NCBI RefSeq assembly: GCF_001194135.2
Contig: NC_069008.1
Span: 15,032,211 to 15,091,301, forward strand
Direction of reading: 5' to 3'
From: Octopus bimaculoides
Lineage: Eukaryota
Length of the DNA stretch: 59,091 nt
The notes under the pieces are model-generated. The model saw only the letters and a program-made list of their open reading frames with translations, was not told the origin of the DNA and searched no databases. Within the stretch, counting starts at the first letter, position 1. Each line of letters starts with the position of its first letter. Both the position numbers and the translations under genes were made by a program. Positions 1 to 59,091 of the stretch are shown piece after piece.

Positions 1-141
1 TAGAGAGACAGACAGACAGACAGACAGATAGCTCCGGCCAGTCAGTAGCCAAAGAAACAGATTTCAACTCAAACCAGCAGTAACGTTCCTTGTTTGGATT
101 TTTCTACTTTCATTTCTGACAGCTAATACCATGACAGTGCC
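1..141. mobile_element. Terminal arm of a GGCAC-ended MITE (same family as 44436-45006)
   Basis: GACAGACAGATAGCTCCGGCCAGTCA...CTGACAGCTAATACCATGACAGTGCC matches the right arm at 44860-45006. Confidence 0.75.
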
Positions 142-574
142 GAAAAGAATATTCGACACTTTTTGCAAATTCTGAGATGTCGTCTGCTCCGAAAGTCACG
201 TGATATTCACTCGTTCTCCCCTCCCACTTATACTCTTATTTTCACTCCTTCCCTTATATGAGGTCCTCATCGAAATTACACTCAAGAATAACGGAATGTC
301 TACAAAAGTTGAAACTTTTATTGTTTTTGTAAAATAGAGACTAAGTTACTTGAAGTATATGTATTATAGGCATTCTTTCGTATTATACATACATGCATAC
401 ACACACATATATACATACGTACATGTATCTTTTTTCCATGTCTCAATACGTACATTAATACACACGAACGCGCGCGTGTGTGTGTGGTATACCTATGCAT
501 AAGATACAGTATGTGTATATAGACATATATATATATATATATATATAAGCCCGTCCTATGTATGTATATATATG

Positions 575-950
575 TCTGTGTTTGTACCCCCACCCCCGCT
601 TGACAACCGATGTTGGTGCGTTTATGTCCCGCAACATAGCGGTTCAGCAACTAAGGCCGATAGAATAAGTACTAGGCTTACAAACAATAAGTCCTGGGGT
701 CGATCTGTTCGACTAAAGGCGGTGCTCCAGCATGGCCACGGTCAAGTGACTGAAACAAGTAAAAGAATGAAAGAATATTCTTCCGCTTGTTTCAGTCATT
801 TGACTGCGGCCATGCTGGAGCATCGCCTTGAGTTGAACAAACCGACCCCAGGACTTATTCAATTCTTATTCTATCGTATCCCATTGCCAAACCGCTACGT
901 TACGGGGACGTAAACACATCAGCATCGGTTGTCAAGGGTGGGGGAAGAAA
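575..950. mobile_element. Two tail-to-tail SINE 3' portions forming an inverted repeat
   Basis: CTTGACAACCGATG (599) pairs with CATCGGTTGTCAAG (923); GCGGTGCTCCAGCATGGCC pairs with GGCCATGCTGGAGCATCGC; same family recurs at 21660-21830 and 50390-50560. Confidence 0.75.
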
Positions 951-1219
951 CACACATATATATGAGCACTCGCATGGAACCGAGAGTTTAAATACGGTCC
1001 TTCTATAGCATTTATATAGCGTTACCTGTCACCTTGGTTCTTCTGTATATCAGTACCTCTCATTCATATATATATATATAATACAAATATATGAGTATAT
1101 GCATATATACATATATGTATGTACATACCTACATCTACATGTATATATAGATGCATATCTGGTTACAGGACGTAGCAAAAAAAACGTGGACAAAATGATA
1201 AACGGAGTGCAAAAAACAC

Positions 1220-1530
1220 ACAGGCCCCTTTCGGGGTCGATAAATTAAGTACCAATTAAGCACTCGGGTTGATGTAACCGACTTAATCCCTTTGTTTGTC
1301 CCCTCTATGTGTAGCCCCTTGTGGGCAATAAAGAAATAAGAAACGTTAGCACGCTGGACGAAATGCATAACGTTATTTCGTCTGCCACCACGTTCTGAGT
1401 TCAAATTCCGCCGAGGTCAACTTTGCCTTTCATCCTTTCGAAGTCGATTAAATTAGTTCCAGTTACGCACTAGGGTCGATATATTCGACTAAACCCCTTC
1501 CTTCAAATATGAGGCTTTGTGCTTCTAGTA
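1220..1530 (+). mobile_element. tRNA-derived SINE fragments (two tandem pieces)
   Basis: B-box-like GTTCTGAGTTCAAATTCC and body GCCTTTCATCCTTTCG; homologous to 55455-55688 and 57799-57960. Confidence 0.75.
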
Positions 1531-1563
1531 GAAAGGATTATTAGTGTATTACACACACACACA

Positions 1564-1598
<35 letters not shown>

Positions 1599-1672
1599 CT
1601 TCTTTTGCAATATAGGGCTTGCAAAGGGGGGTAACAGGTGTCAAGTGACAGAAGTAGCGTGTATCAAAATAT

Positions 1673-1854
1673 CGCATGCGCGCTATCCTACTTCCGTTTC
1701 TGACATGCGAATATTGTTGTTTGCTTGAAATTCTTTTTATCAACATTTAATACATTTATAATATTTATAATGCACATTAGTAATACATTTCTCAACCACT
1801 ACACTCACGCTTGTAACAATTCTATCCTTTATAAAGAAGAACATTTCCGTAAGT
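1673..1854 (+). promoter_or_regulatory. ZNF1 promoter motif, non-coding exon 1 and donor
   Basis: CGCATGCGCGC at 1673, ETS-like ACTTCCG, donor CC|GTAAGTATT at 1849; homologous to the other eight modules. Confidence 0.65.
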
Positions 1855-3078
1855 ATTAAACTTCGAAAATAGTTTTTAATTTTGTAGACGTTCGGTTTTG
1901 GCGCGTCGATTCTTTGTTTCTCTTCAATCTTTCATGAATGAAGATGTTTATAATTTGTGCGAGATTTGGTCACTGTCTCCGTACTACTTAAATACAGAGG
2001 TCCCGACGCATCNNNNNNNNNNACAGACTCGCAGTCGACGAAAGGGAAACCGAGGTAAGGCGATTACATCTATTCGCACGCATACACCACAGCGGGTAAG
2101 AACAAATATGCAAGGCTTTTTTTCTTCAAGTTTAAAATGAGACATTGCTGGCATAATTTCCTTATATCTGTAATCCACAACCCATAAATACATAAAAACA
2201 GATCGGACAAGAACAAGCTCGTACACACAATCCATTAGTTTTCTTCCCCCATTTCACCAACTGTCGCGAAGGTATCTGTTACATACGATTTTTGGCATAA
2301 CTACAGGGTTTTAGCACCCAGACTTTGGGAGGTCATAACTTTCAGAAAAATGAATATTTTTTAATGAAATTTTCTATGCATATAGTATTTACTATGTAGA
2401 ATCTGAATGGGGGTGGGGACCATTTTCGGAAACTCCAACAGAGTCCACTTAAATTCTTCTTAACTTCCAGGAAAATTAATATTTTTTCAAGAAATTTTCT
2501 ACAAATATACCTTGATGTATGTACATTTCGAGCATGTAGGAATTTTGAAGGAAACAACTGCAGGTTATTTTTGAGAAGCGTTCCCCACTCGGTGGTGTTT
2601 CGGAGCAAGTCGTCCATATTTGTTTAATTTTTCTCTATTATGTGCGTATGTGCATCCGTAGATTTCTAGACAATAAAGAGAAACCGTCATAAGAAAACTT
2701 TCGTTCAAAATCACATGCACACGATTTTTTTTTTCTCAATAGAAGTAAATTCCAAAGTAAATGTTTCTAGTAGAGAAGTAGAAGAGAACAGGAGCAAAAA
2801 TAGGAATATACACGCACGGTTAAATATAGAAACTATCACAGTGTCGCTTCCCGAAGAATTTTTAAATGTTAGCTTTCCGAAACTTTTTTTTCAATCTTGC
2901 AAAAACACGAAGATTAAGAATAAACAGAAAAAGTACACAAATATATTTTACACACCTGTCGTATACGTCGGTTTTGTTTTTTTCACTTTAAAGGTGGATT
3001 AATCCCAACAAAATAACATAACAATCTTAGAATAATCGTGGACTATCATTCAATTAGGAAAAGCTGGAGACAACATTC

Positions 3079-4310
3079 AGTACTACTTAAGAAGAGTGAA
3101 CCCTAGTCAGTGGATGCGCCTCTCTACGCTAGTCAGTGGACGGACGTACGCACGCACAAGTCAGTGGCATCCATGATATAAAAAAGAACCCTCTACATAT
3201 GTAAATATGTGTAAACATACTCTTCAATATGCGTTTTGCATTTTCCCAGTAACATTCAACTGAGATGGTATGTACTGTAGTTACTGTATTCACTTTGAAA
3301 TGGGAATACCGTGGTCCGACATCAGTTTGTTTTGCGACCAACGCAAAACGAAGGGAATTTTGTGTCGAAGGCAATCATTTGACCATGATTCCAACGGTCA
3401 AATTGTTCCCTTTTGCGTACGTGTGCACAACCCTAAAAGAGAATCATTTGAGCAGCGCAAATCATCGTGTGTTCGTGAAACTGAAAATGTGTACGCCACT
3501 TGAAGCTTGCTCTAGAGAAAATAAAGGATTTTTTTGAAAACAAACGGCATTATTGCCACCAGTAAAACGTGTGTTTGCACGCGTGATATGACTTTGAAGA
3601 CGTCGGCCAGATCGGTGGATGGATTTGTGTAGCGATGCGGAAATTGTGAGGAAAATATTTCTATAAGGACAAAGACTTTTATGGAAAAGTCAAAGTTCTC
3701 CTTACAGAATATATTTCCCATTGTCTTCCATTTCATGTTCGAAGCACTTATATCTAATGCGGCTTTATATACCGGAGTAGATAACAAAACCGCAATCCAG
3801 TGGTATGAGTTTTGTCGAGAAGTGTGATCGGGGAAGATGCTTCAAGACAAAGCTCCGCTTGGTGGTCCAGGTCATGAAGTAGAAATAGATGAGTTTGCTC
3901 TTCAAAAGGAAGAGCAACGTAGGGAGGATAGGCCATCAAACCTGGGTTGTGGGGTGCTATGACACCACTGTGAAAAAAGTATTTCTACAGCATGTACTCA
4001 ACAGAAGTGCAGCAACACTAGAAGCTGTGGTAATAGAAAATGTGTTGCCTGGTACTGTAATACATACAAACAAATGGGCCAGCTACAGGAACTTACAACA
4101 GCTGGGTTACATTCACGAACAGTTAACCATTCGCAGAATTTCGTGGACCCTGAAAATTGTGTTTGCACAAACCACATTAAGGCCTATTGGTCCCGTATCA
4201 AAAGACGGCTAAAGTATGCGACTCGATCATTGGGCGATATGAAATGGTCCCGTGTCGATGAATTGATGTATCGAAAAATGTATGGATTTACTGCAAAGAC
4301 AAACTTCTAA
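3079..4310 (+). mobile_element. Decayed Merlin (IS1595/ISXO2-like) DNA transposon with broken DDE transposase
   Basis: Pieced frames give GGPGHEVEIDE, VLPGTVIHT-WASY and TVNHSQNFVDP...TNHIKAYWSRIK, with stops and frameshifts; left end AGTACTACTTAAGAAGAGT resembles the GGTACTAC terminus at 56596. Confidence 0.85.
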
Positions 4311-4479
4311 AATTTCTATACATTTCTCAAACACATTGTGAAAATTTATCCCCCCTACAGTCCACTGGCGCGGCTTCCCCGAACACACTTCTCGACAAAA
4401 CTCATATTTTTTGTAACTTTCCAAAAAAACTTTAATTTCACTGCAGGAAATTACTCTTTGTAGATAGGTGAGTAGATTG

Positions 4480-5142
4480 GGATCTTTCTGGTTTGACGGG
4501 CAACACTTGTTTTCTTAACGAAACACTTTCAAACTTGGGACACTGGTAGAATGTGTCATATAAAACAACTTCTTCTCTTAACCTTCTTAACAAAAAATTG
4601 TACATCGCAAGTTATTTCATGTTAAAGTTGTCGTATTTCTGTAATTTCAACCAATCACTGACGTCTATTCAGCTGAATACAGTTACTGCTGTTCGGTGTC
4701 AAGTGTTATTCCCTGTTTAATTATATCATTATTCCCTAGTAAGGGTTTTAGGGTTAGAGTTAAGGTTATGGCAAAAATAATCATAACCCTAATCGTAATC
4801 CTAAAACTAACCCGAACACTAACCCTAAAACCCTAAAGCTAAAACCAGTACAAACGATGTCATAAATAACAGTGACAAACGAAATATATACCACTGATAG
4901 TTGTTGACAACGGATAGTTTTTGTTGACAAACAACGGCACTAATTTTATTCAAGGGAAAAAATCCCGTAACACCGTTGTTTACATTCCACGGCGTAATTG
5001 TTTTCACCTCAATAGACGTCAGTGATTGGTTGAAATTACTGAAATACGACAATTTTTTTACATGAAATAACTTAGAATACAAAATTTTTTATCTGTTCTA
5101 TAACACAAAATATACAAGTATTCAAAGTTTGAAAGTGTTTCG
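4480..5142. mobile_element. Unclassified inverted-repeat DNA element with a TTAGGG-like core
   Basis: 4519-4536 pairs 18/18 with 5125-5142; 4611-4669 pairs with 5011-5071; related arms at 16105-16310 and 56761-56822. Confidence 0.7.
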
Positions 5143-7074
5143 GTACCAAAAACACTACATAAAAAAATGTTTCTTTCATTATGTTATCGCGGTTTTGTGA
5201 GATTTGGCTGTTATTTCTAGCATGTGAATAGCTTGCTTGAAGGCCAAGGCCATAGAATCGTGAGGAGAGGGAATTTTTTTTTTTAATTGAAATTTTACAA
5301 ACAATTTATTTTCAGCATCATAATCTCTATATTTTTGTGTGTATTTTGCAAAAAAAAAAAATTTCCAGTAAAAGTGAAAAATGAAGAAATGGAGAGGTGG
5401 GTGGGTGAATTGAAATTTTCTCCCCATAGAAATATATTCATGAAATGAACAATACAGGCATGCCTGTCTTGATTCCCTAATATGCCATCTCGAACTCTAA
5501 AGTGGTGAACCTGATGTTGGAGAAAAGCCAAAACATTTCTGATGTGGCAATACAGAGCATCATAACAGCGACATTTCTGTCCCCAGATTTGCACACTCAG
5601 GAAGTAACAGTGGCGCTGCTTTCAATAGCTGCTGTTTCTCATACTCTTCCAATCTTCTGTGTAACCCATGTCCAGGAAAACAGTGATGATGACAATGATA
5701 ACATTCTGCAAAAGAAGTCCATGCTGAGAGAAACCCCTCCATAAATGAAATATAATTAAGTCATCTTATGATTTAAAAAGGCACCTTTTCCATGCTTGCC
5801 TGGCTCAGTCAGAATTCATAGAGGCAGAAGTTTGAGCGAGGTGTCCTTACTGTCACCTCCCAAGCAAGGTAATATTCATCCATGTCAAGACATGCTTTCA
5901 TGGAAAATGGGAATCAAATGACATTTTGATGCTTGTTTACATCTATCATGGGATGTGGGAACAAGAACACACACACACGTGCGTAAAAGGATTCTTTCAG
6001 TTTTCATTTACCAGATCCACTCATAGAGCTTTGGTTGCACTGATGCTAAAGTATAAGGTGCTACACTGTGGGACTCAATCCCAAATCACACTTATTAAAA
6101 ACTGTCAGGCCAGTTGTATTTTTTGTGAATGCTTGTTTTGTGTTTTTCTCATTTAATTGTCTTTTCTTCATTCATCAATGTTTATTTTTGTTGAATCTAT
6201 CATAAAAGTTGTAGGTCCTGTGTAAACAACCTGATTATGATCATAGCTCTCTCTCTGTTATCACATGATCTGCTAGAAATAATAGCATATCTCCCTTTAA
6301 TTTCACCTTTGAGAATATTGAAGACTATTGGATGATGTAGTCCTAGATATACAATGCTTGAGAGAAGGACAAAATGTTCATAGATGGAATGTCTTTAATC
6401 ATATTTCTGCTCAGTTAGGGTTGTCTTCAGGCCAAACACCAATGTCATATTATATGTCTGGAGAAAGAAGATTGTTATTGTCCACTGTTTTCTAGTTTAA
6501 TCTAAATAATATACAATGTGAAGGTGTAGCTGTGGTTTACAATTATGTAAGCTATACACGAGATTCTGTGATGTAAATTTTAAGACATTAAAAAGTACAG
6601 TTGTTCAGGTAAATGTTTATTTCTAAGATTTATCTCTATAGAAATGTTCTAAATTTTGCACTGTTGAATCTGTACTTTGAAAGCAGCTGCTATATCTAAA
6701 CTGTTGTTTCTTTATTATTTCAGAATATCAGATGACATTGGCATAACAGACGATACATTCTCAATATTTATCATCTTTTGAAACGGAAAGAAAATGATAT
6801 ACAAAACAGATATACAACACTTTCTATGAATGTGCTGTGGTTTCTGTGAAATATTTGTTCTAATCTGATATTGTTACAAGATATTTGCACTTCACTGATT
6901 GGAGTACTAAGAAGATGAGTTTGTGTGCTGAGTAAACTTTGATACATCTACGTAAGTGTTGCTAGAGAAAGGAAGCAGTGGACAGAAATACAGAAGTGGA
7001 AGTATTTCTAAGATCAAACGATCAGAAGAAAAACAAGGAAAGTATATTTATAGTGTGATTTGAGAAGAATAATA

Positions 7075-9150
<2,076 letters not shown>

Positions 9151-9699
9151 TTTTGTAATAAACATCCTTTTTTTTTTTTTAATATTACTGTGTTTCGTGT
9201 AATTAACATTACAATTCCAAAAATTTTGTTTTTGTTTTTAAACTTTCTTACAGCTCTATCTCTAGCTTCCATTCCCATTTCATTTCCCATGATGTAGGGG
9301 ACCTCTATACTGAAATTACTCCTCCTGGCAACCTTACACCTGGCTCTTTGTTGAATATCACTTCCCTGATTTACTGTATACATTATTAAATTTTAACTAC
9401 TTCACTCATTAAATGTTAACAGTTATGCCTTTTTAAGACACAGGAATGCAGTAAATTTGTCAAATATATAAACAATGACTTCCAGTTCAAAATGGAAGAC
9501 ACCACAAAAACACTTGTGGCATAACTATGGTTTAGGGCCCTACAACAAACTGTTTTCTTTTAACTTTCTGAAGAATTGTTTTTTAAATTAAACTTAGCTG
9601 ATTTAAGTTTTCAAGGGTCTAGATTACAATTATCTTCATAAAATTAAGGAAAAAAGTTTTCCAAGGGGATTGAGATCCTTCTGAACTCCACCCTGTTTT

Positions 9700-10830
9700 T
9701 GTCAGGGTCATATGCTTGAAAAGAATTTAGCGACAGATAAACCTTTTATCAACATGGAGAAAGCTGTTGACAGGGTACCTCACTCCCTTATCTGGTAGTC
9801 AATGTGGAAGCTGGGAAGAGATGAGTGGTTGGTGAGTACCATACAAGCTATGTACTTGGATAATGTCAGTAAGGTAAAAGTTGGCAAAGAGTATAGCACT
9901 GAATTTAGTGTACAGGTAGGAGGCCACCAAGGATCATTTCTCAGCTCCCTCTTATTTATCATAGTTCTTCAGGCCATAACAGGAATTTAAGGCTGAATGC
10001 CCTTGGGAGCTCGTCTATGTCTGTGACCTTGTTCTTATAGCTAACTCTTTACTCGAGTCAGAACAAATTTTAAGTGCGGACACAACGCCTGGTATCAAGG
10101 TGCTTTGAGTTAATTTACGAAAGACCAAAGTCCTAGCAAGTAGGAAAGCAGACAAATTCCTAATCTCTTGAAGGAGATGTCCTTGATTGATATGTAGAAA
10201 ATGTTTTGGCAGAAATTCCATACTGTGTGAGCTATGGAGAAAAGAGCTGAAACAGTATCACTGGAAGGTTAACAGAAAGGAATTTTTGTGTGTGACAGAT
10301 GTGCTAGTATAATAAACATTAAGAATGTACAAGAAATAGACTTCTTCAAATGTCCAAAGTGTCGTTAGAAGTAGTAGCTTCTGTTACCTAGGCAACCAAG
10401 TTGGCAGTGGTAGACGATGCACTGCCAGCCAGGCAAAGTTCGGAGAGTTATTACCTTGTTTGGTATGAAAAGGGCCTCTCTCTCAGAGTTAAAGGTAGAT
10501 TGTATAATGTCTGTGTATAACCAGCTACACTCTGTAGCAGAAAGTTGTGGGCTGTGTAATGCTTGAAAGAAAGAAATCCAGAATGTTTCGCTGGATGAGC
10601 AGTGTCAGTGTGCATGCATGACAGCATAAATGTTTTAAGAGAAAAATTGGGTATGAGGCATCAGATGTAGTTTGCAAGAGAGAAGATTGTGTTAGTATGG
10701 TTGTGTGATATGTGTGGATGAGGAAAACTGCATAAAGGAGTGCCTATCTCTAATTGTGGAGAGAACCTTTGGAAGAGGAAGATATGAGAGATAATCTTCA
10801 GATGTTGATTCTCACTGGGAAGATGACAAG
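9700..10830 (+). mobile_element. Degenerate RTE-clade LINE, reverse-transcriptase region
   Basis: Translates to MEKA-DRVP, DEWLVSTIQAMY, VGGHQGSFLSSLLFII and CPWELVY; many stops. Confidence 0.8.
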
Positions 10831-11289
10831 GGACAGAGACATCTGGTGATTTGCTGCGCTTTGGAAGACACATCATGCTAAGTAAAACTGTGGCATACAT
10901 ACAACCAAGTCCTTATGGTCATGACACAACTTTTACCCCATGGCCCATTTTCCCCCACCTGCTGCTGGCCTCTTCATACTCCCTAATATTCTTACCCATA
11001 CACTCACTATGCCCTCACATATCTACCATAGCTACACTCTAGTCACTCCAATTTCTCACACCATCCCTTGCTACAGTCACTTCCCCTCTGTACCTTATGG
11101 GTGTGTCTACATGCATCTCTGTCACCAACTTCTGCTTTCTCTCTCACGCACACACTATATCTCATCTCTCTCTCTAGCATTCTTCTTTCTTTTTCTGCTG
11201 GGGTGTCCAATTGCCCTTTACTTTATTTAACATCTCAACATGCGTAAAACTACCTCCTTAAGTATCACTCCCTTTCCTAGTTACAGGGT

Positions 11290-11460
11290 TTTTGTCTAAC
11301 AAGTTGCTTGGTGACCCTGCTGATGGTGGTGCTACATAAAGAGCATCCAAACTCTCTGTAAAGTGGTTGGCATTAAGAAAGGCATCCAGCTGTAGAAACC
11401 ATGCCAAAGCAGGCAACAGGGCCAAGTGTAGTTCTCTGGGTGCCAGCTCCTGTCAAACCC
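11290..11460 (+). mobile_element. Abundant retroposon 3' segment (GTGGTTGGCATTAAGAAAGGCATCCAGCTGTAGAAAC family)
   Basis: Related motif recurs at ~11760, 13560, 25980, 34650 (-), 38320 (-) and 38620. Confidence 0.6.
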
Positions 11461-14330
11461 ATGAAAAGAAATTTGAAATCAGCTTCATTGTACACCCTAT
11501 GAATTCAATTCACCCTTCTCAAGTCCTTCCCCAAATGTCCATCACTCTGGAGATGTATATAATTATTATTTATTTTATTATTACCGTTGTAATTAATTAA
11601 AACCCAAGAAGACATGGGACGAGGTGGTGAAGCATGATCTTTAGATGTTGAGTCGATCAAGACCTTTGACGAACTTACTGTGCTTAAGAAGACATGTCAA
11701 GTCAGGTGAAATTGTAGTCGTGGCCAGTGGTTTTGACATGTAAAAGACACCCACTACACTCTTGGGGTGTTTAGCATTAGAAAAGGCATCCAGAATTACT
11801 CTGAAGGATCATAAGGGAAGCTTCCTAACTAACCCCAAAGTTAGACTTATATGCCCCAGAAAATCTGACATAGGTATATTAAGTTTTTCTAAAATCTGTA
11901 AAAGATCTCAGAATTTTGAACCTCCCTTTAGGCCTTTTTTTCGATGCCCTTTAAACCTTTCAGCATCCCCTCTTATATACGTATTTATCTATATTTGTAT
12001 GTATGCATGAGAATGAGAGACAGACAGACAGAAGGAGAGAGAAATGGTATATCTACCATTTCATGCCACACTGAATATTTTCCCCTTAACTTATGGAAAT
12101 TTTATATAATATTAATGAAATTTTGAAGAAATAAATTTTCCAGACATATTTAGTAATATGATAATAACATTGAAAATGAACAAAAATTAAGTAAAAGAAG
12201 AAAAATATCAATTTATTGAAGGTTGCTGTTCCAAATCGATGACGATGTGACCTGTGTAAATGTTTAAAAAGCTTAGATTGAAAAACAAAAATTGTTTTTA
12301 AGTTTTCTCATCGTTATTTTTTTCTATAATAAAATGTGTGAAAAATCTCAAGCTTTACTGAGATATTCCAACTTTATGTGAGCCTACAATTCCGAAAGTC
12401 TGTCTGTCTACCTACATACATACATAAATATGTGTGTGTGTCTGTGTGTATACGCATAGATATAGATATTTGCGTACACATACAGATTTATATAATGTAT
12501 ATATACATATATATTTGTATCTATATATATGCATAAACATATACACACAAACCAATCTCTGTTTGTGTTAATGATATCTTCTTCCATTCTTCCATGTTTC
12601 ATGAAACAGTTCATCGAAATAAAAATTACTTTACACAAACTGAAGCAGCGTTCATTTTACTCAGTTATAGGTTCCAAGTCTTCTCAATTTGATGTATTTA
12701 CTTTGAAATGAGAAGGAACAAAATTTGACAAATTCTGTAAAAAAAGAAAAACAAGATAAAATGCTTACCTTTATTGTTTGTTGCATCTTGTCTCGTTTAC
12801 TTTTCGAAGTTTTGAGAAGATGTCGTCTGCGCTGAAAGTCACTAGCACATATTACATCCTATTCCTTCCCAAATGACCCCCACCCCAAAACTACTTCCAT
12901 CCCTGCCCACACTATTTCAATCAATTACCACCTTTCTATGCATCCAACCACAGCTCTCTCTCTCTCTCTCTCTCCTTCCCTTATCTGCACCCTCCCATAT
13001 CTAGCATCATGACCTGTTATCTACCCTATACATTTCCCTGTTATAGCCTATTATCTACCCTATACATTTCCCTCTCCACTCATCCTACACCTTGCAAATC
13101 ATTCTCTTTTATTCTCCTCCCTGAGCTACTCCTATTTTCTCCCACCTTCCACATACAAGTATTTCCACCCTTACCCTTATTCATCACTCCCTACATTAAA
13201 CTCTACCAGCTCATTCTCCCTAACATTCTTATTAAAAACCCACCCTCTCATCCCTTCCCACCATCCATGTATTCTCTTATGCTCACCTTCTTTCTCCTTC
13301 AGAGTCTGCTCTAGTACCCCATCATTACCTTCCTCTTATTTCCTCTATAGCAAGACATCTGTGCTTGTCTCTCTATCAGACTTCAGACTTTCAAAACCTG
13401 GCATACAGTATCCACCTCCACCATCCTCTCCAAAATACTTCTTAGTAGTAGAAGCCTTTTCTTTTTTTCTGTTCTCTTCTGTTTTGCAAGTTACATAGCA
13501 ACCTCACAAGTCTCTATAGCATGAAAAAAAGCACAAAGTACATTCTATATTGTTGTTGATGTTAAAAAGGGTATCCAGTTGTAGAAATCATGTCAACGAT
13601 ATAGTACTGCAGCTCACCAGTTCCTTGTCAAACTGTCCAGCCCATGCCAGCATGGAAAGCAGATGTTAAATGATAACAACAATGTTTCTTATCATAGAAG
13701 CAAGGTAATACTTCCTTTTATAATTTCTGTATTTATTGCTAACACAATAACTGCACAGTGATATCACTTCAATTTGCAACTATTTACCTACAATGATAAA
13801 ATAAACATACTCATAATATATATATATATATATATATATATGCATTGATGTTCTGAAAAAAATTGATTCATGAGGAGTCATGATGAATAAAGCCTATAAC
13901 CATATTCACTAGTTGTTGCTTGTCTATATTTCACTTCTTTTTCTGAAGTAATTGATGCTTATTATCCCTGAAAATATTTTCTTCCTTGATAAGGTTTCAA
14001 AACAACAAATTCAAAGTCTAGAAGAAATTACTTTTATTAAAAATACTACATTGGTATGTTATCTCACCAATGTATACATGGTTGTAGTGATATAAAATAT
14101 AGTGTTGGGAGGCTGTTATCAAACTCCTTTCTTATCTAAAAACATTTGTAGTTATAGATGTCTTTATTCTTACTTTTTGTAAAAGAAATTTTGAGAGTAA
14201 ATCATGTCCTGGCATACTGTAAGAAGTAAATAAAAAGGGGTTGGCATCAGTAAATCTCAAACAACCTAAAAAATGGGAGACATATTGAGTGGATTTGTTA
14301 TTGGCATGGCTAAAAGGCACACGGTTACCC

Positions 14331-15392
14331 TTATACATGAGTAGATATGTGTTTATTTAACTTACGACTTTCAGAGAAAGATTTACCACAGATATCACAA
14401 TGATATGGCTTCTCTCCTGTATGAATGCGTTTGTGTAAAGTTAAAGCACTACTTACAGAGAATGATTTACTACAGATATCACAGACATACGGCTTTTCAC
14501 CTGTATGGATACGTTTGTGAGAAATTAAGTTACTACTTGCAGAGAATGATTTACCACAGATATCACAGTGATGTGGCTTGTCACCTGTATGAATATGTTT
14601 GTGAGAAGTTAAGTTATAACTTTGTGAGAATGATTTGCCACAGACATCACATTGAAATGGCTTCTCACCTGTATGAATAACTTTGTGCCTAGTTAAATCA
14701 CTGTTTGCAGAGAAAGATTTACCACAGATATCACAGTGAAATGGCTTCTCTCCTGTATGAATATGCTTGTGTTTACTCAAGTAACTACTTACAGAGAATG
14801 ATTTACCACAGATATCACACTGATATGGCTTTTTTACAGTATGAATGCGTTTGTGTTTGGTTAAAACACTACTTTCAGAGAATGATTTACTACAGATATC
14901 ACAGCTATATGGCTTCTCCCCTGAATGAATACGTTTGTGAGAAGTCAAGTGATAACTTCGAGAGAATAATTTACCACAGTCATCACAGTGATATGGCTTC
15001 TCTCCCGTATGAACACGTTTGTGTGTAATTAAGACAGCACTTTGAGAGAATGATTTACCACAGATATCACAGTGATATGGCTTCTCCCCAGTATGAATAC
15101 GAATGTGCTTATTTAAGTCAATATTTTGAGAAAATGATTTGTCACAGACATTACAGTGATATGGTTTCTCTCCTGTATGAATACGTATATGTATTGTCAG
15201 GGCAGTACTTCCAGAGAAAGATTTACCACAGACATCACAACAATATGGTTTCTCTCCTGTATGAATATGTTTGTGTTTAGTCAAGTTATCTTTTAGAGAG
15301 AATGTCTTATCACAGTCATAGGACAAATTACTTGTTTCTTTCATCATGTCTTCAGGTAATATCAATTCCTCAAGTTTCTCACATTTTTCCAT
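14331..15392 (-). CDS. C2H2 zinc-finger protein ZNF2 (11 intact fingers plus a degenerate first finger)
   Basis: Tandem C2H2 ORF; ATG at 15392; close paralog of ZNF7 (same helices GSTALTI, QNIDLNK, QSAVLIT, RSYHLTS). Confidence 0.93.
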
Positions 15393-15442
15393 AATTTTTC
15401 TTTTCAAATCTCTCTCTCTCTCTCTCTCTATTTATACATATA

Positions 15443-15475
<33 letters not shown>

Positions 15476-16289
15476 TTCTTTAGTTTGTTCTTATAGTTAT
15501 GCCTTGCCAATATTTCAATCACTGTATTTCTGTTCAGTGTTACCTTTGTCTTAGAACTCCTTTCTCAATTTATCTAATTTTAATTTGCACACAAATTCAT
15601 TTTGTAGACACTCCAGTCAGAAATGCATGGGAATTTCAGTAATAATCACAGGTCAGAGCATATATTGCACTGGAATGCTATCATAAGTTTATAAAAATGG
15701 TATTATATATCTGCTTTCGATAGCATTTTCTTTGTCTTCAAAACATGATAAATATTGAGAATGTATCTTCACTTATCCCAATGTCATTTGATATTCTGAA
15801 ATTATTAAAAAAAACACAGTGTAAGATGCAGAAGCTACTTAAAAATTACAGATTCAACACATATATACATATTATACACATATATAAAGAGTGAGAAAGA
15901 GAGTGGTAAATATATAGAGTGGGTAAAAGTTAAATAACATAACTTACTTTAGCATTTTTGTAGACATTTATGGAGTCCAGTGTGTTGGCTCTATGTGCTA
16001 CCTTTTCTTTATACCAGAGGTCATTGTTCACATAGATATTTCACAACTTAACCAAATCAATTGCTATTTAGCATTAATTTCTCACTGTTGGTCCAGTGAA
16101 TTTATTCAGCTGAATACACTTCATTGATTAGATGAAATTACCGAAATACAAGTTTAACACGAAATAACTTTGAAAATATAAACTTTTCTCAACACCACTA
16201 AGAGTAAAAGATGTTTTATATGACACATTCTACCAGTGTCCGAAGTTTGAAAGTGTTTAGTTACAAAAAATTAATTTCTCGATGTGCCG

Positions 16290-16650
16290 TTCAAAGGGAA
16301 AAGATCCCAGTTGTGTTACTAGTACCGTATTTTTCTAAGCCACATGAAGGGCAAATACGTTCCTTATGCAAGAGCCCATGGCGTCTGCACCAATCAATTG
16401 CTTTTTCATTATCCATTAAATTAATAATCAAATCCGAACAATTTATGCTACTCACTGATGGAAAATTCATATTGAAATTGTAAATGTTAACATTAAATAT
16501 AAACAAAATGAAAGTAAATCATATTGAAGCTAAAAACGAAACTAAATCATATTTAAGCGGTCACGCATAAGCGAAACAAAACAAAACCATATTTAAGGTA
16601 AAAACGAAAGTAAATCAAATTTAAGCTGCCATGCTTAAAATAAAAGCGCC
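16290..16650 (-). mobile_element. 5' end of a Merlin element (GGCGC terminus, subterminal repeats, transposase N-terminus)
   Basis: Minus-strand start GGCGCTTT at 16650; repeated AAATCA(T/A)ATT(T/G)AAG motifs; ORF DNEKAIDWCRRHGLLHKERICPSC typical of IS1595-like N-termini. Confidence 0.7.
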
Positions 16651-16745
16651 ACCAAATCTCGCACAAATCATAGATATCTCTCTTCTATAGCTAGAAATAG
16701 CAGCTAAATCTTGCACAAATCATAAACATGTCTCACCCATAAAAG
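16651..16745 (-). repeat. Same minisatellite, ~2 copies (ZNF2)
   Basis: Reverse-complement units such as ACCAAATCTCGCACAAATCAT. Confidence 0.85.
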
Positions 16746-16829
16746 AGAAACGAGACAAAGAGTCACCACGTCAAAAACTGAACGTCTACAATATTTAAGA
16801 TAAAAGATGTAGTATTTTCATTGTTTAAT

Positions 16830-16992
16830 ACTCACGGAAAAATTTCATAAAGGATAACGTTCTTATAAGTGCATTTGTAATAGCTGAGAAATGTATTACA
16901 AATGTATTAAAAGTTAATGAGAGGTAATTCGTTCCACCAACAATTAAACAAATGTCAAGATGGAAAAGGAAATGTATCTAGTGCGCATGCGT
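16830..16992 (-). promoter_or_regulatory. ZNF2 promoter motif, exon 1 and donor
   Basis: TGCGCATGCGT at 16982-16992; minus-strand donor CC|GTGAGTATT starting at 16835. Confidence 0.7.
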
Positions 16993-17296
16993 TTGTGTTA
17001 CAAGAACCACGGCAGCTCACTCTTGTTACTGTTTTTCTTGGGCTGATAACTTGTAGGAAGGCATACGAAAAACGTCAGACGTATAAAATATTTTTAAAAG
17101 TTTTAATATCTATTTTATTTAATTTTCCACTTCAGCATCGTTTTTCAGTCCATTTTGGATACTTTCAAAAATCCATAGTGATACCCATTACCATTTAATC
17201 AGATGTCATAAATACACAGAAAGATTTCAATTGGAATAGAATGCTACATAAAGGGAGATAACAAGTCTTATTCGCTGAAAGTATTACATATGAAAA

Positions 17297-17447
17297 TGCG
17301 CATGCGCAATACACGTACCTTCGTTTCTTGGCATCAGATTAGAAATGTTCGTCGCATGAATTTCTCTTCATCTCCTTTTAATTCATATCTCAACCAACAC
17401 ACACACAGTTTATAGTAACGCTGTCCATATCAATAATTCACGTAAGT
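17297..17447 (+). promoter_or_regulatory. ZNF3 promoter motif, exon 1 and donor
   Basis: Perfect TGCGCATGCGCA at 17297-17308; donor C|GTAAGTATT at 17442. Confidence 0.75.
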
Positions 17448-17530
17448 ATTAAACAACGAAAATCTTCTATCTTAAACATTGTAGACGTTCGGTTTTTGAC
17501 ATGTTGATTCTTTGTGTCTCTTCTGTCTTT

Positions 17531-18126
17531 TATGGAAGAGAGATATCCCTGATTTGGCTGCTATTTCTAGCTATGGAAAAGAGATGTCCATGATTTGTAC
17601 GAGATTTGGCTGCTGTCTCTAGCTGCAAAAGAGAGATGTCTATGATTTATGCAAGATTTGGCTGCTATTGCAAGCTATAGAAGAGCGATGCCCATGATTT
17701 GTGCGAGATTTGGTTGCTATTTTTGGATATGGATGAGAGATGTTTATTATTTATACGAGCTTTGGCCGCTATTTCTAGCTCTGAATGAGAGATGTCCATC
17801 ATTTATGCGAGATATGGCTGCTATTGCTGATTATAGAAGAGAGATGTGTATTATTTGCACGAGATTTGGCTACTATTTCTAGCTATGGAAGAGATGTCTT
17901 TGATTTGTGTGAGATTTGGCTGCTATTTCTAGCTATGGAAGAGAGATATATATTATTCGCACGAGATTTGGCTGCTATTTCTAGCTATGGAAGAGAGATA
18001 TATATTATTCGCACGAGATTTGGCTGCTATTTCTAGCTATGGATGAGTGATGTATATTATTCGCACGAGATTTGGCTGCTATTTCTAGCTATGGAAGAGA
18101 GATGTCTATGATTTGTGCGAGATTTG
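17531..18126 (+). repeat. 52-bp intron-1 minisatellite, ~11 copies (ZNF3)
   Basis: Unit GAGATTTGGCTGCTATTTCTAGCTATGGAAGAGAGATGTCCATGATTTGTGC read directly in tandem. Confidence 0.95.
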
Positions 18127-19932
18127 ACTTATTTCCATTGTTGCACAAACTACCAAGGCAGTTGGTGAGTATGTCACGAGTGGAAGAGAGAAGAAAGAGC
18201 CAGGCAGTCTGGTTTATTATCACAACTTGTAAGATGATGTTTAAGTTAATTATATATGTATCTTCGTGCTATTCATTTTATTTCCTGCCAGCGTTATTAG
18301 ATTAGGATTTGAAATGGGAATAAAAGCACAAGAATTCAAACGAAGATAACGAAAACATAAAGCAATTAAGTATTTGATATGAGTGCAACATACACTTATT
18401 TAAAATTAAAGAAAAGAAAGAACGCTAATAGGAATTCAGTTATACCAGGGGATGGTGGTTACAATTCTGAGGGTGGGAGATAATATTACCTAGATTCTGT
18501 CAGATGATTATGTGATTCTGCTAAAAAGACGAGGAAACAAGTTGAAATTTTGAACAAATAAAGTTTGGATATATACATTTTTGAAGAACAAGTTTCATTC
18601 CCTTGTTTAATTCCCCACATGGTGAACTTGCAAGGCAAAAATTGTCCCAAAAAATGATTTTTTTCACCAAGAACCATTTTCAGAGACCTCTGAATATATT
18701 ATGCCTTGTACATAATCAGTATTTTTGTCATAGACACAGTTCTCAAATTGAAGAAACTTATTAAAGTTTTGCTTATATTAGATAGAAGATCCTTGAATGT
18801 TGACTTTTTTTTAATTTCCACCCATGAAAAGGCCAATAATTCAAAAATGAAGGAAGATGGAACAATTCTGGTAGCAGATTCTTATTTCAGTTTACCTGGA
18901 GTAGCCAATTTCAGTGAAATACTATGATTAGTTTAGATATTCAGCACCAAAATATGTATAAATTGACATTTTTGCAGAACATATGTTTGAAACCCTTAGG
19001 AATTCAACCGTAAAATTATGCATGTGTTCCTTATGCATTTAGAGGTATTACCTTATGCATGTAGAGGTATTACACCTGAGTTGGTCAGGTGGAAAATTTT
19101 TTTAACTTTGTTTGAATTCATATGGAATGAGCCCGTTGTGATCATAGCTCTCTATGTGGCCACACTATCTATTTGAAATATTAGCTATAAATATTAAAGA
19201 TGTAGTTCTAGATATACAGAGCTACAGAAAAAACAGGATGATCATGGATGGAATGTCTTTAATCATATGTATACTGAACCATAGCTACTCTGAACAACTT
19301 CAGATTATATTTCTTGAGAGAAAGGAATGTTATTAACCACTCTTCTCTAGTTTAATCGAAATAATATTACACAGTGTGAAGGTTTAGCTGTTGTTTACAA
19401 ATATCGAAGCTAAACACAAGATTCTGTGATGTAAATTATAAATTAAAAAGCTCAGTCATTCAGGTGAATGTTTATTTCTAAAGTTTATCTTTATAGAAAT
19501 GCAAATTTTCCTCTGTTGAATCTGTATTTTTAAAGTAACCTCTATATCTTACATTGCTGTTCCTTTATTATTTCAGAATATCAGATGACATTGGCAGAAC
19601 AGAAGATATGTTCTCAACATTTATCATCTTTTAAAAACTGAAGGAAATTTTATACAGAGCAGATATATAAAACTGGTAGATACCCTAAGAAATATTTGCT
19701 CAAAAAAATGCTGAGATTATTAGCAAAATTTCTGATCATCACTGATAGGAATGTCTACAAGATGAGTTTATGTGCTGAGTAATCTTGGATAAATTTACAT
19801 AGGTGTTGCTATAGGTGACATTGGGTAGAAATACGGGAGTGGAAGTATTTGTAGAAATAAAAGATAACAAAAGCAAGAAGAATATATATACATTGTGATT
19901 TGAGAAGAAAAATAATAGAGACGCCTAAAGAA

Positions 19933-21162
19933 ATGATTTCCCATGAAGGCATGATGAAAGATATGAGAAAGATGTCATATGACTGTGATGTCTGTAGGAA
20001 GTCTTTCTCTCAAAAATGTAACCTAACTACGCACAAATATATTCATACAGGAGAGAAACCATATCAATGTGATATCTGTGGTAAATCATTTTCTCAGTGT
20101 AGTACTTTGACTTCACACAAGCGTACTCATACAGGAGAGAAGCCATATCACTGTGATATCTGTGGTAAATCATTCACTCAAAGTGGTAAATTGATTGCAC
20201 ACAAACGTTTTCATTCAGGAGAGAAGCCATATCATTGTGATATTTGTGGTAAATCATTCTCGCAAGGTAATACCTTGACTTCTCACAAACGTACTCATAC
20301 AGGAGAGAAGCCATATGACTGTGATATCTGTGGTAAATCATTCTCGCAGAGTAATACCTTGACTTCACACAAACGTACTCATACAGGAGAAAAGCCATAT
20401 CATTGTGATATCTGTGGTAAATCATTCATTCAAAGTGGTAGATTAATTGCACACAAACGTACTCATACAGGAGAGAAGCCATATCATTGTGATATCTGTG
20501 GTAAATCATTCATTCAAAATGGTAAATTAACTGCACACATACGTATTCATACAGGAGAAAAGCCATATCATTGTGATATCTGTGGCAAATCATTTTCTAG
20601 CAGTAGTGAGGTATCTGCACACAAACGTCTTCATTCAGGAGAGAAACCATATCACTGTGATATTTGTAGTAAACCATTCCCTCGAAAAAGTGCTTTATCT
20701 GCACATGTACGTATTCATACAGGAGAAAAGCCATATCATTGTGATATCTGTGGTAAATCATTCTCTCAAAATAGTGACTTAACAAAACACAAACGTCTTC
20801 ATTCAGGAGAGAAGCCATATCACTGTGATGTCTGTGGTAAATCATTCTCTGATAGTAGTCATTTAACTGCACATGTACGTATTCATACAGGAGAGAGACC
20901 ATATCACTGTGATATCTGTGGTAAATCATTCACACAAAATAATGACTTAACTAAACACAGACGTCTTCATTCAGGAGAAAGACCATATCAGTGTGATATT
21001 TGTGGTAAATCATTCTCTCAAAGTTATAGTGTAACTTCACACAAACGTACTCATACAGGAGAGAAGCCATATTATTGTAATGTCTGTGGTAAATCATTTA
21101 CTAAATGTAGTAATTTAACTGCGCACAAATGTATTCAGAGAGAAGAGAAAGGAAAAGTGTAG
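19933..21162 (+). CDS. C2H2 zinc-finger protein ZNF3 (13 fingers plus a degenerate last finger)
   Basis: Tandem C2H2 ORF; the ancestral ATG reads ATA at 19915, so the first in-frame ATG is 19933; C-terminus QREEKGKV; AATAAA at 21239. Confidence 0.88.
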
Positions 21163-21887
21163 TTTGTATGGTTTCTTCTGTTGACTTCTTTTTCTTAATA
21201 TTTCCTGTTTTTCATATAAAGGAAATTACAATTCTGAAAATAAAGTATTTCCAAAAATTCCAGTTTTTTATTTTGTCTTTCATACCTTTTCACACAAGCC
21301 TCACTTCCTTGCTCCTTTCATTTCTCATGATGGAGGGAGCTCTATACTGAAACTTCCCCTCCGTCAACCCTACACATTGTTCTTTGTTGAGTACCACTTC
21401 CCCAATTTACTATATATTTATTTTTTTTATTAGATTTTAAATGCTTCTCAAAATATGTTAATGATAGCAACTGTACCCCTTCTTGTTGACTCCACTATAT
21501 ATAGATATATATACACACACACATGAAGAAACATTCTAGAGCTAAGCGCTGTATGGACATGAAACCCAGGGTAGCCCCATAGACCGGCCATAACTATCTA
21601 TGCGTGTGTGTGTGTGTATGATTTATGCGAGATATGGTTGCTATTTCTAGCGATATTATTGTTTTTACGTCCTTGTAATGTATAGGCTCGACAAAAAGAA
21701 ACCGAAAGAACAAGTACCAGGCTTAAAAAGAAAAAATGCTGGGGCCGATTCATTCGACTAAAAATTCTTCCAGGCAGTGCCCCAGCATGGCCACAGTTTA
21801 ATGGCAAAAAGGTAAAAGATACATACAGACAGTATAAAGATAAAGGGGAATAACACGAATTAGTTGACGGAAATATTTCATAAGAAA

Positions 21888-22030
21888 TGCGCATGCGCAC
21901 TATTAGTACTCGTATTTCATCTTAACGTCAGAATGTTCGACGAAGGGTCATCACTTTACCGCTGATAATACGTTTCTGAACTACCAGACATAGTTATAAG
22001 ATCTCTAACCTATAAAACATTTTCGTAAGT
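21888..22030 (+). promoter_or_regulatory. ZNF4 promoter motif, exon 1 and donor
   Basis: TGCGCATGCGCA at 21888-21899; donor C|GTAAGTATT at 22025. Confidence 0.75.
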
Positions 22031-22121
22031 ATTGAACATCGAAAATGTTTCACCTTCTAACACTGGAGACGTTCAGTTTTTGACGACTCGATTCTTTGTG
22101 TTTCTCTCGTTTGTTTTGGAT

Positions 22122-22166
22122 GGGAGATGTCCATGATTTATGCGAGATATGGTTGCTATTTCTAGC
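22122..22166 (+). repeat. Same minisatellite, ~1 copy (ZNF4)
   Basis: GGAGATGTCCATGATTTATGCGAGATATGGTTGCTATTTCTAGC. Confidence 0.85.
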
Positions 22167-22299
22167 AAGGCAATAAAGGAAAAAAAGGAGAAACAGAAAG
22201 AAAAACCCCTCTCAGATGAGAGTGAGGAGTATCTGAAGAAAAATTTTTAAATATCAACTAGTTTATGGTTGGGAGTCAACAGTTAACTTAAAATAACGG

Positions 22300-22690
22300 C
22301 ACTCAGCTTCCGCCATGGCCTCAAGACAAATCCAATTTCGAACCTCCTAATACCCCCGATTATGGTCCCATGGATTATTATGTATGGGGCGCAGTTGAGA
22401 AAGACACTAATCTCTCTGCCTGCAAAACTAAGACCGATTTGATGGCAAAGATCAAGGAGGTGTTGCAAGATTTTCCTAGGGACACAGTAAGGGAAGTGTG
22501 TATCTGGTTTCGAAGCTCGCTTGAGGCCATTCTGGAAACCGAGGGCGGCTACTTTGAGTGAACTGTCATCTCCCAGCCATAAGTTAGTTAATATATATAT
22601 TTTTTAATTTTAAAAGCAAATACATTTATTTTTGGATGAGAAATTTTTATGCGAACTGTCAAATTTATACCCGGAAACCCGGCGCAGGTA
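22300..22690 (+). mobile_element. Tc1/mariner-superfamily transposase C-terminal remnant
   Basis: PPNTPDYGPMDYYVWGAVEKDTN...EAILETEGGYFE resembles the WPPNSPDLNPMDY motif. Confidence 0.8.
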
Positions 22691-22877
22691 AAGAATACGT
22701 ACACCATCCGTTTTCGGCGTAACAAGAACCCTAAACACCGAGTGTATGTATTCTTTACTTTCGCTGGAAACCCTATATAGCTGATATAGTGTTTCTAAGG
22801 TTGTGAACAATTGTAAAAAATGTATTTGTTCTGAAAGTCAAAAATACAGTAAAAACACCTTGTTCTGCTCCCCTTCA

Positions 22878-22880
<3 letters not shown>

Positions 22881-22948
<68 letters not shown>
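22881..22948. repeat. (TA)n microsatellite
   Basis: Pure TA run; shorter ones occur throughout the window. Confidence 0.95.
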
Positions 22949-22950
<2 letters not shown>

Positions 22951-24261
22951 GCATATGACTGCATATCTGTATTCACATTGTGTGATAGTTTCAAATGAGT
23001 ATCACTGTCCTGCAATAGAGAATTATTATGTTGCTAGGAAACAAGTGAGGTTTTGACCCATTCGAGCATGGAAAGGTGAACAGTGAAGTGATGACAAAAT
23101 TGTGCAAAAGATCTCCCTGTTAAGAAAAGCTGGTTTATAAATTATGTATAATTGTCATCATTATTATCATTTGAACAGCCACTTTTCTATGCTTGCTTGG
23201 TTCAGACAGAATTTTTACCACCTGATACCCTTCTTGTCGCTAATCTCTGTTTCTAAGCAAAACGTATTTCCCCATATCAGGAGATGTTTCCATGGAAGAT
23301 TGAAAACAAAATAATTTGGTGATGTTTGTTTATGAAATTCATTCACAAGACATAGGTTTACCTTGGTCTATAGTAGAAGAGACTTGCCCAAGTTGCCACA
23401 CAGTGGGACTGAACCCAAAACGTCTTGACCACACAGCCACACCAGTCATATTTTTTGTTAATATTGATTAGCCTTGAGCAACCTCAAGGTTAAACAATTG
23501 CATTTCAGGAGAAAAAAGAATGTTATGATCCACTAATCTGTGATTTGATCTAAATGTTACACAATATGAAGGAATAGCTACAGGTTACAAATGTATAGGC
23601 AAAACACAAGATCCTGTGATGTAAATTTTTAATAAATTTAAAAGTTTTGGTTCTTTAGGTAAATATTTATTTCTAACGTAGCTTGGATAACAGACAGAGT
23701 CAACAACTATTGAAAAAGTTGCAAGACACAACAAAAATTTTAGAAAAATAAATAAGTGAATGAGTGGAAACTTTACCAGTGAATGTGTTAAATTATAAGG
23801 CACTAAAAGAAAATGATTCTCTCCAGACACAATAGAATTTATTTCTAAAGTTTGTCTCTAAAGAAATGTAAATTTTCCAATGTTGAATCCGTATTTTTAA
23901 AGCAGCCTCTTTATCTTAGACTGTTGTTTCTTTATTATTTCAGGATATCAAATGACATTGGCATAACAGACGATACATTCTCAGTATTTATCATCTTTTG
24001 AAGACCAAAGGAAAATATTATGCAGAGCAAATATATAACACAGTTACTATAAGTCTTCAGCAGAATTCCTTTGAAATATTTGCTCTGATCTGTAATTATT
24101 AGCAACATTCTCTGCATCATAGTCTGCAGTGAAGAGTTGATGAGTCAACATGTTTTTAACATAAATTGACAAAAGAAATTCTGTGGTAGGAGCCTTTGTA
24201 AGGAATAAATCATCAGAACAAAGAAGGAAAATATATGCATTTTGATTTCAGAAGAATAATA

Positions 24262-25326
24262 ATGGAAAACAGTGAGATATTTAAGAAATTGATTTTTCCT
24301 GAAAGCATGGTAAAAGAGAAAAGGGAATTTCCCTATGACTGTGATATCTGTAAAAAGTCCTTCTCTCAGAAAGGTCACCTAAATACTCACAAATGTACTC
24401 ATAAGAAGGAGAAACCATATCACTGTAACATCTGTGATAAATCATTCACTGGAAGTATTGACTTAACTAGGCACATACGTGTTCATACAGGGGAGAAGCC
24501 ATATCAGTGTGATATCTGTGGTAAATCATTCTCTCAAAGTATCGTCTTAACTACACACATACGTATTCATACAGGAGAGAAGCCATATCATTGTGATATC
24601 TGTGGCAAGTCATTCTCTCGAAGTTATCACGTCACTTCTCACAAACGTATTCATTCAGGAGAGAAGCCATATTGCTGTGATATTTGTGGTAAATCATTTA
24701 GTAAAAGTAGTAACTTAGCTGTACACAGGCATATTCATACAGTAGAGAAGCAATATCATTGTGATATTTGTGGTAAATTATTCTCTCAACGAAGTGTCTT
24801 GACTAAACACAAGCATATTCATACAGGAGAGCAACCATTTCACTGTGATAACTCATCCTCTGTAAGTAATCACTTAGCTAATTACAAAAGTATTCACACA
24901 GAGGAAAAGAGATATCTCTGTGATATTTGTGGTACGTCATTCTCTAATTGTAGTGCATTAACTAGACACAACCATACTCATACAGGGAAGAAGCCACTTC
25001 ACTGTGATATCTGTGGTAAATCATTCTGCAGAAGTAGTGACTTTACTAAACACAAACGTATTCATTCAGGCGAGAAGCCATATCACTGTGATATTTGTGG
25101 TAAATCATTCTCTCAAGGTAATAACTTAACTGAACACAAACGTATTCACACAGGAGAGAAACCATATCACTGTGATATCTGTGGTAAATCATTCTCTACA
25201 AGTTGTACCTTGACTTCTCACAAACGTATTCACACAGGGGAAAAGCCATATCACTGTGATATTTGTGGTAAATCATTCTCTCAGAATAGTAACTTAAGTA
25301 AACACAAACGTATTCATACAGGATAG
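24262..25326 (+). CDS. C2H2 zinc-finger protein ZNF4 (11 fingers plus one broken internal finger)
   Basis: Tandem C2H2 ORF; ATG homologous to the other paralogs at 24262 (an in-frame ATG also exists at 24235); paralog of ZNF6. Confidence 0.92.
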
Positions 25327-25700
25327 ACAGCATACCATTGTGATATTTGTGGTAAATCATTCTGTGAAAGTCATCTGTTAGCTAAATACAAACATACAGG
25401 AGAGAAGCCATACCATCATGCTACCTGTAGTAAATCATTCTCTAACAGTAGTGACTTAACTGAATACAAATGTTTTCATACAGGAGGGAAGCTGTGTTAT
25501 CTGTGCTAAATTATTGTTTGACAGTCATGCTTTGACTTCATACAAATGTACACACAGAGGAGAGAAACCCTATCACTGTGGTATCTTTGTTAAATCATTC
25601 TCTGTCAATAGTGCTTTAGCTACAACACAAACGTATTCATACAGAAGAGAAACCATATAATTTTATTGTCTGTTATAAATCATTCTCTGAAAGTTGTAAG
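25327..25700 (+). pseudogene. Decayed fingers 3' of ZNF4
   Basis: Repeated ACAGGAGAGAAGCCA and GTAAATCATTCTCT remnants with His-to-Tyr changes and indels. Confidence 0.8.
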
Positions 25701-26898
25701 TTAACTAGACATGGAGATGATCACAGATCTTCCTCCATGTTTAGCAGTCTGGATCAAATGCTTCTTTTGGCTGTCTCCACACGTATACTCGGCCAGTGGT
25801 CGAAAATAAGGTAAAGAATGACTTGTTCAAGAAAATAATATTCTTCCACTGCTCTAGGGAGCGACTTGTGTTTTCAGGTGCTGGTGCCACTTAAAAAGTG
25901 CCCATGCACTTTTTAAAGCAGCCGTGCTAGTGCTGTGTAAACACACCCATGCCAGTGGCATATAAAAAGCACAACTTAAGTAGTTGGCAGTAGGGAGGGC
26001 ATCCAGTCATAGAAACCATGCCACAACAGACAATTGTCTGCACAGCTCTGTCAAACAGTTTGTTAGCATGAAGTGGGTGCTCTCTGTCATTGTACTAGCA
26101 CCAGAGGCGTGTACATGTGAATGTAGAGAACACTCAGTAAACCAAAGTGTCTAAACAAAGGAGAATCGCAGTGTGTAATGACAGCAGAGAGACCAGAAAT
26201 GGTTTGTTGATCTGTGCTGTTATCTCTCAAATGATGATAAATCCTCGTGTATACAAAGAATAACAAGAAGCAACTTTATTCTTAATATGTTCTGGTATAT
26301 TTGAATATTGAATATGCTAATCGATTACAATTTGGTAATTATGATACTTCTTCTACAACTGAAGATAATTTTAATAAATAAAGAATTTATGTATTATGCT
26401 ATTTCATACTTGTCTTTTGTCTACATTGTTCATATAAATGCCAGTACCAGGCAGAGGGGGTTTCCAGCAGTAAAAAAGATTAAATCAATTTTAATGCAGG
26501 ATATTACACTTTGAAATGCACTGTAAGACTTCATGGCAGTACACACAAGTCCAGGCAAGGGACAAATGAGATAATAATTGGGTAGGTGTGCAACACATAC
26601 CAAAGCAGGGTACATTGAGAGATACAAGCAGAGATAAATCAATTTTAATGCAAGATGTTACACTTTGAAATGCACTGTAAGATTTCATGGCAGTACACAC
26701 AGATTTCAGGCAGCGGTATTCGGTCTAGTCATATCGAAACAGTACTGGCTACTGAATTATTTAGTCAAATTAGGCAAAATTCGACAAATTTGTTGACTTG
26801 TCATATTCCTCAAAATATTCATCGAAATTTCACAAATGTGGCAGGAAAATATTTCTTTTTTGGATGCTCCTCTCAAAGGAAAAGTGAAGTAGAAATTA

Positions 26899-27124
26899 TT
26901 GAGTTGTCCGGAAAGTTCGTGCCGATTTCTAGTAGCTTACCTTTCGACTTATTTGCCATGAAACCATCTCAATTCTGGGAAGAGGGTATTTTCAAGTTAA
27001 AGGAAAGATGGAAACGCATTGTGCAACAAAATGGTTCATATTTGGTTGGTTAAAAATGTAATGGTCAATTTATTGACCTTTTTCTTTCCTTTAAAAATCG
27101 GCACGAACTTTCCGGACAACCCAA
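26899..27124 (+). mobile_element. Internally deleted mariner (MITE) with TA TSD
   Basis: TIRs TTGAGTTGTCCGGAAAGTTCGTGCCGATTT / AAATCGGCACGAACTTTCCGGACAACCCAA flanked by TA; FWEEGIFKLKERWKRIVQQNGSY remnant. Confidence 0.9.
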
Positions 27125-27231
27125 TACATTTAGATACTTTCAAAAATCCATAGTGATACCCATTAACATTTAATCAGATGTCATAAAGGGAGATAACAAG
27201 TGTCATCCACTGAAAGTATTACATATGAAAA

Positions 27232-27382
27232 TGCGCATGCGCAATACACGTACCTTCGTTTCTTGGCATCAGATTAGAAATGTTCGTCGCATGAATTTCT
27301 CTTCATCTCCTTTTAATTCATATCTCAACCAACACACACACAGTTTATAGTAACGCTGTCCGTATCAATAATTCACGTAAGT
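27232..27382 (+). promoter_or_regulatory. ZNF5 promoter motif, exon 1 and donor
   Basis: TGCGCATGCGCA at 27232-27243; donor at 27377; nearly identical to the ZNF3 module. Confidence 0.75.
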
Positions 27383-27471
27383 ATTAAACAACGAAAATAT
27401 TCAATCTTTTATCTTAAATATATGAGACGTTCGGTTTTTGAAATGTTGATTCTTTGTGTCTCTTCGGTCTT

Positions 27472-27797
27472 TTATGGAAGAGAGATATCCATGATTTGGC
27501 TGCTATTTCTAGCTATGGAAGAGAGATGTCCATGATTTGGCTGCTATTTCTAGCTATGGAAGAGAGATGTACATGATTTGGCTGCTATGGAAGAGAGATA
27601 TCCATGATTTGGCTGCTATTTGTAGCTATGGAAGAGAAATGTCGGTAATTTTTCAGGTTAACACCCGCACGATCTTCACTAGGGTGTTAGGGTTAGGGTC
27701 ACGGACGGAATTCCCAAACCCTAACCCCCTAGTGAAGATCGTGCTGGTGTTAATCTGAAAAATAACCGATTTGGCTGCTATTCCTAGTTATAGAAGC
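27472..27797 (+). repeat. Minisatellite (41-bp variant), ~5 copies, interrupted by a hairpin element (ZNF5)
   Basis: Units GATTTGGCTGCTATTTCTAGCTATGGAAGAGAGATGTCCAT; insertion at 27644-27767. Confidence 0.9.
27644..27767. mobile_element. 124-bp foldback MITE (51-bp arms, 47/51 identity)
   Basis: Manual arm alignment; GGTAA terminus; TTAGGG-like inner arm. Confidence 0.8.
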
Positions 27798-30006
27798 TAA
27801 AATAGAGATGTGGAAAATAATAATTATTACATGGTTAGAAAGTTAGCTGAAGGGAGATATATAAAGAGTTAGAAATCCAATGTTTAGTAGAGGGTTGGTG
27901 TTCTGTTGGTAAGGTGAAAGAAAGGCAGGAAGAGAGAGAAGAGGGCAGTTGTTTTGAGAGTGAGAGGCAAAGAATGGGAGAGTATTAGACTGCCTGCCAC
28001 ATTAGTGGAAGTGGGAGGTAAAGAGAAAGAGAGAGAAATGATAATGTGAAGAAAAATACTGACATGCTTAAAAAATTAGTTGAAAGAAAAAGAGAGCAGG
28101 AAATTTTAAACATATATTATTGGGACTGACAAGAAAATAACATCTTGGTCAAGTTTTTATGTCTTCTATTTATCTATCTATTCACATTGACAACTACATC
28201 GATGACTGGATGGAAGAAAGGAGGCTTATATTAGATATCATGTTAACAGTACTAGAGACTGAAAAATAGATTTTTGAATGAAAGTGAAATAACTAAGCAA
28301 AGTATATCTGTGGATAGTTATTACTTTTTCCTGCTATTTGTTATTCGAGCTTTGTATTGTCAGAGTATCCGGATACATCAGTGGCAAGCAAACTAGATAG
28401 GAATATGAAACAAAAATCTGAAATGCGATGAAAATATTCTTGGTTGGCAAATAACTTAGACTAAACTTTGTTACTGAAAGCTATAATAATGATGATGATG
28501 ATGATGATGGTGGTGGTAGTGGTGAGTAGATACTTAGTTTTCTTTTCATTGAACTTAATAATTTGTAGATGGAATCTTAAAGGAGCCTATCATATAAATA
28601 GATATATGTGTGTGTTTGTGTTCATTCACATCATATTATAGTTGTAGATAAGTGCACTATTATATGGACAGTGTCATTCTTTTTCAATTGTCTGTGTAAA
28701 CATGTTATGAGAGAATATTACTTTGCTCGGAATCAGGTAAGGATTTGACCCATGCAGGCATTAAAAGTTACACAGTAAAATGGTGATGATGATGATTATG
28801 ACATTCTGGAAAAGGACTTGCTAAGAAAAACTCCTCCATAAATGAAATATAATTATCGTCAATATTATGATTTGAAAAAGTATTTTTCCATGCTTGCTCG
28901 GCTCAGACAGAATTCATAGACGTAGAATTGTTATGGGCAGATGTCCTTCTTGTCACCAGTCCTCAAGCAAGGTAATATTTCACCGTATCCTGACATGTTT
29001 CCATGGAAGACTGGGATCAAATGACATGTTGATTCTTGTTTATATCTATCAGGGGATGTCAGACCAAGAACACACACACATGCCACTGATGCTATTGTAA
29101 GAGACACTTGTTGAAGGTACTGCACTGTGGTTGAGAATCAAACTTCTTAACCACTGCCAGGCCAATTACATTTTTTTTTATTAATTCATTCGGCTGTCTT
29201 TTCTTCATTCATCAATGTTTATTTTTGTTTGAATAGTAATAAAAACTGTAGGCCCTGTTTAAACAACTTCATTGTGATTACAGCTCTCTGTGGCCTTAAA
29301 TATTGAAAATGTAGTCCTAGATATACAATGCTATTGAAAAAAACAGGATGTTCACGGATTGGATGTCTTTAATCATATGTATACTGGGCCACAACTGATC
29401 TGCAGCTAAACAACGTCAAATTATATTTCTTAAAAGAGAAGAATGTTATTATTTGCTATTCTGCAGTTTAATCTAAATAATATTACACAATGTGAAGGTG
29501 TAGCTCTGGTTTACAAATATGTAAGCTACACAGAAGATTCAGTGATGTAAATTTTAATACATTAAAAAGTTCAGTTGTTCAGGTAAATGTTTATTTATCA
29601 AGTTTATTTATATAAATGTTGTAAATTTTCCACTATTGAATCTGTATTTTGAAAGCAGCCTCTTTATCTTACACTGTTGTTTCTTTATTTCAGATGGCAT
29701 TGGTATAACAGAAGATATATTCTCAATATTTATCATCTTTTAAAACTGAAAGAAAATTATGTACAAAGTAGATATATAACAGTATTTCAATAAATCTGTT
29801 GTCGATTTCTGTGAAGTATTTGTTCTAATTTGATATCATAAGCAAAATTTCTGCACATCTGACTGGAGTGCTGAGCAGACTTCGATACATTTACATAAGT
29901 GTTACTAGAGAAGGGAAACAGTGGACAGAAGTGGAAGTATTTCTAAGATTAAACAAGAAGAAAAACAAGGAATGTATATTTATATTGTGATTTGAGAAAA
30001 ATAACA

Positions 30007-31482
30007 ATGGAAAAGATTGAGAAAATTATAGAAATACATACAGGAGAAAAACTACATCACTGTGATGTCTGTGCTAAATCATTCTCTGATAATGATGACT
30101 TAACTAAACACAAACGTATTCATTCAGAAGAAAAACCTTATCATTGTGATATCTGTGGTAAATCAGCCTCTCGAAATAGTGACTTAACTAAACACAAACG
30201 TCTTCATTCAGGAGAGAAGCCATATCACTGTGATGTCTGTGGTAAATCATTCACTCAAAGTAGTACCTTGACTTCACACATACGTATTCATACAGGAGAG
30301 AAGCCATATCACTGTGATATCTGTGGTAAATCATTCTCTCAAAATGGTGCTCTAATTAAACACAAACGTATTCATACAGGAGAGAAACCATACCATTGTG
30401 ATATCTGTGGTAAATCATTCATTGAAAGTGGTAAATTAACTGCACACAAGCGTACTCATACAGGAGAGAAGCCATGTCATTGTGATGTCTGTGGTAAATC
30501 ATTTTCTGACAGTAGCCATTTAACTGCACACGTACGTATTCATACAGGAGAGAAACCCTATAATTGTGATATCTGTGGTAAGTCATTCTCTCGAAATAAT
30601 GACTTAACTATACACAGACGTATTCATTCAGGAGAAAGACCATATCAGTGTGATATTTGTGGTAAATCATTCTCTCAAAGTTATAGTGTAACTTCACACA
30701 AACGTACTCATACAGGAGAGAAGCCATATCATTGTGATATCTGCGGTAAATCATTCTTTGAAGGTAGTATATTAACTGCACACAAGCGTATTCATACTGG
30801 TGAGAAGCCATATCACTGTGATATCTGTGGTAAATCTTTCATCCGCAGTAATGACACAACTAGACATAAACGTATTCATACAGGTGTGAAGCCATATCAT
30901 TGTGATATCTGTGGTAAATCTTTCATTGAAAGTGGTATATTAACTGCACACAAGCGTATTCATACAGGAGAAAAGCCATATCACTGTGATATCTGTGGTA
31001 AATCTTTCATCCGCAGTAATGACATAACTAGACACAAGCGTATTCATACAGGAGTGAAACCATATCATTGTGCTATCTGTGGTAAATCATTCATTGCAAG
31101 TGGTAAATTAACTGCACACAAGCGTATTCATACAGTGGAGAAGCCATATCATTGTGATATCTGTGGTAAATCTTTCATCTGCAGTCATGACATAACTAGA
31201 CACAAGCGTATTCATACAGGAGTGAAACCATATCATTGTGATATCTGTGGTAAATCTTTCATCTGCAGTAATGACATAACTAGACACAAGCGTATTCATA
31301 CAGGAGTGAAACCATATCATTGTGCTATCTGTGGTAAATCATTCATTGCAAGTGGTAAATTAACTGCACACAAGCGTATTCATACAGTGGAGAAACCATA
31401 TCACTGCGATATCTGTGGTAAATCTTTCATCCGCAGTAATGACTTAACAAGACACAGACGTATTCACACAGGAGAGAAGTGA
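30007..31482 (+). CDS. C2H2 zinc-finger protein ZNF5 (17 fingers, truncated by an 11-bp deletion)
   Basis: Tandem C2H2 ORF; ATG at 30007; paralog of ZNF8 and ZNF3. Confidence 0.92.
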
Positions 31483-31882
<400 letters not shown>

Positions 31883-32071
31883 TAATTTCTAATTGTTTCT
31901 TCTGTTAACTTCTTTTTCTTAATATTCCTGTTTGTCATGTAATGGAAATTACAATTCTGAAAATAAAGTATTTCCAAAAATTCCAGTTTTCTATTTTGTC
32001 TTTCATACCTTTTCACACAAGCCTCACTTCCATGCTCCTTTCATTTCCCATGATATAGGGATCTCTATACT

Positions 32072-32648
32072 NNNNNNNNNNNNNNNNNNNNNNNNNNNNN
32101 NNNNNNNNNNNNNNNNNNNNNNNNNNNNNNNNNNNNNNNNNNNNNNNNNNNNNNNNNNNNNNNNNNNNNNNNNNNNNNNNNNNNNNNNNNNNNNNNNNNN
32201 NNNNNNNNNNNNNNNNNNNNNNNNNNNNNNNNNNNNNNNNNNNNNNNNNNNNNNNNNNNNNNNNNNNNNNNNNNNNNNNNNNNNNNNNNNNNNNNNNNNN
32301 NNNNNNNNNNNNNNNNNNNNNNNNNNNNNNNNNNNNNNNNNNNNNNNNNNNNNNNNNNNNNNNNNNNNNNNNNNNNNNNNNNNNNNNNNNNNNNNNNNNN
32401 NNNNNNNNNNNNNNNNNNNNNNNNNNNNNNNNNNNNNNNNNNNNNNNNNNNNNNNNNNNNNNNNNNNNNNNNNNNNNNNNNNNNNNNNNNNNNNNNNNNN
32501 NNNNNNNNNNNNNNNNNNNNNNNNNNNNNNNNNNNNNNNNNNNNNNNNNNNNNNNNNNNNNNNNNNNNNNNNNNNNNNNNNNNNNNNNNNNNNNNNNNNN
32601 NNNNNNNNNNNNNNNNNNNNNNNNNNNNNNNNNNNNNNNNNNNNNNNN
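32072..32648. other. Assembly gap (N run)
   Basis: 577 N; other gaps at 2013-2022 and 33914-34098. Confidence 1.
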
Positions 32649-33187
32649 GTATTTGAGGACCCTTTTTTCCACCTTGTTTCACATTTATGTGCTTACTCCG
32701 GTATATATACACACACACATATATATATATATATATACGTAGACACTTACATCTGCATACATACATGTGTACATATGTATGTATGAAAAGACTTCATACT
32801 GTGACACCGGTTTCTTTTGTCAGCCAGCCCAACTGGCAATGTGCTAATCTGTGGCAAGGCTCAAGAGTCATATAAGGGACTCACATAGCATTATCAATGA
32901 CTCATATCAATGATTTTTTTTTTCTAGCAATAGCTTTGCGCGAATACGAGAAAGCGGATACTCTGTGTGTGTGTGTGTGTGTGTGCGTGTGTAAATATAT
33001 ATTTATGCATGAATGTTTCTGTACATATATTCGTGTGTACATGTGTACTCTTTATTCGCATGATAAAGAAGTCTTCTCGTATATTTAACCCAGAGATGTT
33101 ATGATGAGATGCAGACGACGTAAAGACCGACATGAAACATTAAGGGAGGTAACAAACGTTTCCTGCTGAAAACATCGAGTTCAAAAA

Positions 33188-33367
33188 TGCGCACGCGCAC
33201 GCGCACTATGCGCACTTCTATTTCCATTTTGGCATCGAATTATTTACGTCCGTTGCTTGAATTTATGAATACATTTATAATACTTTGTAATACACTCTTC
33301 TAATACATTGTTCACCTACCTCACTTGCTTGCAACAACTCTATCCTTTATAAAACATTGCCGTAAGT
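33188..33367 (+). promoter_or_regulatory. ZNF6 promoter motif (triplicated hexamer), exon 1 and donor
   Basis: TGCGCACGCGCACGCGCA at 33188-33205 plus TGCGCA at 33209; donor at 33362. Confidence 0.7.
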
Positions 33368-33472
33368 ATTAAACAATGAAAATATTCAGTCTTTCTAATT
33401 CTATAGGCTTTCGATATTTGACGTCTCGATTCTTTGTGCTTCTTCTATCTTATATGAATGAATGATGCCGTC

Positions 33473-34350
33473 TATGATTTGTGCGGGATTGGGTTGCTAT
33501 TCCTAACTATGGAAGAGAGGTGTCTATGATTTGTGCGAGATTTGGCTGCCACTTCTAGCTATGGAAGAGAGATGTCGGTCAATGTTGACATTATTACTCG
33601 GAAACGAAATCGAAAAAAAAAAACAGTGCATCGGGTGTAAAAAAAATGGAAACGAATATGAAAATAAAAGTGCGCGGAAAGCAATGGGGGATGCGGAGAG
33701 GATTTCGGAAAATTCACAAGATTCGTGTTTTTTCCCTAATAACTTTTATGAAGGTGGGTTTTTTTTTTTTACATGAAATTTTATATTAATACCTTTCAAA
33801 CGGCATACGTTACGATTATAATTTGTGGGTAAAATCTTTTCCGAGGGGTGGGGAGAGGACTTCGGAACCCACAAATTTTGTTATGATCGTAATGTATGCC
33901 GTTTGAAAGGTATNNNNNNNNNNNNNNNNNNNNNNNNNNNNNNNNNNNNNNNNNNNNNNNNNNNNNNNNNNNNNNNNNNNNNNNNNNNNNNNNNNNNNNN
34001 NNNNNNNNNNNNNNNNNNNNNNNNNNNNNNNNNNNNNNNNNNNNNNNNNNNNNNNNNNNNNNNNNNNNNNNNNNNNNNNNNNNNNNNNNNNNNNNNNNCC
34101 CCCCCCCCAAAAAAACATTTTCCTAAAAGTTGTGAGAGAAAAACTCGGGTCTTGTGAATTTTCCGAAGTCCTTCCCCCACCTCTGTTGCTTTCCGTGCAT
34201 TTTTGTTTTCATATTCGTTTCCTGCTTCCCCCTTTTTTTTCCCACCCGTTGCACTATATTTTTTTCGATTTCGTTTCCGGGTAATAATGTCAACATTAAC
34301 TGAGATGTCTGATTTGTGCGACAGTTGGCTCCTATTTCTAGCAATGGAGG
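33473..34350 (+). repeat. Minisatellite, ~3 copies, split by a MITE (ZNF6)
   Basis: Units at 33473-33576 and 34302-34350 flank the inserted palindrome. Confidence 0.85.
33577..34301. mobile_element. Palindromic MITE with 8-bp TSD GAGATGTC (Merlin-like)
   Basis: ~200-bp arms; TSD at 33569-33576 and 34302-34309; inner hairpin 33790-33913; contains an N gap. Confidence 0.85.
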
Positions 34351-34412
34351 CTACCTTTTACATTCCCCATCGTTGCCGCGTTAGTTTCTTGTGCGTTTTA
34401 GTTTGAGAAATA

Positions 34413-34695
34413 GGCACTGCTTAAATACATAGTTCTCGATGCATCGACTTAACGATGTTTTTACAGGGCACACTCACTAGGGTTAGGGGTTAGGATTACG
34501 TAGATGCATCGGGACCTCTGTATTTAAGTAGTCATCATCATCGTTTAACGTCCGCTTTCCATGCTAGCATGGGTTGGACGACTTGACTGAGGACTGGTGA
34601 AACCGGATGGCAACACCAGGCTCCAATCTAAATTTGGCAGAGTTTCTACAGCTGGATGCCCTTCCTAACGCCAACCACTCAGAGAGTGTAGTACC
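34413..34695. mobile_element. Small MITE (GGCAC...GTACC, TSD GAGAAATA) with a nested retroposon
   Basis: TSD at 34405-34412 and 34696-34703; arms ACT(G/A)CTTAAATACA...GATGCATC; retroposon 34533-34692 sits inside the right arm. Confidence 0.8.
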
Positions 34696-34974
34696 GAGAA
34701 ATATTCTCACTTCAACCACTGAAATGTTCAGAAACCGATACTCTACTATAATTTATCGAATGTTTGTTTCTTGATATAACTACCGATGTATGCACAACCC
34801 ATTAATAATTAATTTCCTCATAACTTTCTGAATAAAGGATGTTTCAATTAAATTTTCTGGAAATACTTTTCAGGTAATGTAGATAACGATTATTTGGTAA
34901 TTTGTTCTGAAAATATAATGCGTGGTGGAGGTTATTCATAATTCATACACTTCAACTTTGTTTCCTCATTATCA

Positions 34975-35326
34975 TCTAATGTGACAGAAGCTACCATCAT
35001 CACTGGAAGTGCCTCTGGGGAAGAGGTTTTCATTCCAACAATTCCAATCAACAGATTTGTCATTTGAGGTAGAATTTCCAGTGCAACTTTGCTTTGCAAT
35101 GTTTATTAATAAAGCTCAAGATCTGTCTTTGAAATCTACTGGTTTGCTTTTCTCATGGTCAACTTTGTTAGTTACTCCAGAGTAGGTAGTTTGCAAGACT
35201 TATTTGTCTATGCTCCAAACCAGAAAACAATGAATGTTGTTTACTCAGAAACTCTTACGTAGTTTCCTTCAACATATGCGGTAGAATTTATTTCCTTTCA
35301 TAAAAGTGGTTAATTTTGTATTTTCA

Positions 35327-35360
<34 letters not shown>

Positions 35361-35516
35361 GTATTATGAATTCAGAATTAATTTCCCAATTAAAAAATAA
35401 ATTATATCTCAATTGAAGAATAAATTGAATTTAGAATAACAAATTTCTATACAACATATTTTGCTTTTTTCTTCCAATATATTTCATTCATGGACAACGT
35501 CAGGTGTCTCTGCTAG
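34975..35516 (+). mobile_element. Helitron 3' remnant (PIF1 helicase C-terminus and CTAG end)
   Basis: IITGSASGEEVFIP, FPVQLCFAM-INKAQ, FSHGQL, SRVG, LFVYAP, NVVYSE; ends GGACAACGTCAGGTGTCTCTGCTAG|T. Confidence 0.85.
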
Positions 35517-36007
35517 TAAGTTAAAAAGTTCAGTTGTGAGGTAAATGTTTATTTCTACAGTTCATCTCTATAGACTTGTTGTAGATTTTCCACTGTTTAA
35601 TCTGTATTTTTAAAGTAACCTCTATATCTTTCACTGTTGTTTCTTTATTATTTCAGAATATCAGATGACATTTGGGATACCAAGAGATACATGCTCCTTA
35701 TCTACCATCTTTTGAAGACTGAAGAAAAATGTTATACAGAACAGATATATAACACTGTTTCTATAAATGTATGGCAGAATTACTGTGAAATATTTACTCT
35801 GAACTGTGATTATTAGCAAAATGTGTACTACACTGATTGGAGTGTCTACAAGATGAGATTGTGTAAACTAAACTTGAATAAATTTACAAGAGTTCTTAGA
35901 CAAGGGTAACACTAGACAAAAATACAGCAGTATAAATAATTTTAAAGAATAAAGTATAAGAACAAAAGCAAGAAAAATATATGCATTGTGATTTGAGAAG
36001 GTAAATA

Positions 36008-37081
36008 ATGGAAAAGAGTGAGAAACCTGAGGAAATGATTTGTCCTGAAGGTACGATAAAAGAGAAAAGTAAATTGTCATACGACTGTGATATGTGTAAA
36101 AAGTCATTCTCTCAAAAAGGTAACCTAAATACTCACAAACGTATTCATACAGGAGAGAAGCCATATCATTGTGATATTTGTGGTAAATCATTCACTGGAA
36201 GTATTGACTTAACTAGGCATATACGCATTCATACAGGAGAAAAACCATATTATTGTGATATTTGTGGTAAATCCTTCTCTCAAAGTGTTGTCTTAACTAC
36301 ACACAAACGTATTCATACAGGAGAGAAGCCATATCACTGTGATATCTGTGGTAAATCATTCTCTCGAAGTTATCATGTCACTTCTCACAAACGTATTCAT
36401 ACAGGGGAGAAGCCCTATTGTTGTGATATCTGTGGTAAATCATTCTCTGAAAGTAGTGTCTTGACTAAACACAAACATATTCATACAGGAGAGAAGTCAT
36501 ATCGCTGTGATATCTGTGGTAAATCATTCTCTCTAAGTAACCACTTAGCTGATCACAAAAGTATTCATACAGAGGAAAAGAGATATCTCTGTGACATCTG
36601 TGGTAAATCATTCTCTGTATGTAATCACTTAGCTGATCATAAAAGGAGTCACACTGGAGAGAAGAGGTATCTCTGTGACATCTGTGGTAAATCATTCTCT
36701 GAATGTAGTGCATTGACTAGACACAGCCGTATTCACACAGGAGAGAAGCCATTTCATTGTGATATCTGTGGTAAATCATTCTGCAGAAGTAGTGACTTTA
36801 CTAAACACAAACGTATTCATTCAGGAGAGAAGCCATATCACTGTAATATCTGTAATAAATCATTCTCTCAAGGTAATAACTTAGCTAAACACATATATAT
36901 TCATACAGGAGAGAAGCCATATCACTGTGATATCTGTGCTAAATCGTTCTCCACAAGTAGTGCCTTGACTTCTCACAAACGTGTTCACACAGGGGAAAAG
37001 CCATATCACTGTGATATTTGTGGCAAATCATTCTCTCAAAACAGTGACTTAACTAAACACAGACGTATTCATACAAGATAA
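36008..37081 (+). CDS. C2H2 zinc-finger protein ZNF6 (12 fingers)
   Basis: Tandem C2H2 ORF with leader [15 protein letters not shown]; paralog of ZNF4. Confidence 0.93.
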
Positions 37082-39184
37082 AAGCCATACCATTGTGATA
37101 TCTATGGCACATCATTCTCTGGAAGTCTTCAATTAGCTAAATGCAAACATATTCTTAGAGGAGAGAAACCATGTCACTGATGTATATGGTAAATCTTTCA
37201 CTGAAAGTAGCTTCTTATGTAGGCATGTATATATTCATATACAAGTATAACTATATCAATGTAAAAGTTCATAGCAACAACAAATATTTTAATTTTTACC
37301 TATAATGTGAATAGCCTTGTGGGTTTTAATCACATCAATAACTGACACATTGTGGCACTGTATTTTGTGCTGTCATTTACAGCTGGTTGACCCTTCTTGA
37401 TGCAACACACTTTAGTTATCTCCCACAGCATACCGTGATATAGATTTTGGCTAAAATTCCTCTATAAGATAAAAAATTACCCATCTGTATCTGTAAATGT
37501 ATTCATGTAAAAAAGGAGATACAACAGTGTGTGGTAACTGCCTCCCAATACTACATTTTATTTCACTACGGCTATATTTTCATAGGTGAGATAACTTATC
37601 TCTGGGATATTTTTAATAAAAGCAATTTCTTCTCGCTTTTGAATTCGTTTTGAAAAAATATTGATCTGAAACTAATGTTGTTATATTTGGGAAAAGCTAT
37701 AATTAATAAAGTCTAATACTGTTTTTTTTTTCATTTATTAATTTTTTTTTTAAAGCGGTTGATGTTTATGTCCCACAAAATATTTATCATCACACTGATC
37801 TAATGGTGTGGTGAAATACATTTCTGGAACATCATCATCATAATCATTTAACATCAGTTTTCTATGCTGGCATGGGTTGGCCTGTTTGACCAGAGCTGTA
37901 AAGGCCAGGGGTCGCACCAGGCCTCATTGCCTGTTCTGATATGGTTTCTAACGGTTCCATGCCCTTCCTCACACCAGCCACTCAACAGAGTGTACTGGGT
38001 GCTTTTATGTGAGACCAACCCCTGTGCTTTTTATGTGGCATTAACACCAATATCAACTCTGCTGTGGTGGGCAAGTCTTGAGTACAACAATGTGCCAACT
38101 GCTTCTGAGAAAGTAGTAAAATATAAGACAAGTGAAAACCAGTCAGTGTCCTTTGTAGACCTTATGAATTGATTCCTCTTATATTTAACAGTATTTTTCA
38201 GAATTATTGTCAACACTTAACATCCGTTGTCCATGCTGGCATAGGTCGGATGGTTTGACCAGGGCTGGCAAGCTGAGGGGCTGCACTAGACTCCGGTCTG
38301 GTTTGGCATGGTTTCTATGGCTGGATGCCCTTCCTAATGCCAACCACTCCGAAAATGTAATGGGTGCTTTACGTACCACTGGCACAGGTACCAGTTGCAT
38401 GACACCAGTATGTAACACATTTATGGAAATAAAAGATTTCTTCCTATCATATGTGTGTGCATGCACACATACACACTCAATAGATATGTTTGTGTGTATT
38501 TACAACATAAATAGGCACAGGCATATCTTCTCAAAGACAAGATTTTGGTTTCAGTATCTCTACATGTTAGCTTGGACATATACATCCATTACACTGTAAA
38601 ATGGTTAGTATTACGAAGGTCATTCAGCCATAGAAACATACCAAAGAGCTTGGTGCAGTCTTCTGGCTCAGCAGCTCCTTAGAAACTGTCCAATACATGC
38701 CAGCATAGAAATCAGGCATCAAATGATGATGATATGTGTATATATATATAAAATTAAATAGGTATCATGACTATTGTTAATAATAATGATAATAATAAAG
38801 TGGCTTGTAAATTTATATATTTATAGGTAAAAATACAAACAAAATTCAGTAGGGTATTAAAATATCACTTACTAAACAAAGCTATCTAAAACCACAAATT
38901 ATTCACTATTAAAATACACACGGTGGATGCAACAAACATAACAGAAATAGGCTTACCTTGTATGAACTACAGAAATAAGGAATGTGTATATTCCGGGATC
39001 AATTGATTTTATTTTCTGTATGATAAACATACTCAAGGCTCTTCAGCCAGACTTAACACAAAACGTTTATTTTTGAAATATTCATTACATTACACTGTGT
39101 GCATTCTTTCATTTGAATGCCCCTGCGACATTCAAAAATTAACATAACACGAGCCAGTACATATAAAATTAAATAGGTATCATT

Positions 39185-39760
39185 ACCTAGCAAGAAAGCA
39201 GGAAAATGGCCCTGCTCAATATGTAGGAAAGGAGTGAGAACTAATTCCATTTGCTGCACCAAGTGGGAGCTATGGATGCATAAGAGAGGCATTGGAATCT
39301 CAGGTAGGTTAACAGACAAGGTCACTTTCGTGCGTGGTAGATGCGCTGGAACAATAAGCCTGAAGTGCATGAAGGACTTAGATTCTATCAAATGTCCAGG
39401 ATGCTTTCTTAAGTTAGTAGATAGTTTCTGCTACTAAGGTGACCAAATTAGTAATGGTGGTAGATGCTATGAAAGTATTGTTTCTAGAATAAGATGGAGG
39501 AAGTTCAGAGAGTGACTGACTACCTACCTTTGTTGATAACAAAAGGATTCTGTCTCAGAGTGAAAGATTGTATGATGCTTGTGTGAGAATGGCTATACTA
39601 CATGGTAGTGAAACATGAGCTTTGAATGTGGATAACATGCATAGACTGGAGAGGAAGGAAGGTAGTATGCTCTGTTGGATTTGCAACATCAGTGTGTGTG
39701 ACTGACAAAGCACAACTGTGTTGAGAGGAAAGTTGGGCATGAGAGTGACACAACTGCAAA
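39185..39760 (+). mobile_element. RTE LINE fragment (post-RT region)
   Basis: WPCSICRKGV-NSICCTKWELWMHKR; homologous to 10140-10660; a partial duplicate lies at 40235-40440. Confidence 0.75.
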
Positions 39761-41306
39761 CATCCTTAAACAACCCTTATTCAGGGACCATTTGAGTGGG
39801 ATGGGCTATTCAACCGGAAGAAAATTCTGAATAGGCTCCACCTGCAAGGTCATGCACTATCTTGATATGAGATCACTGTGTCCCGCACATATGGTTGTGA
39901 TGCATTTGCCTGGCACCCCAACAAGAGAGGTAGACATGATGGATATACTGGGCTTTGTGTATTTGTACCTCTGTGTCACTTTGATGGCATGCACTGCTCT
40001 CTCACTGAATAATAATAATAATGATATATATGTATGTATATAAGCACTCACATACAAGCTCTGGGTATGACTTAAAACTATATCCAGTAGTGGGGACCTG
40101 GTTCAGGGTTTTGAAAAGTGTGGAACCACCTCTTAGTCACTATTGATCTCAGTCTACTCTGATTCGGTAGGAGTAGCACCAGCAATATCCCCGCTAGGAG
40201 TTAGTTAGCCATATCATAGAAATTGCCTCTGGAACCTTGTGTGAGAATGGCTATACTACATGGTAGTGATACATGGGCTCTGAGTGTGGAGGACATGCAT
40301 AGACTGGAGAGGAATGAAGGTAGTACACTGTGTTGGATTTGCAACATCAGTGTGTGTGCAACCAACAAAACACAACTGTGTTGAGAGAAGAGTTGGGCAT
40401 GAGAGGAATTAAATGTGGCATGCAGGAGAGTAAACGTGGACCTTCAGCTTATAGCATCCTGATAACTACTGGGGCTCATATCACTTGCTGCAACAGGATA
40501 ATACAATATGAAGAACAAGAGAGTGAGAAAAGACAAGTGCAGGAATGAAAAAAAGGAAAAAAGAGGCATGTCTGTAGTTAAGGAGTTTGTTTACCAAACA
40601 TGTCATTTTGGGTTCAGTCTCAGTATAGCACCATGAGCAAGTATCTTCTACTAAAGCAACAGTGTAACCAAAACCTTGTGCATGGATTTCATTGATGGAA
40701 ACTGAAAGCATAGTGTCATGCATGTTTGTGTGTTTTTGTTCAGACATCATATGATGTCTGAGACATTACCTTGATCGGAAACCAGTGAGGGTTATTGGTG
40801 ACAGTTTGGGCATCTGACCATAACAATTCTTGCTCCATGAATCTAGTCTGACCCAGGCAAGCATGGAACAGTGACTGTTTAAACGATGATAATGATAACA
40901 ATTAGTTGCTGTTTATGACTTTATGTCCTGGCTTTTCTTAGCAGGTTCCTCTTTTACAGAACATCATCATCGTTTTAACACAAACCTGTTTCATAGCAAT
41001 GTTTACACAGAAGATTGGAGAAGAATATCACCATTCATAGGATAGTGACAAACACACAACTCTGTATTCAATAAAATACATACATACATTACACACACAC
41101 ATATATATATATTGTCGTCAAACTTAGAAGTTCCAGTGGCATGGATTCATTAAAGGTGAACCTCAACTTGCTAGGAAGTGACCCACACTCTTCGTTTCAT
41201 GACTTTCCTCTGTGGAATGGTGGAATTAATTGAAATGACATGAAAAACTTGAAATATTATCAATTTTATTTAGTGTTTTCAGCAATCAACAAAGAAACAA
41301 ACTTTG

Positions 41307-41337
<31 letters not shown>

Positions 41338-41960
41338 ATGTGTGCACATGTGTGGGTGGTTATAAGTGTAATATGTTATAAAACTTTATATGTTTAAAAA
41401 TAAAGGAATGTATGTATATGTAAGAATGTCAGTGTTCCTGCCTGTATGTATATATGAGATGTTCATTTATGGCCATAACTACACAACCATGCCCCACAGG
41501 ATTTGCTTCATACCTTTCAGAAAAATGTATATCTTACAAAGATGAGATTTTTTTTAATTAAGCTTTGGGGAGATAAGTTTTTGAGGACTTACATTATGAT
41601 TATCTTCATAAAGATTTGAAAAAAAAAAATTTTCTAGGGGAGTTTCCAATCTTCCTCAATCCCACCACAGTTTCATCATCATCTTCAATTTCCATAACTT
41701 TAGATTTTCACAATTTTTTAAAAATAATTGTTTGAAATAAAAACACTATGTACTCTACACCTTTGCAAACATTTTGCAGAAATTTCATTTAAAAATGTGA
41801 TCAGTTTGACACTAAGCGGTTGGCATCAGTAAATGTCAAACATAAAAAGTGGGTGATACATTGAGTGGATTAGCTACTTATATAGCAAAATGCTTACATC
41901 AGTTGATACTTAAAAGGTTTGTTATTGTTGCTATAAGTTTAGACATTGATACAGTTGCAC

Positions 41961-43283
41961 TTACATATGGATAGATGTATGTTTATTTAACTTATGAGTT
42001 TCAGAGAAAGATTTACCACAAATGTCACAGTGATATGACTTCTCTCCTGTATGAATACGTTTGTGTTTAGTTAAGTCACTACTTTGAGAGAATGATTTAC
42101 TACAGATATCACAAACATATGGCTTTTCACCTGTATGGATACGTTTGTGAGAAATTAAGTTACTACTTGCAGAGAATGATTTACCACAGATATCACAGTG
42201 ATGTGGCTTCTCTCCTGTATGAATACGTTTGTGAGAAGTCAAGTTATAACTTTGTGAGAATGATTTATCACAAATATCACAGTGAAATGGCTTTTCTCCT
42301 GAATGAATACGTTTGTGTTTAGTAAAGTCGCTACTCCCAGAGAATGATTTACCACAAATATTACAATGAAATGGCTTCTCTCCTGTATGACTACGAATGT
42401 GCCTAGTTAATGTACCAAATTTGGAGAATGATTTACCACAGATATCACAGAGATATTGCCTCTCCCCTGTATGAAAACTTTTGTGCTCAACTAAGTAACT
42501 ACTTACAGAGAATGATTTACCACAGATATCACAATGATATGGCTTCTCTCCTGTATGAATAACTTTGTGCCTAGTTAAATCACTGTTTGCAGAGAAAGAT
42601 TTACCACAGATATCACAGTGAAATGGCTTCTCTCCTGTATGAATATGCTTATGTTTACTCAAGTAACTACTTACAGAGAATGATTTATCACAGATATCAC
42701 AATGATATGGCTTCTCTGCTGTATGAATACGCTTGTGTTTGGTTAAAACACTACTTTCAGAGAATGATTTACTACAGATATCACAGCTATATGGCTTCTC
42801 CCCTGAATGAATACGTCTGTGAGAAGTCAAGTGATAACTTCGAGAGAATGATTTCCCACAGATATCACAGTGATATGGCTTCTCTCCCGTATGAACACGT
42901 TTGTGTGTAATTAAGACAGCACTTTGAGAGAATGATTTACCACAGATATCACAGTGATATGGCTTCTCCCCAGTATGAATACGAATGTGCTTATTTAAGT
43001 CAATATTTTGAGAAAATGATTTGTCACAGATATTACAGTTATATGGCTTCTCTCCTGTATGAATACGTATATGTATTGTCAGGGCAGTACTTCCAGAGAA
43101 AGATTTACCACAGATATCACAATGATATGGCTTCTCTCCCGTATGAATACGTTTGTGTTTAGTCAAGTTACCTTTTAGAGAGAATGTCTTTTCACAGATA
43201 TTACAGTCATAGGATAATTTACTTCTCTCTTTTATTATGTCTTCAGGTAAAATCAATTCGGCAAGTTTCTCGCTTTTTTCCAT
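41961..43283 (-). CDS. C2H2 zinc-finger protein ZNF7 (15 fingers)
   Basis: Tandem C2H2 ORF; homologous ATG at 43283; the longer ORF-track start runs through microsatellite. Confidence 0.93.
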
Positions 43284-44435
43284 AATTTTTCTTTTCAAAT
43301 CAATATATATATATAAATAATAATGATGATGATGATAAATATATATATACACACACATATATTTCTTTATTTTATTCTTATAGGTTATGCCTTGCCAATA
43401 TTTCAATCACTGTATTTCTGTCCAGTGTTACCTTTATCTCAGAACTCTTTTCTCAATTTATCCATGTTTAACTTGCACATAAATTCGTTTTGTAGACACT
43501 CTAGTCAGAAATGCATGGAACTTTTGGTAATAATCACAAAGCATATATTGCACTGGAATGCAATCATAACTTTATAGAAATGGTATTATATATCTGTTTT
43601 CTATAGCATTTTCTTTGTCTTCAAAACATGATAAATAATGAGAATGTATCTTCATTTATCACAAGGTCATTTGATATTCTGAAATTATAAAAAAAAAACA
43701 GTGTAAGACACAGAAGCTACTTAAAAATTACAGATTCAACACACATACAAATATCAGCATGAGAGATATACATATATAGAGAAAGAGTGAGAGAGAATGT
43801 GATAAATATACAGAGGATGAAAGCTTGCAATGAGAAAAGCATAAAAGACAGAGTAAACAGATATAGAGCTGTACGTAGATATATGCGACACACAATATTC
43901 CCTGTGACTGATCTGCATCACGTCATAACAGTTGTATGCATTAGAATTAATCAACACGGACAGTGCAGAGGGAATTTGAAATCGGGATCAGGCTACCCCA
44001 GGGAATAATTAGAAATCGATTTTTGATTACCAATAGGAAACTTGAAGTTTTGATATCTCTGGAAGATTTAATTTCATTACAAATAATATTCATTTCACAA
44101 ATTCCTCAAAGCAATGTAATTTTTCAACATAATCGGAAATTACATCGTTAAAACATATGAAGAAACAAAGTCGAAGACAGAATTATCTAACCCTTTCTCC
44201 CAATTATATTTTTTTCACAACAAATTCGAACATATTCGTAATCTACATTGTCTGAAAAGTATTTCTAGAAAACTTCATTACCAAAAATATCCATTTTTCA
44301 CAAAGTTATGACGAAACAAATTGCTAGTTGAGTGAGCACACTTCGGTAGTTATAACAAGAAACATTCGATAAATAATAATAAAGTATTGGTTTCTCAACA
44401 TTTCAGTGGTTGGGGTGTATTTGAGAATATTTCTC

Positions 44436-44825
44436 GGCACTATCATGCTTTTAGCTGTCAGAAGTGAAAGTGCTCACTGCCTGCTAGTGAAGTGTCTGCC
44501 TGTCTGCCTGTTGCTGGCCTGTCGATTCTTTGGCTACTGACAGCTAATACCATGACTGGCCGGAGCGAGCTATATGTCTGTCTGTCTCTCATTCTATCTA
44601 TCTATTACTCGAAAGTTCGCGCGTCCGCGCTAGCTAGTCGTGAGTAGAAAACACAAATTTAATATAAAAACATATTTCCTGAAATTGCAAATTATTTAAA
44701 ATATAAAAATATAATTTTCAACAGAGAGAATTTATCAAAATAGAAAACAAATGAAGTTTGAAGTTTAAAAATAATAGGATCGACCACTCACGACTAGCTA
44801 GTGCGGACGCGCGAACATTCGAGTG

Positions 44826-44874
<49 letters not shown>

Positions 44875-45006
44875 TATAGCTCGCTCCGGCCAGTCATGGT
44901 ATTAGCTGTCAGTAGCCAAAGAATCGACAGGCATTCAGGCAGACAGACAGATACTTCACTAGCAGTGAGCACTTTCACTTCTGACAGCTAATAGCATGAT
45001 AGTGCC
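44436..45006. mobile_element. 571-bp MITE with ~210-bp TIRs, GGCAC termini and 8-bp TSD (Merlin-like)
   Basis: Arms 44436-44645 and 44786-45006 are near-identical; flanks TATTTCTC and TTTTTTCTC (one copy degenerate). Confidence 0.9.
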
Positions 45007-45049
45007 TTTTTCTCAAACTAAAACACAACAAACACGGCAACGATGGAGG

Positions 45050-45310
45050 ATGTAGCTTCCATAGCTAGGAATAGCAGCCAAATCTTGCACAAATAATAGA
45101 TATCTCTCATTCACAGCTAGAAATAGCAGCCAAATCTCGCACAAATCATGGACATCTCTTCCATAGCTAGAAATAGCAGCCAAATCTGGCACAAAACATA
45201 GACATATCTCTTCCATAACAAGAAACAGCAACCAAATCTCGCTTAATTCATAGACAACTCTCATCCATAGCAAGAAATAGCAGCTAAATCTTGCACAATT
45301 TATAGACATT
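45050..45310 (-). repeat. Minisatellite, ~5 copies (ZNF7)
   Basis: Tandem reverse-complement units CATAGCTAGAAATAGCAGCCAAATC. Confidence 0.92.
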
Positions 45311-45382
45311 TCTGATACATAAAAGGTAGGAGAAACCCAACCAATCAAAAAGTCTACTGATGAAATATTATCATTGTTTAAT

Positions 45383-45535
45383 ACTCACGGAAAAGTTTCA
45401 TAAAGGATAACGTTGTTATAAGTGCATTTGTAATAACTGAGAAATGTATTAAAAGTTAATGAACAGAAATTCATTCCACCAACAATTAAACTAACGTCAA
45501 GATGGAAACGGAAATATATCTAGTGCGCATGCGTG
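45383..45535 (-). promoter_or_regulatory. ZNF7 promoter motif, exon 1 and donor
   Basis: TGCGCATGCGTG at 45524-45535; minus-strand donor GTGAGT starting at 45388. Confidence 0.72.
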
Positions 45536-45624
45536 TGTTTTTACATGAACCACGGCAGCTAACTCTTGTTACTACCTTTTTCTTCCGGTGAACCTCAACT
45601 TAGGCTAATAATTTGTAGGAAGGC

Positions 45625-46190
45625 AAATTTTTTTGCATCTTCTTCAGATCTGAATTTTTTTCCTTGCAAAAAGTTGTCTAATGCCTGGAAAACATGATAA
45701 TCAGTTGGTGCAAGGTCTGGTGAATATGGTGGATGACAGGGTACTTCCAATTTCAGTTACAAACTGCTGCTCCTCCATCCCAGACTGGTCAACAGAAGAG
45801 GACCAATAATTCTTCAGGACAATGCTTGACCACACATTTCACTAATGATGCTCCAGAAGTTGAGGGAACTTGGTTACGGAGTTCTTCCCCACCCAGCTTA
45901 TTCCCCAGACCTTTCTCCCACTGACTACCACTTTTTCAAGCACCTTCATGGTTTCCTGCAAGAGAAGGAGTTCAAAAATCAAACTGATGTTGAAAGTGCA
46001 TTCAAAGAGTTCATCAGCTCCAGAACTCCAGATTTTTATGTTAGCAGAATAAACAAACTTGTAACTCGTTCGCAAAAATGTGTTGATTTTAATGGTATTT
46101 ACTTTGATGAATAAAATTTCCGCATTGTTGAAATATATTGTGGTGAATTTCATGTTTCAAAACGTTGCTTACTTTTTACACAGCCTGATA
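45625..46190. mobile_element. Two mariner remnants in opposite orientation
   Basis: Minus strand: HPPYSPDLAPTDYHVFQALDNFLQGKKF (45630-45740); plus strand: HPAYSPDLSPTDYHFFKHL...YFDE followed by a TIR-like end CAGCCTGA|TA. Confidence 0.88.
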
Positions 46191-46249
46191 TATCAACACA
46201 CCAGCATACATGCAAACAGAAATATATACATACACCGGCAAGCATATAC

Positions 46250-46700
46250 ATTCAAGGCGGCATATGGAATTTCTCCCTACACCTTTCCAACATATCAATC
46301 AAGGCCATCTCCTAGAAGAGATTAGTGATTTGTCTACTTTCCTACATGCTAGTACTTTGGGTTTTGTTAAATTAACTCTAAGGCCCTCTGAATACAGACG
46401 TTGCATCCACACCTTATATTCATTCTCTAATTCTAGTAGAAATTCAGCTATAAGAACAAGGTTATCATCATAGTGGAGCTGCCAAGGGAATCCAGTCTTA
46501 AATTCCTCTGCTATGGCTAGAAGGTCTATGATAAATTAGAGGGGAGTGAGAACTGATCCATCAGGAACTCCTACTTGCTTACTAAATTCATTGCTACACA
46601 CATTACCAACTTTCATCTTACTGACAGCATCCCTGTACATAGTTTGTATGGCTCACACCAACAACTCTATCCTTAGCTTCTGCATTAACCACTGAACAAG
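46250..46700 (-). mobile_element. RTE LINE RT fragment
   Basis: VGVPDGSVLTPL...EEFKTGFPWQLHYDDNLVLIAE; homologous to 9900-10200. Confidence 0.78.
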
Positions 46701-47471
46701 GAAGTGAGGGAACCTGTCAAAGGTTTTCTCCATCTCAAGTATAGAGGTTTAATTTTTGCTAAGTTCTTCTCCAGCACTGGCCTTACAAAGAAGATAACAT
46801 CAGTAGTACTTCTACCTAGCACAAAACCAAACTGCATCTATTTTAGGTTAACTCTCTTCCTAATTAGCTATGAGCCTCACAACAAGACGGTGGAGTCGAG
46901 AAGGGTCAGAATCTCATAAAAATATTTCATTTCTCAATTTCAGTAAGGTAATTGTAGTCTAGACCCTCAAACACTTATCTCTGCAAAGTTTAATTTAAAC
47001 AACGATAAGTAGGTTATGAGTAGACATTCTGTTGTGGGGCACTAAACTATTGTTATGAGGAATCTTCTTCTATTGTGGTTTCTTCCATTTTGTACAGGAG
47101 GTCATTGTTTATATAAATATTTGATAACTTTACTGCATCCCTGTGTTTGAAAAAGCCATAACTTATGCTAACATTAACATATTTGAGAAGTATTTAAAAG
47201 CTAATAAAAAAATAAATATATAGTAAATTGGGGAAGTGGTATTAAACAACGAACAATGTGTAGGGTTTAAGGAGGAGAAATTTTAGTATAGAGATCCCTA
47301 CATCATGGGAAATGAAAGGAGCATGGAAGTGAGGCTTGTGTGAAAAGGTATGAAAGACAAAATAAAAAAACTGGAATTTTTGGAAATGCTTTATTTTCAG
47401 AATTGTAATTTCCATTACATGAAAAATATGAATATTAAGAAAAAGAAGTTAACAGAAGAAACAATTAGAAA

Positions 47472-48872
47472 TTAATCTTTTCCTTTCTCTTCTCTATGAA
47501 GACGTACATGTCTAGTTAAATTACTACTTTCAGTGAATGATTTACCACAGACATCACAATAATATGGCTTCTCTCCTGTATGAGTACGTTTATGTGAAGT
47601 TACGCTATAACTTTGAGAGAATGATTTACCACATATATCACAGTGATATGGTCTCTCGCCTGAATGAAAACGTTTGTGTTTAGTTAAGTCACTATTTTGT
47701 GAGAATGATTTACCACATATATCACAGTGATATGGTCTCTCTCCTGAATGAAAACGTTTGTGTTTAGTTAAGTCACCATTATCAGGGAATGATTTACCAC
47801 AGATATCACAATGATAAGGTTTCTCTCCTGTATGAGTACGTTTATGTGCAGTTAAGGAACTATTTTGGGAGAAGGATTTACCACAAATATCACAATGATA
47901 TGACTTCTCTCCTGTATGAATACGTATGTGTGCAGTTAAGTTACTACTTTCAGAGAATGATTTACCACAGATACCACAATGATATGGCTTCTCCCCTGTA
48001 TGAATACGCTTGTGTGAATTTAATTTACTACTTTCAATGAATGATTTGCCGCAGATATCACAATGATGTGGCTTTTCTCCTGTATGAGTACGCTTGTGTG
48101 ATGTCAAGGAATTACCTTGAGAGAAAGATTTACCACAGATATTGCAGTGATATGGCTTCTCTCCTGTATGAATACGCTTGTGTGCAGTTAATTTACCACT
48201 TTCAATGAACGATTTACCACAGATAGCACAATGATATGGTTTCACTCCTGTATGAATACGTCTGTGTCTAGTTATGTCATTATTGCGGATGAAAGATTTA
48301 CCACAGATATCACAGTGATATGGCTTCTCTCCTGTATGAATACGGTTATGTGCAGTTAATTTACCACTTTCAATGAAAGATTTACCACAGAAATCACAAT
48401 GATATGGTTTCACTCCTGTATGAATACGTCTGTGTCTAGTTATGTCATTATTGCGGATGAAAGATTTACCACAGATATCACAGTGATATGGCTTCTCTCC
48501 TGTATGAATACGCTTGTGTGCAGTTAATTTACCACTTTCAATAAAAGATTTACAGCAGACATCACAATGATGTGGCTTCTCTCCTGTATGAGCACGCTTG
48601 TGTGAAGTTAAAGAATTACTCTGGGAGAAGGATTTACCACAGATATCACAATGATATGGCTTCTCTCCTGTATGAATACGTTTGTGCTTAGTTAAGTCAC
48701 CATTATCAGAGAATGATTTACCACAGATATCACAGTGATATGGCTTTTCACCTGTGTGGATACGTTTGTGAGCAATTAAGTTACTATTGGCAGAGAATGA
48801 TTTACCACAGACATCACAGTGATGTGGTTTTTCTCCTGCATATATTTCTATATTTTTCTCACTCTTTTTCAT
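47472..48872 (-). CDS. C2H2 zinc-finger protein ZNF8 (16 fingers)
   Basis: Tandem C2H2 ORF; ATG at 48872; C-terminus HREEKGKD; AATAAA on the minus strand at 47390-47395. Confidence 0.93.
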
Positions 48873-49593
48873 TATTATTTTTCTCAATCGACAATGTAAA
48901 TATAATTTTCTTGTTTTTCTTCTTGTTATTTAATCTTACAAATACTTTCACTCCTGATTTCTGTCCACTGTTTCCCTGCTCTAATAACATTTATGTAAAT
49001 GTATCCAAGCACACAAACTCATCTTCTTAGCACTCCAGTCAGTGATGTGCAGAAATTTTGCTAATCATATCAGATTAGAAGAAATATTTCACAGAAATCC
49101 ACAACATATTTATAGAAAGTGTTATATATCTGCTTTGTATATCATTTTCTTTCAGTTTCAAAAGATGATAAATATTGACAATGTATCTTCTATGATGCCA
49201 AAGTCATTTGATATCCTGAAATAATAAAGAAACAACAGTGTAAGATAAAGAGGCTGCTTTAAAAATACGGATTCAACAGAAGAAAATTAACAACATTTCT
49301 ATAGAGATAAACTTAAGAAATAAACATTTACCTAATCTTTTTAATGTATTAAAATTTACATCACTGAATCTTCTGTGCTTACATATTTGTAAACTACAGC
49401 TACATCTTCACATTGTGTAATATTATTTAGATTAAACTGCAGAATAAGAAGACAATAACATTCTTCTCTCTTAAGAATGTTGTTTAGTTGCAGAGTAAAG
49501 ACATTCTATCCATGAACATCCTGTTTTTGCAGTAGCATTGTATATCTATGACTACATTTTCAATATTTAGTGTGTGCATCCTTATAGTTAGTA

Positions 49594-49977
49594 CTTGTTG
49601 TTGTTGTTGGCACTCCGTCGCTTACGACGTTGAGGGTTCCAGTTGATCCGATCAATGGAACAGCCTGCTTGTGAAATTAACGTGCAAGTGGCTGAGCACT
49701 CCACAGACACGTGTACCCTTAACGTAGTTCTCGGGGGATATTCAGCGTGACACAGTGTGTGACAAGGCTGACCCCTTTGAATTTCAGGCACAACAGAAAC
49801 AGGAAGAAAGAGTGAGAGAAAGTTATGGTGAAAGAGTACAGCAGGGTTCGCCACCATCCCCTGCCGGAGCCTCGTGGAGCTTTTAGGTGTTTTCGCTCAA
49901 TAAACACTCACAATACTCGGTCTGGGAATCGAAACCGCGAGTCCGCTGCCCTAACCACTGGGCCATTGCGCCTCCAC
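49594..49977 (-). mobile_element. Apparently full-length tRNA-derived SINE with (AAC)n tail
   Basis: Head GTGGAGGCGCAATGGCCCAGTGGTTAGG...GGTTTCGATTCCC; (AAC)n tail; possible TSD TAGTT(A/G)GTA. Confidence 0.85.
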
Positions 49978-50102
49978 ACTAGTAGTTGGTACTATTAGTG
50001 TGACAATAATAAAGATAGGTTATGACGAAAGTGGAGATAATTTTTGACTACTCCTCATAAATATTATGTCTACATATACATATGAATGTAATGAATTTAT
50101 GC

Positions 50103-50144
<42 letters not shown>

Positions 50145-50179
50145 GATATCTATACATATATATTCATACATGTATGTTG

Positions 50180-50560
50180 GCACAGGTGTGGTTGTGTGGT
50201 AAGAAGCTTGCTTCCTAACTATATGGTTCCAGGTTCAGTCCCACTGTGTGGCATCTTGGCCAGGTGTCTTCTAGTATAGCTTTGGGCCGGCCAAAGCCTT
50301 TTTAGTGGATTTGGAAGACAGAAACTTAATGAAGCCCATCATATATATGTATACATATTAATGTATGTGTGTCTGTGTTTGTCTTCCACCACGGTTTGAT
50401 AAACAGTGTCAAGATGTTTGCATCTCCCAAACTTAACAGTTCAGCAAAAGAGACCAATAAAAAACTAAGTACAGGGGTCAATTCATTCGACTAACCATTC
50501 AAGGCGGTGGCCCAGCATGGCTGCAGTCTAATGACTGAAAGAAGTAAAAGATAAAAGATA
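50180..50560 (+). mobile_element. tRNA-derived SINE
   Basis: Head GTGGTAAGAAGCTTGCTTCC...GGTTCAGTCCCACTG; tail GTAAAAGATAAAAGATA. Confidence 0.7.
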
Positions 50561-51484
50561 TACATCCATATATTTATAAATGTATAAATATCTACTTACA
50601 CACACACATATATATACATTCCTACCTACCCACATATATAAAAACATTATGCTTGCATATGTACATATGGTGGGCTTCTTTCAGTTTCAGTCTATCAAAT
50701 CTATTCACAAGGCTTTACTCAGCCCTGGGCTACAGGAGAAGATAGTTGTTTGAAGTGCCTCTGCAGGCCTGTTTATCTATGTGTGGTTGTGTATATATGC
50801 ATTTGTCATGTTTCTGATGTCAAATAACTGATATTGACCTGTATGAGTCGGTTTTGCTGGAGAACTGAAGCAACAGATTAACATTATCTTGCCTTACTCA
50901 TTTTGCCCCAATCAAATTTCTCTTTTACATGTTCAGATAACAGCGATAATTTTCTGAAATAGCGATCAGATTATGTTATACTGCCTTTTAATGCATTTAG
51001 GGAAGGCCGTGTGCTTAGCTCATACAGTCTTTGTAAGGAAGTGAACATTCGTAAAAAATATATTTTGTCTCAAAATCAAAAGTACAATAAAAACACCTCA
51101 TTCTGCTCGCCCAGTGCATAAATACACAAACACACACACGTTATATTTAACTTGTTTCAGTCATTAGAATACGACCATCCTGGGGCACGGACTTGAAGTT
51201 TTTAGTAAAACACGAATGGGCTCCAGAACTTATTTTCTCAGCCTGGCACTTATTCAAGCAGTTTCTTTTTGGCCCAACTGCTGCTTTTTTATGGGGACAT
51301 AAACAAATTAACACCGGTTTTCAAGCGATTTTAGTGAACAGAGAGAAATACAAATACACAGATGTGTAGACTGGCTTCTTTCACTTTCTGTCTACCAAAT
51401 TCACTCACGAGGCTTTGGTTGCTAGAGGCTGACACAAAAGCACACAACAAACTAAGGTGACAACAATGGAGAGTGTACAAGTTA

Positions 51485-51962
51485 GCTTCCATAACTAGAA
51501 ATAGCAGCCAAATCTCGCATAAACCATAAACATATCTCATCGGCAGCTAAATCTCGCACAAACCATGGACATCTCTCTTCCATAGCTAGAAATAGCAGCC
51601 AAATATCGCACAAATCATAAACATATCCGATCTGCAGCCAAATCTAGCACAAATCATGGTTATTTCTCTTCCATAGCTACCAATAGCAGCCAAATATCGC
51701 ACAAATCAAAGACTTCGCTCATCTATAGCTAGAAATGACAGCCAAATCTAGCCCAAATCATGGATATCTCTCTTCCATAGCTAGCAATAGCAGCCAAATC
51801 TCGCGCAAATAATATACATCTCTCTACCATACCTAGAAATAGCCAAATCTTGCATAAATCATAGACATCTGTCGTCTGCATCTAGAGACAGCAGCCAAAT
51901 CATGGACATCTCTCTTCCATAGCTAGAAATAGCAGCCAAATCATGGATATCTCTCTTCCATA
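51485..51962 (-). repeat. Minisatellite, ~10 copies, mixed 52/41-bp units (ZNF8)
   Basis: Tandem reverse-complement units. Confidence 0.93.
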
Positions 51963-52052
51963 AAAGACAGAAGAGACACAAAGAATCAACATTTCAAAAA
52001 CCGAACGTCTACAATGTTTAAGATAAAAGATTGAATTTTTTCGTTGTTTAAT

Positions 52053-52201
52053 ACTTACGTGAATGCTTGATATGGACATAGTTACTATAAACTGTGTGTG
52101 TTGGTTGAGAAACGAATTAAAAGATGATGAAGAGATATTCATGCGACGAACATTTCTAATCTGATGCCAAGAAACGAAGGTATGTATATTGCGCATGCGC
52201 A
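52053..52201 (-). promoter_or_regulatory. ZNF8 promoter motif, exon 1 and donor
   Basis: TGCGCATGCGCA at 52190-52201; minus-strand donor GTAAGT starting at 52058. Confidence 0.75.
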
Positions 52202-53391
52202 TTTTTCATCTGTAATACTATTAGCAGATAAGACTTGTTATCTCCCTTTAAGTAGCATTCTATTGTGATTGTACGTTTTTCTGTGTATTTATGACATCTG
52301 GTTAAATGGTAATGGGTATCACTATGGATTTTTGAAAGTATCTAAATGTAATATCTACTTTACTTCTTATTTGAGAGGATCATCCAAAAAGAAACATTTT
52401 GTTAGCGCAGTTGTGAAATTTGGATGAATATTTTGAGGAATATAACAATGCGAATGGTCAGCAAATTTGTTGAAATTTTACCTTACTAGGAAGTTAGCAC
52501 AAAACGAAAGTACATCACATCTAGGCCAACTCTCTTCCTAATTTCATGGGATATGACTCTGACAAAAGCAGAGTGGAGTTGAGAAGGATCACAATCTACT
52601 TGGAAAACTTTTTTTCATCAGTTATGTTAAGATAATTGTAATCTAGACCCTTGAAAGCTGCTAAGTTTAATTTAAAAACCAATTCTTCAGAAAGTTAAGA
52701 GAATATAATCTGTTGTAGGGCCCTAGACCATAGATATGCCCCATGTTTTTGTGGTGTCTTCGATTTCGTACTGGAGGTCATTGTTTTTTTATATATTTGA
52801 CAATTTTGCTGCATTTCTGTGTTTGAAAGAACCCCTAACATACCTAACTGTTAACACATTTAAGGGGTGAAGTATTTAAAATTTAATAATGAATAAATAT
52901 ACAGTAAATTAGGAAGTGATACTTAACAAAGCCATGTGTAGGGTTGCCAGGAGGAATTTCAGTATAGAGGTCCCTACATCATGGGAAATGAAACGGGAAT
53001 GGAAGTAAAGGAGGAAGCTGGGAGAAATTTTTCAAAAAAAGACAAAAAGAAACTCGAATTTCTGGAAAAGCATTTTTTCAGAGTCGTAATGTCAGTTACA
53101 TGATACACAGGAATATTTTTTAAAAAAAGTTTACAAAAGAATCCATACAAAGTAGCCTTTTCCTTTCTCCCCTGTATGAATACATTTGTGTGCAGTTAAT
53201 TTACTATTTTCAGTGAATAATTTATCAGTGAAATAGCTTCACATTTGTATGAAGTGAAGGCATAATGGTCAGACAATGATTTAGTAGACATCACTTTGAT
53301 ATGGTTTCTCTCTGGTGTGAATACACTTGTGTCTAGTTAAGTTACTATTTATAGAGAACAATGTGAATGATTTACCACAGATAGCACAATG

Positions 53392-54810
53392 TTACACTCT
53401 CTCTCCTGCATGAATAAGTTCGTGCATAATTAGTTTACCACTTGCATTAAATGATTTGCCACAGACATCACAATGATATGGCTTCTTGCCTGTATGAATA
53501 TGTTTGTGTGCAGTTAAGTTGCCATTTTCAGAGAATGATTTGCCACAGATATCACAATGATATGGCTTCTCACCTGTATGAATACGTTTATGTACAGTTA
53601 AATGACTACTGCTAGAGAATGATTTACGACAAACATCACAATGATATGGCTTCTCTCCTGTATGAATACGTTTGTGTGTAATTAAACTGCTATTTACAGT
53701 GAATGATTTACCACAGATATCACAATGATATGGCTTTTCGCCTGTGTGAATACGTTCATGTTTAGTTAAAGTATTACTCTTATTGAAGGATTTACCACAG
53801 ACATCACAATGATACGGTCTCTCTCCTGAATGAAGACGTTTGTGTTCAGTTAAAGAACTGCGGAGAGTGAATGATTTGTCACAGATGTCACAATGATATG
53901 GCTTGTCTCCTGAATGAAGACGTTTGTGTGAAGTTAAAGCACAACTGATAGCGAATGATTTGCCGCAGATATCACAATGATACGGTTTTTCTCCTGTATG
54001 AATACGTTTGTGTGTAGTTAAGCTGCAATTTTCAGTGAATGATTTGCCACAGATTTCACAGTGAAATGGTTTTTCGCCTGTGTGAATACGTTTATGTTTA
54101 GTTAAAGTATCACTCTTATTGAAGGATTTACCACAGACATCACAATGATATGGTCTCTCTCCTGTATGAAGACGTTTGTGTTCAGTTAAAGAACTGCTGA
54201 AAGTGAATGATTTGTCACAGATATCACAATGATATGGTTTCCCTCCTGAATGAAGACGTTTGTGTGTAGTTAAAGAACTGCTGACAGTGAATGATTTGTC
54301 ACAAATATCACAATGATATGGCTTCTCGCCTGTATGAATACGTTTATGCACAATTAAGTGACTACTGTTAGAGAATGATTTACCACAGATATTACAGTGA
54401 AATGGTCTCTCTCCTGTATGAATACGTTTGTGTGTAGTTAAGCTGCTATTTTCAGTGAAAGATTTGCCACAGATATCACAATGATATCGTTTTTCTCCTG
54501 TATGAATACGTCTGTGTTTCGTTAAGGCACTATTTTCAAAGAATGATTTACCACAGACATCACAATGATACTGCTTCTCTTTTGAGTGAATACGTTTATG
54601 TAAAGTTAATTTTTGACATTCAACAAATGATTTACCACAAATATCACATTGATATGGTTTTTCTTGTGTATGAATATGTTTGTGTTCATCTAAGTAAGTA
54701 TTTTGAGAGAATGGATTACCACAGACATCACAATCATATGATAACTTTCCTCTCCCTTTTATCACATCTTCATGGGAAATCAATTCTTTAAGCTTCTCAT
54801 TCTTTTCCAT
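53392..54810 (-). CDS. C2H2 zinc-finger protein ZNF9 (16 fingers)
   Basis: Tandem C2H2 ORF; ATG at 54810; paralog of ZNF1 (shared KSDTLTK, LRSSLTE, KSNTLTK helices). Confidence 0.93.
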   Translation of the reverse strand: MEKNEKLKELISHEDVIKGRGKLSYDCDVCGNPFSQNTYLDEHKHIHTQEKPYQCDICGKSFVECQKLTLHKRIHSKEKQYHCDVCGKSFFENSALTKHRRIHTGEKRYHCDICGKSFTENSSLTTHKRIHTGERPFHCNICGKSFSNSSHLIVHKRIHTGEKPYHCDICDKSFTVSSSLTTHKRLHSGGKPYHCDICDKSFTFSSSLTEHKRLHTGERPYHCDVCGKSFNKSDTLTKHKRIHTGEKPFHCEICGKSFTENCSLTTHKRIHTGEKPYHCDICGKSFAISCALTSHKRLHSGDKPYHCDICDKSFTLRSSLTEHKRLHSGERPYHCDVCGKSFNKSNTLTKHERIHTGEKPYHCDICGKSFTVNSSLITHKRIHTGEKPYHCDVCRKSFSSSSHLTVHKRIHTGEKPYHCDICGKSFSENGNLTAHKHIHTGKKPYHCDVCGKSFNASGKLIMHELIHAGERV

Positions 54811-55454
54811 TATTATTTTTGTCAAATCACAATGTAAATATACTTTTCTTGTGTTTCTTCTTATTGTTTAATCTTACAAATACTTCCACTGGTTTCTTTC
54901 TCTAGCAACACTTGTATCCAAGTTTACTTAGTACACAATCTCATCTTCTTGGCACTCCAATCAGTGAAGTGCAAAAATGCTGCTAATAATATCAGATTAG
55001 AACAAATATTTCATAGAAATCTATGACATATTTATAGACACAATGTAATATATCTGCTTTGTATATTTTCTGTTATGCCAATGTCATCTGATATTCTGAA
55101 ATAATAAAGAAACAAGAATCTAAGATATAGAGACTATTTTGAAAATACAGATTGAACAGTGGAACATTTACATTTCTGTAGAGATAACCTTTAGAAATAA
55201 ACATTTACCTGAACAACTGAACTTTTTAATGTATTAAAATTTACATCACAGAATCTTCTGTGTAATTTACATGTTTGTAAACCACAGCTACACATTCACA
55301 TTGTATATTATTATTTAGATAAAACTTTAAAAAACAGTGGACAATAACTCTCTTCTTTCTCCAGACATATAAATATGGCATTGTTGTTTGGCCTGAAGAC
55401 AGCTCTAACTGAGCAGAAATATGATTGAAGACATTTCATCTATGAACATCTTGT

Positions 55455-55688
55455 CCTTATTTCTTTACTACCTACAAGGCTCTACACACAGAGGGGACAA
55501 ACAAGGACAGACAAACGGATTAAGTCGATTATATCGACCCCAGTGCATAACTGGTACTTATTTAACCAACACCAAAAAGATGAAAGGCAAAGTCGACTTC
55601 GGTGGAATTTGAACTCAGAACACAGCGGCAGACGAAATACCGCTAAGCATTTCGCCCAGCGTGCTAATGTTTCTGCCAGCTCACCGCC
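55455..55688 (-). mobile_element. tRNA-derived SINE
   Basis: Head GGCGGTGAGCTGGCAGAA...GTTCTGAGTTCAAATTCC on the minus strand. Confidence 0.82.
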
Positions 55689-56115
55689 TTTTATCTATCC
55701 TTCTGTCTAGCATTGTATATCTAGAACTACATCATCCAATACAGTCTTCAATATTCACAAATGAAAGGTGAAATTAAAAGGAGATGTACTGCTATTATTT
55801 CTAGCAGATCATGTGACAACATAGAGAGCTATGATCACAATCAGGTTGTTTACATAGGATCTACAATTTTTGATATATTGAGCAAAAAAAAAAAATATTC
55901 ATGAATGAAGAAAAGACAACAAACATTAACAAAAGATAGCTTGGCAGTTTTTAACAAGTTTGATTCCTCACTGTGTGATTTGGGTTCAGTCCCACACTGC
56001 AGCACTGTTAGCAAGTGTCTTCTGCTATAGCATCAGTGCAACCAAAACCATCTGAGTGGATTTGGTAATGAAAACTGGAAGAAGACTGTTATGTGTCTGT
56101 GAATGTATTCTTGTC

Positions 56116-56596
56116 CGCGATAAAAAAAAAAAAACCCTCCACATGTATAAAAATGTGTAAACTGTAAATTGGGGGAGGGGGAATTTTCATCTATCTATCT
56201 ATCTACATAATAATACAAATAAATTTTGAAATAAAATCTTACTCAAAAGTAGTCATAAAGAAAAGTGAAAATAATGAAATAAAATGTTATTTGTAAGTGA
56301 ACCATTCTGAAAGATGTTTTAGAAAGTTCTGAAAACATTCACCCACCAGTTTTCCCCTTCAAAGAAACTCAGTTGAATGTTACTGGAAAAATGCAAAACG
56401 CAGATTCAAGAGCATGATGAGAGTACACAAAATCCTCCACCCCCGATTTACAAATTACACATATTTATACATGTGCAGGGTTTGTTTTTCTTATCGCGGG
56501 TGCCACTGACTTGCGCGTGTACGTTCGTCCGTCTACTGACTGGTGAGGGTGCGCGTACCACTGCGCGTGTCGAGTCCACTCTTCTTAAGTAGTACC
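56116..56596. mobile_element. GGTACTAC-ended MITE with a truncated opposite arm
   Basis: 56116-56180 pairs with 56440-56500; the terminal ~150 bp matches 3079-3210. Confidence 0.65.
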
Positions 56597-57060
56597 AAAC
56601 AAAGAAATGTAAATTAACACTTGATGAAAGGAAATGCGAAAGAAAGAAATATGACATTGATTTTTATTAATTTTAAAGCTAAATTAAAGATCTGTGGGAC
56701 TATACAACGCATTTTATGGAATTCGTAAAAAATATTTTTGAAGTGGTAAATTAAACAGTATCCCAAGTTTGAAAGTGTTTCGTTAAGAAAACAAGTGTTG
56801 CCCGTCAAACCAAAAAGATCCCAGTATAATACTGTCTAATGCATTTTCTCGTAAACTGTGATTGCGCCTGCAAGCCGGACATTTCCACATCATGCCTTCG
56901 CACACTCATTTCCTCGGTGTCAGGAACATCCAGTCGTTGTAGCACTCGGATGAATTTCGTATTAGCTCTACAGACGCAAGGAATTCGATAGTCGATGTCA
57001 TGCTATTTGTTATGACTTGAATCTCATTAAGAATATAGTTTCTAATGCAGGCGTGTAGGG

Positions 57061-57486
57061 GCTGTTTCTAGAATTTAAAAAGAAAGGCTGCAAACTACTA
57101 ACTGTTTATATAAGCATTGTGGCTCAAAAAAGCATATACATTTTTTCCTCGCGTTGGGAAGTTGAAATTGACCAATAACTGCAACTAATTTGGCAAACCA
57201 CTAGGTCATGTGACTCGATGCTAAAGAAAAGCACTTGGTCACCAGAATTGACCAATAACTGATGACCCAAATCAGTTGCAGTTATTGGTCAGTTCTGATG
57301 ACCAAGTGTTTTTCTTTAGCATCAAGTCACATGACCTAATGGTTTGCCAAATTAGTTGCAGTTATTGGTCAGTTTCAACTTCCCAACGCGGGGGCGGGGG
57401 AAGTATATGCTTTTTGAGCCACCTTATGTATATATAAGCAGTTAGCAGTTTTCAGCCTTTCTTTCTTTTTAAATTCTAGAAATAGC
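57061..57486. repeat. ~426-bp palindrome (~200-bp arms, short loop)
   Basis: TTTCTAGAATTTAAAAAGAAAGGCTG...CAGCCTTTCTTTCTTTTTAAATTCTAGAAA; internal TTGACCAATAACTG occurs twice per arm. Confidence 0.9.
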
Positions 57487-57566
57487 AACCAAATCGTGAA
57501 CATCTCTCATCCGCAGCTAGAAATAGCAGCCAAATCCCGCACAACTCAAAGATGTCTCTCTTCCAT
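57476..57566 (-). repeat. Minisatellite, ~2 copies (ZNF9)
   Basis: CTAGAAATAGCAGCCAAATCCCGCACAA. Confidence 0.85.
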
Positions 57567-57636
57567 AAAACATAGAAGAGACAAAAAAACCGAACGTCTA
57601 CAGAATTAAAAACATTGAATATTTTCAAGGTTTAAT

Positions 57637-57798
57637 ACTTACGGAAATCTTCTTTATAAAGGATAAAGTTGTTATAAGTGTGTGTGTGGTGGTTGAGCAA
57701 TGTATTATAAATTGTATTAAAAATTGATGAAAAGGACTTTAGGAAACTAACACTTTTAATCTGATGACGGAAACGGAAGTAGGATTGTGCGCATGCGG
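57637..57798 (-). promoter_or_regulatory. ZNF9 promoter motif, exon 1 and donor
   Basis: TGCGCATGCGG at 57788-57798, ACGGAAACGGAAGT ETS-like sites, minus-strand donor GTAAGT starting at 57642. Confidence 0.7.
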
Positions 57799-57960
57799 TA
57801 TTTCGTCTGTCTGTTTTGAGTTCAAATTCCACCAATGTCGACTTTTCCTTTCATCCTTTCGGAGTCGATAAATTAAGTACCATTCGTGTACTGCGGTCGA
57901 TCTAATCGACTGGCACCCTCCCCAAAAATTTCAGGCCTTGTGCCTCGAGTAGAAAAGAAG
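57799..57960 (+). mobile_element. 5'-truncated tRNA-SINE abutting the ZNF9 promoter motif
   Basis: GTATTTCGTCTG...GAGTTCAAATTCC...CCTTTCATCCTTTCGGAGTCGATAAATTAAGTACC. Confidence 0.8.
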
Positions 57961-58119
57961 GAAAGACTTCTTCCGCCCCCAACATTTTCTCCCCAATTTT
58001 TTTTTTTGCCAAAAATCTCCGTTTTCGGATATGGAGATTCCGGAAAATTGTCAAAAATCGGCATTTTGAAATTTTGACTCCCCTTCCCCCCAATTTCTTC
58101 ATTTTCCCCTTTTTCCCCT

Positions 58120-58190
58120 AGCCCTAACCGCAACCCTAAAACCCTAACCCTCAAACCTTAACTTTAATCCTAAAACCTTAACCCTAACAC
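58120..58190 (-). repeat. Degenerate TTAGGG-like tract
   Basis: CCCTAACC/CCCTAAAA/CCTTAA units. Confidence 0.7.
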
Positions 58191-59058
58191 GGTTCTCCTA
58201 CGTACTAGTTCGCGAGGGATGCCTTTCTCTGCAGCATTGCCTCGAGACATTACATACAAAAGAGATAAGAGGGGAATGATCGCATGATGCTGACTGGTTC
58301 CGAGAGGTAACCATTCACCCGAACTACCGAGCAGATGTCACCGTACAATGCTGCGATCCAGCCACGGAAAACGGGGCCAACACCGACCGCCAAGTATTGG
58401 TGATCGACCCTATCAACCATGCTAGCTTCATTACCCACCCTGTCTATGATGGGTCGCATGAGGTGGAGGTTATTGTGGATGGCGCATATTTGCACGTCAC
58501 GAATTAACTCCTCGACGACAAGTGTCAACCTCTTCGCCTAGTACCTTGGCCAAAATCCTTGAAGTCTACATTCAGTAGCGTTATGGGCAGAACATTTTCT
58601 ATTTGATCCTTCTTGTTTGGATCTTTTCTCATAAGAGAGAGCTTGTGTAACACTGTAGCTCCGTCAGAGCTTCAAAGAAGGAAATGCAATTATATTTGGG
58701 AAAGCAATTATATACAGAAAACATTACCATCGGAAAATATATCAAAAAATATCTAGAAATTGAGATATCACGATATTAAGCTAAATCCTTCTCGAAGAGC
58801 AAAATAGTTTGAGATACCTTTTGTCTGTGTATGTGTATTGAAATAAACAAATAATGAACACCTATGTAGACAACTATTTATGAACATCAAGAAAATATAG
58901 ACCGAATTTGTATGTTATGCTATCACCTGTGTGTATGTGTGTACATATATACACATACATACATATATATATATATGTGTGTGTGTAGACACATATATAC
59001 ACATTTATATATATATATGTATATGAATATGTATGTATAAATATATGCATGTATGTAA

Positions 59059-59091
<33 letters not shown>

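What the first reader, a model, noticed from the sequence alone, without database searches (positions are those of the whole stretch)
17531..18126. Gene-linked 52-bp minisatellite at a fixed intron-1 position with paralog-specific copy number
Every ZNF gene has this repeat starting ~90-100 bp after the donor, in gene orientation, behind a conserved spacer (AGACGTTC(G/A)GTTTT...GATTCTTTGTG). Approximate copy numbers are 1-2, 2, 11, 1, 5, 3, 5, 10 and 2, with 52- and 41-bp variants. It occurs nowhere else in the window except one orphan copy. A repeat that travels with the promoter and expands independently looks like a tunable cis-element (factor or ZNF docking array, or chromatin or splicing modulator). 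I know of no description of it, but could not search.
Basis: partly seen in the sequence, partly recalled or inferred. Interest (0 to 1): 0.7.

Follow-up and report, generated by a model that had tools for sequence, protein, structure and literature searches.

The report
Intron minisatellite in octopus ZNF genes
A 52-base tandem repeat sits at the same place just inside the first intron of every gene of one octopus zinc-finger subfamily; it is at least about 34 million years old and ranges from 1 to 14 copies, but nothing yet shows that the copy number does anything.

Summary
The window is Octopus bimaculoides chromosome CM046628.1. All nine C2H2 zinc-finger (ZNF) genes carry the same 5' cassette:
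- a GCGCATGCGC box;
- a non-coding exon 1 of about 150 nt;
- a GTAAGT donor;
- a CpG-rich spacer;
- the 52-bp unit, 0.7 to 11.3 copies, in gene orientation.

The cassette is not a feature of all ZNF genes. It marks the MEKSEK-leader subfamily. I found it in 5 O. vulgaris and 5 O. sinensis genes (1 to 14 units), so it predates a split of about 34 My. Three other O. vulgaris ZNF clusters lack it.

In 259 kb of octopus DNA the unit occurs nowhere outside cassettes. No whole genome could be searched.

The fixed position follows from common descent plus gene conversion of the cassette.

Copy number differs between cassettes that are otherwise 95-99% identical. Two arrays carry transposon insertions, and four of 19 cassettes hold about one unit or less. 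Units evolve about as fast as the neighbouring ancestral non-coding DNA.

The "tunable cis-element" idea is therefore neither supported nor excluded. I found no published description.

The parts
17551..18135 (+). g3 minisatellite: 11.3 units of 52 bp. A partial first unit starts at about 17517.
17298..17307 (+). g3 promoter box GCGCATGCGC (NRF1-type palindrome), followed by an ACTTCCG-like ETS-type site. The same box heads all nine cassettes: 1672, 16983, 17298, 21889, 27233, 33189, 45525, 52191, 57789.
   Evidence: The transcription-factor assignment rests on the consensus from my own knowledge and was not tested.
17308..17441 (+). g3 putative non-coding exon 1. The 5' end (transcription start) is not mapped.
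   Evidence: inferred
17442..17550 (+). g3 intron-1 donor GTAAGTATTAAAC plus the CpG-rich spacer (AGACGTTCGGTTTT...GATTCTTTGTG) and the partial first unit.
19568..19576 (+). g3 conserved acceptor TTATTTCAG. Putative exon 2 starts at 19577 and the ATG is at 19933.
19933..21162 (+). g3 coding exon: 409-aa poly-C2H2 zinc-finger protein, 13 fingers.
1934..1969 (+). g1 unit, 0.7 copy. A scaffold gap lies at 2013-2022.
16652..16741 (-). g2 array, 1.7 units.
22117..22166 (+). g4 single unit.
21618..21651 (+). Stray copy of g4's own unit, about 240 bp upstream of g4's box.
27473..27641 (+). g5 array, about 4 units of 41 or 31 bp.
27642..27769 (.). Palindromic MITE-like (miniature transposon-like) insertion inside the g5 array, with 57-nt arms. 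The array resumes at 27770-27811.
33470..33576 (+). g6 array, 2.1 units.
33577..34301 (.). Foldback element inserted in the g6 array, flanked by an 8-bp GAGATGTC duplication. It contains an N gap. The last unit and the tail follow at 34302-34377.
45056..45321 (-). g7 array, 5.2 units. The conserved tail follows at about 44990-45055.
51486..51977 (-). g8 array, about 10 units including 41- and 39-bp variants. The tail is at 51459-51485.
57490..57582 (-). g9 array, 1.5-2 units.

Best explanation
**What it is.** The 52-bp repeat is an inherited part of a 5' cassette of about 0.45 kb that defines one lineage-specific subfamily of octopus C2H2 zinc-finger genes, those with the MEKSEK...SYDCD leader. 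The cassette runs in this order:
1. a GCGCATGCGC box;
2. a non-coding exon 1;
3. a strong donor;
4. a CpG-rich spacer;
5. one or more 52-bp units;
6. a tail of about 60 bp.

**Shown.**
- It always lies upstream of a ZNF coding exon, in the same orientation.
- Its position is fixed by descent.
- Cassettes have been exchanged between paralogs.

**Inferred.**
- The unit was amplified head to tail by slippage or unequal exchange, probably early.
- Arrays then gained and lost units. They lost the internal 11 bp between two GATTTG repeats, which gives the 41-bp units. They also took up transposons.
- The ancestral intron 1 was short (about 0.4 kb). The non-alignable middle of today's introns is mostly later insertion.

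**Function.** The cassette's promoter and spacer are the functional core. The array is most likely a tolerated, unstable extension with at most a weak effect that does not depend on copy number.
For: **Same cassette everywhere**
- Nine of nine genes in the window carry it.
- Full cassettes occur in O. vulgaris on OX597842.1 (module E-values 6e-64 and 1e-56; arrays of 14.2 and 7.2 units) and on OX597841.1 (three cassettes with 1.1, 1.0 and 2.0 units).
- O. sinensis CM016862.1 has five arrays of 1.4-3.2 units with the same tail.
- The species split is dated to about 34 Mya (PMC10700109).

**Specific to the subfamily**
- L004, L005 and L007 carry other leaders and have no cassette.

**Not found elsewhere**
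- No unit lies outside cassettes in 259,340 bases. These include about 52 kb of ZNF-free O. sinensis DNA.

**Gene conversion**

| Pair | 5' module | 500 bp before the coding exon | Leader |
|---|---|---|---|
| g3/g5 | 96% | 82% | 75% |
| g3/g8 | 93% | 84% | 77% |

- The homology has sharp ends, 145 bp upstream of the box and at the end of the array.

**Instability and tolerance**
- g3 has 11 units and g5 about 4, with 95-99% identical flanks.
- Two units in g3 are identical.
- Transposon insertions sit in the g5 and g6 arrays.
- CpG observed/expected is 0.46 in arrays, against 1.40 in promoter and exon 1 and 1.71 in the spacer.

**Rate**
- Match to consensus is 0.88 for units, 0.85 for the spacer and 0.76 for exon 1.

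**Short ancestral intron**
- In L006 the tail almost abuts the conserved block before exon 2.
- In 23-75% of the mid-intron sequence there are dispersed copies elsewhere.
Against: - Units are not more alike within arrays (0.796) than between distant arrays or species (0.796), and 31 of 44 have their nearest neighbour in another array. Ongoing neutral slippage predicts the opposite. An old array or purifying selection on each unit is needed.
- Positions 1-35 of the unit are better kept (0.90) than positions 36-52 (0.83), in both species.
- The unit is retained in all 19 cassettes.
- The intronic spacer and units are better conserved than exon 1, which hints at a DNA-level role downstream of the transcription start.
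Confidence: 0.6

Rival explanations
1. The array is a tunable cis-regulatory platform: each unit is a binding site for a sequence-specific factor, possibly a poly-zinc-finger protein of the family itself. The number of units then sets transcription, chromatin state or splicing of each paralog.
For: - The array sits at a fixed promoter-proximal position, kept in three species for at least about 34 My.
- A core of about 35 bp is conserved (0.90), with a more variable remainder.
- Unit similarity is star-like and equal within and between arrays and species.
- Unit lengths of 52 and 41 bp are close to 5 and 4 helical turns (my own arithmetic; it may be coincidence).
Against: - Four of 19 cassettes have about one unit or less.
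- Copy number differs widely between near-identical cassettes.
- Transposon insertions are tolerated inside arrays.
- The array's CpG is decaying at background level.
- Units are no better conserved than the neighbouring spacer.
- No binding, expression or chromatin data exist.
Confidence: 0.2
2. The cassette, or its unit-plus-tail part, is a fragment of a transposable element that carries an internal tandem repeat. It would be dispersed genome-wide and was co-opted or merely carried along by these genes.
For: - The homology block has sharp ends in g3, g5 and g8.
- The layout, a unique 5' part followed by a variable tandem repeat and then a tail, resembles composite elements (my own knowledge).
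- A stray unit lies upstream of g4.
Against: - All 19 copies lie upstream of a ZNF coding exon in the same orientation, and none elsewhere in 259 kb.
- No terminal inverted repeats or target-site duplications were seen at the cassette borders.
- The cassette starts with a promoter box and holds a conserved splice donor.
- Only a tiny fraction of a genome of more than 2 Gb was seen.
Confidence: 0.08
3. The array acts at the RNA level: as an intronic splicing element, as part of an alternative exon or a short first intron that ends at the tail's TTTTAG, or as a source of small RNAs.
For: - The array lies 65-116 nt after a strong donor.
- The tail ends in pyrimidine-rich TTTTAG or TTTCAG, and donor-like GTGAGT follows in g3 and g8.
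- The unit contains a purine-rich GAAGAGAGA stretch.
Against: - There is no stable RNA fold on either strand (z = -0.81 and +0.28).
- There is no Rfam match.
- The frame breaks within two units, since 52 is not a multiple of 3 (read from the sequence).
- The putative sites behind the array are not conserved in all cassettes.
Confidence: 0.07
4. The copy numbers are assembly artefacts, from collapse or expansion of repeats in the short-read-based O. bimaculoides scaffold.
For: The window has N gaps, one of them 44 bp after the g1 unit and one inside the element that splits the g6 array.
Against: - Arrays of similar structure and range (1 to 14 units) are present in two independent assemblies of other species.
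- Units within arrays are diverged (about 80% pairwise), so they can be assembled.
Confidence: 0.03

Closest known systems
Promoter-proximal and intronic VNTRs (variable-number tandem repeats) that modify expression in humans, for example the ZNF558 VNTR, the INS VNTR and SLC6A4 STin2 (from my own knowledge; not retrieved here).
   Same: A minisatellite with a unit of tens of bp, located next to a promoter or in an early intron, with variable copy number. ZNF558 is itself a zinc-finger gene.
   Different: In the human cases the copy number varies between alleles and has measured effects. Here the variation is between paralogs and species, no effect has been measured, and the same repeat is shared by a whole gene subfamily through descent.
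Satellite and tandem repeats linked to ZNF clusters: beta-satellite around human chr19 KRAB-ZNF clusters, and the 70-90 bp tandem repeat reported as enriched in the flanks of octopus C2H2 genes (Albertin et al. 2015, Nature 524:220). Both are recalled from memory; the paper is not held.
   Same: Tandem repeats physically associated with expanded ZNF gene clusters. The second case is in the same organism.
   Different: The period here is 52 bp, not 68 or 70-90 bp. The repeat sits at one fixed intragenic position inside a conserved 5' cassette, not in intergenic flanks. It is restricted to one subfamily.
ZNF274/TRIM28-marked 3' ends of human ZNF genes (my own knowledge).
   Same: Repeated DNA inside ZNF genes that serves as a landing site for a zinc-finger protein. 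This is the model behind the "ZNF docking array" reading.
   Different: That signal lies in the coding finger repeats at the 3' end. Here the repeat is non-coding and at the 5' end, and no binding has been shown.
Composite transposable elements with an internal VNTR, such as SVA (my own knowledge).
   Same: A unique 5' part followed by a variable tandem repeat and then a conserved tail.
   Different: No dispersal away from the gene family was seen. There are no terminal repeats, target-site duplications or poly-A. The 5' part is a promoter plus an exon with a splice donor.

Membership tests
Minisatellite / VNTR | Head-to-tail tandem copies of a 10-100 bp unit | tested here: met
   Period 52 bp (variants of 41, 39 and 31 bp) and up to 11.3 copies in the window. 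Two of the nine genes have one unit or less.
Minisatellite / VNTR | Copy number varies between loci or individuals | tested here: inconclusive
   Copy number varies between paralogs and species, from 0.7 to 14.2.
Minisatellite / VNTR | Within-array homogenisation, with units of one array more alike than units of different arrays | tested here: not met
   Identity is 0.796 within arrays and 0.796 between distant arrays. In 31 of 44 units the nearest neighbour lies in another array.
Cis-regulatory VNTR (expression-tuning repeat) | Located in or next to a promoter or first intron | tested here: met
   The array starts 65-116 nt after the conserved first donor and about 210-290 nt after the GCGCATGCGC box. 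The exon-intron structure is inferred, not shown by transcripts.
Cis-regulatory VNTR (expression-tuning repeat) | Copy number correlates with expression or chromatin state | not testable with these tools
   No RNA or chromatin data were reachable.
Cis-regulatory VNTR (expression-tuning repeat) | The unit is bound by a defined factor | not tested
   There is only an uneven conservation profile: positions 1-35 at 0.90, positions 36-52 at 0.83.
Transposon-borne tandem repeat | Copies dispersed independently of any one gene family | tested here: not met
   All hits in 259,340 bases lie in ZNF 5' cassettes or are pieces split off from them. No whole genome was searched.
Transposon-borne tandem repeat | Terminal repeats or target-site duplications at the ends of the element | tested here: not met
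   None were seen at the sharp homology borders in g3, g5 and g8. The elements inserted in the g5 and g6 arrays do show them.
ZNF-cluster satellite (beta-satellite, or the 70-90 bp octopus repeat) | Period of about 68 bp or 70-90 bp, lying in gene flanks | tested here: not met
   The period is 52 bp and the position is fixed and intragenic. The only 84-bp periodicity in the window is that of the coding finger arrays.
Structured or small-RNA locus | Stable or conserved RNA fold, or a match to a known RNA family | tested here: not met
   z-scores are -0.81 and +0.28. There is no Rfam hit.

The most novel reading that the evidence does not exclude
Each 52-bp unit is a conserved binding site, with a core of about 35 bp, long enough for a multi-finger protein. 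The factor that docks there would possibly be a member of the same ZNF subfamily. The array would then be a promoter-proximal dosage dial, or a nucleation site for a chromatin state, that sets paralog-specific expression in the octopus ZNF expansion. That would be an invertebrate, 5'-end counterpart of ZNF-on-ZNF-gene regulation in mammals.
Probability: 0.15. Interest if true: 0.7.

Novelty: new member of a known kind. Interest (0 to 1): 0.38.

Why it matters
Octopus genomes carry one of the largest C2H2 zinc-finger expansions known outside vertebrates, and how these genes are regulated is unknown.

- **A marker for the subfamily.** The cassette (promoter box, exon 1, spacer, 52-bp unit, tail) gives a handle on the family's history, including clear gene conversion of 5' ends.
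- **A natural allelic series.** It offers 1 to 14 copies of the same element on near-identical promoters. If copy number mattered, this would be a ready-made system to test how promoter-proximal repeats tune expression in a rapidly expanding gene family.
- **If it does not matter.** It is still a clean example of a minisatellite fixed in position by descent, and a caution against reading function into "fixed position plus variable number".

Tried and rejected
**Closed or empty routes**
- Albertin et al. 2015 is not held. Its statement on tandem repeats is cited from memory only.
- Five literature searches found no description of this repeat.
- A metagenome scan for the 25-nt core gave 0 hits. 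That collection holds no eukaryotic genomes anyway.

**Protein searches**
- Searches with full-length or 200-aa ZNF queries were swamped by vertebrate ZNFs. Only the short leader profile and one O. sinensis hit led to useful loci.
- No species deeper than O. vulgaris/O. sinensis could be reached. L009 (Logan run ERR14375725, organism unknown) has a ZNF array but neither cassette nor unit.
- Look-ups of the window's own proteins returned only the genome record, with no transcript contigs.

**Readings rejected**
- Coding potential of the array: the frame rotates and stops occur within two units.
- RNA hairpin or miRNA origin.
- A match to a known RNA family.

**An argument I withdrew**
- I first argued that the cassette must be under selection because the rest of the intron does not align.
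- I withdrew this after seeing that the ancestral intron was probably short and that the mid-introns are largely later insertions.

**Not attempted**
- Prediction of ZNF binding motifs from the recognition code, which I judged too unreliable to count as evidence.

Full report
**Identity of the window**

One window protein is encoded on NCBI assembly GCA_001194135.2, record CM046628.1, at about 15.03-15.09 Mb. From my own knowledge this is the chromosome-scale Octopus bimaculoides assembly.

The window holds nine genes (g1-g9). Each has a large exon encoding 10-20 C2H2 fingers and no other domain. The 84-bp periodicities found by Tandem Repeats Finder are these finger arrays.

**The observation**

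The stretch at 17531-18126 is a true 52-bp tandem array:
- 11.1 copies at 80% matches by Tandem Repeats Finder;
- 11.3 copies at 89% identity to the consensus GATTTGGCTGCTATTTCTAGCTATGGAAGAGAGATGTCTATGATTTGTGCGA in an unbiased wraparound alignment;
- a 36-nt core that occurs 15 times, against none in shuffles.

A profile of the unit finds it in all nine genes, always in gene orientation. Copy numbers are 0.7, 1.7, 11.3, 1.0, about 4, 2.1 (+1), 5.2, about 10 and 1.5-2. The 41-bp variant is the unit minus the 11 bp between two GATTTG repeats.

Three further copies exist:
- Two are the ends of the g5 and g6 arrays, cut off by inserted elements. One is a palindromic miniature element at 27642-27769. 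The other is a foldback element at 33577-34301 with an 8-bp duplication.
- The third is a copy of g4's own unit upstream of g4's promoter.

**Anatomy of the cassette**

Aligning the nine 5' regions shows one cassette:
1. an invariant CGCATGCGC palindrome (an NRF1-type consensus by my own knowledge), followed by an ACTTCCG-like site;
2. a poorly conserved non-coding segment of about 130-180 nt;
3. an invariant donor CG|GTAAGTATTAAAC;
4. a spacer of about 90 nt (AGACGTTCGGTTTT...GATTCTTTGTG);
5. the unit or units;
6. in many genes, a tail of about 60 bp, CTACCTTCTACACTCTCCATCGTTGCC...TTTTAGTTTGAG.

CpG observed/expected is 1.40 in the box and exon 1, and 1.71 in the spacer. It is 0.46 in the arrays, against 0.52 for the window. 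The array therefore lies just outside a small CpG-rich promoter block.

An acceptor, TTATTTCAG, is conserved about 370 nt before each ATG in all nine genes and in two O. vulgaris genes. The array thus lies at the 5' end of a putative intron 1. This structure rests on sequence signals only.

**Beyond the window**

| Locus | Species and record | Result |
|---|---|---|
| L003 | O. vulgaris OX597842.1 | two full cassettes (E = 6e-64 and 1e-56) with arrays of 14.2 and 7.2 units |
| L006 | O. vulgaris OX597841.1 | three cassettes with 1.1, 1.0 and 2.0 units plus the tail |
| L008 | O. sinensis CM016862.1 | five arrays of 1.4-3.2 units with the tail, some separated from their promoter part by insertions |
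| L004, L005, L007 | O. vulgaris, other ZNF clusters | neither cassette nor unit; their proteins have other N-terminal leaders |

- The unit consensus of O. vulgaris differs from that of O. bimaculoides at one position in 52.
- Genes with the cassette share the MEKSEK...SYDCD leader.
- The two lineages split about 34 Mya (PMC10700109), so the cassette with its unit is at least that old. It marks a subfamily, not ZNF genes in general.
- In the 259,340 bases examined no unit lies outside a cassette. These bases include about 52 kb of O. sinensis DNA without ZNF genes.
- This is far too little of a genome of more than 2 Gb to exclude dispersed copies.

**History**

The 5' cassettes and the rest of the genes have different trees.

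| Pair | Cassette | Conserved 500 bp before the coding exon | Leader |
|---|---|---|---|
| g3/g5 | 96% | 82% | 75% |
| g3/g8 | 93% | 84% | 77% |
| g5/g8 | 91% | 90% | 84% |

The high-identity tract starts abruptly 145 bp upstream of the box and ends at the end of the array. This is the signature of gene conversion, or cassette exchange, among paralogs.

Copy number changes faster than point substitution:
- g3 has 11 units and g5 about 4, although exon 1 is 99% and the spacer 95% identical.
- In g3/g8 the arrays align at only 83%, while the flanks are 92-97% identical.

**Is the unit under selection?**

I first took the non-alignability of the rest of intron 1, even between genes with 90% identical flanks, as evidence for constraint on the cassette. 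That argument does not hold:
- In one O. vulgaris gene the tail almost abuts the conserved block before exon 2, so the ancestral intron was probably only about 0.4 kb.
- In 23-75% of each mid-intron there are similar copies elsewhere, as expected for later transposon insertions.

Measured without selecting good units, match to consensus is 0.88 for units, 0.85 for the spacer and 0.76 for exon 1. Mean pairwise identity between units is about 0.80, much as for the other ancestral non-coding blocks.

Against a role for copy number:
- Four of 19 cassettes have about one unit or less.
- Two arrays carry transposons.
- The unit's single CpG is decaying.

In favour of constraint on the unit:
- Positions 1-35 are better kept than positions 36-52 (0.90 against 0.83) in both species.
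- The intronic spacer and units are better kept than exon 1.
- Units are no more alike within an array (0.796) than between distant arrays or species (0.796), and 31 of 44 have their nearest neighbour in another array.

Ongoing neutral slippage alone predicts the opposite of that last pattern. It fits either an old array decaying unit by unit or purifying selection on each unit. I cannot separate these two with the tools available.

**Other readings**
- The array does not fold as RNA (z = -0.81 and +0.28).
- It matches no Rfam family.
- It cannot encode protein: 52 is not a multiple of 3, and stops occur in two of the three frames of each unit.
- A transposon origin is not supported by the sample. 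There are no copies away from ZNF genes and no terminal repeats or target-site duplications at the borders. It remains formally open until a whole genome is scanned.

**Verdict**

The best explanation is descent: a subfamily-specific 5' cassette whose intronic 52-bp segment became an unstable minisatellite, with cassettes homogenised by gene conversion (confidence about 0.6).

I found no description in the searchable literature. The tandem repeat that I recall from the 2015 octopus genome paper has a different period (70-90 bp) and location (gene flanks), and that paper could not be read here. In kind, this is a gene-associated, promoter-proximal minisatellite: a new member of a known kind.

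Noticed in passing
window 16983-17307: g2 and g3 are head to head. Their GCGCATGCGC boxes are only about 306 bp apart, which looks like a bidirectional promoter pair. The other seven genes are not paired this way.
   Followed up: no
window 27642-27769: A palindromic miniature element (57-nt arms, 91% complementary) that contains TTAGGG/CCCTAA telomere-like motifs is inserted inside the g5 array.
   Followed up: partly
window 33577-34301: A foldback element with nested inverted repeats and an 8-bp GAGATGTC duplication is inserted in the g6 array. It contains the assembly gap 33914-34098.
   Followed up: partly
window 14331-43358, minus strand: The public gene call of 747 aa runs from inside g7 to the end of g2, across g3-g6 on the other strand. 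It is most likely a fused gene model.
   Followed up: no
window 19577-19932, and the equivalent stretch in the other genes: A putative exon 2 or 5'UTR block of about 370 nt is conserved in all paralogs and in O. vulgaris. In most copies it holds a 4-codon upstream ORF (ATG ACA TTG GCA TAA) right after the acceptor. A possible small intron (AAAG|GTAACA ... TTTGAG) lies before the ATG.
   Followed up: partly
window 17153-17297, 27090-27232, 52201-52345: g3, g5 and g8 share an extra 145 bp upstream of the promoter box (ATTTAGATACTTTCAAAAATCCATAGTGATACCC...) that the other cassettes lack. It marks the 5' end of the conversion tract.
   Followed up: partly
window 16505-16558: A separate 28-bp tandem repeat (1.9 copies) lies directly behind the g2 array.
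   Followed up: no
window 29992-31482 and 47472-48887: The g5 and g8 proteins start [15 protein letters not shown] / [15 protein letters not shown]. They lack the long leader and the first SYDCD finger of the other seven. g4 has broken fingers (for example [16 protein letters not shown]).
   Followed up: no
L008 28198-28299 and 33515-33662 (O. sinensis): In two neighbouring cassettes the same junction (AACTAACAAGACTTCYTTGATTTG) joins an insertion to the first unit. The insertion therefore predates their duplication. One of the two has no detectable promoter module upstream.
   Followed up: no
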